Source: an uncultured virus (IMG/VR IMGVR_UViG_2517287023_000001) (taxonomy: Duplodnaviria; Heunggongvirae; Uroviricota; Caudoviricetes). Taken from it: 64,000 bases of DNA. The position numbers and the translations under genes are program-made. Positions 1 through 64,000 of the stretch are shown piece by piece (positions within the stretch are counted from its first letter, which is position 1; each line of letters begins with the position of its first letter). The stretch lies in the IMG/VR virus record IMGVR_UViG_2517287023_000001. One strand, written 5' to 3'. The notes beneath the pieces are model-generated. The model saw nothing but the letters and a program-made list of their open reading frames with translations, searched no databases and had not been told where the DNA came from.

Positions 1-128
1 CTCCTTGGGGTCATCAGGAACACGCACGGGGGCCGCTTGGCCCCTTTTTGCGTGACAGGGAAGATGCCCGCGCGTGCCTTGAACGTGCGGGCGACCTGCC
101 GCCCGGACTGGACGGCGGGAGTGTCAGT

Positions 129-1352
129 TCACCTCGCGGTACCGATGCGCTCGCGGTGCCGTTGGCGAAGCAGGCCGGTGGCCGTGATGTGGGCGCGTAC
201 CGCGGCATGGGCGCGGCGAACTTTCGCGTCGGCGGCGGCGCGCGCACCAGGGTCGATAACGGCCGCCGCTTGCCGCTTGGCCCGACGGACCGCGCGTTCC
301 AGCTCTCGGAGCCGCACCCGGTCGGCGTAGCCCTGCGGGTTCGCCACCTGCTGGGGGGCCCGGTCGGGGGTCACACCAGGCAAGTACGCCGCCAAGCTGT
401 GCGTGCAGTTCGGGTGGAACAGGCCGGCGGCGATGGCCTGAGGCAGCGTCCCGGCGACGTGCACCCGCACGCGTTCGCCGTCACGGGTCGCGTGTTCGGC
501 CTCGATCCATCCCGTGCCCGCCCCGGCGATGCGCAGCACGGCGTGTTCCCAGGGAAGGCACCGGTGGCACTCCTGCGGGGAATCGCTGATGCGGATCAGC
601 TCGTAGCCGTGGGCGAGGAGCTGATCGAGACGGCCGGATCGTAGCGCCTGATGCACGACGGTGCGGGTGGCCATCTCGACGTAGGAGGCCAGTTCCCAGC
701 GCCGGCCGCGCCGGTCCACGAATCCAGTCACCCCGCTGGCGAGGAGCTGTTCCCACGCGATCTGCGCGGCGCGGCGTCGGCTCGACAGGCCCAACACGGG
801 CATGACCGAGGCGCGGGTAACCACTGTGCGGTAGCTGTCCAGCGCCCATCTCAGCAGGGGCATATGCGTGCCTGACAGGGTCGATTCCAGGGACCACATC
901 ATCGCGAGGAGGCCGTGTACCCCGGGCAGGGCGTCTTTGACCTGCTGTAACTCGGCGTCGATCGCGGTTTTCACCGCCCGTGTGGGCGGTCCGTGCGCCG
1001 CGCGGCGTAGCCGGGCCAGCAGGGTGCGGTGCCGGTTCAGGTCGGCGCGTTGCTCGGGGGGCAGTTGCAGTCTGGCGATGGCGTCCAGTGACTCGGTGGA
1101 GCCCCGCACGAACGCCAGCACGAGCGTCTGCGCGGCCATGCCGGAGGAGTCGGTCTCAAGCTGGCTGATGAGGTTCTGCGTCCACGCCCGCAGGGTGTGC
1201 AGGGCCTGCAATTTCTCGTCGGCCCATGCGGGGGAGTCTTCACCGGCGGCGACCCGGCGGGCGATGTCGGCGGCGAGGCGGGTCGACGCGTCGGCGTACA
1301 GGGTGGTCAGTGACCGGGCGAGGTCGGCGGCGACGTCGCGGTCGGAGGCCAC
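129..1352 (-). CDS. Phage minor capsid / head morphogenesis protein (Phage_min_cap2-like)
   Basis: GFVDRRGRRWELASYVEMATRT, C-x-x-C-x-PW and GLFHPNCTH motifs; directly downstream of portal. Confidence 0.85.
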   Translation of the reverse strand: MASDRDVAADLARSLTTLYADASTRLAADIARRVAAGEDSPAWADEKLQALHTLRAWTQNLISQLETDSSGMAAQTLVLAFVRGSTESLDAIARLQLPPEQRADLNRHRTLLARLRRAAHGPPTRAVKTAIDAELQQVKDALPGVHGLLAMMWSLESTLSGTHMPLLRWALDSYRTVVTRASVMPVLGLSSRRRAAQIAWEQLLASGVTGFVDRRGRRWELASYVEMATRTVVHQALRSGRLDQLLAHGYELIRISDSPQECHRCLPWEHAVLRIAGAGTGWIEAEHATRDGERVRVHVAGTLPQAIAAGLFHPNCTHSLAAYLPGVTPDRAPQQVANPQGYADRVRLRELERAVRRAKRQAAAVIDPGARAAADAKVRRAHAAVRAHITATGLLRQRHRERIGTAR

Positions 1353-1355
1353 CGG

Positions 1356-3113
1356 CTACCTCCGCCCGCGTCGGCCCCTGGAGGCGCTGCCCACGGGCCT
1401 ACGGGCCCTGTCCGGCGGCGGGGGCGTGTCGGGCTGTCGGGCGCTGTCAGCCCCGGCACCCTCCGCGTCAGCCCCGGCGTCGGATGGGGGGCCGGTGACA
1501 GAGCCGTCCGCGCCGGCACCGGTCACCTGGTCCGGGTTGGCCAGTGGCTGCATCGCGGCCATCTTGCCCGACTCCATCAGGATTCGCCGCGCCTCGCCGT
1601 GGACCCGCCGTTCATCCCAGTCCGGGTTGCGTAGACGTACCTTTTCCTCCGTGGAGATCGCCGAAGCGGCCTCCAACAGGCTCAACGTGCGGGCCAGGGC
1701 CTCCGGGGTCTCCGCCACCCCATCACCGAAGGTGATCTTCGGTCGTGCCGGTGTGATCCCATCCGCCGGGAACTTCGCCACCCACAGCATGAGCAGCGTC
1801 TCGGCCAGGGTCGCCAGCTCCGCCCGCCAGTAGCGCACCTTCTTCTTCCGGGTGATGAACGAGCGCCGTTCGCGGGCCTCGACCTCCGTGGCCGTGGTCG
1901 CCACCTCACCCTGCTCACCGATGGACTGCGCGCTGTAGCCGCACCGTCCGACGATTTGGTTGACCAGGGCGTCGGCCGTGGCCTGATGCTCGCTGGCCCG
2001 GATTCCGAACGTGGTGGCCGACAGCTCCAACCCGCCGTCGGATTTCGGCATCGAGTCCACGGCCTCGAAGATCTCCCGTTCGGCGTCGAACCGCGCCCCG
2101 CCCCCCGGGCCCTGCTGCTGCATGTATGCCCGGGGCACGACGAGGCGGGGCTTGGCCAGGCGTAGGTCACGCATCCACGATGAGTAGGTCTCGTCCAGGG
2201 CGTCCATAAGGGTCAGGACTCCGGGGGAGAGATCAGAGCGACCGAGCGGGGAGTTGCGGTCGAGGCGGTTGGGGCGCATGTTCGGCACGTAGCCGGCTGT
2301 CAGCCGGCCGGTGATGGTGTCCACGGTGGGCGTGAAGCGAGCTGTGGCCGGGTGCTGGTCCAGCGGGATCGCGGGCCCGAGCACGTCGGAGGCACCGAGG
2401 TACAGGCCGTGCAGGACCCGGCCCCGTTCGTGGCGCTCGAGGTGGCGGTAGATCTGGCCGTGTCGGTCCTCCACCACACGCCAGAACGTCACCGCGGAGA
2501 GTCTGCCCCACTCCCATTCAGGCACGGCGCAGTCAGGGTGCACGATCCGGAAGAACGGATGCGGGTACAGGTTTTCGTCCCACGAGACGACCACGAACAC
2601 CCCGCCGAGGGGTGACTGCACCTCCGCGCCTTCCAGCAGCGTCGCGTCGAGCATCGTGGCCTCGGCCATCTCGTCCCATGCCTGCTGCGTCGTGTCGTCG
2701 GTGAACTCGATCGCGGGTGGTTCAGCGAACAGCAGGTCCGATGACAGGGTGGCGATGTCCCCGGCGATCGGCACGTGCAGCTTGGCGCGTTTCTCCCCGG
2801 CCGGGGTGGGCTGGCCCCAGAACCAGCGTGCGACGGAGCCGACGACGCCTCCTCGGTACTGGCTGGGCCGGTCGGTGGGGCCGTTGCGGAAGAACGGGTG
2901 ATCGGAGCCGTAGAGGCCGCCGTGAATCATGGCGAGGTCTTCGGGGTCACCGCCGTACCAGGCCGACAGGACCCGCATGTGCTCGAAGGTCTGTTGCATG
3001 GCTCGTGGGGGCCATGTGGCCTTCGGGTCGGTGGGCAGGCCCTGGGTGGTGGGGGTGGCGGTCGGTTCGGCTTTCGAGGCTCCGCCCGTGCGGTGGACCG
3101 AGCGGGCGGGCAT
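1356..3113 (-). CDS. Phage portal protein (SPP1/A118-like)
   Basis: ~585 aa; LHVPIAGDIA..SSDLLFAEPP, YVPN, LGRSD, LDETYSSWMRD, TATEV motifs; start codon uncertain. Confidence 0.85.
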   Translation of the reverse strand: MPARSVHRTGGASKAEPTATPTTQGLPTDPKATWPPRAMQQTFEHMRVLSAWYGGDPEDLAMIHGGLYGSDHPFFRNGPTDRPSQYRGGVVGSVARWFWGQPTPAGEKRAKLHVPIAGDIATLSSDLLFAEPPAIEFTDDTTQQAWDEMAEATMLDATLLEGAEVQSPLGGVFVVVSWDENLYPHPFFRIVHPDCAVPEWEWGRLSAVTFWRVVEDRHGQIYRHLERHERGRVLHGLYLGASDVLGPAIPLDQHPATARFTPTVDTITGRLTAGYVPNMRPNRLDRNSPLGRSDLSPGVLTLMDALDETYSSWMRDLRLAKPRLVVPRAYMQQQGPGGGARFDAEREIFEAVDSMPKSDGGLELSATTFGIRASEHQATADALVNQIVGRCGYSAQSIGEQGEVATTATEVEARERRSFITRKKKVRYWRAELATLAETLLMLWVAKFPADGITPARPKITFGDGVAETPEALARTLSLLEAASAISTEEKVRLRNPDWDERRVHGEARRILMESGKMAAMQPLANPDQVTGAGADGSVTGPPSDAGADAEGAGADSARQPDTPPPPDRARRPVGSASRGRRGRR

Positions 3114-3140
3114 GTAGCCGGCCACGACACCACCTCCCAA

Positions 3141-3189
3141 TAGAATCTATGAAAGAATGCTTGTGAACTTCTAAATGGCTTGCTAATGT
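3141..3189 (+). promoter_or_regulatory. Operator/promoter cassette (TAGAATCTATGAA-N7-TTGTGAACTTCTA; -35 TTGTGA, -10 TAATGT)
   Basis: Member of the recurrent 33-bp inverted repeat overlapping -35; 17-bp spacer. Confidence 0.7.
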
Positions 3190-3250
3190 TCGGTGCGGAC
3201 ACAGGGCCGGTCACTCACCGGCCGAACCACACGAAGGGGAGTAAACGACC

Positions 3251-3634
3251 ATGAGCGCCGACTTTGAGTTCGACTACGACAAGGCAGACGACAACGGAAT
3301 CTCGGTAGCCCATATAGGGTCGGCGGCCCTGATCGTCGGCACCTGGGGACCCGACGCGGTCGCCGGGACCGTCCGCGACCTGGCGACCCGCATGTCAGAC
3401 CTGGTGGCCTGCGGCAACGACGATTGGCGGCCGCTCAAGGTCTACGTCCAGTACGAGGCCGGCACGCTCAAGCAGGCCGACCTCATCGTGTACCGCGACG
3501 ACGACTGGCTCATCGTCGTCGTGTACGACGCCGAGAGTTCCCGCCACGTCGCGAGCGCACGATTCATCCCGCACCGCCGCCCCCTGGTGACCGTGAAGAA
3601 GTACTTCGTCATGGCGCACATGCGTCGGGACTGA
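3251..3634 (+). CDS. Hypothetical protein
   Basis: 127-aa ORF, RBS AAGGGGAG, own promoter. Confidence 0.7.
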   Translation: MSADFEFDYDKADDNGISVAHIGSAALIVGTWGPDAVAGTVRDLATRMSDLVACGNDDWRPLKVYVQYEAGTLKQADLIVYRDDDWLIVVVYDAESSRHVASARFIPHRRPLVTVKKYFVMAHMRRD

Positions 3635-3654
3635 ACCCAAGCAACAGCGACACC

Positions 3655-3752
3655 AAGAAGTCAACAAATAATGCTTGACCACTTCTATGTGTCTCTGTAG
3701 TGTGAGGTGAGCACGGGGAGCTGGAACCCCACGCACCGGATTCCCAGAGAGG
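3655..3752 (+). promoter_or_regulatory. Operator + promoter (TTGACC-17-TAGTGT) + AGCTGGAA leader hairpin + RBS
   Basis: GGGG-AGCTGGAA-CCCC at 3715-3730, then CAGAGAGGA. Confidence 0.8.
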
Positions 3753-3762
3753 ACGACAGTCG

Positions 3763-4008
3763 ATGGGCTGGACTTGCCCCAACCCCCTCCCGCCGTGGCA
3801 CACCCACGGCAACGGCGACCCCGACGAACCATGCGAGTGCCCCCGAGAGCCATGCGGGGCGGTAGACGCCCGCAACGTGCTCCCCAGTTGCGCAATCCAC
3901 CTGGACTCGATAAACGGCAACAACGTCCAGTGGGGGCAGTCCCACTGGGCAGGGTCCCCGGCCTGCACCAAGTGGCAGGCCCGTCTGACCGCCCGCGACG
4001 GAGCCTGA
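3763..4008 (+). CDS. Small Cys/His-rich hypothetical protein
   Basis: 81 aa directly after the cassette RBS. Confidence 0.6.
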   Translation: MGWTCPNPLPPWHTHGNGDPDEPCECPREPCGAVDARNVLPSCAIHLDSINGNNVQWGQSHWAGSPACTKWQARLTARDGA

Positions 4009-4077
4009 CACCTCCGGCCCCCGCCCCCTTCCCGGGCGGCCCGAACCCATCGGCCACCCGCCAAGCGAGAGGACACC

Positions 4078-4335
4078 ATGAGGCCCTCCCCGTACACCCA
4101 CGACGAAATTTGCGACCACGTCCTTGAGGCGTTGATACGTCACCGGGCCGAACAGCAAGCCACGCTCACCGCCCTTGAGAAGGACATAAGGCAGCTCGAC
4201 AACATGATCGACCGGACTCAAGCGTGGTTAACAGGGGACTGCCCGCTGTGCGGACAGAACCTAGCGGGGTGGGACTACCCGGCCCATCACGACGACGACG
4301 GCGTCGAGTGCGATTTCCGGTGGCTGGCACGCTGA
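4078..4335 (+). CDS. Hypothetical CPLC zinc-finger-like protein, paralog 1
   Basis: RBS GAGAGGA; near-identical ends to 4454-4819. Confidence 0.7.
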   Translation: MRPSPYTHDEICDHVLEALIRHRAEQQATLTALEKDIRQLDNMIDRTQAWLTGDCPLCGQNLAGWDYPAHHDDDGVECDFRWLAR

Positions 4336-4453
4336 CCCCGGCCGCCGGCCGGGCCACCCGGGACCCCGCTTCCCGTGTGGCCCGGCCGGCTCCTCCCCAA
4401 CATCCCCGGCCCCCGCCCCATTCCCGGGCGGGGGCCCCAACCGAGAGGACACC

Positions 4454-4819
4454 ATGACCGAGCCCCCCTACCCGTACACGCACGACGAAATTTCCGACCA
4501 CGTCCTGGAGGCGTTGATACGTCACCGCGCCGCCGTGGACCTTGCCCTGCATCAACAGGGAGCAACGCTCGCCGCCCTCGAAGCCGGCAAGACGGTAGAG
4601 GGATGGCCACGAGGCCAGCACGGCATCACAGTCCTACGGCAAACAGTCACGGCTTCCAGGCGCCGATCCGACCTACTCGACAACATGATCAACCGGACTA
4701 GGGCGTGGCTGACAGGATGCTGTCCGCTCTGCGACCAAGACCTAGCGCGGCTGGGCTACCCGCCCGATCACCAGGACCACACCGGCGTCGAGTGCGATTT
4801 CCGATGGCTGGCACGCTGA
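4454..4819 (+). CDS. Hypothetical CPLC zinc-finger-like protein, paralog 2
   Basis: YTHDEI..HVLEALIRHRA and GVECDFRWLAR shared with paralog 1. Confidence 0.7.
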   Translation: MTEPPYPYTHDEISDHVLEALIRHRAAVDLALHQQGATLAALEAGKTVEGWPRGQHGITVLRQTVTASRRRSDLLDNMINRTRAWLTGCCPLCDQDLARLGYPPDHQDHTGVECDFRWLAR

Positions 4820-4916
4820 CGCCCCGGCCGCCGGCCGGGCCACCCGGGACCCCGCTTCCCGTGTGGCCCGGCCGGCTCCGGTCGGCCCCTTCCCCCCCAA
4901 CCCGAAAGAAGGAACC

Positions 4917-5180
4917 GTGAATAAAGCCAATGACTGGAACCGTCCGTACTGGCAGGCGCTCGATGTCGACCTGCGTGCGGCGGCGGGCCGGATCGCCGCG
5001 TTTGACATCACGGCCGCTGAAGTGAAGGACGGGCCATCCTGGGCTCGCCGGGCGTGCGGCCGGGTAGGCGAGCTGCGCGTCACCGTCTCGACTCGAATCA
5101 CCGCGCCGGAGAATGCAGAGCTGGTTGCGCTGCGTGCCCGGGCCGAACTGGAGGCCGAGCGCACCGGGGGCACCCGATGA
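4917..5180 (+). CDS. Hypothetical protein
   Basis: GTG start after AGAAGGA RBS. Confidence 0.55.
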   Translation: MNKANDWNRPYWQALDVDLRAAAGRIAAFDITAAEVKDGPSWARRACGRVGELRVTVSTRITAPENAELVALRARAELEAERTGGTR

Positions 5181-5404
5181 GCATTCCAGACCCGTCAAAC
5201 GCCGGCACTGGCGCGGAATTGGTGTTTGCGTTGAGCCGCATCCAAAAGATCGCACTGCGCAAGCACCACGACGAGGACGTCGCCGACGGCATCTGCAGGT
5301 GGTGTGCCCCTGTTGCAGAAGACGGAACTACTTCCGGGCAGGGGTAGCCCTACGCAGCCCGCGTGTGAACACCGTACCGCACGCGAGCCCGAGGCCGCGC
5401 GTCG

Positions 5405-5755
5405 TTGCTATTCCGGGTCAACCGCGATCTTTTTCGAGTGATGGGGCACGGGGCCCGTCTCGGGACCCAGGCCCAGGAGAGGCAGGTCGACGTCGCAGAG
5501 GAGGCGGCGGTAGCCGGTCTGCTCGCGTCCGGCGTCAGCGTCATCGTGGACGACACGAACCTGCCACCGGAGACGCTGGACACGTGGCGGCAGATCGCCG
5601 ATGCGGCCGATGCACCCCTGGAGGTCGTTGACCTGCGCGACGTGGACGTGGAGGTGTGCATCGCGCGGGATGCCGACCGCCGTGCCAAGGGTGAGCCCGA
5701 TGTGGGTGCTGAGGTGATACGTGCCATGCACCAGTCACAGCGGCGCGTCCTGTGA
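5405..5755 (+). pseudogene. Truncated polynucleotide-kinase/AAA_33-like kinase domain
   Basis: RVNRD, VIVDDTNL, CIARDA.R and VI..M motifs of phage Pnk kinase domains; no upstream in-frame P-loop. Confidence 0.6.
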
Positions 5756-6469
5756 TCACCTCGGAGTCGATGGCGCGTGCGGTCAGTGAAGGCGCTGGTG
5801 TCCAACGCCGTTGCCGCCGGGATGAAGGAGACGGCGCACACACGCACGGGGGATGGGCCCTTGACATCACCCGGTCATGTGCTGCAAGGTTAGGCGTCTC
5901 CACGAGACGGCACGAGGAGCGCCACCGGCGCCCGAAGTGCTAGCTCATCACCCCTATCAGGGATCGAAACACTCGCGGAGACAGAGGCACGAAAACGCGT
6001 TCGCCGAGCTTGGTCTCAGCGGACGCGTTTTTGCTGTTCGGCGTGCGGCTTCGGGTGCCACAGGATGGTAAAATTTCGCTCGCCGCCTACTCTCCGGTGC
6101 TGCCGCCGTGGCATGGCACCGGCTCCATTGCGGCGATGCGGGTCGTGCGACCTGTGCCGATTTCGGATGTTCCTTCCCTGGCCCTTTTGGGCCAGGGCTC
6201 CGAACTTTGCCCCTTGTGACCATGATGCATGGGGCCTGCCGGTGCGTGGGGCTCCCATCTCGAACCGAGCGGATGGGCCACCCGCTACGGGTGGGCCCCT
6301 CTCGCGCTGTCTCTTTTGTTTGCCTGTGGTGTGTGGCGCGGCCCGGGTGACCTCGACTGGGTAGTCGACCCCGCAGAGCGCGAGCCGGATGACGACTGGA
6401 CCCCTTGAGTGACAGCCAGCGACAGCAGAAACCAGTCAAGCGTGACCGTGGAGCCGGAGGGAGGACACC

Positions 6470-6859
6470 ATGCCGCGCAGTACGTTGGACGCCGTGAACG
6501 CCACCTGGGTTAGCCGACTCGTCGGGGAGTTGAAGGGCTCCGTGCCCGGAATGGTGCTGCTGGCACTAAACCAGGCTGATGATGGCGCGCTGGCAATCGG
6601 GGTCTTACGTATCCCGGTCGACTCGCGCGCTGGCTGGCACGGACCCCGGATGCTGCTGTCCATCCTGGCTGCGGCAGATGCCCGGGGCCTGGACGTGGTG
6701 TGCACGCCGACGGGCTCGTACGGCTCGGACAGGCAGGCTCTGGTCCGCGCGCTGGGCCGGGTCGGATTCGTCTCTGTGCCTGAAGATCCGTCCGGCCACA
6801 CCATGCGGCGCCCCTCACCGGCCCCCACGGTCTTTGATCAGCGCCGGGACACCGCATGA
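6470..6859 (+). CDS. Hypothetical protein (possible GNAT-like fold)
   Basis: RBS GGAGGA; 129 aa; overlaps next gene. Confidence 0.5.
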   Translation: MPRSTLDAVNATWVSRLVGELKGSVPGMVLLALNQADDGALAIGVLRIPVDSRAGWHGPRMLLSILAAADARGLDVVCTPTGSYGSDRQALVRALGRVGFVSVPEDPSGHTMRRPSPAPTVFDQRRDTA

Positions 6860-7695
6860 GCGTAGAGGCGTGGTCGTTGGTCGGCGGTATGGCCGGCGCG
6901 GTAACAGGGGTCGTGGCGCTGGCCGTCAGCGTCTACTTCACGCGACGGGCCACGCGGGCGGCCGAGTCCGCGGCGGCGTCGGCCCAGCGGACCAGCCACA
7001 TCGAGGTCCAGCGGCGGCACGCCGAACTCACGCCACAGATCGCGCTGTCGGCAACGGCTGACGTGCACGGGCGGGTTTCCCTCACGCTCACGCTCGAGGG
7101 ACCGCCCGGCGTGCATCTGGATGAGGTCGCCGTCAGCATCAGTGATGATCAGCCAGAACCGCCACGCACGGGACACCACGCCGACAACACGGTTTGGGGG
7201 CCCTACCGGTTCGTCCCCGGTGCCAACCAGCGCCTTGGGGCGAGCGCCGAGGCGTTCGCGCTGCGTCGAGGCGAGCAGCGCACCCTCGAACTGGAACCGA
7301 GCGTGCCCCCCGCGTGGATCGACCCCAGCGCGTGGGCGGACCGGTATGGCGATACCCCGATCCGGCTCGACATCCGGTGCACACGCGATGACCACGAGCC
7401 GTGGGTCACCCTCATGCAGGTGGATCAGCCGCAGGCGGTATTCGACGTGGCCGGACGGCGGACACCACACGGGACGTTGCTGCTGACGCTCACCAACCGG
7501 GGTAACGCCCCGGCCCGTGACATCACCATCGAGGATGAGCAAGGCGGCGAACCGCCGCTTGACGGCGACATGCCTGAGGTCATCCAACCAGGAGACGTCC
7601 TGCCGCAAGTCGCGATCATGAGCGGCTATCAGTGGGTGAAGTTGACCTGGACCGACCCGCGCAGCAGCCGTCAGTCCCTGACCGTGCGCGGTTGA
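6856..7695 (+). CDS. Membrane-anchored hypothetical protein
   Basis: N-terminal TM helix; ATGA coupling. Confidence 0.7.
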   Translation: MSVEAWSLVGGMAGAVTGVVALAVSVYFTRRATRAAESAAASAQRTSHIEVQRRHAELTPQIALSATADVHGRVSLTLTLEGPPGVHLDEVAVSISDDQPEPPRTGHHADNTVWGPYRFVPGANQRLGASAEAFALRRGEQRTLELEPSVPPAWIDPSAWADRYGDTPIRLDIRCTRDDHEPWVTLMQVDQPQAVFDVAGRRTPHGTLLLTLTNRGNAPARDITIEDEQGGEPPLDGDMPEVIQPGDVLPQVAIMSGYQWVKLTWTDPRSSRQSLTVRG

Positions 7696-7937
7696 TTCCG
7701 CCCTGCTACTTGCCCGTTCCGGGGTGTCTGCGTCTCCCACCGGCGGCCGTGGTTCGCGCGCCACGCCTGGGCGGGGGTGAGCCAACCGACGCGGCCGGGT
7801 TGGGGGTAAGCGAGGGTGGGTTGAGTCATCCATGCCGGCGGGTTCGCCGGCGGCGGCGGCACCGGGCCCGGCACGGCCGGCGTCGGCGGGCCGGGGTCGA
7901 TCTTCCGGCGGAGCCTGAACCAGGGAATACGACGCAC
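7671..7937 (-). CDS. Small Pro-rich hypothetical protein
   Basis: GTG after GAGGAGG RBS. Confidence 0.5.
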   Translation of the reverse strand: MRRIPWFRLRRKIDPGPPTPAVPGPVPPPPANPPAWMTQPTLAYPQPGRVGWLTPAQAWRANHGRRWETQTPRNGQVAGRNQPRTVRD

Positions 7938-7989
7938 CGTGAACCTCCTCTAAACGGCCGGGGCGGCGCTGGCACGCGCCCCGGCCGTG

Positions 7990-8184
7990 CTATCGCCTCA
8001 GGCCGCCGATCACCACGGCGCCAACAACAATCACGAACACGAGGGCTGCTACCAGCTTCTGCTTAGTCGTCAGCTCGGCGGGAGGCCGCGGTACCACGGG
8101 GAACCCCTCGCCATCTGGCAAAGGAGGCGTGCCATGCGGGTCACGGTTGCGGTGCATACGGGGCCTGTTGTCGTCGGCCATCAC
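7990..8184 (-). CDS. Small membrane protein
   Basis: C-terminal TM segment; AAGGAGG RBS. Confidence 0.55.
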   Translation of the reverse strand: MMADDNRPRMHRNRDPHGTPPLPDGEGFPVVPRPPAELTTKQKLVAALVFVIVVGAVVIGGLRR

Positions 8185-8415
8185 AGCCTCCTTCAGTCCG
8201 TCTAGCCCAGCCTCAAGCCAGTGGGCCTTGCGGGGGCCAAGTAAACCGCCTCAGGCGGTGTGAGGAACCGGTGCCGATGGTGCCGATGGTGCAGCACGTC
8301 GAGAGACGTTCCGCCGGGGGTAGGCAAGCAAAAGGGGCCGATGCTGTCGGCGAATTCGGGAGTGCTTCGCGTTGGGCCGAGGTTCGTCACCGGGGGGGCC
8401 GGGACATGCGCGATG

Positions 8416-9795
8416 TCACGTCGCGGAATTCTGCCCATGGAGGAATTCGCGGGCGTCGGCGCAGAACCGCGCCACGTTGGCGTAGGCGCGGTGCGGGTAC
8501 AGCGCTTCGGCGAGGGTTCGCACGTGTTTGACGCAGCGCGCGGACGCCACCTGGTCAGACAGGGTGACCACGGCCTGGTCCCCCAAGGCGACGGCCTTGT
8601 CGAGGTCTGGCACCTCTTGGAGGGCGTAGGTCTGGCCGAGCAGCGCGTTGCGTAGCGCGCCCTCCCTGGTGTAGTCGCCGCCTTGCAGGCGTCGCGCCAT
8701 CCGCAGATGAGTGCGGGCGCCGGCCCAGTGCGACAGCTTGAGGTGGCTGTAGCCGGCCATAGCGTGCGCCTGGGCCTCGTCTACCCAGTAGGTCCAGTCC
8801 GGGTCGCCGTGGTCGGGGGCCGCGTTGTCGAGGGTGTCGAACGCCGCGTCGATCGCGCGGCGGGTGTCGGTGACGGACTCGGCGTTGGCGTGGGCCTCGG
8901 CCGCGCGCAGGTGCAGGATGGCCGTGACTTTGGGGCTAGCGGCGGGGTAGCCGGCGCGGGCGGTTTCGGCGAGCGTGACGGCCTGGCGTGTCTGGCCGAG
9001 GTCCTTGGCCTGGCAGGACATGCACCCCAGAATGATTGCGCCGAGGGCGCGGTCACCGGCGGCGTGTGCCGCGTGCATAGCCGCGGTCCAGTAGCGCTGC
9101 GCGTTCGGGTGGTGGCCCGAATCGAAGGCCAGCCATCCGGCTAGCCGCAGGATCTCTGCGGCGCTGGAGTGCAGCCGCCGGCCGACAGTATCGGTGTAGC
9201 TGCGCTGCGTCATCAAGTTGGTGACGGTGCTCAAGTGTTGGCGGACGAGTCCGAGGGTTTGCCCGCCCCCGAGGTGGTCGTCCATGCGGCGGAGGTCTGC
9301 GGTGATCGCGTCGATATGGTCCACCACGTCGGTGGTGAGCTGGTAACCGCGCGTGGCTATCGGTGAGCCGGCGGGGCCTGCGATCAGCCACTCGTGCCCG
9401 GAGGCGGTCATGGCAGAGCCCAGGAGCGTCACGAACGTCCGCCGTCGCATGATCCCACCCTCGTTGACGGTCTGGACCGCGTGCAATGCCCCGGCCACGG
9501 TCCAGGGCAGGACGAGTCCCGTGGAGGCCGGAACCGCCTCACCGCTGTCGTCAGGCCAGCCCAGGTCAGACGGGGTGATCGTGCGGCCCAGCAGATCTGA
9601 CAGCAGGTGCGCAGCCAGGGCCGACCAGGGACGGCCGGGCACCTGGCCACAACGCCACTTGTAGGGCGTTTTGAGGTGCAGCCGTTTGTGGAAGCCGTGA
9701 TGTTCGGCGGAATCGTTGAGGCGGCGGGCATACGCCTCGGGCGTTAGCCCGGCCTCGGTCAGCAGCCGGTCAAACTCCGCGCCGTTGCCACTCAT
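8416..9795 (-). CDS. NsdA-like transcriptional regulator (N-terminal HTH, helical/TPR-like C-terminus)
   Basis: MRRRTFV, LRRMDDHLGGG and LAGWLAFDSG..AQRYW..A motifs typical of this actinomycete family. Confidence 0.8.
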   Translation of the reverse strand: MSGNGAEFDRLLTEAGLTPEAYARRLNDSAEHHGFHKRLHLKTPYKWRCGQVPGRPWSALAAHLLSDLLGRTITPSDLGWPDDSGEAVPASTGLVLPWTVAGALHAVQTVNEGGIMRRRTFVTLLGSAMTASGHEWLIAGPAGSPIATRGYQLTTDVVDHIDAITADLRRMDDHLGGGQTLGLVRQHLSTVTNLMTQRSYTDTVGRRLHSSAAEILRLAGWLAFDSGHHPNAQRYWTAAMHAAHAAGDRALGAIILGCMSCQAKDLGQTRQAVTLAETARAGYPAASPKVTAILHLRAAEAHANAESVTDTRRAIDAAFDTLDNAAPDHGDPDWTYWVDEAQAHAMAGYSHLKLSHWAGARTHLRMARRLQGGDYTREGALRNALLGQTYALQEVPDLDKAVALGDQAVVTLSDQVASARCVKHVRTLAEALYPHRAYANVARFCADAREFLHGQNSAT

Positions 9796-9881
9796 CGCGA
9801 CCCCTCCGAGGTGTCCTGAGTGGCACAGTAGCGGTGACAGGTAACTCCGTCACTACGCCCTACCGCAGATCGAGTGTGGCG

Positions 9882-10163
9882 CTACTCCGGTGGACCTTGA
9901 AGGTACGCGCGTAGCGCACGGCGGGTCAGTTCACTGGGAGAGATGCCGGCGTCGCTGGCCGCCGTCACAAGCGCCTCTTGGAAGTCGGGGTCGAGCCAGA
10001 CATAGAAGACATCCGCTGGCACCGACCCGACCGCGGGGCGACCCCGCCGACGAGGCCGCAACTGTGTCGTGTCGTACCCCTGCTCGGCCTCCGACGCAAG
10101 GCGTTCGATGAGCTCATCGGTGAGTTCATCGCCACCGGAGGTGCCCCTGCATGACTTGCTCAT
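9882..10163 (-). CDS. CopG/ribbon-helix-helix protein (orphan antitoxin-like)
   Basis: EAEQGYD..RRGRP..V.LDP....AL...A...G.S.SELTRRALRAYL. Confidence 0.75.
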   Translation of the reverse strand: MSKSCRGTSGGDELTDELIERLASEAEQGYDTTQLRPRRRGRPAVGSVPADVFYVWLDPDFQEALVTAASDAGISPSELTRRALRAYLQGPPE

Positions 10164-10716
10164 GATCGTCCCTCCGGCTCGTCGCCGTCAATCTCGCTCT
10201 CGTGAAGGCGGTGGTTTGCAGCGTGGGTGACGTCGGCACCATCCACGCCATGCTTCCGCGCTGATCTATGCACCTTTACACCACGACATTAACGTACTAC
10301 GAGAATGAGCCGACACTTCGCCGCCCTGCGGATGGAGCAGCAGCAGCGCGGCTTGCGTATGGCCCGAAAAAACCGCGTGACCTGAGGCGTGATCGGGGGT
10401 GTTCGCCGCCCCGGGCACCATCGGCACCATCGACACCGGTGGCAGGCAACGCCCGGCGAGATGTACTGGACTCACTGTCCAGGGGCCGCGCACGTCACGA
10501 TCCCTGGACCGGACGGCAGCAGTGAGCAGGACGAGCACATCTACGCCAACCGTGCGGGGTCGTGGGCGCGAGCGGGTCACCCAGGTCGGGCCCGTCGTCC
10601 TGACGTCGACCGCCTCGGAATCACCGTGAGTGTCGATGGTCAACACATGCTGTGGGTGGACACGTAGTTCTGCCTGTAGCGACCGTCCGCGTCCGCGGCG
10701 GGAAGGAGTGGACGTG

Positions 10717-11577
10717 ATGACGAGTGGGCCAGGGCCGATCACGAGCCGTAGGCGTTTGCGTATGGCGCTACGGCAACTGAGGCTCGCCGCCGGCCGCTCC
10801 TTGGAGGACATCCGGGACGAGATGGACTGGTCACTGTCTAAGGTGAGGCGGATCGAGAGTGGTGTCGTTAGCGTCTCCGTCAACGACCTCCGCGCGCTGC
10901 TGGCGTACTACGGAGTCGCTGATCCCGCCCAGGTGGACCGTCTGGTGGACATGGCGCGCTCGGCGCGTCGGCGGCACTGGGCCGGACAGGACCGTGCGTA
11001 CCTGTCGACTTCCTATGCGGAGGTGCTGGGCGTCGAGGACGATGCCTCACGGATCAGCCAGTACCACCCCTTCCTGATTCCCGGACTTCTTCGGACCCAG
11101 GACTACGCGCGGCTGGTGGCCACGGCCAGCCCGCATACCCGTGACAGCCAGGCCGTCGAGGCTTGGGTACGGCTGTGTATGGCGCGACAAGACCGTGCGT
11201 TCAGCAACGACCGACACCACTCCGTGCGGTTCGTGTTGGATGAACGCGCACTCAAGGCAGTTCGCGAGCCCGACGTGATGCGGCACCAAATCGGCAAGAT
11301 CCTCGGTCTTTTGCCGCGACTCAATTTGGTCATCCTCCAGTGGGACAGCGCGGCTGAACCCGGATTCGTCGGCCCGTTTTCCTGCCATGAGTTCTGCTCT
11401 GACCTTGATCCCGACGTCGTCTGCCTTGAAAACCAACCCAACGACGTGACCCTCATCGAACATCCTGACACGGTTGCTCGGTACAAGGCAGCGTTTCGTG
11501 AGCTGTTCGACCAAGCCGTTCCCGGGGCCGGTGACCCCGGGCGTGAGATCCTCAACCGCCACGGCGGTCACTGCTAG
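10717..11577 (+). CDS. XRE-family HTH regulator with DUF5753 domain (WhiJ-like)
   Basis: LRQLRLAAG..WSLSKVRRIESG and IPGLLRTQDYAR motifs. Confidence 0.85.
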   Translation: MTSGPGPITSRRRLRMALRQLRLAAGRSLEDIRDEMDWSLSKVRRIESGVVSVSVNDLRALLAYYGVADPAQVDRLVDMARSARRRHWAGQDRAYLSTSYAEVLGVEDDASRISQYHPFLIPGLLRTQDYARLVATASPHTRDSQAVEAWVRLCMARQDRAFSNDRHHSVRFVLDERALKAVREPDVMRHQIGKILGLLPRLNLVILQWDSAAEPGFVGPFSCHEFCSDLDPDVVCLENQPNDVTLIEHPDTVARYKAAFRELFDQAVPGAGDPGREILNRHGGHC

Positions 11578-11947
11578 GGAGTCACGGCGATGCCGCCTCT
11601 GGCCTGTGGTCGGGGGCGGTATCGCCGTGTTGCGGTGGTGGTTGCTCCGTGGGCGCGGCGTGTGGGTGTCCGCCTCGAACTTGGTAACACAGAAAGCATA
11701 AAATCGACGCGCTGGAGAAGGTGCTCCGGGAAGCGCCGTGGCGCTGCCTGTGCATCTGCACCTGCCACCTGGGACGGCAATGCACCTGCGTCTGCACCTG
11801 CTCATAGCCCAAACGACGCCGCCCCCGACCTTGTGGTCGGGGGCGGCGTCGTGTCTGCGGGCACCATCGGCACCATCGGCACCGTGGCCAGGCAACCCCT
11901 GGTGGGGTGTACTGGGCTCAACATTGGCTTTCGTCGTTGGGAGCGCT

Positions 11948-13219
11948 ATGAGTATGAGACGTCGAGGCGTCGTCGCCGCCGGGCTGGCCGCCCTTCTGGT
12001 CGCCTCAGCCCTCACCACGCCGTCCCTGACATCAGCGGCGGTGGGTGTCGAAACCCAGGGCACAGACAACCTGGACCCCGCTATCAGGGCGGAAATGGAA
12101 CGGCAGAGCGAGCTAGCGCCGGCCGGCAACGTGCTCTGGGAGGAGCAGGTGAGAGCGCCCGAGTCCGGGTGGGCTAGCCTCGCGTACGAGGGCAAGGGCC
12201 TCACGCTCTACTGGAAGGGCGACCTGACACCGGGCATGGCTGCGGCTCTCGAGCGTGCACGCCAGTGGGGGCCAGTTGTTGTGAAGCCGGCGGCGTACTC
12301 CCGTGCCGAGCTGCAAGCCGCCGCAGAAAAGATCATTTCTGCTAGCGAGCAGCACCCCGAGCACGACATTCAGTCGATCGGGCTAGAGAGCGACGGTAGC
12401 GGCCTGGAAATTGCCCGTGGCCCTAAAGTCCTGCACCCGGGGACGGTGCCCAAGAGGACCGGGCCGGTCACGTCGGCGGTGCAGATCCTCCAGGAAGCTG
12501 GGGTCGACGTCCCGGTGGCGGTGGTTGACCGACCCGAGCAGATGCAACTGACGGTCAACCGCTCCGACGATTCGCCCCCGTGGAACGGCGGCGGGAAATG
12601 GGAGGCGTGGCGGGGCAACAACGACAGGCGGTCCACGTGCACGACGGGGTTCGGCGTCTATTCCGGCGGCCGGACCTGGGTCCTCAGCGCCGGGCACTGC
12701 GGGTCGCCACCCGACGACGCGTACCAGGGCGTGTGGGGTCAACCAGGTTTTGACGAGATGGGGCCGGTCCACGACGACGATTGGCGTTCAGACCTGCTGC
12801 TCATCGACGCTCCCGGATGGTACAAAATTTTCGACGGGTCAGCGAACACGTCTACTACGAAGGTCGTCAAAGGCTGGGGCGGTTGGACGAAGGGCGAACT
12901 GGTCTGCCAGTCCGGCCGGACAAGCGGGACGGTGTGCGCCATCAGGCAGTCCCATGAACGAAACTATTTCCTGGATTGCAACTTCGGGGCGGACTCCGAT
13001 GGTGACTGCGACTACACCATCCGTGGCATCATTGAGGGCTATCAAACCGAGGGCCGCGAAGCGACCCGGATTGGCGACAGCGGCGGCCCCGTCTTCGTGC
13101 TCGACGGCGCCGGCGTGCGGGCCAAGGGCATCACGGTCGGCGGCGGCGGCACGACATTCTGGTTCCAGGACTGGGCGACCGTGATTGACGTGTTCGGGGC
13201 CTACCCACGCACGGGCTGA
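11948..13219 (+). CDS. Secreted S1-family (chymotrypsin/streptogrisin-like) serine protease
   Basis: Signal peptide, pro-region, CTTGF, SAGHC and GDSGGP catalytic motifs. Confidence 0.88.
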   Translation: MSMRRRGVVAAGLAALLVASALTTPSLTSAAVGVETQGTDNLDPAIRAEMERQSELAPAGNVLWEEQVRAPESGWASLAYEGKGLTLYWKGDLTPGMAAALERARQWGPVVVKPAAYSRAELQAAAEKIISASEQHPEHDIQSIGLESDGSGLEIARGPKVLHPGTVPKRTGPVTSAVQILQEAGVDVPVAVVDRPEQMQLTVNRSDDSPPWNGGGKWEAWRGNNDRRSTCTTGFGVYSGGRTWVLSAGHCGSPPDDAYQGVWGQPGFDEMGPVHDDDWRSDLLLIDAPGWYKIFDGSANTSTTKVVKGWGGWTKGELVCQSGRTSGTVCAIRQSHERNYFLDCNFGADSDGDCDYTIRGIIEGYQTEGREATRIGDSGGPVFVLDGAGVRAKGITVGGGGTTFWFQDWATVIDVFGAYPRTG

Positions 13220-13323
13220 ACCAAGGTGGTGGGTCGCGTGACTTGACGCGGCCCACCACACCGAATTCGCCGACGTGCAGGGGCAACGCGGCGTACCATG
13301 CCGCCAAAGGGGCAAAGGGAGAC

Positions 13324-13905
13324 ATGTCGATGACGACTCAGCAGACGCAAGGCCCCACGCCCGGCCGCGCGCGCCGGCACGTGGTAGTTGGCCTCCTAGC
13401 CGCCGCGGTCGCCGTCGGCACCGCAGCGACCATCGGCATCGTCACGGGCGACCCAGAGCCCGAGCCAGTGCAGGCCGCATCCGTGGCGAACACGGACGCG
13501 GGCCCGGTCCGCTGTCCCGAACAGCGGCACGAGCCGGACTGGCCAGCCACCCCGTTCGCACCGGAGGTCATGGTCCCCACCGGGGCGACCGAGGTTCTGA
13601 TGTGCACCTACCCCACGCTCGGGCCAGAACCATGGAGCCTCGGCAGCACCAGGCGCAACACCAGCGACGTCACCGAGCTGACCGACTACATCAACGGGTT
13701 GGCGATCTCCGAAGACGACGCCGGCTGTCTGATGCACATCCCACCTCTGCGGCGCAGCATCGTGTTCGGCTACGCCGGGCAGCGTGCGGTGACGATCCAT
13801 CTGGGCTGCGCCTTCTGGCAGCGCGAGGGCGGCGGCGCGTCCCGCTACGGTGGCGATCAGCGTAAGGTCCTCGCCTACTGGGGCCTAACCTGGAACGAGC
13901 ACTGA
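13324..13905 (+). CDS. Membrane-anchored/secreted hypothetical protein
   Basis: N-terminal TM helix, paired Cys; AAGGGAG RBS. Confidence 0.65.
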   Translation: MSMTTQQTQGPTPGRARRHVVVGLLAAAVAVGTAATIGIVTGDPEPEPVQAASVANTDAGPVRCPEQRHEPDWPATPFAPEVMVPTGATEVLMCTYPTLGPEPWSLGSTRRNTSDVTELTDYINGLAISEDDAGCLMHIPPLRRSIVFGYAGQRAVTIHLGCAFWQREGGGASRYGGDQRKVLAYWGLTWNEH

Positions 13906-13966
13906 ACACCTCCCGCGCCGCAACCGGTCAGCCCCCGCGCGTCGGCACACGCGCGACGCGCTCGGC

Positions 13967-14173
13967 TTACCGGACCTGGAGTTCGGCGATCGTGGCCCGG
14001 GCCAGGGACAGATCCACAGCAAGCTGATCTACAAGATCAGCGGCGCTGTCCGAGCCTGTGATACCGGCTCGGTTGAGTGCGTCCCACACGTCATGGAGCG
14101 CGCCGAACGCCTCGGCGCAGTTGAGGCGACAACGCCCGTGGATTGGTAGGTAGCAAGTCGATTCCTCCTCCAT
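13967..14173 (-). CDS. Small hypothetical protein
   Basis: AAGGGGGAG RBS before ATG. Confidence 0.55.
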   Translation of the reverse strand: MEEESTCYLPIHGRCRLNCAEAFGALHDVWDALNRAGITGSDSAADLVDQLAVDLSLARATIAELQVR

Positions 14174-14446
14174 GCGGTGACTCCCCCTTTTTGTATTCGT
14201 GGCGCGCGCCGACCCGGTATACGGCGGGTGGTGTCGCTGTCCTACTGTCAAGCTTTTCCTTGTTCAGTTTAGGGAAGGCGCTTGATGTCCCCGCACCACA
14301 CCACCACCTCACCATTGATAGCCGAGCCGATCCCGTCGCCTGTAGACGCGCTGGTGGCTCGAGAACTGCCGAAGCTGGTTGCGCTGGGCGTTAGCCTGCT
14401 GCTGTGGGTCGGCCTGGGCGCGTTGGGTCGACTGCTGTGGGGCCTG

Positions 14447-14662
14447 CTAGCGGCGTGAGCGTCGGCCTGGCCACCGGCCGGTGACACGTTTGATCAAGTT
14501 AGCGACCATGCCGCGTACCACGTGCGGTGGGAGCCGGCCGCCGGTGGCCTCGGTGATCGCCGCGACGCCGCGGTCGAAGGCACCGGGTGTGCCGTAGCCG
14601 ATTTTGATCGCGCCTTTGCCGCGCGTCCAGTATTTCAAGATCCCCGATGGGATGTCCGACAT
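14447..14662 (-). CDS. Small actinophage-type protein (YWTRGKGAIKI..GTPG motif)
   Basis: Motif recalled from actinobacteriophage proteins; AAGGAG RBS. Confidence 0.6.
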   Translation of the reverse strand: MSDIPSGILKYWTRGKGAIKIGYGTPGAFDRGVAAITEATGGRLPPHVVRGMVANLIKRVTGRWPGRRSRR

Positions 14663-14803
14663 GTGCTATCTCCTTTTCTCTCGTATGCCGGGGGATTGCG
14701 CCATAAGGGCCCGGCCGTAGTAATCGGCCGAAAATCAATAGCAACGCGCGGCGGGTGCTGGCCCGCGGCGAAGAGGTCACCGTGACGTGGCACCAACCGG
14801 CAC

Positions 14804-15422
14804 CAGTCGGCTGTTCTCGGGGCGCTCCTGCGCGGGGCGTTGGCGCCCGGGGGCGATGCCCCGGGGGTGGCGCTCGTGCTGCGGCGTGATGCGCTGGCTG
14901 ATCGCTGCGTCATCAGGTAGGCCATGATCTTGCGACGGGACGTAGCGCCGTGAGATAGCCGAGGGGCCTGCACCTTGCGGTGTAGGCCCCTCGTTGAGGT
15001 CTGGCCAGCAGCGCAGCTCCTCGCTCCACTCCTACGGCTTGCTTCCCTTTCGCACCATCGAGACAGTACGCCGAAGGCGGACAGCAGGCCGTAAGAGGGA
15101 GGCTACAGCATCCCGGATGTGGCGGTGAGTGGGTGTGGGGCTGTCACCGCATCGTGGTGTGGGTGGTCTGGTGGGCAGTCGGCTGTTCTCGGGGCGCTCC
15201 TGCGCGGGGCGTTGGCGCCCGGGGGCGATGCCCCGGGGGTGGCGCTCGTGCTGCGGCGTGATGCGCTGGCTGATCGCTGCGTCATCAGGTAGGCCATGAT
15301 CTTGCGACGGGACGTAGCGCCGTGGGACGGCCGAAGGGCCTGCACCTTGCGGTGTAGGCCCTTCGTTGCGGGCTGGCCAGCGGCGCAGCTCCTCACTCCG
15401 ATCCTACGGCTTGCTGCTTCCC
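14804..15422. repeat. ~245-bp direct duplication (14804-15046 / 15176-15422)
   Basis: Near-identical sequence; the same peptide appears in two ORFs of the track. Confidence 0.9.
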
Positions 15423-15465
15423 ACAAGTAGTTAGCAAGGGTACAGCATCCCCGGGTGTGGGGCTG

Positions 15466-16092
15466 TCACCGCATCGTGGTGTGGCTGGTCTGGTGGTGGG
15501 GGCGCGGTTTTGGGGTCTCCGGGCCGGGGCGGCGTGCGGCGGTGGGGGTGGGCCGGTGTCGGCGGCCGTGGTCGGTGGCTAGTGCGGCGAGGTCTTGGAC
15601 GGCGCGGTGGAGGCGGGCGTACGCGTCGCGGTCGTGGGTGGCCTGCACTTCGGCGGCTCGGTCCGCGAGGTCTTGGACGGCGTGGTTCAGGTTGGTGATG
15701 TGCTGTTCCAGTGCGGCGATGTGGTGGCGGTACTCGCCTTCGGTTCGCTGGTGGAATGTGGTCACGGCGTCGCGTTGGTCTTTGGTGTCGGCTATGAGGT
15801 GGTGGACGGCGCGGGCGAATGCGGTGGGGTGCTGGCGGGCGGCGTCGATCAGTGTCTCTGGGGTGGCTGTTTGGAGGGTTGAGGTGGTGAAGGGTTGGTC
15901 GGGGGCACGGTCGGCGACGGCGTGGGCGAGGGCCATCCAGGCGTGGGCGGCGTCGGCGTGGTAGCTGGTGCGTAGGGCGTCGGCTGCTGCGCGCCAGCAG
16001 GTGTCGGGGGTGGGGATGTCGTGGGGTGGCGGGGTGGGTGTTGGTTCGGTGGTGGGGGTGGTGGTGCCTCGGATGATGGGCATGGCGAGCAC
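15466..16092 (-). CDS. Hypothetical coiled-coil protein
   Basis: ~208-aa ORF. Confidence 0.5.
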   Translation of the reverse strand: MLAMPIIRGTTTPTTEPTPTPPPHDIPTPDTCWRAAADALRTSYHADAAHAWMALAHAVADRAPDQPFTTSTLQTATPETLIDAARQHPTAFARAVHHLIADTKDQRDAVTTFHQRTEGEYRHHIAALEQHITNLNHAVQDLADRAAEVQATHDRDAYARLHRAVQDLAALATDHGRRHRPTPTAARRPGPETPKPRPHHQTSHTTMR

Positions 16093-16308
16093 GACCCTTC
16101 TTGTGAGGTTTCAACGGTTTTGTGGTTTCTGCGTATTTCTCGAACACCATAATGGTCATTATGATGTAAAGCGGTTCCTGTGAATTCGCTGGGCAAAGTT
16201 GACCTTTGTTCTGGCTTGGCGCAACCTGATGCGGCGCAGTGACGTTGACGCCCTGGATCGGTGGATCAGATACCGTCTCAGTGCACGTGATGCCGTAGCG
16301 TCGACCCG

Positions 16309-16887
16309 ATGACCGCCGTTCCGAACCCGTATCCGGACCCGCCACAGCATCCGACGACATTCGCCGACGCGCAAAAGGTCAGCCCGCTGGACTTGGCACG
16401 CCGCGTCGGTGACGTGCTCCGCTGGCTCGGGGACACGATCTCCCTGCCCACCGACGTCCCGCCCGGCGACCCGCGGCGCGTGCAGCGGCTGGGCCTAGAG
16501 TTGGAACACCTCGCGACCGTTCGCGCCCTGCACCACTACCTCGGCCGCAGCACAGCGCACCGGGTCCACGCCGCCGTGATCAGCGGTGCCACGGCCGAGC
16601 AGGTCACGCTCGCTACTGGACTCAGCCTCACCGAGGTCACGGCGATCTGGACCACGTGGTCGGATGGCCAACGCAAGCTCGAACGCGATCTGCCGCACTT
16701 GCCGCAGCACACTGCGGCCTACGACTATGTAGCCGACGTCCTCGCCGCCGGTTGCACGACCAAGGCCGCGTCTGACGCCCCTGAGGACGGCGGGGCGCAA
16801 CGTGAGCACGACGATCTAAATCGGACTGTTGACACGCCCTCTCAGCAGAAATCGACGGCCAGCCACCGCCGCCCTTCCAGGTCGTAG
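16309..16887 (+). CDS. Hypothetical protein
   Basis: 192-aa ORF with plausible composition. Confidence 0.55.
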   Translation: MTAVPNPYPDPPQHPTTFADAQKVSPLDLARRVGDVLRWLGDTISLPTDVPPGDPRRVQRLGLELEHLATVRALHHYLGRSTAHRVHAAVISGATAEQVTLATGLSLTEVTAIWTTWSDGQRKLERDLPHLPQHTAAYDYVADVLAAGCTTKAASDAPEDGGAQREHDDLNRTVDTPSQQKSTASHRRPSRS

Positions 16888-17162
16888 TAGCCGTCACCAC
16901 CGGAATGAGTGGCCCCGCACTCGGCCCACGGGGTCCGTGGCGTCTTTGCGGCGATGGCCACCATCTCGTCACGGGTGACCGTGTATCCGGACTCGGCCAC
17001 GATCTCGCCCTGGTCGAGCTGATTCAACCACGCTTCGTAGTCGGTGACATTCCGATCGGGGTGTGCGCGGAAAGTGAACGTTCCGGCGGCGTGCTGGCCG
17101 AGATGGATGCCCTCACCGTCGTCCGGGGTGTTGGCGATGCGAACGTAGTAGTTGGTCGACAT
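16842..17162 (-). CDS. Hypothetical protein
   Basis: AGGAG RBS; last gene of a 3-gene minus-strand operon. Confidence 0.65.
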   Translation of the reverse strand: MSTNYYVRIANTPDDGEGIHLGQHAAGTFTFRAHPDRNVTDYEAWLNQLDQGEIVAESGYTVTRDEMVAIAAKTPRTPWAECGATHSGGDGYYDLEGRRWLAVDFC

Positions 17163-17171
17163 CGCGGTCTC

Positions 17172-17762
17172 CTAGCTCGGGCCGGTGGTCAGTGTCGCGA
17201 GATGCTGACGGTCGTCCTCGGTGAACGTCGTCTCGATGGCGGCCAGTAGGCCGCCGTAGGTGCGTCGGGCGACACCGGCTTCTTCCACCAGGTCAACGGC
17301 GTTGCGGATCTGTCGGCCGAGGTCCCGCCGATCGAGCCACCACTTGGGGTCTGTCACCCGTAGTGCCGCCGCGACGTAGATACCAGCGATGTCCTCGGCG
17401 CGCGGGTGCCCGGCGTGCCGGTAGTCTTCCTCGCCTAGGATTCCAGCGAATCCCAGCTCTCTGGGCGGGTCGCAGACCCTCGCGACGATCTCAGCGACCA
17501 TCGTGGCGCGGGCCTCGATGGCGGCCGAGACTTGCCGGGGGGTGCCGTCAGTGATGTCGGGCCAGCCGGCGGCCTTGGCGAGGGTCAGCGCGCGTGCGGT
17601 CAGCGCGGCCCGCTGCTGCTGGCGTTCGGCGCGGACGCAGTCATGGCATGGGTGCTCTGCCAGCCACCGGGCCTTGTCCTCACGTTGACCTTTTGTGTTC
17701 GGGCCCCGGATGTTGATGGTTTCGGTGTGGCCGCAGGACCGGCGTATGTCGTATTGAGACAT
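17172..17762 (-). CDS. Hypothetical protein with N-terminal CGH..C-x-x-C zinc ribbon
   Basis: SCGH and PCHDC motifs; TGATG coupling. Confidence 0.7.
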   Translation of the reverse strand: MSQYDIRRSCGHTETINIRGPNTKGQREDKARWLAEHPCHDCVRAERQQQRAALTARALTLAKAAGWPDITDGTPRQVSAAIEARATMVAEIVARVCDPPRELGFAGILGEEDYRHAGHPRAEDIAGIYVAAALRVTDPKWWLDRRDLGRQIRNAVDLVEEAGVARRTYGGLLAAIETTFTEDDRQHLATLTTGPS

Positions 17763-18364
17763 CAGGTGTTGGACTGGTCAGGGGCGGCGAGGGCCACGCG
17801 GATTTCCTCTTTGGCATCGCGGTCCCCCTTCACCCAGTGCCGCCAGTATTTGACCATGTCGCGGGCGTCCTCCGTGGCCTCGTGTACGAGGGCGTAGTCG
17901 CCGTCGTACCCTTCTCCGGCTCCGCCGAACTGGCGTTGCGTCGCTGCGACGTAGGCCCTGGCTAGGCCGTGGGCGTAGGCGAAATCCTGCTCTGGCAGGG
18001 CGGTAAGTCGCTGCCCCTTATGCTGGTCGGCTAGGTACACCAGGGCATAGGCGATACGCAGCCCGGCGCGGTGATCGACGTACGCGTGGATCGGTTCAGC
18101 CTCCCCCGCGCGGAACTCCGCTACGTCGGTTAGGGAGACGACGATGGTTTGGATGTTGAGCTGCCCCGTCTGCATTACTAGCCACCCGCCGCGCGGATCG
18201 TCGCCGTCTCGGGGCTCGGCTACCTTGACGAGTAGACCGCCGATCTGCTTGCCGTCGGTGCGGGTCACGAGTACGTGGGCGTGTACGTACTGCTCGGCGT
18301 TGGAGTGGCGAGCAGTGACAGATCCCATGTGGGTCGGGTCCCGATCGAGGTCGATGATCTTCAC
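17762..18364 (-). CDS. Hypothetical protein
   Basis: GAGGAGG RBS, GTG start. Confidence 0.65.
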   Translation of the reverse strand: MKIIDLDRDPTHMGSVTARHSNAEQYVHAHVLVTRTDGKQIGGLLVKVAEPRDGDDPRGGWLVMQTGQLNIQTIVVSLTDVAEFRAGEAEPIHAYVDHRAGLRIAYALVYLADQHKGQRLTALPEQDFAYAHGLARAYVAATQRQFGGAGEGYDGDYALVHEATEDARDMVKYWRHWVKGDRDAKEEIRVALAAPDQSNT

Positions 18365-18589
18365 TGTATCCTCCTCTTGTCGATTGCTCGATCAAAGCAT
18401 AGGACAGCAGTAACCGACAAGCAACCCTTCACAGATTCTGTGGGTCCCTGTTTTCGCGGTGGGCCGCCCGCATGGGGGAGGGCGGCACCCCTTGGCTTCG
18501 TGGGCCTCCACGGGTGCCGCCCTCAAACCTGCATCAATACCAACCAACAGGAGCAACGAATGTGAGACGGACAAGGTTTCGGGAGCATC

Positions 18590-18740
18590 GAGAACAAGAT
18601 TCACCGGCACCGGCCCCCAAGTGATGGCCGCCCTGCGCAACGCCGCCATCGGTGCCCTACGAACCGCCGGCATCACGCTCGCGACAGCACCCGCCCACTG
18701 GCCCTTCTCGGCATCACGTGACGACTTTGCCGGGGCACTG
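18590..18740 (+). mobile_element. ISAs1-family IS remnant (3' end)
   Basis: TGTGPQVMAALRNAAIGALR peptide resembles the ISAs1 transposase C-terminus; ends in GACTTTGCCGGGGCACTG, similar to the family terminal repeat. Confidence 0.6.
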
Positions 18741-18869
18741 AGAGGGAGCCGGGGCTCGCGACATCACGTTCCGTGTTCAGCTCGGGTGTCTGCGGGGTGT
18801 GAGTAGCAACCGTGCGTAAATTTCCGACAAGGATGGCACTTTGGGCTTCCCGCCAGGGATTTCCGCGCT

Positions 18870-18953
18870 ACCGTAGGGGTCTGCGCGACCCCGTTTGACG
18901 AAAGAGCCCCGGGGCTCTGGCCATGAAGCCTAGTTGGACGGGGGTTCGTGCTT
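18870..18953 (-). ncRNA. Candidate DUF3800-associated structured RNA
   Basis: Directly after the DUF3800 stop; ACCCCCGT/ACGGGGT closing stem and AGAGCCCCGGGGCTCT palindrome. Confidence 0.5.
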
Positions 18954-18954
18954 T

Positions 18955-19623
18955 CTAGTAGTAGTGCGTTGTCCCAGACGCCCACAGGTCGTACACGTGG
19001 CGGATCTTGGGCTGGATGATCTCGTAGTACTGGCCGTCGTCGCGCTCCCTCAAGCGTGTGACCGCCCATGTGCAGTAGTCGGCGGCCTGTAAAGCGAAGT
19101 CCGAGCTGCACGGCCAGAACGCGAGCGTGCGCTTGACCCTGTAGGGCAGGCACTGAGTCAGCACCGCCTCGATGCCTCCCCGGAAGGCTTTCCGTGTTCG
19201 TTTGGTGCCCAGCTCGGCCGCAACGATGAGGGCCTCGTCGTCGGCGCCGAACGTCCGCGGTGCGACGTACTTGAGGTGGTAGTACCAGGCGTAGCGGAAG
19301 AACGTCGCGTGGTCCTGGCGAACGTGAGGCTGCGCCTTCGACTTCTCGAGCAGGGTGATGTCGAACTGGAAGTCGAGGGTCGACAACAGCTTGAAGACGT
19401 TCAGGCGTACCTCAGGCGTGTCGTTCGTGGCGTGGAAGCAGGAGTCCAGGCCGTGATTGCGGAAGGCCAGTTCATCACGCAGATGCCCGAACGCCGCTCG
19501 CAGCCCCGATAGTTCGGATTCGTCAATGGCGAGGGTGCCGACGGCGAAGAAACGCGAAAGGTTTGGTCCTTTTTTGAAGTTGAGATCACCGCTCTCGTCT
19601 GAGAACAAGAATCGTCGTGCCAC
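18955..19623 (-). CDS. DUF3800 family protein (RNase H-like fold)
   Basis: FSDESG at N-terminus, FHA, and LQAADY at C-terminus. Confidence 0.85.
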   Translation of the reverse strand: MARRFLFSDESGDLNFKKGPNLSRFFAVGTLAIDESELSGLRAAFGHLRDELAFRNHGLDSCFHATNDTPEVRLNVFKLLSTLDFQFDITLLEKSKAQPHVRQDHATFFRYAWYYHLKYVAPRTFGADDEALIVAAELGTKRTRKAFRGGIEAVLTQCLPYRVKRTLAFWPCSSDFALQAADYCTWAVTRLRERDDGQYYEIIQPKIRHVYDLWASGTTHYY

Positions 19624-19871
19624 AGTGTTACTCCGCGAGGAAGGAGAAAAGGGGCGCTTCATCTTAGTAGTGCCTGGCTGGTTACGGTGCGCTGAACACG
19701 CGGTGTGGCGTGTGCTCCGGGCGTCATGCCGTTACCTGCCATGCTGGAGCCTACCCCTTGCTGCAACACCCCTTGCTGTAGGTCAATGTGTGGGGCTTGC
19801 TCGACCGTTCCCTTTAGGCAGTTCAGCGCCCTCGTTGTTGGCGAGCACGCGACCGCCCGGTGCTGCGGTCG

Positions 19872-20306
19872 TCACGCTGCCCAGACAACCTCGTCGGGTG
19901 CCCCATACCCCTCGGACACCGTCACCCGACCCGGAATGATCCACATGTTGGTTTTCATCGGCAGGTCGAACATGCTCACCGACAGCCCGGCGCGCGTCGC
20001 GGCTTCGGCCAGCACCGGATCTATCCCGTAGTCGCAGTGAATCGCCAGCCGCGCGAAGTCCTGCTGCGGTGCCTCCCCCCTGAGATGTTGATCGATCAGC
20101 GTGGCCAAAGCGTCGGCGAAGCGGTCGGCCTGGGCGGGGGTGAAGCGTTGCCGCAGCATCACGGACGCCACGTTGAAGGTCGCGGTCGCAGCCTGTTCCG
20201 CGGCGTCCCGGCCGCCCAGGTCGTGGCGTGTGTCGCTGGTGAGCTTGTCAGCCCACCACGTGGCGGCGGCGCGGGCCTCAGGTTTCGGGTCGATGGGAGT
20301 CTCCAT
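19872..20306 (-). CDS. Hypothetical protein
   Basis: AATWWA..., DYGIDPVL.EAA, LPMKT motifs seen in phage hypotheticals. Confidence 0.65.
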   Translation of the reverse strand: METPIDPKPEARAAATWWADKLTSDTRHDLGGRDAAEQAATATFNVASVMLRQRFTPAQADRFADALATLIDQHLRGEAPQQDFARLAIHCDYGIDPVLAEAATRAGLSVSMFDLPMKTNMWIIPGRVTVSEGYGAPDEVVWAA

Positions 20307-20322
20307 GAGCGTGAGTTTGGCA

Positions 20323-21633
20323 CTACGAGCCAACCGTGCTGGGCAGCGGTACCGGGTCGGTGATGCGGTAGCGCCACATGGCCTCAGTCGTCACGGCGGC
20401 GTACCGGCCGGCGTCGAGGGCGTGGTCAGCGGCTTTGATGGGGGCGTCGAAACCGGCCTCGGCGGCGGTGGGGTCCCAACTGTAGCCGGGGATCTCGTTG
20501 ATCCAGCCCGTGCAGGAGGCATGGACGCGCAGACGGCCGGTGGCCAGCAGCGACGAGACGGTGCGGATGCCGCGCATGACCTCGTTGTTGGCGAGCACGG
20601 CGTTGATGCCGTCCTTGTAGAGCTGGATACGAAACGACGCGGCGCTTGGGTCCACGATCGTCCATTGCGGTGATACTCCGCGTTGCCGGGTGTGGGGCTG
20701 CTCGATGCCGGCCAGGAAGTCGCGTAGCTGCTCGCTGTACTCGTGGTCGGACAGCTCCCGGCGGCGGGCCTTGGAGTCGTAGTAGAGCTCGTTGGTCAGG
20801 TACAGGATGCCGTCACGGCCGAGCCCGAGCACTTCGGCGGCGAAGGGGTTGACCGTGCCGTAGTCGATACCGAGTCCGAGGTAGGCATCGATCGGTGGCA
20901 GCTCGGTGACGACGTGGTACGACGGGGTCCACGAGGAGTAGACCGCGCCCTCGGCCAGGCACCACCGGCCGAGGATGAACCGGTCGTAGAACAAGCCCGT
21001 GTACTCCGTCTTCACGGCGGCCTTGTAGTCCTCGGTGAGAGACGGGTTGTCGTCCAGGACGAAGTGCCATTGGCGCATGTCCAGGCTGTCTACGCGGAGC
21101 ATGAAGTTCTTGCGGACCCAGTGGGAGGGGCCGTCGGGGTTGGTGGTGGCCAGCAGTTTAGCGCCGGGGACCCGTAGCCGGCTGAGGCACATCGTGAAGA
21201 ACGCCTCGGGGATCAGGGTCAGCTCGTCCACGTAGATCAGGGCCGCGGTCGCGCCGCGGATACGGCCCTCTGCCCGTACGTCGGATGCGCCGATGAGGTG
21301 CACGGTGCGGCCGAAGATTGAGGCGGTGGTCGCGCCTCGGGTGTGGGAGATGTAGCGGGCGAACGGGCCGAACGGTCCGGCGGGCTGCATCAACACCTCG
21401 ATGATGTTGCGTTCCACGGTTTGTAGGGAGCGGCCGACGATGAAGATGAGGCCGTTGTTGGGGGCCCGGACGACAGCGAAGAGCAGCGCGAGTAGCGAGG
21501 CGATCGTTTTGCCGGAGGAGACAGCTCCGGACCACAGGTTGATGCGTGCGGTGCACTCCATGATCGAGCGGATCTGTTTGCGGGACATGATCTGGCAGAT
21601 GCCGGTGAGGTCGATTCCGTGGCGGGACGGCAT
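20323..21633 (-). CDS. terL: Terminase large subunit
   Basis: Walker A GAVSSGKT, Walker B IYVDE, TTNP, RNase H GIDYG, DHALDA.RY. Confidence 0.93.
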   Translation of the reverse strand: MPSRHGIDLTGICQIMSRKQIRSIMECTARINLWSGAVSSGKTIASLLALLFAVVRAPNNGLIFIVGRSLQTVERNIIEVLMQPAGPFGPFARYISHTRGATTASIFGRTVHLIGASDVRAEGRIRGATAALIYVDELTLIPEAFFTMCLSRLRVPGAKLLATTNPDGPSHWVRKNFMLRVDSLDMRQWHFVLDDNPSLTEDYKAAVKTEYTGLFYDRFILGRWCLAEGAVYSSWTPSYHVVTELPPIDAYLGLGIDYGTVNPFAAEVLGLGRDGILYLTNELYYDSKARRRELSDHEYSEQLRDFLAGIEQPHTRQRGVSPQWTIVDPSAASFRIQLYKDGINAVLANNEVMRGIRTVSSLLATGRLRVHASCTGWINEIPGYSWDPTAAEAGFDAPIKAADHALDAGRYAAVTTEAMWRYRITDPVPLPSTVGS

Positions 21634-22181
21634 CAGGGCTCCATGGTGTCGGGACCGCTGTCGGGGCTGGTCGGTGCTTCGTCCTCGGCGACGATGCGGT
21701 GGTAGGCCAGCCCGAGCGCGCCGAACAGGTCGTTGACCATGCTCTTGCCCACCACTGCGCCCTCGTCGCTGTCGTGCTTTTCGAGGGTGAGGGCCTTGTC
21801 GACCGTGATGGCCAGGGAGGTGTAGGCGGCCTGCTGGTCGCGTAGCGGGGGCAGCTTGGTCGTGACCAGTTCGGGGCCGGTAGGTCCGGAGACGACCTGC
21901 GTGTAGGGGTCCCAGGCGCGGGCGCGGAAGCGCTGCGCGTCGTCGTAGAGCTGGGCGATCAGTGTGGCGCGTGCGGCCTTGGCGTCGAACGCGCGCGCAC
22001 GCGCGCCTTTTTCGGCGTGCGACCGGTCGAAGGCGGTGTCGCCGACGGCTTCGCGGGCGATCTTGGTCACGGTGGAGGTGGCCACGCCGTGTTTCGCGGC
22101 GATCTTGTTGCGGGACAGGGTGTTGGTGTGGATGTCGGCGAGGATCGCGGCGCGTACCTCGTCGGGTAGTGGTGCTGGCAC
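21633..22181 (-). CDS. HTH protein, probable terminase small subunit
   Basis: N-terminal HTH (SRNKIAAKHGVATSTVTKIA); TGATG-coupled to TerL. Confidence 0.7.
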   Translation of the reverse strand: MPAPLPDEVRAAILADIHTNTLSRNKIAAKHGVATSTVTKIAREAVGDTAFDRSHAEKGARARAFDAKAARATLIAQLYDDAQRFRARAWDPYTQVVSGPTGPELVTTKLPPLRDQQAAYTSLAITVDKALTLEKHDSDEGAVVGKSMVNDLFGALGLAYHRIVAEDEAPTSPDSGPDTMEP

Positions 22182-22184
22182 GGG

Positions 22185-22616
22185 CTACGGCTCGATCAGG
22201 TGGGGGATCGTGGAGCGGTTGTTCTTGCCGCCGGTGGGGTTGGTGTTGCGGGGGCGGTCTGCGGGGGTGAGGCCGAACTTTTGGGACCAGACTCTGATTT
22301 GGGCGTCGGCGCGGTCGCGGATTTTGAGGACGGGGTTTTCTACGAGGTTGCCGTGGGCGTCGGAGACGACGATGCCGGAGTCGGCGATGAGTTCGTCGGC
22401 GTCGTTGTAGGTGGTGATGGCGGTGCACAGCAGCCGGAAGGCGTGGGTGTCGACGGGGGCTAGTGCGACGGTGATGGTGGGGGCGAGGGCTTCCCAGACG
22501 GCGCGTACGGGGTCGGGAAGGTTTTCTGGGCAGGCCAAGGCGGCCCCCGCATCCGATCCCCCCGTGTGGTCGGTGCTGGGGCCGCCGTTGGCGGTACTGG
22601 TGGTGGTGTCGGCCAT
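22185..22616 (-). CDS. P27-family phage terminase small subunit-like protein
   Basis: LC......DA..LI...G.VV....NP.L.I....FGLTPADR signature. Confidence 0.75.
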   Translation of the reverse strand: MADTTTSTANGGPSTDHTGGSDAGAALACPENLPDPVRAVWEALAPTITVALAPVDTHAFRLLCTAITTYNDADELIADSGIVVSDAHGNLVENPVLKIRDRADAQIRVWSQKFGLTPADRPRNTNPTGGKNNRSTIPHLIEP

Positions 22617-22624
22617 CGGTGGTT

Positions 22625-22745
22625 AGTTCACCGGGCTCCCGGACAGGCCGCTCTGTGCGGTGCTCGCGGCCCGGCGGTTACGGCCGAACAGTCCTCGGGC
22701 GCGTTCGCCGACGCGCCCCATCGCGTTGCGGATGCGTTCGCGCAT
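22625..22745 (-). CDS. Short Arg-rich peptide (MRERIRNAMGRV...)
   Basis: AAGGAGG RBS; ~40 aa between coupled genes. Confidence 0.45.
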
Positions 22746-22748
22746 GGG

Positions 22749-23165
22749 TTATCCCTCCTTCGTCATGTCGATGCCGATACGGGCGGCCACCTCGTACCCG
22801 TCGAGGTATTTGTCTCCGATCTCGATGAGTGGGTGGCCGGTTTCCGCGCCCGCGAGGCGTAGGAACTTTTCTTTGTCTTCGCGGGTGCGGAAGCAGAGGG
22901 CCACCCAGTGCTCGGAGTCGGTGGCCGTGCGGACGCGGTTGTTTTCGGCGCGCATCCGGGCGCGGAAGCCCTCATCCAGGGCCGCGGTTTCGCGGGTGAT
23001 GTCGGCTTCCACGTCGTCGCTGGGTTCGATGCCGGCGAGGGGGTCGGGTTCGGGTTCGGCCTTGAACCGTTGGGTTAGGTCGTGGACTTTGCGGAGTTTG
23101 CCGTTGGCGTTGGCGGCGCTGCCCTTGAGGCGGGCGGCGATCTCCTCGCGGGTGGGTTTGGCCAT
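22749..23165 (-). CDS. Hypothetical partner of the PAPS-reductase-like gene
   Basis: TDSEHWVALCFRTREDKEKFL...DKYLDG; coupled to upstream gene. Confidence 0.65.
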   Translation of the reverse strand: MAKPTREEIAARLKGSAANANGKLRKVHDLTQRFKAEPEPDPLAGIEPSDDVEADITRETAALDEGFRARMRAENNRVRTATDSEHWVALCFRTREDKEKFLRLAGAETGHPLIEIGDKYLDGYEVAARIGIDMTKEG

Positions 23166-24013
23166 CAGCGGGTCACCTTCGGGTACGGGGGTTTGGGTTG
23201 CGATAGGTCCATCAGGGCCAGGTCCACGAGGGGGAACCACGCCTGGATGCGGGCGTAGTCGTCGGGGAAGCGGTCGCGGATCGGTCGGGTGAAGCGGGCG
23301 TCGAGGCCGTCGAAGGAGCGGCCGAACATGTCGTAGTCGACGCTGAGGTGGATGCCTTCCTGCTCGATGGCGGTCATGACGTGGTACTTGCGCCAGTCCC
23401 AGATGGGATGGAGCTTGCGGTGGTTGTGGTTGCGGGGGCCGTGGGAGGCCATTGCGATGCGTCGCATGGGGGAGTCCGCGGCGCGGACGCCGTCGCAGAC
23501 CCAGGCGTCGGCGGGTAGGCCGCAGTGTTCGCGGGCGATCTGCACGACGTGGTGGTAGTCGGGGACGGGGAGGTTCGCGGCGTCGATGACGGCGCATCGT
23601 TCGGGGGGTTGGTAGGTGTAGTGGTGCAGCCAGCGGTAGAAGCTGGGGTTGAGCAGTCGCAGGATGCGGGTGCCGAATTCGCGTTGGAACCATTCCTCGC
23701 AGTAGTCGAGGTATTCGTCTACGAAGGCCAGGCCGCGGAGGCGGCCGTAGACGCGGTGTGACAGTGGGTGTGCGCCGGGGGCTGGTTGGGCTGCGGCGAG
23801 CGTGTAGGGCTGGTTCGGGTCGGGGATGAGGTGCATGTAGTAGGGGTAGACGCGGGCGCCGGCGTCGCGGAGGGCTATGGCGGTGGCCCATGCGTCTTTG
23901 CCGCCGGAGTGGGCGTGGACGACGTCTTTGTCTTTGAGGGAGGCGCGGATTTCTGCGCTGGTTTCTACTCCGTCGATGGCGGATACGGGTTTGCGGGGGT
24001 CGAACACGGTCAT
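23165..24013 (-). CDS. PAPS-reductase-like / PP-loop adenine nucleotide alpha hydrolase
   Basis: SGGKDA PP-loop, DGVRAADS, PIWDW, FGRSFDG. Confidence 0.8.
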   Translation of the reverse strand: MTVFDPRKPVSAIDGVETSAEIRASLKDKDVVHAHSGGKDAWATAIALRDAGARVYPYYMHLIPDPNQPYTLAAAQPAPGAHPLSHRVYGRLRGLAFVDEYLDYCEEWFQREFGTRILRLLNPSFYRWLHHYTYQPPERCAVIDAANLPVPDYHHVVQIAREHCGLPADAWVCDGVRAADSPMRRIAMASHGPRNHNHRKLHPIWDWRKYHVMTAIEQEGIHLSVDYDMFGRSFDGLDARFTRPIRDRFPDDYARIQAWFPLVDLALMDLSQPKPPYPKVTR

Positions 24014-24226
24014 GCGTCAACCTCTCCGAGTCCTGTAAAAGGTGGTAAATGTTCCTTGTTGGTTTCTGATGGCTGGGTTAGATTGTAGGGGATGGATTTT
24101 GAGGGGAGCTGGAACCCCTTAGCCAGTCCGAGAGGAAAAGCCGCTAGGGCATCTCGGCCCGGCGTGGGCCCCCTTCATGGGGCTCGGTGGCGGGCCGGAC
24201 GCCCTGCGAACGGAGAGGAGGTTGGT

Positions 24227-24406
24227 GTGGACACTGAGTGGACGGGTGTAACCGCTCGGGGGGTGGCATGGTCGGTGCGGGTCGAGGATGGCCGAACGGT
24301 TGTTCTGGTCTGTGGCGACAAGACGGTCCGGGGGACGGTTGATCCTGGCGGGAACGCGCGGGGTGCCGCTATGGCGCTGATTGGTGTGCTTGAGGGCCGG
24401 CACTAG
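24227..24406 (+). CDS. Small hypothetical protein
   Basis: GAGGAGG RBS; downstream of cassette promoter at 24036. Confidence 0.45.
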   Translation: MDTEWTGVTARGVAWSVRVEDGRTVVLVCGDKTVRGTVDPGGNARGAAMALIGVLEGRH

Positions 24407-24624
24407 TAGGGCCCGGTCACGGCCGGTGGGTCACCCCCCGCTCCCACGCGAGGAGCGGGGGGTGACTGCTGCCTACCGAGCTTCTGAAGTCGAGTAGGAC
24501 GGACCCCACAAACACGGCCACCCACAAACCGCAAAAGAAGCCTTGACAACTTCTGCTGTCCCGGTTAGTGTAGTGGGTGTTCGGGGCGGGGAGCTGGACC
24601 CCGCCCCCCACCTGAGGGGGAACA

Positions 24625-24840
24625 ATGAGCAGCATCAATCCCGGAGACATGATCGAGTTTCAGGTGGAGAAAGGTTCCCTTCCCATGGTCATGCAGGTAG
24701 TGACCATCACCCTCGCCACGGACTACATGATGATCCAGGGGGTAGTGGAGGACTGCCGGGAAGGGGTAGTGAAGGACCACCAGGAAGTCGTGGTGATCGC
24801 GGGTCCGGATGCGGCAGTCAAGCTTGTTTCCGTCTCCTGA
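24625..24840 (+). CDS. Small beta-rich hypothetical protein
   Basis: Cassette promoter + hairpin + RBS upstream; terminator hairpin downstream. Confidence 0.7.
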   Translation: MSSINPGDMIEFQVEKGSLPMVMQVVTITLATDYMMIQGVVEDCREGVVKDHQEVVVIAGPDAAVKLVSVS

Positions 24841-25053
24841 TCTACACGGTTGCGCCCCCGCTCTGCGCACGCAGGGTGGGGGCGCAACCGTGTGCGCGGC
24901 GTTTCCCCCGGGCCGCTGGATCGCCACCTAAAGAACCCAAGTAAAAGGATCGAAATCCTACTTGCCAACTTCTGTTGTCCCGATTATGGTGGTTGGTGTG
25001 AGGCCGGGGGAGCTGGAACCCCCGACCCGCCCCCCCCCGAAACGAGGTCGAAC

Positions 25054-25410
25054 ATGTCAATGTCGATGCCAGTCCTCAATGATCTTGACCGTGCCCCGGC
25101 CGACCATCAGGTCACACTCAGCCAGATCGGCCGACGCCGACTGCTCCTGTTGGGTGCCCACAAGTTCCGCCACGATGACCCGAAGGGGGAACTTCGATTC
25201 ACCATAGGAGAGGGTTCACGTACCGCGCTGGTGATCGTGGTTCTGAGAGCCGACGACACGTACGGCGTCGAGATCGGGCGGATGCGTCGGCGGCGAGGGG
25301 AAGGACTCCCCTCGTGGAAGACCCTCAAGGTCAAGGAGAGCGGCATCTACTGCGACACCCTCGGGGAAGTCCTGGAGGGGATGTGGAACGAGGCGTACTA
25401 CGGCTCTTGA
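25054..25410 (+). CDS. Hypothetical protein
   Basis: Cassette-driven; DDTY.VE...IYCDTL motif seen in phage hypotheticals. Confidence 0.7.
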   Translation: MSMSMPVLNDLDRAPADHQVTLSQIGRRRLLLLGAHKFRHDDPKGELRFTIGEGSRTALVIVVLRADDTYGVEIGRMRRRRGEGLPSWKTLKVKESGIYCDTLGEVLEGMWNEAYYGS

Positions 25411-25720
25411 GCCTCACCGCATGAGAGGGGCGCTCTGCCGCCCCTCTCATGCGAAGACCCCGCTGGGCCACGCCGGCGCTGGCACGGGCACCCGGAATGG
25501 AATATCGGCTAAGCCCCCGGTCACGGCCGGTCAGTCACCCCCGCTCCTCGCGAGGAGCGGGGGTGACTGCTGTCTACGGAGCTTGCGGGGCCGGGACACC
25601 CCCAAACCCGACCACTTAAAAACATCTAAGGAAGCCTTGATAACTTCTGCTGTCCCGGTTAGTGTAGTGGGTGTCAAGGCGAGGTAGCTGGAACCTCGCC
25701 CCTCAGAGAGGGCCGCGCCC

Positions 25721-26095
25721 ATGCCAATCCCGATCATCGACCTAGAGGAAGTTAAGGCTGACCCGTACGACCGTGACCGCCGCTGGATCAAGTACCAGGG
25801 GGTTTTTGTCCACAGAGTGGATGGCCCGGTCCATAGCCCGGGGTATCCCCACCGGGTGCTGTCGGGGAGGCCGGGCGCACTGCTTTGTGCGGAGCCAATC
25901 ATCGAGTCCTGGCGTGGATCGGAGTGGACGGGCACCGGAACCTGGGAGAGCGGCCAACCGTTCGGCCCGGTGTTGAGCATCGGGGCGATAGTCCAGTTGA
26001 GGTTCCCATTCTGCGGGAACGGCCGCGTTCCCTTCTTCATGTTCCGGATCGTACGGCGTCGCGGGGCTGACCCGATGCTGAGGCCCATTGACTGA
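25721..26095 (+). CDS. Hypothetical protein
   Basis: Cassette-driven, 124 aa. Confidence 0.6.
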   Translation: MPIPIIDLEEVKADPYDRDRRWIKYQGVFVHRVDGPVHSPGYPHRVLSGRPGALLCAEPIIESWRGSEWTGTGTWESGQPFGPVLSIGAIVQLRFPFCGNGRVPFFMFRIVRRRGADPMLRPID

Positions 26096-26313
26096 CTCGC
26101 GGGCAGCCTGCGTCCAAGGCACCCTGCGTGTGAACACCGTACCGCACATGCTCGCCCCGCCCCGGCTTGTCCGGCGGGGCGAGCATGTGCGGTACCCGTC
26201 ACTTTCCCCGCCGGGCGTGCGTTTCTGCCGGGTGCGGTCGTCGGGTCAGCTCCGGCGTTAAGTCTGTGGCTTCCGAGGGCAGATCGGGGCCGCCCTCGGA
26301 AGCCACAGGGCTG

Positions 26314-26820
26314 TCAGGCGTGGGGGATGGGCAACCGCAATTGCCGGCACACGCGGTCGGCCGCATTGTGCGGCATGTATGCGATGCCGACGCCGTGGCC
26401 GTATGGGGTGGCACTCCATGCGCCCGGCCCGGCCATATCGGGAAATACCCGCTGGGCAACGCGGATAGCCGCCGCTTGCTCTTCCTCGTAGGAGCACAGC
26501 GCCTTCTGCCTGACCCCATCCTGATGAGCGGTTATGGTGTTCCCGATCTTGTGCAGGGGGACGGGAACCTCCGCACCAGTTCGGCTACTCCGAATGCGAG
26601 CGAAGGTCAACGTGTAGCCGCGGTTAGTTGCGGTTGCGTACACCCGCACCAATCGGATTCGCTCGATAGTGAGTCCTCTCTGGTTGTTTGTGGTGATGTC
26701 TACCGGGGCTCCCTCAAGGGCCCCGATGAGGTGGCGCATCATCCCCGCCGTCCACATGTTCGGCTCGGTTGGGGGGGTCAGCCCCACATGGGGGAAGTTC
26801 CGAGGTTCGATGTTTTCCAT
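26314..26820 (-). CDS. Hypothetical protein
   Basis: Driven by the minus arm of the divergent cassette at 26891. Confidence 0.7.
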   Translation of the reverse strand: MENIEPRNFPHVGLTPPTEPNMWTAGMMRHLIGALEGAPVDITTNNQRGLTIERIRLVRVYATATNRGYTLTFARIRSSRTGAEVPVPLHKIGNTITAHQDGVRQKALCSYEEEQAAAIRVAQRVFPDMAGPGAWSATPYGHGVGIAYMPHNAADRVCRQLRLPIPHA

Positions 26821-26988
26821 GCGCTCTCCTCTCGGGGTGAAGCGGGATTCCAGCTCTCCCGCCTTACATCCATCACACTAACCGGACCATTAAAAGTTAT
26901 CAAGGCTCCTTGTAAACTTTCTAATGGTCTGGTTAAGTGGTGGGTGTGGGCGGAGTTGGAACCGCTCGCACACCGAGAGGAGGGCCCC

Positions 26989-27336
26989 ATGGCCACGGCA
27001 CACACCTCCCTACCGCTGGTTCCGGCGGCGCTCGCGCAGTACCTGCGCGAGCGGGAGGCCGCGCGCGCGGCAACGCGCGCGGCGGTGAACGAAGCGATCC
27101 GATACGGGGGAGACACACTGCGGGCAGAAGGGCAGGTCCCCTACCCGCGCCTCACCCCCGAGCTGAATGGGCTACAGGTCGAATACGACCGGGCCTATCA
27201 GAGCGCCGCTCGAGCGGCGGCCCGCCAGGGACGCCTTCTCGGTGCGAACCCGACGAAGGTGGCGGCCCTCTGGTCTGATCATCGGCCGAATGGGATGTGT
27301 CCCGTGTGTGCGGCCACCCACGCGGGGTGGTGCTGA
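26989..27336 (+). CDS. Hypothetical protein
   Basis: Driven by the plus arm of the divergent cassette; CCGAGAGGAG RBS. Confidence 0.65.
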   Translation: MATAHTSLPLVPAALAQYLREREAARAATRAAVNEAIRYGGDTLRAEGQVPYPRLTPELNGLQVEYDRAYQSAARAAARQGRLLGANPTKVAALWSDHRPNGMCPVCAATHAGWC

Positions 27337-27585
27337 TCTGCTGCGCCTCGGGCCCACGCCGGGGCGCTCAACCCCACTCACCGATACCGCCGACATCACA
27401 AGGAGGACGGAAGAAGTTGAACAACTATGAGCGCGCCTACAACGAGGAACACGCGGCCGAGCGCATCGAACGGGCTCGTAAGCGCCTGAGCTTCAGGGTG
27501 TGAACCTGACATCCGAGTACGGATCGATGGAGTAGCAACTGGGGTCCTGATCGGAATCCCCCGTCGTAAGCGCGACCTCCCGGCG

Positions 27586-27909
27586 GTGGTCGCCCTGCTC
27601 GACCAAGCCGTCGAGCTGGGGGCCATTCACGGCCGTTGTGACGACGAGGCGGAGATGACTGCCTATCTGCTTGGCAGGCCCATCCCCGATCACGTCGAGT
27701 ATGACATTTCCCCGACTAACGTCCTCACCATGCGTCGCAACGGGATCGTGACCGAATTGCCCCTCCCCAGCGGACTGAAGCCGCTCCAGGTGATAGGTCA
27801 ACTCGCACGGTATCTGCCCGTCGTGTTCGCGATCGCTGGACGCCTCGCCGACGAGGTCGACACCGGCACGAAGCACGCCAGCGACGGCACCGGTTCGGCG
27901 ACCAGTTAG
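27586..27909 (+). CDS. Hypothetical protein
   Basis: 107-aa ORF; start uncertain. Confidence 0.4.
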   Translation: MVALLDQAVELGAIHGRCDDEAEMTAYLLGRPIPDHVEYDISPTNVLTMRRNGIVTELPLPSGLKPLQVIGQLARYLPVVFAIAGRLADEVDTGTKHASDGTGSATS

Positions 27910-28004
27910 GCGGACCCCACCCCCAAGGCCCTGGGGGTGGGGGTTTCCGTCGACGCCCGTCTGTCGCTGTCACGTTGGCCGGCGGGCGGGCCGTTCGTGT
28001 GGCG

Positions 28005-28313
28005 TCAGTCGGCCTCGTGGGGCTGGCTTGTGGCGTTGAGGGCCGCGCGGACCTGCGCCACGGTGGGGACCTGCCAGGCGTGGGGGGCGGCGTGTCGGCG
28101 CCACGCCTCGAAGGCGGCGACGAGGGCCGGGAACTCTCTGCGGATTTTCTCCTGGACGTCGTAGCCGCCGGCCTCGCACGCGGCGAGTAGGTGGGCTGAG
28201 GCGGAGCCGGGCGTTTCGCCGAGTACCCGGGCCAGGATGCGGGTGTCGGCCACCTGGTCGGTGGGGTGCAGGGGTGGCAGGTCGTCGGTCCAGCGGTCAC
28301 AAAGGCCAGGCAT
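28005..28313 (-). CDS. Hypothetical protein
   Basis: GAGGGGA RBS. Confidence 0.55.
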   Translation of the reverse strand: MPGLCDRWTDDLPPLHPTDQVADTRILARVLGETPGSASAHLLAACEAGGYDVQEKIRREFPALVAAFEAWRRHAAPHAWQVPTVAQVRAALNATSQPHEAD

Positions 28314-28475
28314 GGTGGTCCCCTCGTGGGTTGGTTCCTCTCGGTACATCCATCGTGGCTCTTTTCATGATCACAGTAGAAACTGTGTCGCCTTGGCGAC
28401 ACAGTGTGGCGATCGGGTGGCGGGAATCGTTGGCACCGAGAGGAATTCCCCCGATCCCGCTACAAGGAGCATGTC

Positions 28476-28685
28476 ATGACAGCTCGCCCCAATATGTGGT
28501 TTAAGTCCTCCAAGAGTGGGCCCAACTGCGACAACTGCGTCGAAGTGAACTTCGGTGGCGTCGTCGCGGGGATGGCCGCCGTGCGCGACACGAAGGACCG
28601 GCAGGGTTCCGTGCTCGTGGTCGATGTGGCGTCGGTGGCCACGGTCGGCCGTGCTGCCGCGGCCGGGAGGCTGGTAGCCGTCTGA
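28476..28685 (+). CDS. DUF397 family protein
   Basis: WFKSSKS....NCVEV....VRDTKD signature. Confidence 0.9.
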   Translation: MTARPNMWFKSSKSGPNCDNCVEVNFGGVVAGMAAVRDTKDRQGSVLVVDVASVATVGRAAAAGRLVAV

Positions 28686-28872
28686 CCTGGGGATGCCGTG
28701 CGGCCCGCGCCCATGTACGGGGGCGCGGGCCGCATTTTGCCTGTTTTACGGGACACGAAAAGCTATACAGTAAACCTTGTGTCTTTCTATTGGATTCGAT
28801 AGTGTGGTGTCTATCGAAGGGGGCGGTGGAGCTGGAACCACCACTCCCGCAATCCGAGAGGGAGGCGACGCA

Positions 28873-29043
28873 ATGGCACGCAAGGAACCCCAGGGTGGGG
28901 CCACCTCAAAGCCCATCTGCGGCCAGTGCAGTGGTCGTGGCGGCAAGTGGGTGGACAAGAAGGTATCGACCGGCAAGGGCAAGGTGGAGTCCCAGAAACT
29001 TTGGGACACGTGCCCCCGTTGCAAGGGTTCAGGCTGGCTCTGA
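28873..29043 (+). CDS. Small DnaJ-type CxxCxGxG zinc-finger protein
   Basis: CGQCSGRG and CPRCKGSG; cassette-driven. Confidence 0.75.
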   Translation: MARKEPQGGATSKPICGQCSGRGGKWVDKKVSTGKGKVESQKLWDTCPRCKGSGWL

Positions 29044-29062
29044 CCTGACGTACGCTGCGCAC

Positions 29063-29314
29063 ATGGTTGTGTGCCCTCTGTGCAGGGGGGATGGTTGGAT
29101 CTCCCGGGACGTTGCCGCCCTGGGGCCGATCCGGCCGTCCCCCCGTAGCCTGTTCATCATCAACGGCCGCGGATTTGCGAACGTGCCCCCCGGCATGATG
29201 GCTACCGCCCATGTGGCCCACCCGTGCCGCGCATGTCGGGGCCAGGGACGGTGGGGAGCTGACGGGGGAGAGCCCCCAGTCGAGGAACCGCCCCCGGCGG
29301 TCACTCCAACATGA
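29063..29314 (+). CDS. Small CxxCxGxG zinc-finger protein
   Basis: CPLCRGDG and CRACRGQG. Confidence 0.5.
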   Translation: MVVCPLCRGDGWISRDVAALGPIRPSPRSLFIINGRGFANVPPGMMATAHVAHPCRACRGQGRWGADGGEPPVEEPPPAVTPT

Positions 29315-29606
29315 CGCGCTTGCGTCCTACCGGGCTCGCCCCGGTGTCGGCCTCCACCACGGCCACGCCGCCGGGGCCGCTCCACCGGCAGACCGACTCC
29401 CACCGCCCCGAGGACCGGTGGAGAAGGCGTGCCGGGGTGTCCGGGCTCGGCGGAACCGGCCAGCCTTTCGCGGCGGCCAACTCCCCCTTGGTGACCACCG
29501 CGAGCAGCCCACGCCGCCGCCAGTCGCGTAACCGCGCTGGTGTGACCTCCGGAAACCGCGCGCGGATGTCAGATGCCGTGACGTACTCCACGCCGTTGAT
29601 CATCAT
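29301..29606 (-). CDS. MerR/excisionase-like HTH protein
   Basis: YVTASDI......VTPARLRDWRRRGLL. Confidence 0.55.
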   Translation of the reverse strand: MMINGVEYVTASDIRARFPEVTPARLRDWRRRGLLAVVTKGELAAAKGWPVPPSPDTPARLLHRSSGRWESVCRWSGPGGVAVVEADTGASPVGRKRVMLE

Positions 29607-29609
29607 GGC

Positions 29610-29915
29610 TCACACCAGCCCAATCATGCCGCCGGGGTCAGGCCGGCGGCCGTCCGGCAGACAGTGCCCCACGAATGGGCGCAGCCAGCCGGGGACCTGC
29701 GCGAACGTGTCGGCCTGGTGCGCCTGGTAGACCTGGCGGGCGTGCTCACGGCACACGTCGAGGTAGTCGCCGGGTCTCCACCACCGGCCCGCGAGGTGGG
29801 CCAACCGGTGGAACACGAACGCGCGCGTAGCGGTACGGGGACACCCCGGAGCCACGCAGTAGTGCCCCTCCGTGGCACGTGTCCGCAGTGCGTCGGCGAT
29901 CGCTTCCGTGCTCAC
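29610..29915 (-). CDS. Hypothetical Cys-containing protein
   Basis: CVAPGC...VCREH; operonic spacing. Confidence 0.55.
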   Translation of the reverse strand: MSTEAIADALRTRATEGHYCVAPGCPRTATRAFVFHRLAHLAGRWWRPGDYLDVCREHARQVYQAHQADTFAQVPGWLRPFVGHCLPDGRRPDPGGMIGLV

Positions 29916-29925
29916 GAGCGGCCAA

Positions 29926-30423
29926 TCATCGGCCTGGCTGCCAGGCCGGGTCGTAGCCGACCGCCCACGAGGCGTACGGCACGGCAGCGCGGCGCAGTGT
30001 CAGGCACGGCCACACCTGTCCGCAGCTCGGGCACGCCGGACCGCCGGCCAAGACGTACTCGGCGCGGCCGGCGTGGGTGCGCAGCACGTCGCGGGTCACC
30101 AACACCAGACCCGGCACCAGATTCCGGGCGGTAGTGATGATTCGGGTGGTGGCCTGGTTTTCCCGGCGGGTGCCGTGGGTGATGCGCGCGAACAGTTCAG
30201 CGACCTTGCGGGGCGTGGAAGGCCCTACCCACCAGGTGCCGCGTAACAGCTCCATCTGCCACGGCGCGGGCGGGGCCTGCCGGTCGTAGCGCTCCAGGTC
30301 ATCGCAGGCACGGGTGAGCCAGTCATGCAGGGGATGCGTCAGGACCGGCGGTGTCGCGGGGGTACGCGGCCCGACGAGGGGATTGCCGCGCGGCCGGTCA
30401 GCGTAGTCCAGATCGTGGCCCAT
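29926..30423 (-). CDS. Hypothetical protein (DUF6221-like C-terminus)
   Basis: CPSCGQVWPCLTLR..A.PY....GYDPAW. Confidence 0.6.
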   Translation of the reverse strand: MGHDLDYADRPRGNPLVGPRTPATPPVLTHPLHDWLTRACDDLERYDRQAPPAPWQMELLRGTWWVGPSTPRKVAELFARITHGTRRENQATTRIITTARNLVPGLVLVTRDVLRTHAGRAEYVLAGGPACPSCGQVWPCLTLRRAAVPYASWAVGYDPAWQPGR

Positions 30424-30691
30424 GATGTCCTCCGCTGTTGGGGGCGGGTGGCAGCTACCCAGATCGATTGCGAGTCGGTGGTACGGCAGATGTGCGCCGT
30501 GGCGGGCAGCAGATGCAGCCGGTGGCGGGCGGCGGCACGTCGCACGATGCCCATCAGTCGATGCCAGTCGTCGCCGTCAACGGTGCGGCGGGCGTTGGTT
30601 GACCACACGACAAGCCGGGCGTCACGGGGCCAGCGCACGTGCCCGCACCCTCGGGCGGTGCTGGGCCGTGCGGTGACCCGGTGGCGGGCGC

Positions 30692-30991
30692 TCACCGGTG
30701 CCACCGGATGACCAGTAGGGGCAGCAGCATCGACACCGCGTCGGAGCTGACACGGACACCGGCGCACAGGTTCCCGACCTCGACGCGGACCGTGAGCCGG
30801 CCGTCGACCAGGTGCAGCCCCCGCCGGTTGGCCGCGGGCGGCAGCTCGGCATTGATCGCGGCGAGGATCATGTAGGCGGCCTCCGAACGCTCGGCCAGCG
30901 GCACATACCGTCGCGGGCACAACGCGCGGGTGATGGCGTTGAAGACCACGGAGAACACGCGTTGGTCCCGGCCAGACAGCGATTCCGTCAT
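30692..30991 (-). CDS. Hypothetical protein
   Basis: ATGA coupling with upstream gene. Confidence 0.45.
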   Translation of the reverse strand: MTESLSGRDQRVFSVVFNAITRALCPRRYVPLAERSEAAYMILAAINAELPPAANRRGLHLVDGRLTVRVEVGNLCAGVRVSSDAVSMLLPLLVIRWHR

Positions 30992-32076
30992 GATCGGCCT
31001 CCGTGGCCCTGGCGGGTGGTGGTCAGGGGAGCCGACCGGGTGCGCGTCGCGCCACCGTGGCGGCCGTGCGCGAGCGCGGTCATGTCGACACCGAGGCGGG
31101 TGGCCAACCCGTCGGGTCCGCTCCACTCGGTCACGCCCCACCGGTGGCGGCGGCCGGGCCAGCGCACGGCACGTCCACATCCGCAGTCAGGGCCGACGCA
31201 GCGACAGTCGCCGTTGAGGCAGTGCACCGACCACTGCATCTCATCCAGCGACGACACCTCGGCGTGCAGCTCCCGCAGTCCGCAGGCCGGGCATCTGGCC
31301 GGTAGCCGGCGCAAGTCCTCGGTGTCCACGCCGACCGTCGCGCGCGCCATGCGGTTGGCGCGTTCGAGGACGTGCCTGGCGCGGTCGGCCAGCTCGGCGT
31401 CGGTGACCCGGGGCAGTAGGTCGGCCAGGAGTCCGACCGCCGTGGTCATGATGGCGTCAGGCAGGTCGTAGGCGACGACCGCGACGGCCTCGCCGGCGTG
31501 GCAGTGCCGGCACGGCACCGGGTCCGGCACCCACGGCTGTTCGTCGGGGGAGCCGGCCGGGCGGGCTGGCCATGGCTGTCCGGCTGGCCACCAGCGCGGC
31601 GGCAGTGTGCGTCCGGTGCCCCGGCAGGGTTGGCAGGCACCAACGAGTACGTGCGTGCCCTGCCGGATCACCGGCCGGACCGTGGGCAGCTCGCAGGCGG
31701 TGAGGACGGCGGCGGTGAGCGCGGCGACGTCGGCGGCGATGCGGGCGCGGGCGTGCACCGCGGCGAGGTTCGTAGCGGCAGCGTGGGGGGCTGAGGGCAC
31801 CCGTCCGCAGCGGATTGCCTCGGCGGCGGCCACGCGGTCTTTGTGCCACTGCTCGGCGCGGGCGTGTTCAGCGGCGGCGGCGATGGAGCGTTCGTGGCGG
31901 TAGGAGGGGGTGCCGGGGGTGCGGAACGCCGACAGCCACGGCCACGCGTCGCGCAGCTCCACTAGCCGGGCGACGGCCTCGGCGATGTGGTAGCCGGCAT
32001 CATTGTTGGTGGGAATCGGCGCGTAGTTGGGTGCGCCGTGGCGGTGACGCGGGGCCCGGCGGCGGTGAACGCTCAC
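30988..32076 (-). CDS. Hypothetical multi-zinc-finger phage protein (possible late regulator)
   Basis: Several CxxC pairs; 362 aa. Confidence 0.55.
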   Translation of the reverse strand: MSVHRRRAPRHRHGAPNYAPIPTNNDAGYHIAEAVARLVELRDAWPWLSAFRTPGTPSYRHERSIAAAAEHARAEQWHKDRVAAAEAIRCGRVPSAPHAAATNLAAVHARARIAADVAALTAAVLTACELPTVRPVIRQGTHVLVGACQPCRGTGRTLPPRWWPAGQPWPARPAGSPDEQPWVPDPVPCRHCHAGEAVAVVAYDLPDAIMTTAVGLLADLLPRVTDAELADRARHVLERANRMARATVGVDTEDLRRLPARCPACGLRELHAEVSSLDEMQWSVHCLNGDCRCVGPDCGCGRAVRWPGRRHRWGVTEWSGPDGLATRLGVDMTALAHGRHGGATRTRSAPLTTTRQGHGGRS

Positions 32077-32245
32077 AGGCGCTCACCGTCCGCGCGGTGC
32101 AGGTCGCGGCGGGCACCGTGCTGAGTTCCCGCTCCCACGGCGCGCATCGCCGCGACCTGCCCCCACGTACGCCGTTGGCCCCGTTCTGGTCCCATGGCGT
32201 CTCTCCGTAATGTCATTGCCAAAGAGGTACGCAGGGCAGCGTTTT

Positions 32246-32659
32246 ATGCGCGACGTGCTCGTGGGTTCCCGTCCACGGTTCGTCGCTGCCACAAGGGTCC
32301 CGTTTGCCCCGCATCCACTGTGGTTCACACACACAGTAGCCCGTGGATCGCAACGTGCAAAGGATCTCGCGTGTGCGACGATCAAATCTATGGCCGATCG
32401 GATGAGTGCCGAAGAGCGTGATAGAGCGTTCTGGGAGACACTTCTGGACAGCAAACGGTCCGGAGTCAAGCGGTCCATCGCGCAGATTGCCAGGGCGTCC
32501 GGCGTGAGCAAGTCCTTTGTGACGGGCCGGTTGGGGGAGCTGCTACGCGCGGGACTGGTTAATCATGCGCGGCATCCGGGAGGGGACCGTCAGCCCCCGG
32601 CGAACGTGTGGTGGCTGACCAGTGCGGGCCGCCGGTACGCCGAGCAGTCCCACCGGTAG
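32246..32659 (+). CDS. Winged-helix DNA-binding protein
   Basis: SIAQIARASGVSKSFVTGRLGELLRAGLV. Confidence 0.7.
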   Translation: MRDVLVGSRPRFVAATRVPFAPHPLWFTHTVARGSQRAKDLACATIKSMADRMSAEERDRAFWETLLDSKRSGVKRSIAQIARASGVSKSFVTGRLGELLRAGLVNHARHPGGDRQPPANVWWLTSAGRRYAEQSHR

Positions 32660-32874
32660 AACACAGCGGAAGGGCCGGCACCCGCCGGCCCTTCCTTCCG
32701 AACCCACCCCGTTCCTTGCGGTGCAAGGCTGCGGATTGTCCTGCCAACCGAAGCGCCCGTTCACAGGCACGCGCTAGCACCCCCCAGCGCGGCGCGTAGC
32801 CAGAATGGTCTCTAGTTGTGTTTGGACGCCTCCCAGCCTAGCGCGTCACGCCGCCCGCCGCCCGCCGCCCGCCG

Positions 32875-33123
32875 TCAAGCGTTGTCGCGACGCCGGATCT
32901 CAGCATGAACTTTTGAGATTATTCGGTCGTATTCGACCACACGCTGATGCATCAGCTTTGCGTGGTTCCGTGCATCGTCTGCCCTGGCATCGGCGCGGGA
33001 CGAGAGGGTTTCGGCGATGGATTCAAGGCCGGCGGCGTGCTCTTGGATCGACTGGCGTTTATCAGAAAGCGCCAGCTTGATTTCCTCAAGATCGCTGGTA
33101 GCGAACATCATATCGATCCCCAT
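32875..33123 (-). CDS. Small coiled-coil hypothetical protein
   Basis: Cassette-driven (operator 33202). Confidence 0.6.
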   Translation of the reverse strand: MGIDMMFATSDLEEIKLALSDKRQSIQEHAAGLESIAETLSSRADARADDARNHAKLMHQRVVEYDRIISKVHAEIRRRDNA

Positions 33124-33282
33124 TCCTGGCGGCCGTGCCTCGGTTACGGGGTTGGTTTTGGCGAGGGTTCCAGCCTTCACCACTTGACCACACCAACCCA
33201 ACAGAAGGTGTCAAGCAATACTTGGGACTTTTTGATGGCCTGGTTTGTGTCTGTCCGGGCCTGCCCGAGACGGGCCCCGGTT

Positions 33283-33507
33283 CTACGGCCAGAGACCCAA
33301 GCTCATTTCGTACTCTTCCTGGGCTGTCGCCGCCCAGTAGCCCCGGTCCTCAAGGTACCGCTCGCACGCGGCCTCAGCCCTGGCCACACTTTCGGTCCAC
33401 TGGTCGTCTTCGCTGAGGTACCGGAGTTCGGCGTCGCACTCGCGTACTTGCGCCACGCTCTCGTGGCGGCCATCGCAGTGACCGCACCGAATCGACGGCA
33501 TCGCCAT
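33283..33507 (-). CDS. Small hypothetical protein (CGHC...H..V..VREC)
   Basis: Cassette-driven (operator 33571). Confidence 0.7.
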   Translation of the reverse strand: MAMPSIRCGHCDGRHESVAQVRECDAELRYLSEDDQWTESVARAEAACERYLEDRGYWAATAQEEYEMSLGLWP

Positions 33508-33637
33508 GACGGCTCCTCTCGGTTGGTGTGTGAGGTTCCAGCCCCTCACCACTTGACCATACCGACCCAATAGAAACTGTCAAGCAATGTTTGATGACTT
33601 TTGTTGGTCGGGCTTGTCCAACCCCAACCTTGATGGA

Positions 33638-33937
33638 TTAGCCGCGATCGCCTCGGCTCCTCGTCTCAGACGATGGTGGGCGTCCCCGGCGTGGGCGAGT
33701 TTTCCACCAGGGGTCGAACACCGATGGCAACCACACCTGGTGAGGGCTGTCGGGATTCAGCGATGGCGGTGGAGCGGGCTGGGTCGCGTCCCGGGCGTGC
33801 GCCTGTTCGGCTGCCTGTAGCGCGCGGGTGATAGCTGAGGGGTGTACCCCGTGGCGGCGGGCCAACTCCGCGCGGGTTTCGGGGGCTTCATCCACAAACG
33901 GATTCTCTCTGTCCGGCCCCGGCGGGTGGACGTGCAC
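33638..33937 (-). CDS. Small HTH protein
   Basis: RAELARRHGVHPSAITRAL; C-terminal RGRP. Confidence 0.6.
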   Translation of the reverse strand: MHVHPPGPDRENPFVDEAPETRAELARRHGVHPSAITRALQAAEQAHARDATQPAPPPSLNPDSPHQVWLPSVFDPWWKTRPRRGRPPSSETRSRGDRG

Positions 33938-33953
33938 CCGCCGGGGCTCGTGA

Positions 33954-35213
33954 TCACGCGAACGACAGTTCGTATCGAGCGTAAAGGTTACATTTCGCGC
34001 ACACTAGGCCGGGGATACCGGAGTTGTCTTGCCGGGGGAAGCGGGCCCCGACCCACCGGAGGCACTCGGCGCACGTACCCGCGTTGCGGGTGTTGCGTTC
34101 GCGCTCGCGGCGGGGTGGGGAGAACTCCCAGCGCCGGTAGGCGAACTGCGCTTCCTGCTTGTTGGTGTGTTCGGTGCTCTGTCCCTCGTCCGGGTCGCCG
34201 TCCTCCCCGGTCCATCCGCTGCCTTTGCTGTAGACGCGCACCTCCCAGCGTGTGGTGGTGGTGCCGTCAGACAGCGAGATGGTGATCTCGTCCAGGGCCG
34301 CGCGGCGATTCCCGCCGAGGCCCTTGTCGTGCAGGTTCACCGAGCTGCGGGAGGTCTCGGTCAGGGTGGCCACGCGGGCTATCTCCTCCTCCTCGGCCTT
34401 TCGGGCGGCGGCCTCTCGGGCGGCCTTCCGCTTTGCCCGCTGCTGCCGGCGCCGCTCGTCGGCTTCACCCGCGACGCGCAACTGTTCGGCGGCGGCCCGG
34501 CTCTGCGCGTCACAGCGGGCGGTGTAGTCCTCGTGACTCTCCGGCGGGTTGGTGGTGCAATCCACGGATGAGGCATGCCGGGTTTCCCACCGGCCGCCGC
34601 CGCTCTCGCGGATCATCATCGTGGCGGCTGGCGCGTCGAGCCGGCCGGCGCTGACGGTGACCCCGCACAACGCACACGGGGTGCCGGCGGCGACGTTGCG
34701 GGTGGGGCACTGCCCGAAGTGCTCGACCTCGATGTTCTCGCCATGACCGACGAGATGGCCGGTTTCGGCGTAGACGGTGGTCTGGCACCAGCGGCACCGT
34801 GCCTCGCGGCGGTTGGGGCGCTGCGCCTCGGTGACGACGCTGACCTCTCCGTCTGGCACGGGATGCTCTTTGAGCAGGGCCGCGATCTTTCTCTGCGTCG
34901 TCGCCCCGAAGGCCGACTTGGCCGACTTGTAGTGCCGGCTCCACAACTTCCGCAGCCCCTCTGCCGCCACGATGGACACCGTCACGGTGGCATCCTGCAC
35001 GGCGTAGGGTTCACCGCCGCGATAGGTGTAGGCGTGCCCGGTCGTGACCTTGTCGACCGCCACCACGAGCGTGCCGACCGGCACGTCCACCACGTCACCG
35101 GGCTGAAGCCAAACCCCCTCGACGGCACCACCGCCTTTCCCGGCACCCAACGCGGTGATGGTTTTCCGCCACGCGGAGGTCTTCGGTTCCGCTGGCGGGA
35201 CGGTGATCTGCAT
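33954..35213 (-). CDS. Hypothetical protein with several CxxC motifs
   Basis: ~420-aa ORF; AGGAGG RBS. Confidence 0.7.
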   Translation of the reverse strand: MQITVPPAEPKTSAWRKTITALGAGKGGGAVEGVWLQPGDVVDVPVGTLVVAVDKVTTGHAYTYRGGEPYAVQDATVTVSIVAAEGLRKLWSRHYKSAKSAFGATTQRKIAALLKEHPVPDGEVSVVTEAQRPNRREARCRWCQTTVYAETGHLVGHGENIEVEHFGQCPTRNVAAGTPCALCGVTVSAGRLDAPAATMMIRESGGGRWETRHASSVDCTTNPPESHEDYTARCDAQSRAAAEQLRVAGEADERRRQQRAKRKAAREAAARKAEEEEIARVATLTETSRSSVNLHDKGLGGNRRAALDEITISLSDGTTTTRWEVRVYSKGSGWTGEDGDPDEGQSTEHTNKQEAQFAYRRWEFSPPRRERERNTRNAGTCAECLRWVGARFPRQDNSGIPGLVCAKCNLYARYELSFA

Positions 35214-36112
35214 AGTTCCTGCCCTCCTGGATGGTGGCCCGTTTACGGGACTGCCCTCGACCAATCCAGTCTGGAGCACCGAACCATAATTCGCAAGCCA
35301 AGTTGCGAATTATGGTTTGCAGAGTGGCCGACCCGGAGAGCTTGTCGAGGGCATCCACCAGAGCCGGCCACCATCAGCGTGGCCACCACCAACACGCGCG
35401 ATGATGTTGGGTCAGCCTCCCCAGGAGCATCGAGCCGGGTCCTACCTAGGCTGACTAGGCCACCGCGGCGTTGAAAAGGCCGGGGCCCACCTCCAGCGGG
35501 CCCCGGCCCTTTTCCGCGCACTTCGGCTCGGGCTAGCGGCCCGTGCCGGCCGGTCCATCGGAGGAACTGGAGATCGTTCTCCCCAGGTATCAGGAGGGAT
35601 GCCACCCGAGCCCAACAGAAGGCAATCAAGTACGATCCCTTGCGAGCCCGAAGGGTTTAGATGGGGACGCCGCTGCCAACTAGCAACGACGCCCCCGTGC
35701 TGTTACTGCTTACGTGAGTTGTGGCTCACGTTGAGCAACAGGATCAGCACAAGGGGCCCAACCCCAAGATTGGGCCCCTTGTTGCTGGTCAGTGCCTCAA
35801 AGGCAGAGGCCAGCTCACAGGCCACGCCAAGCTCTACAGCTAGGGCGATCTTGCGCTTTTCCTGTTCCTCGGGTGATTCCACCATCGGTCCCTTCCGTCG
35901 GATGCCCCGCTACGGGAGCCCGAAAAGGCCCCCGCGATCCTGCGGGCCCGCCGTGGCACCGGGGGCGATCACGCCAGTGCCACGCGTCATCCTCGATCGC
36001 CGCGTGCAGGCACGGCCTAGTCCCGTCCTTGACAGGCGTACCGCACCGTGCCTGGAAAGGCCGGGGCCCGCTGGAGGTGGGCCCCGGCCTTTTCCGTGTA
36101 CTTCGGCTCGGG

Positions 36113-36466
36113 CTAGCGGCCCGTGCCGGCCGGCGGCACATACACCGGCGTACCGGTGTGGATGCCGATCGACAGCACCCACCGGCCCAGCCACCGCGCC
36201 GACCGCGCTACCCCACTGGTGCCGGTGCGCTGCTCCAGCCACCGGCCGGCGGCGTAGATGGCCGCGCCCGCAGCAAGGGCCATCACCTCAATGAGCCAGG
36301 TTTCGTCCATCCGGATTCCCGAGCGGGCCGCCAGGTAGGCGGCGACCAGCGCGGCGACGTGTCCGAGCGCCATCGGCCACACCGTGCGGATGTAGGCTGC
36401 GGCCCGGTCCGATACCCGCTTAAGCGCCTCGGACGGCGGTGATGGGTTAGCCGTCTGCTCGTTCAT
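36113..36466 (-). CDS. Holin-like membrane protein
   Basis: Two TM helices; YIRT.WP and RWLE motifs resemble actinophage holins. Confidence 0.6.
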   Translation of the reverse strand: MNEQTANPSPPSEALKRVSDRAAAYIRTVWPMALGHVAALVAAYLAARSGIRMDETWLIEVMALAAGAAIYAAGRWLEQRTGTSGVARSARWLGRWVLSIGIHTGTPVYVPPAGTGR

Positions 36467-36513
36467 CGCTGTTCCCCCGTTTCTCGTGGTTGTCAGTTCA
36501 ATGCGACCGGTAG

Positions 36514-36891
36514 TCAGGACCGAGGTCCGTGATTGCCGGTCGCGCCGATCACCGCGTCTGGGTCGTGTCCGAGGTGCATCACCGCCAGCCGTAGCCGCTG
36601 GTGCTGCTCCCACAGGGCCCAAAACTGTGCCGTGCGCTGGTCCAGTTCCGCGGTGACCTCCGTCAGCCGAGCCCACGTCTGCTCGAGCTGCCTGTCTGTG
36701 CGGGCGTCCACGTGGGCGTCCCGGTCGTGATCCAGGCGTGCCCGCGCCGTGTCGTTGGACGCCTCGGCGGCCCGCCAACTGCTGCGGGTGCCATAGAGTC
36801 CCGTGGCCACCCCGATGAGGGCGGCGATGATCGGTCCGACAATCTGCCACCATGCCGGCCACCCGGCCGCCTGTACCTCGACGGCCCCCAC
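36514..36891 (-). CDS. Membrane protein with coiled coil (lysis-cassette-like)
   Basis: One N-terminal TM + coiled coil. Confidence 0.6.
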   Translation of the reverse strand: MGAVEVQAAGWPAWWQIVGPIIAALIGVATGLYGTRSSWRAAEASNDTARARLDHDRDAHVDARTDRQLEQTWARLTEVTAELDQRTAQFWALWEQHQRLRLAVMHLGHDPDAVIGATGNHGPRS

Positions 36892-36894
36892 CGG

Positions 36895-37401
36895 CTACCT
36901 CCGGTCCGGTGGCGTGGCGCGGGCAACCAGCAGCGCCACCGCCGTGACGAACGCGCCGACTCCTACCGCCCGCCAGGACGGCACTTGCCAGGTCAGGACG
37001 TAGGTGGCGGTCAGGACGGCGAGCCATCCGAGGTGCCAGCCGGCCAGCAGCGCCAGGCCGAGTCGTAGCCGCCGGCCCCGGCCAGCGCGGTACTGCCCGT
37101 AGCCGTAGACGATGTAGAGCAGCAACGCGGCCAGGGCTACGCCGTAGGTTCGCATCCCGCCCGGGATCTGCCGGGCCAGATCGTAGGCCGGTGAGGAGTA
37201 CACACGGTCACCGATCAGGGCCAGGCCGATCACGTCCCAACCTGTCGCGGTGATCAACATCAGCCCGACAGCACGCCAGGACAGCACGGCCACCCGTGCC
37301 CGGGTGGGGGACAGTCGCTGCCAGGTACCCGCCGGTGTCGTGGATGGTGCGTGTAGTCCGGTGCCGACGCGAGGCGTGGACGTGGAAAGAGTGCCTATCA
37401 C
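36895..37401 (-). CDS. 4-TM membrane protein (lysis-cassette-like)
   Basis: Four hydrophobic segments. Confidence 0.6.
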   Translation of the reverse strand: MIGTLSTSTPRVGTGLHAPSTTPAGTWQRLSPTRARVAVLSWRAVGLMLITATGWDVIGLALIGDRVYSSPAYDLARQIPGGMRTYGVALAALLLYIVYGYGQYRAGRGRRLRLGLALLAGWHLGWLAVLTATYVLTWQVPSWRAVGVGAFVTAVALLVARATPPDRR

Positions 37402-37612
37402 CTAAACCCCCGTGCAGGTGACAAAACCGATCATATGAACATGCGCCGATGTGTTGCTGTGGTCCATAGTGTCAGCTCCATCGGAGGAACCGGGGACCGA
37501 CCCGCCGTACACCTGTACGACAAGTGCGTGGCGGGGCCTGAGGGAGCATCCCGAATAGCGGCAGCGACACTGGACAGGTTCGCCTACCAGTTCCCATGAT
37601 CCGGAGAGGCCG

Positions 37613-37861
37613 ATGACCGAAACCCTGACAGCCGAAACCGTCTGGCAACTGATGGACCTGGACATCGCTCGTGATCCGGTGATCGCCGTGTCGGGCTCCC
37701 TTGGTGCGTGCGCGGTCACGGCCGAGTTCGCCACGGCGGCCGGGATGGCTGTCATCGCGTCCCGGGTCGACATCGTGGCCCGATGGGGTGACGGGCCGAT
37801 CACCGAGCGGTGGTGTCAGACCGTGGCGGACGAACTGGCTGCGCGGATCACCGGCGTATGA
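37613..37861 (+). CDS. Hypothetical protein
   Basis: GGAGAGG RBS. Confidence 0.5.
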   Translation: MTETLTAETVWQLMDLDIARDPVIAVSGSLGACAVTAEFATAAGMAVIASRVDIVARWGDGPITERWCQTVADELAARITGV

Positions 37862-38108
37862 GCCTCACCCTCACCCCTGACTGCATGGAACACCATTGAG
37901 GGTCACATAAAATCCGCACAATGACGCTTGACTGATTCTATGTGACCGATTAGTGTGGGTGTTGGCAGGCAGCGAGCTTCCGAAGCAGTGCCCGCCACCG
38001 AGAGGACACTCAACCCCCGAACGGAGAAGCTGTGTACGTGACCCTCTCGGGGTCATGGCGGTGCTGATGATCCGCCACTTTGAGTTGCCGACCAAGGAGG
38101 TACCCGCG

Positions 38109-38390
38109 ATGACCGCACAGGACGACCAACAGGCGGCGGAACAGCGGATCGCCCTCAGCATCGCCGCGCACGGAGTCCGTTTGGATTCCGCGCGGCGGCG
38201 GACGGACTTGCGGCGATCGCTGGTCGAAATCGAGAGGGCGGCGGCGGAACTCTGCAAGGAGCTCGACACTGGTAGAAAGCTGTCTGGATCGGAACTTGTC
38301 AAGCTGGTGTCGCACGCCGCCACCGCGCAGTCACACGCGACCGCACTCTCTGTGCTGGAGTCCCTCGCGTGGGCTTTGCCCGATCAGTAA
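38109..38390 (+). CDS. Small helical hypothetical protein
   Basis: AAGGAGG RBS; downstream of operator 37908, directly upstream of the mini-array. Confidence 0.65.
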   Translation: MTAQDDQQAAEQRIALSIAAHGVRLDSARRRTDLRRSLVEIERAAAELCKELDTGRKLSGSELVKLVSHAATAQSHATALSVLESLAWALPDQ

Positions 38391-38474
38391 GTGGCCCCCG
38401 AACGGAGAAGCCGGGTACACACCGTGACTCTATGTCGCTCCTTCCCATCGGGTTAGGCGACTGCTAGCATGACT

Positions 38475-38643
38475 GAATTCCCCGCCAAGGCGGGGGTCAT
38501 CCGTCGCTTAGCACACGATGCGGGCATCACGGATTATTGTCCCCGCCAACGCGGGGGTCCCCACACCTGTGGGGGTGTATCGGTCGTTGGCCGTACCAGC
38601 CTCTTGGTTAGGGGCACTTCCCCACGCATGTGGGGGTGGAATC
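38475..38643 (+). CRISPR. Orphan fused double mini-array with degenerate type I-E-like 29-nt repeats and two 32-nt spacers
   Basis: Repeats 38475-38503, 38536-38558 (truncated), 38554-38582 and 38615-38643 have CCCCGC-N4-GCGGGG or CCCCAC-N4-GTGGGG cores; spacers 38504-38535 and 38583-38614. Confidence 0.8.
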
Positions 38644-38652
38644 ACAGCAGTC

Positions 38653-38677
38653 AGGACCCCCGGATACCGGGGGTCCT
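38653..38677 (+). terminator. Hairpin terminator closing the mini-array transcript
   Basis: AGGACCCCCGG-ATA-CCGGGGGTCCT. Confidence 0.7.
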
Positions 38678-38976
38678 AGCTTCTGTTGTGGTCAGTCGTC
38701 CGCGCGCACGCTCTAGGGCCCGGTCACTGCCCGGTATCAGCGATGTCCGTCCTCACTGTTCGCTCGCCTTCCGGGCCACCCACTCAGCCTTCAGCTACCA
38801 CCGCACGCACGGCGGTAGCGACCCCACGGGGGGATCGGATTCGCGCGGAACGGCGGGAAGCCGCCACCGTCGAGGCGGAGGTGACCACTACCGCCGACGG
38901 AAGAATCGCGGTAGTGGAGTCCACCTCTCGACTCGCACTCGCGGTCGCCTACAAGGCAGCGCGACGACCTCGGCGG

Positions 38977-39426
38977 TCACGCCGGTCGTTCCGGAGAGCC
39001 GGGCGGACGCCGGTAGGTGTCGATGACCGCGGCTTGGGCCGCCCAGGAGACGTCGATCTGGTCGCTCATGGCGCGCAGGGTGCCGAGCCTCGCGCGTATC
39101 AACTGGTGCATCTCGTCCAGTGCCGCCGCGGCCACACGTCCCGCGTCGGCGTCGGCAGCCCGTACAGCCGCGTGCGCTGCGGCGATCTTCTGCGCGCTGC
39201 CGTCCCGGCGCGCTCGAGTCAGCCGGCCCCGCGCGGCGCTCAACCGGCGCCGGGCCGCTTTGCTCTCCGCGTCGAGCTCGGCGAACCGGGCTCCGCCGAC
39301 GACGCTCTCGGCCTCGGCCACCACGATCAAGTCGTTGAGCTTGGTCTCCTCGGCCGCCTCGATCGCGCGGAGCTGCTCGCGTTGACGAGACAGCGGGTTC
39401 CGCGGCATCGGCAGATCGCCGCTCAC
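38977..39426 (-). CDS. Hypothetical coiled-coil protein
   Basis: Ala/Arg-rich helical ORF. Confidence 0.5.
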   Translation of the reverse strand: MSGDLPMPRNPLSRQREQLRAIEAAEETKLNDLIVVAEAESVVGGARFAELDAESKAARRRLSAARGRLTRARRDGSAQKIAAAHAAVRAADADAGRVAAAALDEMHQLIRARLGTLRAMSDQIDVSWAAQAAVIDTYRRPPGSPERPA

Positions 39427-39484
39427 TCGTCGCCGTCCGGGGTGGCAGCCGAGTCGAGGTCAACTACCAAAGGGATGTCCGTCT

Positions 39485-39829
39485 TCACTGTTCGCTCGCC
39501 TTCCGGGCCACCTGCTCGGCCTCAGCTACCACCGCACGCGCGGCGGTAGCGACCCCACGGCACGAATCGCACTCGCCGCACCGATCAGCCAACCGCATGT
39601 CGGCCAATCCCGCCAACACCTCGAACCGTTGCTGCAACTCCGCCTCGGATGAGGCGGACACCAACACGACCTTGAGGCCGGCGAACGACGTGGGATGGTC
39701 ACCCACATTGACCATCTCAGACACCGAAAACGCCGCCTCGTCGGCCAACTCCCGCATCTCTCCCACGGTGACGCCGAGCATCACGACCACCTGACCCGTC
39801 AGCGGGTCCGAACCCAATCTCCTGAACAT
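39485..39829 (-). CDS. Hypothetical protein
   Basis: AAGGAG RBS; its 3' end is duplicated near 38742. Confidence 0.55.
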   Translation of the reverse strand: MFRRLGSDPLTGQVVVMLGVTVGEMRELADEAAFSVSEMVNVGDHPTSFAGLKVVLVSASSEAELQQRFEVLAGLADMRLADRCGECDSCRGVATAARAVVAEAEQVARKASEQ

Positions 39830-41040
39830 CTATCGTCCAGCTCCTTCCCTGCCAAGCACAGCCGCCAAATACTCGGTCACCGCGTACGCGCCGACCTTCT
39901 GCATCGGATGATCAATCCACCGCTCCGCCGCCCTCAGATAGTCCATGACGATTGTCGAGTGCCGCGACCACCGTCCGGCATCCGCGATGCCCTCGATCGT
40001 CGCCCCTCGGCGTCGCAGCTCGGAGGCTCCACCGACACGCAGCGAGTGAAACGTGTAGGTGCTGGCGTGCGGGATACCAGCGGCCAGCACCACCGACTGG
40101 AACGCCATGTTAAGGCCCCGTGTCGACATCCGGCCGCTACTGTGCACCCGACCCCGCCCGCGTAGATGCTCCACGTCCCACCCCGGACACCCGGTTGTGC
40201 TGGTCGACAGCCCGCAGCAGGGGAGAGGTCCGGGGGCGCCACGCCCGATCAGATACGCCGCCCGCGCCAACGTCGCCTCCACCGGGGCACAGCGCCGGGT
40301 GGTGGTCACCCGACTCGGACTGCCAGTGCGGGATCAACGGATGCTCCGCGCTCCGAGCGTCCCAGTCGTGCCAGTCCCGACGTGGCCGTCGTGGGTTGGC
40401 ACACTCGCTCTGAGGCGTCCTAGGACGCGCTACCCGATGTGCCCCACAACTTCCAACGCGTGCAGCGGCGCACGTACCGCTGGCCCGGCGCACCATGCTG
40501 AGGCATCAGTGAACGAGGGGATCGCGATTGCCGAGTCCGATGTGCCGGACATGCTCGCGAAGGGCCTTGAGTCGTACCTGACGCGGCCGGCGCTGGCCCG
40601 GTCAACGGCGGCGGGTTGGTTCATTCCGTGCGCTCCTGACGTCCTCACCGAGTGCCTGCAACACCTGGCGGAACGTAGACGGGCACCGTCCACGATCAAC
40701 AAGCACAAAGCCGCGATCATGGCGTGGCATCGTTGCACGGACAACCGGTTCCCGACGGCGTGCCCGCGCTAGGTGTGTGCAGCGCGAGCATGAGCGTACC
40801 TTGGCGCGGCAGGGTTGGGTCAAGAAGCGTTCTTCCGCGTTGCGGATCGAAGACGCGGTGCGGTGTCTCAGTGTGTGTGACCGTGCTACTCCTCGGGGGA
40901 ATGCGTGACGCCGCGATGGTTTTGTTGGGTTTCGCGGGTTTGCTACGGGTGTCTGAGGCGCGGTCAGTTGATATCGGGTGGGGCCGGTGAGGAGGCCGAA
41001 GGGCTGGCGTTGCTGCTACCGGGCACGAAGACCAGTCGAT
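39830..41040. pseudogene. Scrambled Cre-like tyrosine recombinase relic
   Basis: C-terminus HSLRVGG..GRW..DY on minus strand (39830-40309); APSTINKHKAAI and RDAAMVLLGFAGLLRVSE fragments on plus strand (40630-40990). Confidence 0.75.
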
Positions 41041-41266
41041 CCCCAGCCGGAGTGTCGTATCTGTCGCGATCAATCCGGACAGTGGCTTTCCGGCGTTCCC
41101 TCGCCGAAAGAGGGGGTCTGTGCGTCGCCTAGCTGACAGCCCATCGCGGAGGATTGCCTACGCACCGCGTGTGCCGGCAAGATAGCCCGCTGCGGCCCGG
41201 GGCGAAATCGGGGGCCAGGACCGGCCGCCCACAGTGGTCCGACGATCTGGCCCCTCATGGAGAGTC

Positions 41267-41686
41267 ATGCGTACGAAACTGTTCGTGGCCAGCCTCGCCG
41301 GCTTGACCGCGCTTGCCCTTGCGTGCTCCAGCGGCGGCACCGACGACACCGACAGTCAGGGGTCGCCGGAGCAGACCGACGCTCCCGCCACGGCCGAGAC
41401 CACCGACAGCACGGCGGAAAAGACGATCGTGTTGGAGGTCACCGGCCCCGACAACGCGCGTGTGAGCTGGGTTATCGGGGGCGACCAGTCGCAGGAGGCG
41501 AACGCGACCCTGCCGTGGAAGGAAGAACTCACGCAGGAAGAACCCATCTTGACCTCGGTCAGTGCGCAGATCAAGAGTGGTTCCGGTGAGATCACCTGCA
41601 AGATAACCATCGATGGTGAGGTGGTGGAGGAGAAGACGTCTCAGGGCGACTACGCGGTGGTGACCTGTACCGGCAACAGCTTCTGA
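41267..41686 (+). CDS. MmpS-like lipoprotein
   Basis: Lipobox ALAC; LPW and ITCKITIDGEVV...VTC. Confidence 0.75.
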   Translation: MRTKLFVASLAGLTALALACSSGGTDDTDSQGSPEQTDAPATAETTDSTAEKTIVLEVTGPDNARVSWVIGGDQSQEANATLPWKEELTQEEPILTSVSAQIKSGSGEITCKITIDGEVVEEKTSQGDYAVVTCTGNSF

Positions 41687-41751
41687 CCTGTCACACACAG
41701 GCAGCACCGGGGCGTAGATCGGTAGCTGCCGTGTGACGTACGGTACGGCTC

Positions 41752-42216
41752 ATGGCTCACGACGACAACGCCGCACCACGAGACCCGTCGGGATGCAGCC
41801 CGGATGAGCTAATCGACCTGCTCACCGTCGGCGCGAGATTCGGTGGCCGCCCGACGATGCAGGCCGCGGTGCACCTCCTGACGTTCACCGCGTTCCCACA
41901 CCAGCATGACGCGGTGAGCATGCTCGAATTCGACAACGACGACGACACGGACGCGCCGGTCACAGCCGCGTTCGTCCGCGACTGGCCCACGGTGGAGTCG
42001 ATCGCGGTCGCACGTCGGTGGGGCACCGGCGCGCAACGGCTGGTCGCCCTGGCCGTGAGCCTGGCCAGCGGTGAGCCCGTCGACCTACGCGACGCCGTCG
42101 TGGCAGGCGGCCACGCCCACGCCCGCCGCGTCATCGAGGCAATGGCGATCGCCACCGGCCACGACGAGATGCACGCGCTCACGCCGACAGCGACGCTCGA
42201 CCAGCTCATCGGGTGA
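41752..42216 (+). CDS. Hypothetical protein
   Basis: 154-aa ORF. Confidence 0.6.
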   Translation: MAHDDNAAPRDPSGCSPDELIDLLTVGARFGGRPTMQAAVHLLTFTAFPHQHDAVSMLEFDNDDDTDAPVTAAFVRDWPTVESIAVARRWGTGAQRLVALAVSLASGEPVDLRDAVVAGGHAHARRVIEAMAIATGHDEMHALTPTATLDQLIG

Positions 42217-42270
42217 CGGTGAGCACCTAGCGTACGGCTCGTTGACGTTGCCGTGACTAGGCGCACCTGG

Positions 42271-42789
42271 TCACGGCGTCACCACCACGCGGGAATCGGT
42301 CAGCTTCGCGGCCAGCCAGGGCGGTAGCGCCGCGATGGGCCGGTTCCGGCTGATCGTGTACGGGCGGCCGTCGACAACGGAGCCGGGGCCCACGAGGTAG
42401 CCGCCGAGACGGCGGCCGGGAGCGCGGACATCGATGCCGGGCCACCGGCCGATCGAGCTGGGCACCACGCCGGTTGGGGCGCGGAAGTACAGGTGCAGCC
42501 CGTGTGCGGTGGCCACGGTGAGGGTGTCCGGCCACGGCCAGCGTGCCGCGGCGCACAGCGCCCGCAGGGTGTCGACACCATCGACGCCGTGCTTGCGGTC
42601 CAGGTCCAGCCCGACCACGTTCGAGGCGCGGCAGGCAACACCGATGTTGACGCCATCGGGCCAGCCGGCGACTGTCGCGGGGTCGGTCGTGATCTGGCGT
42701 GACCAGCCCGGGGCGGCGCCCTTGGCGCCGGCCGGCAGCGGAAACACTGCCAGGCCGGCAGCCAGCGTGGGTCTGGGGTCAGTCCTCAT
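42271..42789 (-). CDS. Bifunctional DNA primase/polymerase N-terminal (Prim-Pol) domain protein
   Basis: VFPL, NIGVAC, LDLD, GLHLYF, GIDVR and GGYLVGPGS motifs. Confidence 0.85.
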   Translation of the reverse strand: MRTDPRPTLAAGLAVFPLPAGAKGAAPGWSRQITTDPATVAGWPDGVNIGVACRASNVVGLDLDRKHGVDGVDTLRALCAAARWPWPDTLTVATAHGLHLYFRAPTGVVPSSIGRWPGIDVRAPGRRLGGYLVGPGSVVDGRPYTISRNRPIAALPPWLAAKLTDSRVVVTP

Positions 42790-43279
42790 CGTCAACGTCG
42801 TCGTAGCAGGTGCAGTCGTAGTGGTTGCGCATGTCGCCGCCGCACTCCGGGCACTCGTGGAGTTCGCGGCGTTCGTCGTCGTCCATGAACTCCTCGTGCC
42901 GCCAGCCCGAGCATCCGCTGTTGTAGCAGCCGCAGCCGGGGCACTCGGGGCACACCATGCCGTTGGTCCACCCACACTCCTGGCACATGACCTGGTTAGC
43001 GGGGTCGTCGTAGGCGGCCTGAGCGACGGGGAAGGTCCAGTCGTTGCGTTGCGCAATGTCCTGTATCGCCTCCACCGCGGTGACGGCCGTGGTCTTGTCC
43101 TCGCCGGCGTGGACCATGCGCAGTGCGACGGCCGCGCGGAAGGCGTGGGCCTGACGCTCGGGCTCTGGCAGGGTCAGGGTGGCGATCACGCCCTGCCGGG
43201 CCTGGGTGTAAGTTTCGCCGGTGCTGTCGCGGCGCTGAGTCGCGGCGCGGGTGAGCTTGCGACTATTTTTCGGCATCAT
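42779..43279 (-). CDS. Hypothetical protein with Cys-rich C-terminus
   Basis: CQECGW..CPECPGCGC..C. Confidence 0.65.
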   Translation of the reverse strand: MMPKNSRKLTRAATQRRDSTGETYTQARQGVIATLTLPEPERQAHAFRAAVALRMVHAGEDKTTAVTAVEAIQDIAQRNDWTFPVAQAAYDDPANQVMCQECGWTNGMVCPECPGCGCYNSGCSGWRHEEFMDDDERRELHECPECGGDMRNHYDCTCYDDVDDED

Positions 43280-43669
43280 CGCTCGTTTCGCGGCCGGGGT
43301 ACGCCCACGCCCGACCCCAACCGACACGAGATCCAATGCCTGACAGCAGTGCGAGTGGGTGGGCGCTGAGTCTGCGACGTCTTCTCCGTTCGCGGCCCGC
43401 CCCCGGCGTGGCAGGGATGGGCTCCCGGATCGGCTGGCGCGGCAGCCGTGCGGGCAGTGTAGCGCAGCCGAGTCGATCAGGGCTCGGTCCGTTGCGGGCG
43501 GCGCGGTTTGAGGCGGACCGGTGGGCGTGCCGCTGAAGGCCCTTGCCGGACGGTGTGGGAGGGGAGGACCCCGCCCCTGTGCGGGCACGTCACCTACGTC
43601 GGGCCGCCCGTAGTGTGACGTGCCGGGGTCGCGTGCTTACTTCCACGACCCCGGACCGGGCCGGTCCGG

Positions 43670-43847
43670 GGTCAGTGAAGGGCGGGCAATGCCCGCTACA
43701 GATGATCGACCGGCGACAGCCTCAATTAAGGGCTGCAACCTGCCTCAATGAAGGGCAGGTATAACACACCCGCTACAGATAATCGGCGACAGCCCAGATT
43801 AAGGGCTGCAACTTGCCTCAATGAAGGGCGGGATCGAGTCCCGCTAC
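43670..43847 (-). CRISPR. Orphan CRISPR-like array: three degenerate type I-G (I-U)-like repeats with two near-identical structured spacers
   Basis: Minus-strand repeats GTAGCGGG-stem-CCCTTCATTGAGGC at 43815-43847, 43742-43776 and (divergent) 43670-43699; inter-repeat 38 and 42 nt. Confidence 0.65.
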
Positions 43848-44260
43848 GGCCAGAAGAGTATCACGTTGGGCCCTGGTGTGTGCTCTGTCTACCTGCCGCG
43901 TCAGGTCCGACCCGGCGCGCGCCAGCAGAAACGGGCAGGCCAGAAAGGCTGCGGTGGCGGCGTGGGAGGACCCCACCCCTGTGCGGGCATGTCACGGACG
44001 TTCGATTGAGGGAGTTCTGGGAGCGCTCGTGATTCCGGGTGGGTAGCGCCGGCCCCACCGGCCACGATGAGGCGTTTTTCCTGCTCACCACGCCCGACGA
44101 GCGTGCGTGCGGGCAGCATGACTGACCGTGGGGGGAGAACGGGGTGACGTACCCGCACAGGGGTGGGGTGGGTCGAGCGGTGTTGAGGCCGTCCCCACGC
44201 GCGTCGGTGTCGAGTCGCCCCCGGGCAAGGGGGCGACTCGAGCGACCCGACACCGGGGGG

Positions 44261-44581
44261 CTACTCGCCGTGGCGCGCTAGGAGTTGTTGCGCGGCTAGA
44301 AGGTCCGGGGTCCATCCAGTGTGTGTGCAGGCCAGGACGAAGCGGTCGCCCTCACGGCGTAGGGCGGGCTGGTAGTGCCAGCCCGCCGCGATGATGAGCA
44401 TCGTCGGGTCGGGCGCGAACTCTGCGGGCAGGGGCATGGTCTCGCCCGTGCGGGCGAGCAGGTCGAGTACCGCGCGCCATGCCCGGTACTCCGCTCCTAG
44501 CTCGTTGAGGTCCACGGGGTCGGTGCCGTCGAAGGCAGTCGGTGGGTGTGTGCCGGGCGAGGAGGGCACTGCGCTACTCAC
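44261..44581 (-). CDS. Hypothetical protein
   Basis: GTGA overlap with upstream gene. Confidence 0.55.
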   Translation of the reverse strand: MSSAVPSSPGTHPPTAFDGTDPVDLNELGAEYRAWRAVLDLLARTGETMPLPAEFAPDPTMLIIAAGWHYQPALRREGDRFVLACTHTGWTPDLLAAQQLLARHGE

Positions 44582-45123
44582 TGGGTCCCTCCTCCTGGTC
44601 GTGGCCGCCCGTATCGGTTTAGGTATGCCTGGTCCAGAAGGGCTGACGGTAGTAGCTGCTTCAACGCGAGGTCTACGATCTCCTGTCGGTTGAGTGCCTT
44701 ACCCGTGACCGGTGGGGTTACCAGGCGTAGTCGGACGGTGGCATCGAGCGCATCGATGACGTATTGAGGTAAGTTGAAGCCGGCGAGCTTGCGGTCAGTT
44801 TCTGGGTCCACCATGTGGGGGCCCACCATCGCGGCGAGCGACAGGGCCTGCGTCACATCCCCTGTTTGGGGGAGGTTAGTTAACTGGTTAACCACGCCGC
44901 CGGATTGTGCGGTGGTGGCTGGAGTCTGCGCCGGGGGTACTTCCTGAGGCTGCACGTTCGCCGGTTCCTGAGGCTGCGTGTACACGGGTTCCTGAGGGGC
45001 CGGCGGAGGCGAGGGTTGGGGTGGGGCTTGCCGCTGTACCGGCGAGGGCGGCGGGAGCGGCGGCGGCGGGGGCGGGACCATAGGTGAGGTTGCACCGGGA
45101 ACCGGCTTCTTTGTGGTCGCCAT
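44578..45123 (-). CDS. Probable RHH-type partition adaptor (ParG-like) with disordered Pro-rich N-terminus
   Basis: Directly downstream of parA; C-terminal KLAGFNLP..VIDAL...NRQEIVDLALKQLL fits a ribbon-helix-helix. Confidence 0.65.
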   Translation of the reverse strand: MATTKKPVPGATSPMVPPPPPPLPPPSPVQRQAPPQPSPPPAPQEPVYTQPQEPANVQPQEVPPAQTPATTAQSGGVVNQLTNLPQTGDVTQALSLAAMVGPHMVDPETDRKLAGFNLPQYVIDALDATVRLRLVTPPVTGKALNRQEIVDLALKQLLPSALLDQAYLNRYGRPRPGGGTQ

Positions 45124-45155
45124 GGGGATCTCCTCTCGTGGCTAGACAGTAACTT

Positions 45156-45986
45156 TCAGTAGCCGATGGCCTTGACGAGTTGTGCCGCGTGCGCGGCGAA
45201 CACGTCCTCGAGGCGACGTGCGGACGGGTGGTTGTACGCCTCCAACGGCTGGGCGTCGGACAGTGCGGCGGCGAGGGTGTCGTACAGCGGCACGGACGGC
45301 GTCCAGATGAGTTCTGGGCCCCCGGCGGCGGCGAAAGCCTGCGGAAGGTTTTCCTCCTGCACCCTGGCCGTGGCGGACAGTTCCCGGCGGGCTTTGGTCA
45401 CGACGACCCCGACGACTCTCACGTCTTCCAGGCCCATAAGAACCTTGTTGGCGTTGAGGTAGGACACCACGTTTACCCCACCTTCGACCGCGTCGTAGTC
45501 CAGCTCGACGGTGATCAAAAGTCCGTCCGCCGCGGCGAGGGCGACGGCCATGAGGTGGTCCATGCCGGGGTCGGTGTCGATGAGGACCACGTGCCGGTCC
45601 TCGGTCTGGCCGCGTAGAGCAGCGAACAGACGCCGTTCCGCGCCGGGCCTGCCCGCTTCCAAATTGCGGTTTTGCATGTTGATGGCGTTCAGGGAGGGCG
45701 CTACACGGATGTTGCCTGTCCAGGGGACATCCCACTCCACCGGGACCAGCGTCTGGTGGTAGGTGATGTTCTTGGTGGGGTCGATCAAGTCGGCGGTGCC
45801 CGGGTGACCGGCAGCCGCCAACGCAGCACGGTCGATGCCGAACCGTCTCGTGGTGTTGCCCTGGGGGGCCATGTCGGCCACGTCGACCTGCCAGCCGGCA
45901 CGCGCCAGCGCGCACGCCAGCTCCCGGCATTGCGCGCTCTTACCCACGCCGCCCTTGTTGGAGTTGATCAGGATGGTTGTTGCCAT
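45156..45986 (-). CDS. parA: ParA-family partition ATPase
   Basis: KGGVGKS, DMAPQGN and VLIDT motifs. Confidence 0.92.
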   Translation of the reverse strand: MATTILINSNKGGVGKSAQCRELACALARAGWQVDVADMAPQGNTTRRFGIDRAALAAAGHPGTADLIDPTKNITYHQTLVPVEWDVPWTGNIRVAPSLNAINMQNRNLEAGRPGAERRLFAALRGQTEDRHVVLIDTDPGMDHLMAVALAAADGLLITVELDYDAVEGGVNVVSYLNANKVLMGLEDVRVVGVVVTKARRELSATARVQEENLPQAFAAAGGPELIWTPSVPLYDTLAAALSDAQPLEAYNHPSARRLEDVFAAHAAQLVKAIGY

Positions 45987-46310
45987 GGGGGGTCCTAACT
46001 AGGGGTTGGTTCGGATGGATGCGGCGGCGCGTCAGCGCCGCCAAGGTGAAGGGGCCCCTTCGTGGCTGGCTGCGTCCCGTCGCAGCCTGCCCCGAGGCTC
46101 CCCACCGTAGAGGCGTTGTCGGTGGGGAGCGGAAGCACCCCATCATGCGCTCTGAGCAGGTGGTGAGTGCCGGAGGACACGCGGCCGGTGGTGACGTCCC
46201 CGCACAGGGGTGGGGTGATGTACCCGCACAGGGGTGGGGTGATGTCACTACCGGCCACGTGTCCTCCTCGCCTGGTCAACAGGGCTACGCCTCAGTTGGT
46301 AGATGGTGCC

Positions 46311-46934
46311 CTAGCTGTTGCTGCGGGTGATGTCATGGAAGAGCACATCTACCTGCCCCAGGTACTCCTTCGTGCTGCCGGTGTGCCCGCAACGGGTTGC
46401 GGCTATCCCCGCAGCGTGCACCAGCTCGGCGAGCTTGGCGGCTATGCCGCCATAGTTTTCGCGGGAGGGCCCGTCGATCTCTCCACTGGCCATCGCAAAG
46501 ACCCCGGTTGCGAGCTGTTGCGCTAGCGCCAGCAGCTTCCGTAGGTCCGTGCCCTCGAGAGATCCGAGGTTGGCTTTCCCGCAGCCAACCTCGGTCAGCA
46601 GAAACCAGTAGTTGTGCCCGTTGGGCTCCACCGAGAACCAGCCACCCCACACGCCGCGGCGCAGAGCCCATTGCAGACGGGTGGGGTTGCCCTCCACCTC
46701 GTCGTCGGGGCGCAGGAGTCCCGGAGGGACCGCACTGGCGATGGTCTGGTAGTCGGCTTGCCCGCCGAGCTGCCACAGCAGCTCGGCAATGAAGTTGAGT
46801 TCCCGGTCATCTGCCGTCCCCTCATCCTGAGGGGACGGTTGCGGAAGGTCTTCCTCAGTGACGGGGGTGTGCCTTGAGGCACGATCGGGTCTGAATCTGA
46901 AGATTGCCGCTAGGCGGTCATTAGTGCGAACCAT
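46311..46934 (-). CDS. Hypothetical protein (possible winged helix)
   Basis: Cassette-driven (operator 47007). Confidence 0.6.
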   Translation of the reverse strand: MVRTNDRLAAIFRFRPDRASRHTPVTEEDLPQPSPQDEGTADDRELNFIAELLWQLGGQADYQTIASAVPPGLLRPDDEVEGNPTRLQWALRRGVWGGWFSVEPNGHNYWFLLTEVGCGKANLGSLEGTDLRKLLALAQQLATGVFAMASGEIDGPSRENYGGIAAKLAELVHAAGIAATRCGHTGSTKEYLGQVDVLFHDITRSNS

Positions 46935-47284
46935 GGGTCGCCCTCTCGGATTGAGGATTGCGGTGGAGTTCCAGCACCCCACGCGCCACCCACATTAGCG
47001 GCCCAGTAGAAGTTATGCAACTAGCTTTGTTGGTTTTTCGCTGATACCGGTACTGGCCTCGGTTGCATCCTCCTTTCAGGGGAGGTTAGTTAACTGATTA
47101 ACTAACCTCCTCTGTGTGGACGCTTCATCCCGTCGAGTGCCCTACCAGTCACCCTCAGTAGAGGGTCTGGTAGCGGAGCAAGCGCCATGACAACCTGAAT
47201 ACGGGGGCACAACGCCCCTCCCTCTGACATCAGAGGGAGGGGCGTTAGCTCTGACCCTTACAGCCCCAGAGTGAGGAGCCTGCA

Positions 47285-47932
47285 ATGGGGGACGACATCA
47301 TCAATCCCTACTGGGATGCGGTGAGTGGCTACGTGGACCCAACCGGATCAATCCCTGGGGGCACACCGACCGTCGGTGGATTCGGGCTGACCCAGCACGG
47401 AGGGCAGGGCACCGTTACCGACTGGCTGTCTGTGCGTCAGACCTACGTCGCACGCTACTCCTGGACGATCACCGCCCCGGACACGCTCCGCTTCGTCGCC
47501 GCGCACTCCCAAGGTCACCTTCTGGACCCAATGGCAGGAACCGGCTACTGGGCGTGGCTGCTGGCGCAGGCCGGGGTCAACGTCGTCGCGTACGACCGAC
47601 ACCCGCCCACGCTGGGCTCTGACAGCAACCGGTGGCACCGAAACGTCGCCGCGCACTTCCCGGTCACGGAGGCAGACGCCGAGGACGCCGTTTCCTGGCA
47701 CCCTAGCCACACGCTGCTGGTGTCATGGCCGCCACTTGGCTACAACGCGAACGCGATCCTGGACGCCTACCAAGGCAACCGAGTCATCTATATCGGAGAG
47801 AAATATGGTTCGTGCGGTGATGATGACCTCTTCACCACGCTGGAGCAGCAGGGCTGGAAGCTCGTGGCTAGCTGTGTACCGGTGCGGTGGCACGGACTTC
47901 GAGACGTCGTGCAGGTCTACGACCGGAGCTAG
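47285..47932 (+). CDS. Class I SAM-dependent methyltransferase-like protein
   Basis: LLDPMAGTGYWA, VVAYD, LLVSWPP, YIGE. Confidence 0.8.
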   Translation: MGDDIINPYWDAVSGYVDPTGSIPGGTPTVGGFGLTQHGGQGTVTDWLSVRQTYVARYSWTITAPDTLRFVAAHSQGHLLDPMAGTGYWAWLLAQAGVNVVAYDRHPPTLGSDSNRWHRNVAAHFPVTEADAEDAVSWHPSHTLLVSWPPLGYNANAILDAYQGNRVIYIGEKYGSCGDDDLFTTLEQQGWKLVASCVPVRWHGLRDVVQVYDRS

Positions 47933-48000
47933 CCGTAGCCGCAGTGAGGTCATCAGCGACGCTGCAAGGTACAGACACTCAAGGTCTCCAAAACGTACAG

Positions 48001-48058
48001 CTAGTACTTACGGGTGAGGCTAGTTAACTGATTAACTAGCCTCACCCGTAAGTACTAG
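48001..48058. repeat. Perfect 27-bp-arm inverted repeat (58 bp)
   Basis: CTAGTACTTACGGGTGAGGCTAGTTAA-CTGA-exact reverse complement. Confidence 0.95.
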
Positions 48059-48150
48059 GCCCTCGACTTGGTGCGCCAGCTCTGAACGCACGCTGATACC
48101 TGTGGCGTAAGCGTGCGTTCAGAGCTGGCGCGTACTTCCTCGACTTGGGG

Positions 48151-49302
48151 CTACCCTGCGTCGGCTAGCGAGCGTTCTCGTTGCTGGGGGTCGTCCCACC
48201 ACACCCCGGACTTGCCGATAGCGCGAGACGGCTGGCGGTTGGCGCGTTCGCGTTGCCGGCGAGCGGTGATGTCGGACAGGACCGCTCGTGCAAGCGTCGC
48301 CCCTGTTGCCTCTGGCCAGACCTCGGCGTAGTCGGCGGACACGGGATCGCCCGGCGTCGCCGCCCCGGAGGGGCCGGCGGCGCGCACGCGGGCGGGGTCT
48401 TCATAGTGCGGGTCTTCATAGTGCGGGTCTTTAGTGGATGTACCCGTATCGGGGCGGGGTGTTGTGCCTGGGGAGGGCTGGGGTGAGGTGTACATGGGGG
48501 GGGCGGGTCCGGCGGGTTGTCCACACGTCGGCGGTTCGTCTGACCGTGCCGAGGTGAGATCTTCGACCGGAGGCGGGGGCATCGTGCCCGCGGCCTCGGC
48601 CGCTTCGGTGGCCTCGGCGCAGCGTTGTGCGTCGCTGACCGGCGTGTCCTGCTCTTCGGGGGTCAGGACGGCTTCCCACAGTCGAGCGGCCTGGGCCGGC
48701 GTGACCCGACGGGCGAGTGGCAGGATCAGTGTTTCCCTGCCGGGGCGGGCGTGGGTGAGGATGAGGCCGGCGTCGGTGAGTTCGCGGACGAGTCGCGGCA
48801 GGCTGTCGGGTCGGACCCGGATCAACTGGGCGAGTTCGCGGCGGGCTAGGGCGAGGGTGCCGCGTTGGGGGCACCGCTTCCACATGCACAGGGCGTAGAG
48901 ACGCCAGGCCAGGGCAGAGACTAGTGGGCCGGTGCTATCGTCGCCGATGCTCCATTCGGGGAGCTCGACGTAGGGCACGCCCGGGATTACCTGCCGTTCG
49001 GCGGTGAGTTTGCAGCCCCGCCGGCGGGAGATCATGAAGACGGGGGCGTCGGGCACCAGGGCACTGGTGGAGGCGTGTGGGCGGGCGAGTCGTCCTAGGC
49101 ACTTGGCGACGCCGGATTCGGAGAGGCCCAGCCGGCCCGCGTACCAGGCGCGGGAGGCGACGGCGGGGCCCCGGTGCCGGCCGGTCATCACGTCGACCAA
49201 GCCGAACAAATATAGATCGCTTGGGGAGTGGTGGGCAGACAGCACGAGCAGGACAGGTAGGCGGACACGCCGCCCCCTAACGGTCATCTCATCGGGGAGC
49301 AT
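48151..49302 (-). CDS. Putative replication initiator with tandem winged-helix domains
   Basis: Two HTH-like segments (SRAWYAGRLGLSESGVAKCL; RRELAQLIRVRPDSLPRLVRELTDAGLI); lies beside the par module. Confidence 0.55.
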   Translation of the reverse strand: MLPDEMTVRGRRVRLPVLLVLSAHHSPSDLYLFGLVDVMTGRHRGPAVASRAWYAGRLGLSESGVAKCLGRLARPHASTSALVPDAPVFMISRRRGCKLTAERQVIPGVPYVELPEWSIGDDSTGPLVSALAWRLYALCMWKRCPQRGTLALARRELAQLIRVRPDSLPRLVRELTDAGLILTHARPGRETLILPLARRVTPAQAARLWEAVLTPEEQDTPVSDAQRCAEATEAAEAAGTMPPPPVEDLTSARSDEPPTCGQPAGPAPPMYTSPQPSPGTTPRPDTGTSTKDPHYEDPHYEDPARVRAAGPSGAATPGDPVSADYAEVWPEATGATLARAVLSDITARRQRERANRQPSRAIGKSGVWWDDPQQRERSLADAG

Positions 49303-49713
49303 CGGGGGGTTTCCTTCCGGCCCCCTGTGCGGTAGGACGTGGCCCGTGGCGCATGGTGCTACCGGGTGCACTTTCCCGTGTGCATCCGCTATGCTCGTCC
49401 ATGCCCCGCGCAGGAGGGCTGAAAAATCGGTGTTGAGTGTGCGATTGGAGATCGGGAAGCTCGATAGAGGTGTCGAACACGAGGTGTGTCAAGCGCGACC
49501 AATCCTCGGGGTCCGGTTGAGTTCCCGCTTAGTCCTGGACCTTATCCCTCCTCCACAGTCCGAACATCCTGTGCGTTCGCCGGCCCCCTACACCCCCGGG
49601 TGAGGGGGCCGGAATACTTCTCAGCATCGACACACGCTGTTCATGTTGCGACGTGTCGCCGCCGATGATCCTAGACCCATTGACCGTGCGATGGGGAACA
49701 CCCTTGCCGGGAT

Positions 49714-49995
49714 TTATCCGGCGCGTCGGCGCGCATCGAAAACGGCCTTGGCGTCCTTGCAGGCCCCGCACTGGCACAGGTGGTTGACGTAGCCGGAGTA
49801 GCCGTGCTTGATGCCCTCCACAATGTAGGGGCGGCCGGCGGCGTTCGCGGCGTCACGGGCGTCACGGGCCGCGGCCCGCTTCGCGGCCATGTAGTCGGCC
49901 TTGGCCCGTAGCCCTCGACGGGTGCGGTCCCGGCCCTTCGAATAGGCGCTGTACGCCGTCGGCGTACGCGAACCCTCGATGGTCGCGGTGTTCAT
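49714..49995 (-). CDS. Small zinc-binding phage protein
   Basis: HGYSGYVNHLCQCGAC motif. Confidence 0.6.
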   Translation of the reverse strand: MNTATIEGSRTPTAYSAYSKGRDRTRRGLRAKADYMAAKRAAARDARDAANAAGRPYIVEGIKHGYSGYVNHLCQCGACKDAKAVFDARRRAG

Positions 49996-51062
49996 GGCCC
50001 TACCTCCCTCGTGGTCTTCGCGCCGTTAGCCTCGATCAGTGTGACCCGCAGCGCGCCCCGTTTACGGCGTGTCGGGGGCTCGCAACTGTGTCGGCGAGCA
50101 TCGTACTCCCGCCGAACCCGCTCCTGATCCATCGTGTCTGCATCGCGGTCGCGGGTCAGCTTCCACGCGCCGTACACGCCGTAATCAAGGCCCGCGATGA
50201 CCGAGCCCCAGAACTTTTGGTCACGTTCGGCCTCCCCCTTGCGGACCGAGGCGTCCTTGTAGGAAGACAGCGCCTGCACCGCCCGGGGGTCGGGCGGATG
50301 TACCTGGGGGATCGCGCCGGCTACGAGCGACGTTTGGGCGCCGATCTGCCCGGGGACCGCGTCGGGGCCCCAGCAACGGCGAAGCCACGGACAGGCGTCG
50401 CAGGTGAATGACAGGCCCGGCCCGCGATCCTCAGCCGGGGCCAGGTCAGGATCATGCTCGGCGTATCGGCGGATCTCGGCTATCCGGTCGATGACCTCAA
50501 GCGCGGCGCGGGCGGTGAACTCCTCCACGATGACTTCCACCTCGCCGGTGGATCGGTCCATGTAGATCCAGATCGCCCATCGGGTCGGCCGCCCGCCCTG
50601 CTGGACGGCGAGGACGTAGCCGAGGACCTGCAACCGGTGCCGACGGTACGGCGACACGTGGTAGCGGATGGTTTGCAGCTTGTGCGCGCCGACCGTCTTG
50701 AGGTCGACTACCGCGCCGGGCGGCACCAGGTCAGCGGTGCCCGTGATCGCGACCCCGGCCGCGTGCAGGACCACGGGTAGCTCGACCTCGCCGCCCATCT
50801 GCTCCGACAGGCGGGGTAGCAGACCTTCGTGGTACCAGACACCAAGGTTGGCTTGCCGGCCCTCCTCCACGGGCGGGGTGTCCGACGGGTCGACGCGGGC
50901 CAGGGCGTACGCGGCGGCGCGGGTGCACCCGCCGATCGAGGACAGGCCCAGGTGGTGTGGGTCCCGGGCGCGTTGCGTGGTTTCGGCGATGAACGCCTGG
51001 GACACCCCCTTGGCGACGAGGGCGCGCACCTGGTCGGCGTCGGCGGTCAGGAGGTCGATCAC
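49992..51062 (-). CDS. Cas4-like / RecB-family PD-(D/E)XK exonuclease
   Basis: SSIGGC.R, GTAD, DLKT, Q...Y and CDACPW...C (four Cys). Confidence 0.85.
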   Translation of the reverse strand: MIDLLTADADQVRALVAKGVSQAFIAETTQRARDPHHLGLSSIGGCTRAAAYALARVDPSDTPPVEEGRQANLGVWYHEGLLPRLSEQMGGEVELPVVLHAAGVAITGTADLVPPGAVVDLKTVGAHKLQTIRYHVSPYRRHRLQVLGYVLAVQQGGRPTRWAIWIYMDRSTGEVEVIVEEFTARAALEVIDRIAEIRRYAEHDPDLAPAEDRGPGLSFTCDACPWLRRCWGPDAVPGQIGAQTSLVAGAIPQVHPPDPRAVQALSSYKDASVRKGEAERDQKFWGSVIAGLDYGVYGAWKLTRDRDADTMDQERVRREYDARRHSCEPPTRRKRGALRVTLIEANGAKTTREVGP

Positions 51063-52171
51063 CGCTGCTCGCCGCCCTTGGGAGCGAACGGGGGCCGGTA
51101 CTGGCCGCATGCGGGCAGATGGTTACCGGTGCTCACGATGTGCTCGAGCGGGCACTTGCAGGCCATACCCGTCGTCGTGCGTCCAAGGTCGACTACGGGT
51201 GTGTTGGGCACCCCGACGGTGGGTGGTAGCCCGTCACCGGGTGGGGTGTCGGCCTCCCGCTGGGCTTCCTCGGCCGCGACCGCGCGGTTGCCGGCGTTGA
51301 TTAGCGTGTCCTGCACGGTGAGCGGTACCGAGTCGACGGTCCCGGCGTACAGGCCATGAAGACCCAGATCCACCGCTTTCTTCATCTTCCGGCGGAGGTC
51401 GGCCCAGGACAGGGTGTCGACACCGGCGAGGAATTCCATCACGTCCGCGCGGGGCACGGCGTTCCCGTCGGCGTCAACGGCCTCAGTGGCCTCGGTGGCC
51501 TCGGTGGCCTCGGTGGGATCGTCACCGACCGCGCCGGTTTCCAGCTCCTCGGGGAGGTAGCCGAGACCTAGCACCACGTCCGGGGCGAATCGGCGGGCGA
51601 GTCGTGCCAGGCACCGCCACCACAGCATGTCGCCGGGGTAGCGTCGCCACCTGGTGGTTAGCAGCAGGTCGGCGCGCATCGCCTCCCGGATGCTCCAGCG
51701 TGCCTGCCCGCCGGGCAGGCCGTCACCGCGGACGAGCTGGGCGCACACCTCGTGGTCATCGGCGCGCAGGATGTTCACGCGGTGACCCGCGCGGACCAGC
51801 AGCCCATACATCAGGATGCCGCTCATGCCGCCCTTGCCGTCGGCGCTGAAGTGTAGGTGTGTCCACGCCACCGGTAAGGGGATGTCCAGCGCGATGGCGT
51901 GGCCCATCAACGCGACGAGATCACCGGGGTTGGCCCGGTAGTCGGTGGGGATGACGGTGCGTCCCCGCGCGAGAGCCTGCGCGTACCGCCATTGCTCGGC
52001 GGGCTCGAGTGGGCCCGCGTACCGGCCACGTAGTTGCACCATAAGGACCGGGTTCGGGGTGGTGGCCGGCAGATGAAGCCGACGGCCGGCAGATTTGCGG
52101 GCGCGAAGCTTCCCGGGGGTAGGTAGTAGCAGGGCCCGTTTGGGATGCCGGGCCCGAGGGGTTTGCGTCAC
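51059..52171 (-). CDS. RecT-like single-strand annealing protein
   Basis: IP..YRANPGD, W..YP.DML, ARRFAPDV.LGL.Y.PEEL. Confidence 0.75.
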   Translation of the reverse strand: MTQTPRARHPKRALLLPTPGKLRARKSAGRRLHLPATTPNPVLMVQLRGRYAGPLEPAEQWRYAQALARGRTVIPTDYRANPGDLVALMGHAIALDIPLPVAWTHLHFSADGKGGMSGILMYGLLVRAGHRVNILRADDHEVCAQLVRGDGLPGGQARWSIREAMRADLLLTTRWRRYPGDMLWWRCLARLARRFAPDVVLGLGYLPEELETGAVGDDPTEATEATEATEAVDADGNAVPRADVMEFLAGVDTLSWADLRRKMKKAVDLGLHGLYAGTVDSVPLTVQDTLINAGNRAVAAEEAQREADTPPGDGLPPTVGVPNTPVVDLGRTTTGMACKCPLEHIVSTGNHLPACGQYRPPFAPKGGEQR

Positions 52172-52413
52172 AAAATCCCTTTCAGTCTGGGTCTTGTGGG
52201 ACGCGCAGCACACGGGGCGCGTTAGACAGTCCGCTCGCAGCGTTGCTACCGTGGGCGTGCGACATCCCGCGAGGGGTGTTGCGAGGCGAGGCAGTTACCG
52301 ACCTCCACCTACGTGGCAGTTGGGGCGTGCTCGTCCTCTCGGAAGATCCGCCCTCCGTGCACCGTTCTCGGTTTTCCAGCCTTTGTCCGGGTGCGTCGGG
52401 GGGCGGGTTTCGT

Positions 52414-53184
52414 TTACTCGATGGCCTTCCCCTTCCCCTTTTGCGACGTGCGGGGCGTGACCGCGGTGGGCACGCTGCCCGGAGCGCGGCGTGGGCCACG
52501 CTTGGAGGAGCCCTGCGGGATGTCGCCGTACTCGTCGGGGAGCTGCCGGGCGGCGGCGAGGTGCCGCGACACCTGTTTGCGGTTGAGGCCGAGCCGTTCG
52601 GCGACGGCACCGCGCGCCGCCGTGTCGGTGAACTCTTGGGACACGAGCTTCCGGTAGGTGGTGACTACCGCTTTCCGGACCTTGTCCCGGTTGTCGTTGT
52701 GGGCCCTCGGTTTAGTTTCGAGGGTTCCCCGCGGCCGTCCTGTTGGGGGGAGCTGGCGTGCCTGCCCGGTGGCATCCAGGCGGGTCCGACCGGTGTCGTC
52801 CCACGAGGTCAGGCCCCACTTGAGGATCGTGTCGGGTTCCCATCCATCGCTGCCGCCCAGTTTCGCGGTGGCCTCGGGCAGCATCTGATGGTTAACGCCT
52901 ACCCCGTCGAGGTCTACGTGGGCGGCCTTGTCGCGCCAGGTTTGCCCGTCGCTTTCCTTGCGCCAGCGCCGCACGGTGTCGAGAGTGACGTCGTAGTGGT
53001 GGGCGATCTTCTCGTCGCGGGTCCTGCGGCCCCCGTGCACCCAAATCCACACGGTCTGTACGCCCACGCCGAAAACTCTTGAGATCGTGCTGCAGTCCCA
53101 CGGGCCCGGGATAGCCCGTAGCTCGTCCATCCGGGTTTTGCCTTTGCCGGCGGCCCTGGCCGCTGCGGGTTCGCTGGTGGCCAT
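52414..53184 (-). CDS. Multi-HTH DNA-binding protein (candidate regulon repressor)
   Basis: Several HTH-like segments; its promoter (TTGATG-17-TATCGT) overlaps an operator-like site at 53274. Confidence 0.6.
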   Translation of the reverse strand: MATSEPAAARAAGKGKTRMDELRAIPGPWDCSTISRVFGVGVQTVWIWVHGGRRTRDEKIAHHYDVTLDTVRRWRKESDGQTWRDKAAHVDLDGVGVNHQMLPEATAKLGGSDGWEPDTILKWGLTSWDDTGRTRLDATGQARQLPPTGRPRGTLETKPRAHNDNRDKVRKAVVTTYRKLVSQEFTDTAARGAVAERLGLNRKQVSRHLAAARQLPDEYGDIPQGSSKRGPRRAPGSVPTAVTPRTSQKGKGKAIE

Positions 53185-53376
53185 GCGGTCACCTCCTCGG
53201 TTTGCGGTACGCGGGCGTTCACCCGCGTCCACCTGGTCAACACACTTCTTGACCTTGACGATACGTGGGCGCGTAGAAAGCATCAATGTGAGTTACCCAC
53301 TTTCCGTCGGCCGTGTCGGGTAGTGCAGGTGCGGGGCGCCCCCGGCCTCGCACCGGGGGCGCCCCGCACCTGCACG

Positions 53377-53670
53377 TCAGCCGGCGGCGGTGAAGGCCAT
53401 CTGCAACAGCGCCCGCACGGGTGCCTGCGGGGTGAACAATGACGCCCACTCCGTGTCACCGCTGGGGGTAAGGCGCTGGACCACGGGGGCGTACCTGCCC
53501 CCCTCGCCGCGCGGGATTTCCATCCGCGCAAGTCCTTTACGGGCCTCGAAATTCCACCGGCCCGTGTAATCGGCGCGGGCCGGAACGAACCGTGTCGTCC
53601 AGCCCGCCAACCTCAGGGCCTGCTCCACGTAGGCAAGGTTCGGTCCTCTGGACTCCTGCTGCTCGGCCAT
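53377..53670 (-). CDS. Hypothetical protein
   Basis: GAGGA RBS; cassette-driven. Confidence 0.6.
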   Translation of the reverse strand: MAEQQESRGPNLAYVEQALRLAGWTTRFVPARADYTGRWNFEARKGLARMEIPRGEGGRYAPVVQRLTPSGDTEWASLFTPQAPVRALLQMAFTAAG

Positions 53671-54227
53671 GAAATGTCCTCGCTCTCTCGGGTGGTGAGA
53701 GGGGCGCAGCAGCCCGCCCAACGTTGCAGGGTGACTGATAGTCCCCGGCTTCACGTGCGGGGTGCGTCCTCTCGGGGCATCTCGAGCCGGCGAACCCTCC
53801 GGACTTCCAGCTCCCCGGGGCCCTGCCCGACTCAAGTCCCTCAAGGATAACGCGGACACTAAAAATAGTCAAACTATGCTTGATGACTTACCGTGGGGTT
53901 CAGGTGGAGGAGGCACCACCTGCGGCGTGCCTGCAACACGAAACAGCGCCCCCGGGTCACCGGGGGCGCTGTTTCGTGTGTGCTGTCTCCAGGGTGAGGC
54001 GCATTCCGATGCAGAGGCGGGATAGACCCCCCTCGCCTCCGCGTGGCCGCCCACCCCCGGTGCCTGACCGGAAAGGATGGGGCAGCGCATCGCCGCGAAT
54101 GCGCCAAGGAGTCCTCAAACGATCAAGAGCCCAGCCTGACGGCTGGGCTCTTGATGTGTCCCTGACGGCTGGGCTCTTGATGCGTCCCCCTGTTGCCCTC
54201 ATGAGCACCGCTAGAGCGGGGAATCTT

Positions 54228-54542
54228 CTACGCGGAACCGGTATCGGGCTCCGCCTCCATGTGACTGCCCTCCCGAGCGTGGTGGGCGTTGAACTCGTCA
54301 ACCAACCAACACACCCACTCCTGCCGAGTGGGTCCCCATTGGACCGGGAAGCGGCCTGCCCCCCTTGCCTGGTACGCCGAGCAGAACGGCTCGAGATACG
54401 TTGCCGCAAAAGCGGCGACGTCATCGACCACGAGCACCGCCCGCCATGGGGCGCGTGCGTCGTCCACGGGCGTGTTCCGGGGGGCCGGGTGCCGCTTGAC
54501 CCACTCAGCGGCCGAACGACTCGAAGACTTGTCCTTACTCAT
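54228..54542 (-). CDS. Hypothetical protein
   Basis: Hairpin + CCGAGAGG RBS upstream. Confidence 0.6.
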   Translation of the reverse strand: MSKDKSSSRSAAEWVKRHPAPRNTPVDDARAPWRAVLVVDDVAAFAATYLEPFCSAYQARGAGRFPVQWGPTRQEWVCWLVDEFNAHHAREGSHMEAEPDTGSA

Positions 54543-54739
54543 GCGCGCCTACCTCTCGGTTGAGACCCGGGGTTCCAGCTCCCCGGGCCGGGCTCATGGC
54601 CCCGCCCTCACGCCTTTCCGGTGTTTCCAACGGGGCCTGGGTCAGTGGCAGTCATCCCGCGATGACGCCTCTGCACCCACACGGTAACGAGCCCCAAAGT
54701 AAGCGGCAAGGGCTACTTCATGATTTTTGTATGGCCTAG

Positions 54740-55495
54740 TTAAGTGTCGGTCTCCGGTTCCGCAGGATGGGCGTCGTTCCATAGCGACTCGAAATGCTCC
54801 AGGAGCCGATCAAACGGCCCGCCCTCCTCGCGTCGCCTGAAATGCTGGGTCAGCGAGTCGTGACCCAGCCCCGCGCCGATGTGCGTGGCCAGCACCGCCT
54901 CATCATCGAAAATCCACACTGACGTGGCGATGTGCCGATCGGACAACCGTACGGGCATCAGATCGGCGGCCCCCGACTTGGCGATCTCCATCCGCGTCAT
55001 CTGGATGCGGGTCGCCAGCTTGAGCGGGTGGGCCTCGATGTCATCACGTGCCCGGGTGACCGCCGAGTCGGGGTCGCCCAACAGCCACCGGACGTCCACC
55101 CCCTGACCAGCCTTAGCCGCTAGCTGCGCGCGGGCCTGAGGCGCGTCAACAAAGATGAAGTACGACGTGTACCCGCCGAACAAGATCCGCCGACGCGCAG
55201 AGGTGATCATGTCTCGCCAGAAGTGGCGGGGCACGTCGGCCCGCCGTGCGTACATCTCGACTAACTCGCGGTCAGCGCCGGTTTTGAACCGGCGACGTAC
55301 CGCCTCGGACCAGAGCATTTCCGGGTCCTCCCCGAGCAGCTTCGCGACGGCCAGACGCGTGGGCTGATGAGGCACCCGGCCCTCGGTCACCCACCGGCAC
55401 ACGGTTTTCTCGTCCACTCCCGTCCGATCAGCGACCTGCGTGTAGGTCAACTGTGCCGCAATCAGAGCATCCCTGAGCACGTCATTACCAGGCAT
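54740..55495 (-). CDS. XRE-family regulator with DUF5919/PLD-like domain
   Basis: VADRTGVDEKTVCRWV.EGRVPH; VRWLLGDPDS; HFESLW. Confidence 0.85.
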   Translation of the reverse strand: MPGNDVLRDALIAAQLTYTQVADRTGVDEKTVCRWVTEGRVPHQPTRLAVAKLLGEDPEMLWSEAVRRRFKTGADRELVEMYARRADVPRHFWRDMITSARRRILFGGYTSYFIFVDAPQARAQLAAKAGQGVDVRWLLGDPDSAVTRARDDIEAHPLKLATRIQMTRMEIAKSGAADLMPVRLSDRHIATSVWIFDDEAVLATHIGAGLGHDSLTQHFRRREEGGPFDRLLEHFESLWNDAHPAEPETDT

Positions 55496-56123
55496 CGTCG
55501 GTGACCTTTCCGAGGTGTCCACACAGTGTCGCGCAAAGTGCGGTTCGCGTGCCGGCCAGCCCCTGGCAGGCTCGAAGGTGCCCATCCGAGAGGGCGAGTC
55601 AGCAGTTGATCGATCCGAGAGGACGAGCACGCCATGCACCACAGTGGAGATGTCGAACTGCCCCCGTGGGGGCCCCGCCCGAAGCCCGCCGACGACAAGC
55701 CGGGTAAGGAGTGAGCGGGGAGCCCTCATGGCATCAGCCGAGGCCACGCCCGAGGGTGTGGTCGTGGCTCCCCAAGCGGTGCGTGTGTGGTGTGCCCTGG
55801 CCCTGCCCGGAGCGTAACCGGACACCCAACACGCCCTTGTGAATGACCTTCCACCACCACGGTGTTGACCCCGGGCACCGTGGACTCCCGGGGGGGGTGC
55901 CGTCCGGGTGGTCGTGTGGGCAGCGACCACCCGGACGACATGGGCACGGGGCCTACCACCAAGGCCAGCCCCACCCGAATGACACTCACGGCAGTAGCCG
56001 GCCACCCCTCGCGGCGATCCTCACGGTTGGTCAGTGCCTCCAGGGCAGAGGCCAGCTCACAGGCCTCGCTCTACAGCTAAGGCGATCGTGCGCTCTTCCT
56101 GGGCCCATCACGGCATAGCGCGA

Positions 56124-56780
56124 TCATGGCCGTCCCGCCTCGTCCCGGCGGCAGCAGCCACAGCAGAACCCTTCCTCGGCGTGGTCGCATTGCCCGCCCG
56201 GGTCGGCGGGTTCGGCGCATCGGCCGTGGGCGCAGGGCTGCACCCACAGATCAGCGCAGTAGGTGTGCCGTTCGGGTGTGAGGCACGGCTGCACTGGCAG
56301 CCCGTCGGCGGGAGCCCAGCACCCGGGGCGGCAGACCGCAGCGTGCCGCCACCCGTCGGGCGTCTCGGTGAGCAGCCCGCGACACTGCCCGCAGCGCCGT
56401 AGGGGCTCGGCCATCACGAGGTGGCCGGACAGCAGCCCGTCGAGGACCCCCATCAGCGCCCGTGCCTCAGTGCGGTGTTCGGATGCGCCGTCGGCGGCCA
56501 CGGCCGCGGTCCCGTCGCGAACCTTGGCGAGCGCGTCACCGCTGCCGGTCCAGGTGCGTGCGTCTCGCAGTGTGCTCCACATCAGCGGGACCGGTTGGCC
56601 GGTGGGGATCACCATCACCTCCCACAGCGTGTTCACATCCTCGACGCGGTGATAAGCCCACACCCCGTCAGTGGAGACCGCGCCGATTCGGACGCGTCGG
56701 CCGCGCATGTCCCGCGCGTAGACGACATCCCGTAGCGGGGTGAGGCGCGGCGGAGCCGGCCGGACGGCAGTGGGCCTCAT
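56124..56780 (-). CDS. Hypothetical protein with Cys-rich tail
   Basis: ATGA-coupled to upstream gene. Confidence 0.55.
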   Translation of the reverse strand: MRPTAVRPAPPRLTPLRDVVYARDMRGRRVRIGAVSTDGVWAYHRVEDVNTLWEVMVIPTGQPVPLMWSTLRDARTWTGSGDALAKVRDGTAAVAADGASEHRTEARALMGVLDGLLSGHLVMAEPLRRCGQCRGLLTETPDGWRHAAVCRPGCWAPADGLPVQPCLTPERHTYCADLWVQPCAHGRCAEPADPGGQCDHAEEGFCCGCCRRDEAGRP

Positions 56781-57082
56781 GCGGCCCACCGCGTGGGCTT
56801 GGCAGTGGTGGTCCGCCGGAGGGCGTCAGCGATGACACCGCCGAGCCGCAGCCCCAGATACGTGCAACCAAACCCGGCGAACCGCTGGGACTGCCCCGAC
56901 GTGTAGACCGCGATGACCACGACATCACCGCAGGGCGGTACCTCGACCAGCCACCTCCGCCGGAGCGCGTAGACCGTGCTCGTGGCGGTGACATGGATAA
57001 GGGTGGCCCGGGAACCGGGTAGATCCTCGGCGAACGCCACGCGCCACGCGGCGGCGTCCTCATAGCAGGCGAGAAAGATCAT
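56777..57082 (-). CDS. Hypothetical protein
   Basis: Hairpin + CCGAGAGGA RBS upstream. Confidence 0.55.
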   Translation of the reverse strand: MIFLACYEDAAAWRVAFAEDLPGSRATLIHVTATSTVYALRRRWLVEVPPCGDVVVIAVYTSGQSQRFAGFGCTYLGLRLGGVIADALRRTTTAKPTRWAA

Positions 57083-57797
57083 CGTGTGCTGTCCTCTCGG
57101 TTTGCCCGGGTGAGGGGTTCCAGCTCCCCGCCCCGGGAGGGCGTGTACGGGGGAGGTCGCCGAGGGCGCGGGGGATTGCCCCTCTACCGCGCCCCCGGCC
57201 TCTCCCCTCGGGTTTGGCGGGCGGATCGACAGCCCGCGCTGTATCCACACGGGCTGTCGATCCCCCCGGCAGCAGTCCTGCTGGGCCGCTACCGGGGGCC
57301 CTCGACCCGCCACCACCCACACTAGGGGGCCAGCTAGAAGGTGTCAATGAGTCTTTCAAAGTTTATGTGTGGCTTGCTATCGTGGGGTCTCCGTCGTGCG
57401 TGGAGTCTCACGCGCCGCTTTTAAGGGGTGGGCGCTAAGCGGTCGGGGCGCTCCGGGGGGCGCGCGGGAGGCTTTCCGTTTACGGTTCGTCGTCAACGCG
57501 AAGCGGCTCCCGCAAACGCAGCTTAGAGCCCAACAGAAATTGCCAAACAGTGCTGGACAACTTCTATGCGGTCTAGATAGTCTCGGAGTTGCGGAGAGGA
57601 GCTGGAACCTCGCCGCAAACCACCGCGTTAAGTCGGCGCGGTTTCGTCGTACGTCCGTGGAGGAATGGAGCCATGCTCGCCCCTAGTGCGTCCCCTGTCC
57701 ATTCATCGCTCACGCGCATCAAACCGCGCGGGTGCACCCGTCGTCCGGGCGTGAGCCAAGGGAGGCCGCGTCGGCGGCCGTCCACGAAAGGACGATC

Positions 57798-58751
57798 GTG
57801 ACACTGACAACCATCTCGAAGTCGAAGAAGCTCGAACTGTTGGGGCTGCAATTCGACAAAGACAAGCTTCGGATCGGCCCATACGCGGTGCGTGACCTTC
57901 AGGACGCGCACACGAGCCGCCCCGGCGACAAGCGCATCGTCGCCGCCAACTTCATCGCAGTGACTATCGACGTATCGGCTGGCCAAGACGGGTCACGAAC
58001 CGTGACCTGGCTGTCCTGCAACCGATGCAACAGGGTGTTTCCGTCGACCAGTGCGGTCGAGGATCACCTGTCCCGGGAGCACGCCAACGGCGAGCGCATC
58101 GCCAGCGCCGGGGATATCGTGGCGTCCACCCCCCACCCCCCAGAGGAGCCACCCACCGTGGGCGACAAACAGACCTCGTTTGAGGCACGAGCGCTAAAGA
58201 CCCGCGAGGCGTATGACGCGTTGGTCGAAGACGAACGGAAGCAGGGGCGGCAGCTCGGCATTGTTAAGGCGGCCGAGCTGTTGCAGATTCAGACGTCGAC
58301 GCTGTCCCGTCGGCTCGAAGCGACCGGCCGGACACGGCAGTCGCGCAACCGCGACAGCCCGCAGAAGACCCGCGCGGCATACCTCAAACTGCGTGACCAG
58401 GAGCCGGGCATCAGTCAGGTCGCGGCGGCTAGGCGTCTGGGCCTGAACCCGGCGACCTTGCGACGGCGGCTACAGGAAACCGACGTGGAGCCGCAGCTTC
58501 CTGCACAGGTGTCGGTGGCACGTGCCGTTGATCCGCAGCCTCACGCACATTCGGTAGCGAGCGCCGTGGACCCGGAGCAGGAACGGAGGATCGACACCTA
58601 TTTGGAGTTGGTGGAGGAGTTGTCCTCGTCCCGTGACCGGTGGAAGGAGCGTGCCGAAAGAGCCGAGCGTGAGCGCGATGCGGCTAGGAAAAAGCTGGAC
58701 GCCGTGCGCGCGGCCGTTCAGGCAACGCTGCCGGTCATTGAGCAGGACTGA
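57798..58751 (+). CDS. C2H2-like zinc finger + tandem HTH + coiled-coil protein
   Basis: CNRCNRVF.....VEDHLSREH; two HTH repeats; C-terminal coiled coil. Confidence 0.7.
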   Translation: MTLTTISKSKKLELLGLQFDKDKLRIGPYAVRDLQDAHTSRPGDKRIVAANFIAVTIDVSAGQDGSRTVTWLSCNRCNRVFPSTSAVEDHLSREHANGERIASAGDIVASTPHPPEEPPTVGDKQTSFEARALKTREAYDALVEDERKQGRQLGIVKAAELLQIQTSTLSRRLEATGRTRQSRNRDSPQKTRAAYLKLRDQEPGISQVAAARRLGLNPATLRRRLQETDVEPQLPAQVSVARAVDPQPHAHSVASAVDPEQERRIDTYLELVEELSSSRDRWKERAERAERERDAARKKLDAVRAAVQATLPVIEQD

Positions 58752-58992
58752 CCTGCCAACGCCACAACTCATGGGAGCGTAGAAGGGTGACGGGATTTGA
58801 TCCGTTGGGCTGGCTCGCGCCCCCAGGGCCCCCGTCACCCCCGGCCATGCTCCGGCTCGACAGCGCTGCACGACCAACTTGCAGGCCACCAGAAACCCGA
58901 GAAACACCCCTTGTGTGATTCTAGCTGTCCCGCTAGTGTTTGGGTTGTGGTTGGGGAGCTGGACCCCGACCCGAACGAGAGGGGAGTAGCGA

Positions 58993-59703
58993 ATGGACTT
59001 CGCCGAGCTGCAAGCGGAACACAATGCGGCTATAGACGCTGGCAAGCCCATGGCTGTTATCGCTGAGATCTCGCGGAAGATCCGGGACTACATCATGTCG
59101 GGAAAGCCGGTTTCGGCTGAGAAGCCGAGAACCGGGAAGCAGCACCCCCCGGAGGGGAAGGCCGAGCGGCCGACCGACCAAATAGCCGGTCTCCCTCCGG
59201 CCACGGATGACCAGCGCGCCTATGTGCACGACCTCATCCATGGATTGGCGCCGCGCCTCTCGGTCGACCAGGAGGAGATCGACGGCACTATCGCCGACAC
59301 CCATTCGCCCGCGCGCCGGGCGATGGAACTACATCTGGCCATCGAGGAATTTCTGACCATTGCGGACGAGTGTCGGCAGGCTCGCCCATTGGGCGACGAG
59401 TCCCCCCGCCTCCCCGACGGGTGGTATGTGCTGGAGGGTGGCGTGTATCGCATCGAGCGGCGCACGGTTGCAGGTAATACCGGTATTGCCGTTCGGTCCG
59501 CGGGGCCAGACGGTACACCGGGGCCAGCAGTCGCCTACCGGGCGAAGAAGAAGGAAATCGTGGAAGCCCTGTCGAAGGACCCGGTCACCGCTATGCGGGC
59601 GTACGGGCTGCGTACCGGGCGGTGCGGGCTGGACAACACCCTGTTGGAGGGGGAAACCGCTCGCCACTATGGGATTCACGCCGCTTGCCTGTGTAGTGCC
59701 TGA
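58993..59703 (+). CDS. DUF6011-like domain protein
   Basis: YG.RTGRC....LL......YGI...C C-terminus; cassette-driven. Confidence 0.65.
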   Translation: MDFAELQAEHNAAIDAGKPMAVIAEISRKIRDYIMSGKPVSAEKPRTGKQHPPEGKAERPTDQIAGLPPATDDQRAYVHDLIHGLAPRLSVDQEEIDGTIADTHSPARRAMELHLAIEEFLTIADECRQARPLGDESPRLPDGWYVLEGGVYRIERRTVAGNTGIAVRSAGPDGTPGPAVAYRAKKKEIVEALSKDPVTAMRAYGLRTGRCGLDNTLLEGETARHYGIHAACLCSA

Positions 59704-59749
59704 CACCGGGTGAGGGCCCGCCGCTACGGCGGGCCCTCACCCGCCGGCC

Positions 59750-60360
59750 CCGCAGCAACCGAATGCATCCAAAGAGGAAGTCTCGGGCGGGGAGTGTCCG
59801 CGCGACTACTCTTAGCGTATGGTCACGCGGTAGATCGCATCGGACTTCATCGTTGGGCAATCCGGGGGATGGTTGGTGTGTTCTACGGTTGGGTATTGTC
59901 TTCGCGAGCGGCCTTAACCTACCCTCACCGGCCGCGCGTCGTTACTGGCCGGCATCGTCGGCGTTTTACGCACACAACAGGTCTAGCTTGTGCCCGCAGG
60001 GTCTTACCCTCTGTCGACGTAGTGGTTCGCCCCATCCACGGTGTGTCGTTGGCGCTTCCCCCCGTGGCGCTACGGCGGCCGAGGTGTTAGGGCTGTTCCC
60101 CGTCGGCAGACCGGAGGACGGGGGCCGGGCCGCCTCAGGCGACACGGCCCCCGTCGGGCCCTCTCCCACGCGACCGCGCGACTGGTCCCGCGTGGGGTGG
60201 AGGGAACGGCGACGGTGCGAGAGTGCCTGGAGGGCGTGGCAAGCCCCGCGCAGCCCTCAACAGCTCTCGCGCCGTCGCCGCCCGGTTGCCCTCAGTGTGA
60301 AGTCATTCGGTGTGCGCGATGTGGTGAGTCGGGTCCGCCCCGCAAGTGGTTTCCGGGGTG
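59750..60360. ncRNA. Candidate large structured ncRNA (~600 nt; minus strand slightly favoured)
   Basis: No convincing ORF; many nested hairpins; end-to-end pairing 59758-59765 / 60304-60311. Confidence 0.5.
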
Positions 60361-60734
60361 GGGCGTAGGGATCAATAAATCTACGAACGCAAGTTTACAA
60401 GTCGGGTGCCAGACGTTACCCCGGGCCGCCCCCCGGATGCCACCGGTAAGGGTCCGGTAAGGAGTGCGCTCTACGGCCGAACCCGCGTGAGCGAATCGTT
60501 GTATACCTCTGCGCAAGAGCGCACCTTATGTGGGTTTTTGGGCCTAGCCGGATGGTCGGTCAACGAGGTTCGGGTGAGCGGGCCCCATCGCTAAGGGTGA
60601 CCCTCCCCAAAACCAGCCCACCAGAAACGCCTAAATATCCCTTGAATCTTTCTATCTGGCTCGGTAATGTGGGTCCTGTTGCAGCGAGGGGAGCTGACCC
60701 CCCCGCCCTAACCCCCAAGGAGGGCGAGCAGGCC

Positions 60735-61472
60735 ATGAAGTTGAGTCGCGAAGACTACCTGCGCAAGGTCCGCGCTCTTTTAGCCCAGGCACAGGACCCG
60801 GCGACCCCGCCGGAAGCGGCGGAAAACATGACCACGAAGGCAATGGAACTGATGGCACGACACGGCATCGAAGTGGCTCTGGCCGCAGATGCCGGGGGGT
60901 CGGAAGCAGACCCCATCATCGACCACAAGATGCCGCTAAAGGGCCAGTACCTGACGGACATGATAGTGATTCTGGTGAGTGTCGCGGAACCGCTGGGAAT
61001 CAAGCACGTCCAGATCCGAGGCCGAGTGCGGACCGAATGCGTAATGCACCTGTTCGGACCGGCCAGCAGCATCGAACGGGCTGACATGCTCTTCACCTCC
61101 CTCATGGTCCAGTGTGTAGGGGCGATGGCAGGAAGCCAGCCCGAGGGCTTGAAAGGGCCCGACTTGAGAAAGTGGAAAAGCGACTTCATCTTCTACTTCG
61201 CGGCGGCCGTGTATGGGCGGCTGGAGGCGATCGAGAAGCAGGCAACTGACTCGGTTGCGGGCACCGGAACGGATCTTGTTCCGGTGCTAAGTCGACGTTC
61301 CGCCGCAGTGGACGAGCGGGTGAAGGCGATGTACCCGCGATTGAAGCGCTCCCGCACTTTGGTGCGTGGGCGCTCCGCCCACGGCAAGGAGGCGGGCCGA
61401 AGGGCCGGGCAGCGCGCGGACATTGGCCAGCGCACAACCTCGGACGGGAGTCGCAACGCGCTCGGTCACTAG
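60735..61472 (+). CDS. DUF2786 domain protein
   Basis: KVRALLAQA......EA....KA.ELMARHGI. Confidence 0.85.
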   Translation: MKLSREDYLRKVRALLAQAQDPATPPEAAENMTTKAMELMARHGIEVALAADAGGSEADPIIDHKMPLKGQYLTDMIVILVSVAEPLGIKHVQIRGRVRTECVMHLFGPASSIERADMLFTSLMVQCVGAMAGSQPEGLKGPDLRKWKSDFIFYFAAAVYGRLEAIEKQATDSVAGTGTDLVPVLSRRSAAVDERVKAMYPRLKRSRTLVRGRSAHGKEAGRRAGQRADIGQRTTSDGSRNALGH

Positions 61473-61623
61473 CACAGTGCCCCCGGGGCGGTAGCCGCCC
61501 CGGGGGGCACTGTGAGGCGACACCAGCAATATCGGAAACTGTCAGTAGCGGTACGGCCACCATCCGGGCGGGAGCTGGAACCCACCGGACACGGGCCCCA
61601 CCACTTGCCGAGAGGACCCGAAG

Positions 61624-61827
61624 ATGAAATTCGTTGTCACCACCGTAGCCAGTAACAGCAGCGGCCCCATCGACCAGGTAACCAGGATCGTCGGGGGAAC
61701 CCAGCTTGCCGGGCGCTCCGACGCACAGCAGGCCGCAGTGCACGTGGCCATCCGGAAACACCGGGAAATCCTCAGCTCGCGGGGACCCGTGGAGATCGCG
61801 GTGAGCAAACTACGCCGCATCCTCTGA
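61624..61827 (+). CDS. Small hypothetical protein
   Basis: Hairpin + CCGAGAGGA RBS upstream. Confidence 0.6.
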   Translation: MKFVVTTVASNSSGPIDQVTRIVGGTQLAGRSDAQQAAVHVAIRKHREILSSRGPVEIAVSKLRRIL

Positions 61828-61881
61828 CCCCCCAGTCATCCGGTGCGCGGCGGGGGAAGCAGTCCCCGCCGCGCCCCACCG

Positions 61882-62706
61882 CTACGTGATGGGGTTGCGG
61901 TAGGCGGCGTCCCAGGTCTGCACGCCCAACAGCCCGTCCACGCGCAGACCCTGATCCTTCTGAAACGCCTTGATCAACTCCTGGTACTCCGGGCCATAGA
62001 TGCCGTCGCGGCCGGACCGGCGCAGATAACGCTGTCCCTTGCCTGCCGGCCAGCCTCGACGGACGAGCTGCCCGGCCCACTGGGCGAGCCACGTGCGGTC
62101 CGCCTTGCCCTTGAAGGTGCGCCGGTAGTAGCCCGACACCGACCGGTCACCGCCCGCCTTCGGGCCGAAGTAGTAGCCGCTGGGCAATGGGAACGGCACG
62201 GCCGGGCCCGGTGCCGGCCGAGACGGCGACGGCGACGGCGGGGGCCCGTCGACGGGCATTCCCGCGCGTAGCCACACGTGCAACTCGTCGCCGGGGCAGG
62301 CAGTCGCGGCGAGGTCGCGGTGCCCGGTGCGCGTCAGCGTGCGCCCGGTGCGCCGGCACGCCTCGTCATACAGCCATCGCACCGCGGCCAGGACTTTCGG
62401 TCCGGCGTCGCGGTCCCGGCCGATGAAACACACGCCGATTGACTCGGTGTTGTACCCGGAGGCGTGCGCGCCCAGAACGTCCCACCCGCGCCCCTCGAAG
62501 ATCTCACCATCGGCATTGACCAGAAAGTTGTATCCAACGTCGGCCCAGCCACGCGTGTGCATGTGGTACGCCTGAATGGCCTTGGGGGTTTGGTCCGGGC
62601 TCGCGGCAGAGTAGTGGACCACGAACCGGCGTCGGTCCGAAACGGCCACCTTTTGAACGCTGTGGGCTGGACGTGCGCCCCACTGAGAACGGCTGATGAT
62701 CTTCAT
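61882..62706 (-). CDS. Endolysin: N-acetylmuramoyl-L-alanine amidase (PGRP/Amidase_2) + peptidoglycan-binding domain
   Basis: VVHY, GWADVGYNF, EGRGW..GAH, GHRD..TACPG; FQ..QGL.VDG..G..TW. Confidence 0.93.
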   Translation of the reverse strand: MKIISRSQWGARPAHSVQKVAVSDRRRFVVHYSAASPDQTPKAIQAYHMHTRGWADVGYNFLVNADGEIFEGRGWDVLGAHASGYNTESIGVCFIGRDRDAGPKVLAAVRWLYDEACRRTGRTLTRTGHRDLAATACPGDELHVWLRAGMPVDGPPPSPSPSRPAPGPAVPFPLPSGYYFGPKAGGDRSVSGYYRRTFKGKADRTWLAQWAGQLVRRGWPAGKGQRYLRRSGRDGIYGPEYQELIKAFQKDQGLRVDGLLGVQTWDAAYRNPIT

Positions 62707-62796
62707 GCGTGCTCCTTCTGTGTCGGGTGCAGACGGAAATCAGGCCGCTCACCCCAGCAATGTCGGGTGGCGGCCTTGACGTTGGTGTCAAGGACG

Positions 62797-64000
62797 TTAG
62801 AGGGGATAGCCCCAGATAGCCTCGAGCGGCGGAGCGGCCGTAAACGGTGTGCTCATGGACACGCGGACCTGGCCGTCGGACGCCGAGATACCGGAGTACG
62901 AGATGGTGATCGACGCGCCGCTGTCGTGGATGTCCAACCAGCCGAACGCCATCAGGTTGGTGTTCGGCGTACCCGCCCAGTAGCCGTGACTCCACAGCTC
63001 GAATTGCTGCGTAGAGCCCTGGTCTAAGGGGGCGCCTCCGGCCTGCGGCAGGTAACAACCGGGTGAGGAACCGTCGTCGGCGGCCAGGGCGTGCCGGTCA
63101 CCGAAGATCACGAACGCTTGCACCTGAGGACGGTCGGCGATCCATTGCCGGATCTCCTGGAATTCGGTGGCGTAGCTGCCCCACCGGTCGCCGCCTGCGG
63201 AGTCGTGCCGCCAGTAGATCCCCGACACGATGATCTTGACGGGTTCCGGTTGGAGGAGCTGGTCGTAGAGCCACCCCTTCTGCTCGGCCCCGAGAAGCGT
63301 CTTGCTGGCGCTCTCCGGATCGGTGCGGGGTGTGCGCTGCGAACGCGTGTCCAGCACGATGAACCGGATGCGTCCGATGACCATCGACTGATAGATGGCC
63401 GTGGACCCCGCCGTGGCAAGCGGGTAGTGGGGAACAACCTGCCGGTAGGCCGCCGCGTTCACCGGGCCGGCGGGAGAGGTGCTGTCGCTGTCGGTGCCGC
63501 CCCAATCGTGGTTGTCCCAGACGTAGAGCATGGGCACCGCGGCCGTCATGGTCTGCATGGTCGGTTGGGACATCGACGTGCGGTACTGCGCCAATGCCTC
63601 AGCGGTCGACCACCCCGCGCCAGGATCGCGGTAGTGCAGGTCCCCCTCATGCAAAATCCGCCGTGCGAGCCCGTAGGGTCCCTGCCGGGCGGCGATCTGC
63701 GCGAACGTGGCCGCGTTGGAGTTGGTCTGGTTGCAGCTACCGAACGCGACCGAAAAACTTGCGACGGTGCCGGGCGTCGGGTCGGTGGTGAACAGTCCCC
63801 GCCCGGTGTCCAGGAGCATCCCGTTGGCCTCGAGGCCGTACCAGTGCGTGGTGTCCGGGTCGAGCCCAGAAACGGTGATCTTGACGAACCCGTCTGCGTC
63901 CACGGCCGTGTCCGCTGAGTGCACGGGGGAGATGAGAGTGGGGCTCTGCGACACCGCCAGTCTCACCGACGAAACATTCTGCAACGCGTACGTGACGGTT
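62797..64000 (-). CDS. PhoD-like metallophosphatase-domain protein (5' end probably beyond window)
   Basis: FGSC, GDLHY.D, WDNHD, LDTR, LG..QK.WL and GDRH motifs. Confidence 0.8.
   Translation of the reverse strand, partial: TVTYALQNVSSVRLAVSQSPTLISPVHSADTAVDADGFVKITVSGLDPDTTHWYGLEANGMLLDTGRGLFTTDPTPGTVASFSVAFGSCNQTNSNAATFAQIAARQGPYGLARRILHEGDLHYRDPGAGWSTAEALAQYRTSMSQPTMQTMTAAVPMLYVWDNHDWGGTDSDSTSPAGPVNAAAYRQVVPHYPLATAGSTAIYQSMVIGRIRFIVLDTRSQRTPRTDPESASKTLLGAEQKGWLYDQLLQPEPVKIIVSGIYWRHDSAGGDRWGSYATEFQEIRQWIADRPQVQAFVIFGDRHALAADDGSSPGCYLPQAGGAPLDQGSTQQFELWSHGYWAGTPNTNLMAFGWLDIHDSGASITISYSGISASDGQVRVSMSTPFTAAPPLEAIWGYPL

Follow-up and report, generated by a model that had tools for sequence, protein, structure and literature searches.

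Experimental evidence exists for RNA anti-CRISPRs and for regulatory mini-arrays carried by viruses in types I-F, I-E, I-C and V-A. Racrs associate with Cas6 and Cas7 to give aberrant complexes (Camara-Wilpert et al., 2023, PMC10651486), and that study includes type I-G solitary repeat units as predictions only (Supplementary file 3, where 'I-G' occurs 50 times). Cracr RNAs act as competitors for Cas proteins and as repressors of cas or toxin promoters, and stacks of two or three of their guides, directed at variants of a single CRISPR type, are frequent (Liu et al., bioRxiv 10.1101/2024.10.29.618823). Shmakov et al. (2023, PMC10120712) cite mini-arrays on viruses directed against other viruses as a known phenomenon. 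Our literature search found no report of a mobile element carrying a type I-G crRNA-like array. Here we describe a locus of an actinobacterial phage-plasmid that we read, with a probability of roughly 55%, as a cas-less type I-G crRNA-like mini-array and a candidate RNA anti-CRISPR of the Racr/Cracr class.

The phage-plasmid is 78,320 bp long with a GC content of 67%, and is separate from the 5.02-Mb chromosome of its actinobacterial host. The window, i.e., the whole stretch of DNA analyzed, comprises the first 64 kb of this element and carries genes for phage minor capsid, portal and terminase proteins as well as ParA and Prim-Pol. The unit occupies positions 43647-43863 on the minus strand, between the parA operon and the Prim-Pol replication gene, that is, in the par/rep maintenance region. 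The initial annotation had described an orphan CRISPR-like unit with a -10 element, three repeats, two near-copy spacers and a hairpin with 13-bp arms, and all of these are present in the minus-strand sequence (Table 1). The orphan status also holds, as no cas family was found among 40 open reading frames of the window and the sole csb2 of the genome is the chromosomal copy.

Table 1. Features of the unit and of its flanks (positions in the window).
Feature	Positions	Strand	Sequence	Remark
Flanking 38-nt direct repeat, upstream copy	43964..44001	-	core GTGACATGCCCGCACAGGGG	
Putative extended -10	43855..43863	-	TGATACTCT	read from sequence; ends 7 nt before R1
R1, 33 nt	43815..43847	-	GTAGCGGGACTCGATCCCGCCCTTCATTGAGGC	sequence and covariance model
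S1, spacer-like, 38 nt	43777..43814	-		contains pseudo-repeat r1' and hairpin CAGCCC/GGGCTG
Pseudo-repeat r1' inside S1	43792-43812	-	GTTGCAGCCCTTAATCTGGGC	
R2, 35 nt	43742..43776	-	GTAGCGGGTGTGTTATACCTGCCCTTCATTGAGGC	sequence and covariance model
S2, spacer-like, 42 nt	43700..43741	-		contains pseudo-repeat r2'
Pseudo-repeat r2' inside S2	43719-43739	-	GTTGCAGCCCTTAATTGAGGC	repeat with hairpin apex deleted
R3, degenerate terminal repeat	43671..43699	-	GTAGCGGGCATTGCCCGCCCTTCACTGAC	29 nt
Perfect hairpin with 13-bp arms, putative terminator	43647..43673	-	GACCCCGGACCGG C CCGGTCCGGGGTC	without U-tract
Flanking 38-nt direct repeat, downstream copy	43562..43599	-		repeat search

Each repeat starts with GTA, followed by a stem-loop and the linker CCTTC. 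R1 has a 6-bp stem (GCGGGA/TCCCGC), the loop CTCGA and, after the linker, the 8-nt handle ATTGAGGC. R2 has the same handle, an 8-bp stem (GCGGGTGT/ATACCTGC) and the loop GTT. In R3, the 6-bp stem is GCGGGC/GCCCGC and the loop ATT; ACTGAC takes the place of the handle and continues into the terminator arm, and 10 of 13 nt of the tail match. The stems covary, as had been proposed: the sixth pair is A-U in R1, U-A in R2 and C-G in R3, and the stem of R2 is longer by two pairs and includes two G.U pairs that are valid on the minus strand only and would give A.C mismatches on the plus strand. An element that precedes the repeats is also repeated (GATACTCT before R1, GATTATCT before R2 and GATCATCT before R3). 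A repeat search returned a 49-nt direct repeat of 90% identity with copies 73 nt apart, and found the 15-nt tail three times, at intervals of 73 and 73 nt. The tandem period of the unit is 73/77 nt, with about 2.5 copies of repeat plus spacer, and three repeats and two pseudo-repeats are packed into 180 nt.

Comparison with shuffled sequences was used to assess chance. With up to two mismatches, CCCTTCATTGAGGC has three matches in the window, against a shuffle mean of 0.28, and none of 100 shuffles reaches three; the spacer word GTTGCAGCCCTTAAT is weaker, with two window matches and 9 of 100 shuffles reaching two. Both strands fold far more stably than shuffles (z = -5.2 and -6.2), so that folding energy alone does not single out one strand. 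Upstream of R1, TACTCT (43860->43855) is preceded by TGA and forms an extended -10. A sigma-70/terminator consensus scan of the unit returned no site, since the unit lacks a -35 and a T-tract. Among public sequencing runs, no RNA data set was found. Ten natural leader-bearing I-G arrays of related genomes have a TAnnnT hexamer some 10 nt ahead of their first repeat; the layout of the unit resembles these natural I-G leaders and may indicate promoter activity.

The initial annotation had likened the repeats to type I-G, which is borne out by genomes of the host's family. The tail GCCCTTCATTGAGGC of R1 and R2 is identical at 15 of 15 nt to chromosomal I-G repeats in related genomes, and chromosomal repeats with this tail lie 6-10 kb from csb2. 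Scanning 300 genomes of the family with the tail pattern returned 15 with at least six matches. In the four listed as arrays (G190, G085, G262 and G284), the tail matches are 69-77 nt apart and the repeats consist of GTCGC, an 8-bp stem, a 4-nt loop and then GCCCTTCATTGAGGC. The csb2 gene (TIGR02165) is present in all five array-bearing genomes tested; G190, G262 and G284 have it within 6-10 kb of the array, and G237 and G163 at that distance from tail matches.

A covariance model was built from 11 chromosomal repeats only, with no plasmid sequence. Its stem is 100% paired, and four of the eight pairs show changes on both sides. With filters off, both strands of 82,320 nt covering the phage-plasmid were searched. 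R1 is the best match on the phage-plasmid (29.1 bits, E = 1.5e-6) and R2 the second (25.6 bits, E = 1.8e-5), compared with 41.3 bits for a natural repeat under the same model. The third match is r2' (43719-43739; 16 bits, E = 0.02), with 16 model positions collapsed to 1 nt, and the next one has an E-value of 0.11. R3 scores 10.2 bits and is not significant (E = 1.3). Judged by sequence and predicted structure, R1 and R2 belong to the type I-G repeat family that is common in the host's bacterial family.

The geometry of the unit can also be compared with that of I-G arrays. The hairpins are of the I-G form, with a 5' flank of GTA (GTC in natural repeats) and GC...GC-closed stems of 6, 8 and 6 bp. 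The repeats are not identical 36-mers: they measure 33, 35 and 29 nt and their apexes are unrelated. The periods of 73 and 77 nt fall inside the natural I-G range of 69-80 nt. Csb2 has been described to cut 4 nt 3' of the hairpin, leaving an 8-nt handle (PMC9638904), and the linker and 8-nt handle of the unit would fit this published cut.

The resident host has a type I-G operon of its own on the chromosome, with cas3g (E = 3.5e-217), cas8g1, cas7g and csb2, the last at 1558058-1559479. Its repeats have the tail ATTGCGGC and a 6-bp stem of different sequence; compared with the unit, the handle matches at 7 of 8 nt and the stem sequence differs. The host Cas3g is only 27-30% identical to Cas3g of five loci of the common lineage, and tblastn at 1e-5 found no match between these loci and the host cas8g, cas7g and csb2. 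I-G repeats of the common lineage share the unit's tail, whereas the covariance model detected none of the resident host's 23 I-G repeats at E <= 1. By these comparisons, the resident I-G system is of a lineage divergent from that of the unit's repeats. No array with the unit's tail pattern was found in 19 other sampled genomes of the genus. The phage-plasmid carries a second unit at 6093-6200 whose handle equals the host I-G handle, and its guide matches a crRNA-like element upstream of the host cas3g at 18 of 19 nt. A search of the phage collection with this second unit returned nothing relevant.

S1 and S2 are identical at 16 of their first 17 nt. Each begins with a hairpin-less pseudo-repeat (GTTGCA followed by GCCCTTAATTGAGGC), and positions 9-23 of S2 agree with each natural repeat tail in 14 of 15 nt. 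Their GC contents of 50% and 55% lie at about the 6th and 9th percentile of natural spacers, which makes them mild outliers. Structure within the spacers had been taken to favor a decoy, a claim that is not upheld: S1 and S2 have folding energies of -14.4 and -14.9 kcal/mol where natural spacers average -10.0 (sd 4.3), and 16% (S1) and 12% (S2) of 353 natural I-G spacers fold as stably. We accordingly rejected structured spacers as a mark of a decoy. Lacking cas genes and with S1 and S2 as near-copies, the unit does not have the make-up of a functional CRISPR-Cas locus.

The spacers are of natural length (38 and 42 nt, within a natural range of 30-44) and the layout of repeat, handle and hairpin is intact, as in an offensive mini-CRISPR array whose guides would direct the host I-G Cascade-Cas3 at rival phages or plasmids (superinfection exclusion or incompatibility); virus-targeting mini-arrays on viruses are a known precedent (PMC10120712). 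This explanation seems quite improbable, since guides that are near-copies with an embedded repeat-like sequence are unlike acquisition from an invader (none of 62,128 pairs among the 353 natural spacers is as alike as S1 and S2) and no protospacer was found in phage, plasmid, IMG/VR and metagenome collections or in 301 family genomes. More specifically, searches of the phage and plasmid collections gave E >= 7 and E >= 2, respectively, the 21-nt 5' part has 0 matches in IMG/VR, the metagenome collection gave one chance match, and spacer matches in the 301 family genomes are no better than chance. Seed targets above chance were likewise absent from five common-lineage I-G loci, the host I-G and I-C loci and the host genome. 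The best seed match, 11 of 12 nt in the G190 locus, lies over 5 kb away from the cas operon and was judged to be due to chance. A match of 10 of 12 nt, located some 180 nt past both leaders of the host arrays, is at chance level as well.

The phage-plasmid is under CRISPR pressure, as two host I-C spacers match it at 34 of 35 nt; none of the 20 I-G spacers of the host does. No known acr family was found beside the unit and there is no recognized anti-defense island at this location. The 38-nt copies that flank the unit (43964-44001 and 43562-43599) are 89% identical and 402 nt apart. The par-type motif to which they belong, GTGACGTGCCCGCACAGGGG, has five copies with up to two mismatches, all within 43.5-46.3 kb, on either side of the parA operon and the unit; the chromosome has none.

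The position between the parA operon and the Prim-Pol gene, in a repeat-rich region, and the equally good folding of both strands would suit a DNA element or a non-CRISPR RNA, namely Rep/Par iterons, a centromere or a maintenance small RNA acting, for example, in copy-number control. We consider this highly improbable. The Par-type DNA sites are a separate motif of 20-38 bp that flanks the unit and is distinct from the I-G-like repeats, and the I-G-like tail is found only inside the unit; the repeats of the unit are therefore not a double-stranded DNA motif repeated around the par/rep genes, as iterons are. Sites bound as double-stranded DNA need neither compensatory stem changes nor G.U pairs, and such an element leaves unexplained the 15/15-nt identity with I-G tails and covariance matches at E-values of 1e-5 to 1e-6. 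Rfam at gathering thresholds returned 0 matches over the whole window and ARAGORN found no tRNA or tmRNA; a tRNA-like origin of the hairpins was considered and dropped.

We searched for relatives of the unit and of its carrier at several scales. Blastn with 1 kb around the unit found nothing in the phage and plasmid collections, and with 8 kb it returned only Prim-Pol genes of Streptomyces plasmids and short Gordonia phage matches. Among the 301 family genomes no homologue of the whole unit was found, the only matches being I-G array tails and generic GC palindromes. A 25-nt junction pattern found no homologue of the whole unit in IMG/VR, a pattern of tail plus GCKAC found four loci there, none of them repeat-like, and a scan of the metagenome collection gave one low-GC chance match only. 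The 14-nt tail word is too short to be informative in large collections, where at least 120 and at least 117 stretches contained it, nearly all as single chance matches. Two candidate relatives, L012 and L084, turned out to be small chromosomal arrays of the ordinary kind, the former beside cas4g/cas1g, and single tail matches in genomes of the genus were chance matches in coding regions. For the phage-plasmid itself, the search for synteny among 200 genus genomes gave one weak match with a 181-aa protein, and ParA led to no relative in IMG/VR.

Having no homologue in the collections searched, the unit shows no sign of conservation, as would be the case for a non-functional relic, i.e., a fragment of a chromosomal I-G array that was captured, tandemly duplicated and is now decaying without selection. 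The repeats are imperfect (29-35 nt, R3 at E = 1.3), one 'repeat' per unit has lost its hairpin, and the cognate Cas6 is absent from the host, all of which a relic would account for. We nevertheless regard a relic as rather unlikely. Divergence between copies 1 and 2 is uneven: the blocks that flank the hairpin apex agree at 8 of 8 and 33 of 35 positions, while the apexes, of 7 and 9 nt, are unrelated in sequence and yet both pair. Uneven divergence with apexes that differ and are still paired is a sign of selection. Each of the three stems is intact, and one position shows three different Watson-Crick pairs; the -10 directly before R1 and the 13-bp hairpin on R3 give the layout of a complete transcription unit; and the terminal repeat retains exactly the part that a crRNA 3' end needs, i.e., hairpin and linker.

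The reading of the unit as a type I-G crRNA-like RNA anti-CRISPR draws on the phage-plasmid context, the identity of the repeats with I-G repeats, the covariance test, the geometry, the signs of selection, the near-copy guides and the published multi-guide Cracr arrays, and also on the host type I-G operon, the second unit at 6093-6200, the I-C spacer matches and the leader-like promoter layout. Weighing against it are the absence of the cognate I-G lineage from the host, the lack of a consensus promoter or T-tract, of a target and of a homologue in the collections searched, the imperfect repeats (29-35 nt with shorter stems, R3 at E = 1.3), spacer hairpins of an ordinary kind, the location in a par/rep maintenance region and the lack of a known acr beside the unit.

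If the unit acts as an RNA anti-CRISPR, a minus-strand RNA of about 190 nt would run from the extended -10 (43855-43863) to the hairpin at 43647-43673. Where a cell has an I-G system of the common lineage, each repeat hairpin would, by homology, be bound by the Cas6 domain of Csb2, which would cut after the CCTTC linker. The predicted products are two 73-nt crRNA-like RNAs, 43822->43750 and 43749->43677, each with the 8-nt handle ATTGAGGC, a guide of 38 or 42 nt and a 3' hairpin. These would occupy Csb2 and Cas7g/Cas8g in competition with host crRNAs.

What the guides would contribute can be construed in several ways. Tentatively, they may be regulatory: the conserved 17-nt 5' seed would park Cascade on a partly matching cas or toxin promoter without cleavage. 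This Cracr-like interpretation is at least as good as titration, because a like architecture has been described for a prophage regulatory mini-array (PMC10120712). We have lowered the regulatory claim for this unit since its seeds have no above-chance match in the loci searched, which sets it apart from Cracr guides. That the RNAs are pure decoys with an inert guide is somewhat doubtful. It is unlikely that the pseudo-repeats are a designed feature combined with three hairpins as a broad-spectrum sponge. In one form of this idea, a full I-G Cascade would assemble on a self-silenced crRNA whose hairpin-folded seed prevents target finding, and in another Cascade would be aimed at DNA derived from repeats or at the repeat mimic of a rival element. 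As a sponge, each transcript would offer three differing hairpins, each perhaps fitted to another Csb2 variant. Were this true, the sponge would let the phage-plasmid enter hosts with different I-G lineages, and a self-silenced crRNA would amount to a decoy design that the accessible accounts of Racr and Cracr RNAs do not describe.

If active, the unit would extend the mechanism to actinobacterial phage-plasmids and to I-G, which is the least studied of the type I subtypes, and would supply a natural set of three Csb2-hairpin variants for the study of Csb2 recognition. Together with the 6093-6200 unit and the crRNA-like element of the host, it would then form a testable pair of a resident-matched and a foreign-lineage mimic. 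For annotation, automatic CRISPR finders may label the unit a small array.

The natural chromosomal I-G arrays of the family have in common with the unit a 5' GT(A/C)GC, a stem closed by GC/GC, the tail GCCCTTCATTGAGGC, a period near 73 nt, a -10 closely preceding the first repeat and a final repeat that is degenerate. They differ in having identical 36-nt repeats with 8-bp stems and 4-nt loops, where the stems of the unit differ between copies, and unrelated spacers with cas genes within 10 kb, where the unit has near-copy spacers and no cas genes.

Racrs are, like the unit, repeat mimics of phages and plasmids that keep both sequence and hairpin, and the unit likewise has repeat-like sequence and structure on a mobile element. 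They are solitary by definition, whereas the unit has three repeats and full-length spacers (PMC10651486). The unit's tail was absent, in either orientation, from the solitary units in the accessible part of that study.

Cracrs resemble the unit as viral crRNA-like RNAs with degenerate repeats. The unit shows the architecture of mini-arrays and Cracrs, that is, repeat-guide-repeat on a mobile element with a degenerate distal repeat. The definition of a Cracr includes similarity of the guide to host CreR/CreA, with at least 9 PAM-proximal bp, which among our two units only that at 6093-6200 possesses. The types given in the available text are V-A, I-F, I-E, I-C and I-B, with I-G missing from them (bioRxiv 10.1101/2024.10.29.618823).

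The I-F1 mini-array of a Moraxella osloensis prophage (Shmakov et al., 2023, PMC10120712) differs in subtype and setting, being I-F1 in a gamma-proteobacterium with an identified target in a cas promoter, whereas the unit is I-G on an actinobacterial phage-plasmid with no target found. Unlike in the Moraxella case, the resident host I-G system is of a different lineage and the guides embed pseudo-repeats. Both are cas-less and carried on mobile elements, and both comprise three repeats along with two spacers that are largely identical, between flanking direct repeats. In both, the spacer-adjacent ends of the repeats are conserved while the stem-loops vary with their structure kept, and the 5' (seed) part of the spacer is the most conserved (PMC10120712).

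The contig that holds the unit, of which the window covers the first 64 kb, is separate (78,320 bp, 67% GC, next to a 5.02-Mb chromosome of 70% GC) and is a phage-plasmid, with genes for a phage minor capsid protein, a portal-like protein, a terminase and an amidase as well as ParA and a Prim-Pol replication protein. A 670-bp gap that has no convincing ORF, bordered by the final parA-operon gene (44261-44581) on one side and the ORF 42779-43588 on the other, all these genes being on the minus strand, contains a cas-less mini-array: an extended -10-like element 7 nt before the first repeat, repeats R1 to R3, spacer-like sequences S1 and S2 and a closing hairpin. Every part described in the initial annotation (repeats, covarying stems, spacers, -10, 13-bp hairpin) is present in the sequence. 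A repeat search revealed a 73-nt period, seen as a direct repeat of 49 nt (90% identity) and as three copies, spaced 73 + 73 nt, of the tail (the 3' 15 nt of the repeat, including the CCTTC linker and the 8-nt handle). With up to two mismatches, the tail word matches three times in the window against 0.28 expected, a count reached in 0 of 100 shuffles. The stems are GCGGGA/TCCCGC in R1, GCGGGTGT/ATACCTGC in R2 and GCGGGC/GCCCGC in R3; their sixth pair is A-U, U-A and C-G, respectively, and R2 has two G.U pairs where the plus strand would have A.C mismatches. Both strands fold far better than shuffles (z of -5.2 and -6.2), so the minus strand was assigned on other grounds, namely the G.U pairs, the repeat orientation, the arrangement of -10 and hairpin, and the orientation of the neighbouring genes.

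Features of the phage-plasmid and host chromosome, with covariance-model matches
Feature	Coordinates	Strand	Basis or detail
Extended -10-like element TGATACTCT	43863-43855	minus	sequence reading
Repeat R1 GTAGCGGGACTCGATCCCGCCCTTCATTGAGGC	43847-43815	minus	sequence reading
Spacer-like S1, 38 nt	43814-43777	minus	sequence reading
Repeat R2 GTAGCGGGTGTGTTATACCTGCCCTTCATTGAGGC	43776-43742	minus	sequence reading
Spacer-like S2, 42 nt	43741-43700	minus	sequence reading
Degenerate repeat R3 GTAGCGGGCATTGCCCGCCCTTCACTGAC	43699-43671	minus	sequence reading
Perfect hairpin, 13-bp arms	43673-43647	minus	shares 3 nt with R3
Model match, R1	43815-43847		29.1 bits, E 1.5e-6
Model match, R2	43742-43776		25.6 bits, E 1.8e-5
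Model match, pseudo-repeat in S2	43719-43739		16 bits, E 0.02
Next best model match	46079-46114		13.6 bits, E 0.11
Model match, R3	43672-43696		10.2 bits, E 1.3, not significant
ParA	45156-45986	minus	
Prim-Pol replication gene	42271-43056	minus	PF09250, E 2.8e-31
GTGACGTGCCCGCACAGGGG-motif sites	43562-43599, 43964-44001, 44143-44169, 46190-46246		
Second cas-less mini-array, better preserved	6093-6200	plus	sequence reading
Host crRNA-like element, just upstream of cas3g	chromosome (C1) ~1565060-1565240 (stretch L009, 10060-10240)	minus	guide GATGCAGGTCGTGCGACCT...

A separate 20-38-bp motif with core GTGACGTGCCCGCACAGGGG (full form GTGACGTGCCCGCACAGGGG(Y)GGGGT) occurs in five copies at <=2 mismatches, all within 43.5-46.3 kb, a tandem pair upstream of parA and the other three downstream of it; the chromosome has no copy at this threshold. 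The unit lies between two direct copies, at 43964-44001 and 43562-43599, that are 89% identical. Had the region proved to be a Rep/Par DNA-binding site, this would have argued against a CRISPR-like unit; the likely Par site, centromere or operator is this different motif and not the CRISPR-like repeats, and a par/rep role of the unit at the DNA level, or an unrelated small RNA, seems very unlikely. Short tandem repeats, exact or nearly so, are also found elsewhere on the plasmid, at 54135-54188 (26 nt x 2.1, 96%), 48395-48431 (15 nt x 2.5, 100%) and 44941-44997 (24 nt x 2.4, 84%).

The pattern CYTYCATTGMGGC was searched in 300 genomes of the same bacterial family and matched six or more times in 15 of them. 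Matches are listed as arrays with a spacing of 69-77 nt in four genomes (G190, G085, G262 and G284), and a fifth, G231, has scattered single matches only. The repeats of the family arrays consist of GTCGC (or ATCGC, GCCGC), an 8-bp stem with a 4-nt loop and then GCCCTTCATTGAGGC; R1 and R2 share their final 15 nt exactly. All five tail-bearing family genomes tested contain csb2, located 6-10 kb from the arrays in G190, G262 and G284 and from the tail matches in G237 and G163. Tallies over the 300 or 301 family genomes include unpublished G217, G138 and G198, on which no specific claim rests. A covariance model of 11 distinct repeats, chromosomal only (stem 100% paired, both-side changes in 4 of 8 pairs), was run with filters off on both strands of 82,320 nt spanning the whole plasmid; a natural repeat scores 41.3 bits under the same model. 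The tail identity and the model scores of R1 and R2 bear out the I-G resemblance noted earlier, and these two are, judged by sequence, type I-G repeats. The next best match (+), in the gap upstream of parA, comprises GTCGC, a hairpin and a tail ending in GAGGC; this weak match could represent one more degenerate I-G-like repeat or have arisen by chance. Stray I-G repeats occur on chromosomes too: a solitary I-G-type repeat adjoins an MFS transporter gene in G195 (L254 1487-1513; 22.9 bits, E 5.7e-5) and a two-repeat remnant adjoins an IS5 transposase gene in G011 (L276 1427-1527).

The host chromosome carries three CRISPR arrays. One with 10 repeats and another with 12 lie on either side of an operon made up of cas3g (TIGR02621, E 3.5e-217), cas8g1/csx17, csb1/cas7g and csb2 and form with it a type I-G system; the third, of 34 repeats, adjoins type I-C genes. 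As RNA, the host I-G repeat is CCTTCACCGGCCCGTAGCGGTCGGTCTCCATTGCGGC, and the leader is at the high-coordinate side of both arrays. Plasmid and host I-G repeats share their geometry (6-bp stem, 5-nt pyrimidine linker, 8-nt handle matching at 7/8) and differ in stem sequence. In hairpin size, R1 (6 bp, 5-nt loop) resembles the host repeat (6 bp, 6-nt loop) more than it does the common type, the I-G lineage sharing the unit's tail (8 bp, 4-nt loop). At E <= 1, the covariance model left all 23 I-G repeats of the host itself undetected. Host Cas3g is 27-30% identical to Cas3g of five common-repeat loci, in which host cas8g, cas7g and csb2 have no tblastn match at 1e-5; the gene order of the host I-G locus is unlike theirs, and csb2 is single in the host genome. 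Arrays with the host-type tail are present in 3 of 41 genus genomes, host included, and unit-tail arrays were seen in none of 19 other genus genomes sampled and were found in other genera of the family. Cas3g divergence, lack of tblastn matches, gene order, the single csb2 and tail distribution together indicate that the cognate I-G system of the unit is not resident and that the unit is matched, by sequence, to an I-G lineage absent from the host. Between the arrays of the host I-G locus (C1 1555001-1568000, L009) lie only cas3g, cas8g1, cas7g and csb2; no cas1, cas2 or cas4 was found at this locus, host cas1 and cas4 are at the I-C locus only, and IS3-family and ISAs1-family transposase genes flank the locus.

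S1 and S2 are near copies, as initially described: they agree at 16 of their first 17 nt, diverge in a hexamer (CTGGGC versus TGAGGC), agree again at 8/8 and then differ by a 4-nt indel. Such similarity is unusual (0 of 62,128 natural spacer pairs at 90% identity over 17 nt). Their folding is not exceptional, and the proposal that structured spacers are a sign of a crRNA mimic is not sustained: of 353 distinct natural I-G spacers, 16% equal or exceed S1 in folding stability and 12% equal or exceed S2, and a stem run of >=6 is present in 43%. After the first 2 nt, both read GTTGCA+GCCCTTAAT(TGAGGC or CTGGGC), a pseudo-repeat, namely the repeat minus its 15-nt hairpin apex: by direct sequence comparison, 19 of the 21 positions of GTTGCAGCCCTTAATTGAGGC are those of a natural 5' end fused to the tail, and positions 9-23 of S2 agree with all natural tails at 14/15. 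The previously described spacer hairpin is this pseudo-repeat pairing with downstream GGCTGT. GC contents of 50% and 55%, versus a natural mean of 66.5%, are mildly unusual (about the 6th and 9th percentile).

Copies 1 and 2 of the unit agree at 8/8 and 33/35 in the blocks beside the hairpin apex, while the apexes (7 nt and 9 nt) are unrelated in sequence and each perfectly paired. Uniform neutral decay is not expected to give conserved flanks with unrelated yet paired apexes, which were either replaced or diversified under selection for pairing. R3 retains the hairpin and CCTTC linker, its handle being taken over by the putative terminator, and the parts kept are exactly those needed at a crRNA 3' end. 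Several points argue against function: natural repeats are longer, R3 falls short of significance under the model, and the present host lacks the matching Cas6. In addition, no homologue of the unit was found in 301 family genomes, IMG/VR, a metagenome collection or phage and plasmid collections, and no plasmid relative was found for synteny. A decaying fragment of a captured array is a serious rival, one that we consider rather improbable.

In a type I-G system described in PMC9638904, Csb2 cuts a 36-nt repeat 4 nt 3' of the hairpin to leave an 8-nt 5' handle and remains on the hairpin (KD ~43-55 nM), the handle not being bound. By this rule, a transcript of the unit would be cut after the CCTTC linkers into two 73-nt RNAs (43822-43750 and 43749-43677), each with handle ATTGAGGC, then a guide and a hairpin at the 3' end, so that both would match a mature I-G crRNA in size and layout. 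Natural I-G family arrays have a TAnnnT hexamer ~10 nt before the first repeat (10 arrays with leader). From the leader-like TGATACTCT before R1 and the crRNA-like product layout, we read the unit as a putative transcription unit for two crRNA-like RNAs, which, once transcribed, processed and bound as we infer, would take the place of host crRNAs on I-G Cas proteins. We assign a probability of about 0.55 to an anti-CRISPR RNA, regulatory or decoy. That the RNAs are regulatory guides is a tentative proposal, weakened by the search for a target or chromosomal look-alike guide, which gave chance-level seeds only in the five common-lineage I-G loci, the host I-G/I-C loci and the host genome; that they are inert decoys is similarly tentative and slightly less probable. 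The unit might also, at low odds, be an offensive mini-array directed at rival elements, but no protospacer was found.

The second mini-array on the plasmid bears on the anti-CRISPR reading. It is ordered as hairpin, CTCC, ATTGCGGC, 37-nt guide, CCTTCC, hairpin and GCTCC, and ATTGCGGC is the host's exact I-G handle. Its guide matches that of the host crRNA-like element at 18/19 nt. About 60 nt downstream of the host element, near the cas3g promoter, lies the partial target GATGCAGGTCGCGCGAC (17 nt), flanked 5' by TTA, to which the host guide is mismatched at position 12 only and the plasmid guide at positions 6 and 12 only. The two look like a type I-G CreR-type autoregulator (a host crRNA-like cas regulator) and its viral copy, a Cracr (viral crRNA-like regulatory RNA); on this pattern one or more RNAs of the phage-plasmid would be directed against type I-G. 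Spacers 24 and 26 of the host I-C-associated array (C1 1456227-1458715) are identical and match the plasmid at 34/35 nt outside the window (contig C2 75595-75629; stretch L011 15595-15629), with TTC adjoining the match on the plasmid minus strand and the sole mismatch at position 6 in that orientation. The phage-plasmid is thus under CRISPR pressure, and the resident element coexists with a near-perfect spacer against it; 0 of 20 host I-G spacers match it. Two short plasmid sequences resemble the host I-C repeat 3' end: TGGATCGCAAC at 32344-32354 (+; 10/11 nt), after a 6-bp hairpin in a small gene's leader, and GGGATCGAAAC at 5960-5970 (+), 130 nt before the second mini-array. By estimate, chance alone would give about 1.3 such one-mismatch matches over the plasmid, and neither is significant alone.

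The class is already in print, as viral mini-arrays, Racrs (solitary-repeat RNA anti-CRISPRs) and Cracrs. Solitary I-G repeat units have been predicted (Supplementary file 3 of PMC10651486 contains 'I-G' 50 times), and none of the units on that list has the tail seen here. Table 1 of PMC10120712 gives mini-arrays in 4% of 235 I-G loci, none of them described, and the Cracr types given in bioRxiv 10.1101/2024.10.29.618823 are V-A, I-F, I-E, I-C and I-B. We found no literature describing a mobile element with a type I-G crRNA-like array, or describing an I-G CreR-like regulator; bioRxiv supplements could hold I-G cases. The unit is distinguished by the hairpin-less pseudo-repeat in each guide and by its lineage mismatch with the resident I-G system. 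Its architecture closely matches published precedents. In the I-F1 prophage mini-array of Shmakov et al. (PMC10120712), which has three repeats, two largely identical spacers and direct repeats at its flanks and is read as a regulatory guide repressing cas genes, spacer-proximal repeat ends and seeds are conserved and stem sequences are variable; the viral 'Cracr arrays' of Liu et al. (bioRxiv 10.1101/2024.10.29.618823) hold 2-3 guides against variants of one CRISPR type; and the Racrs of Camara-Wilpert et al. (PMC10651486) are solitary repeat units that trap Cas6 and Cas7.
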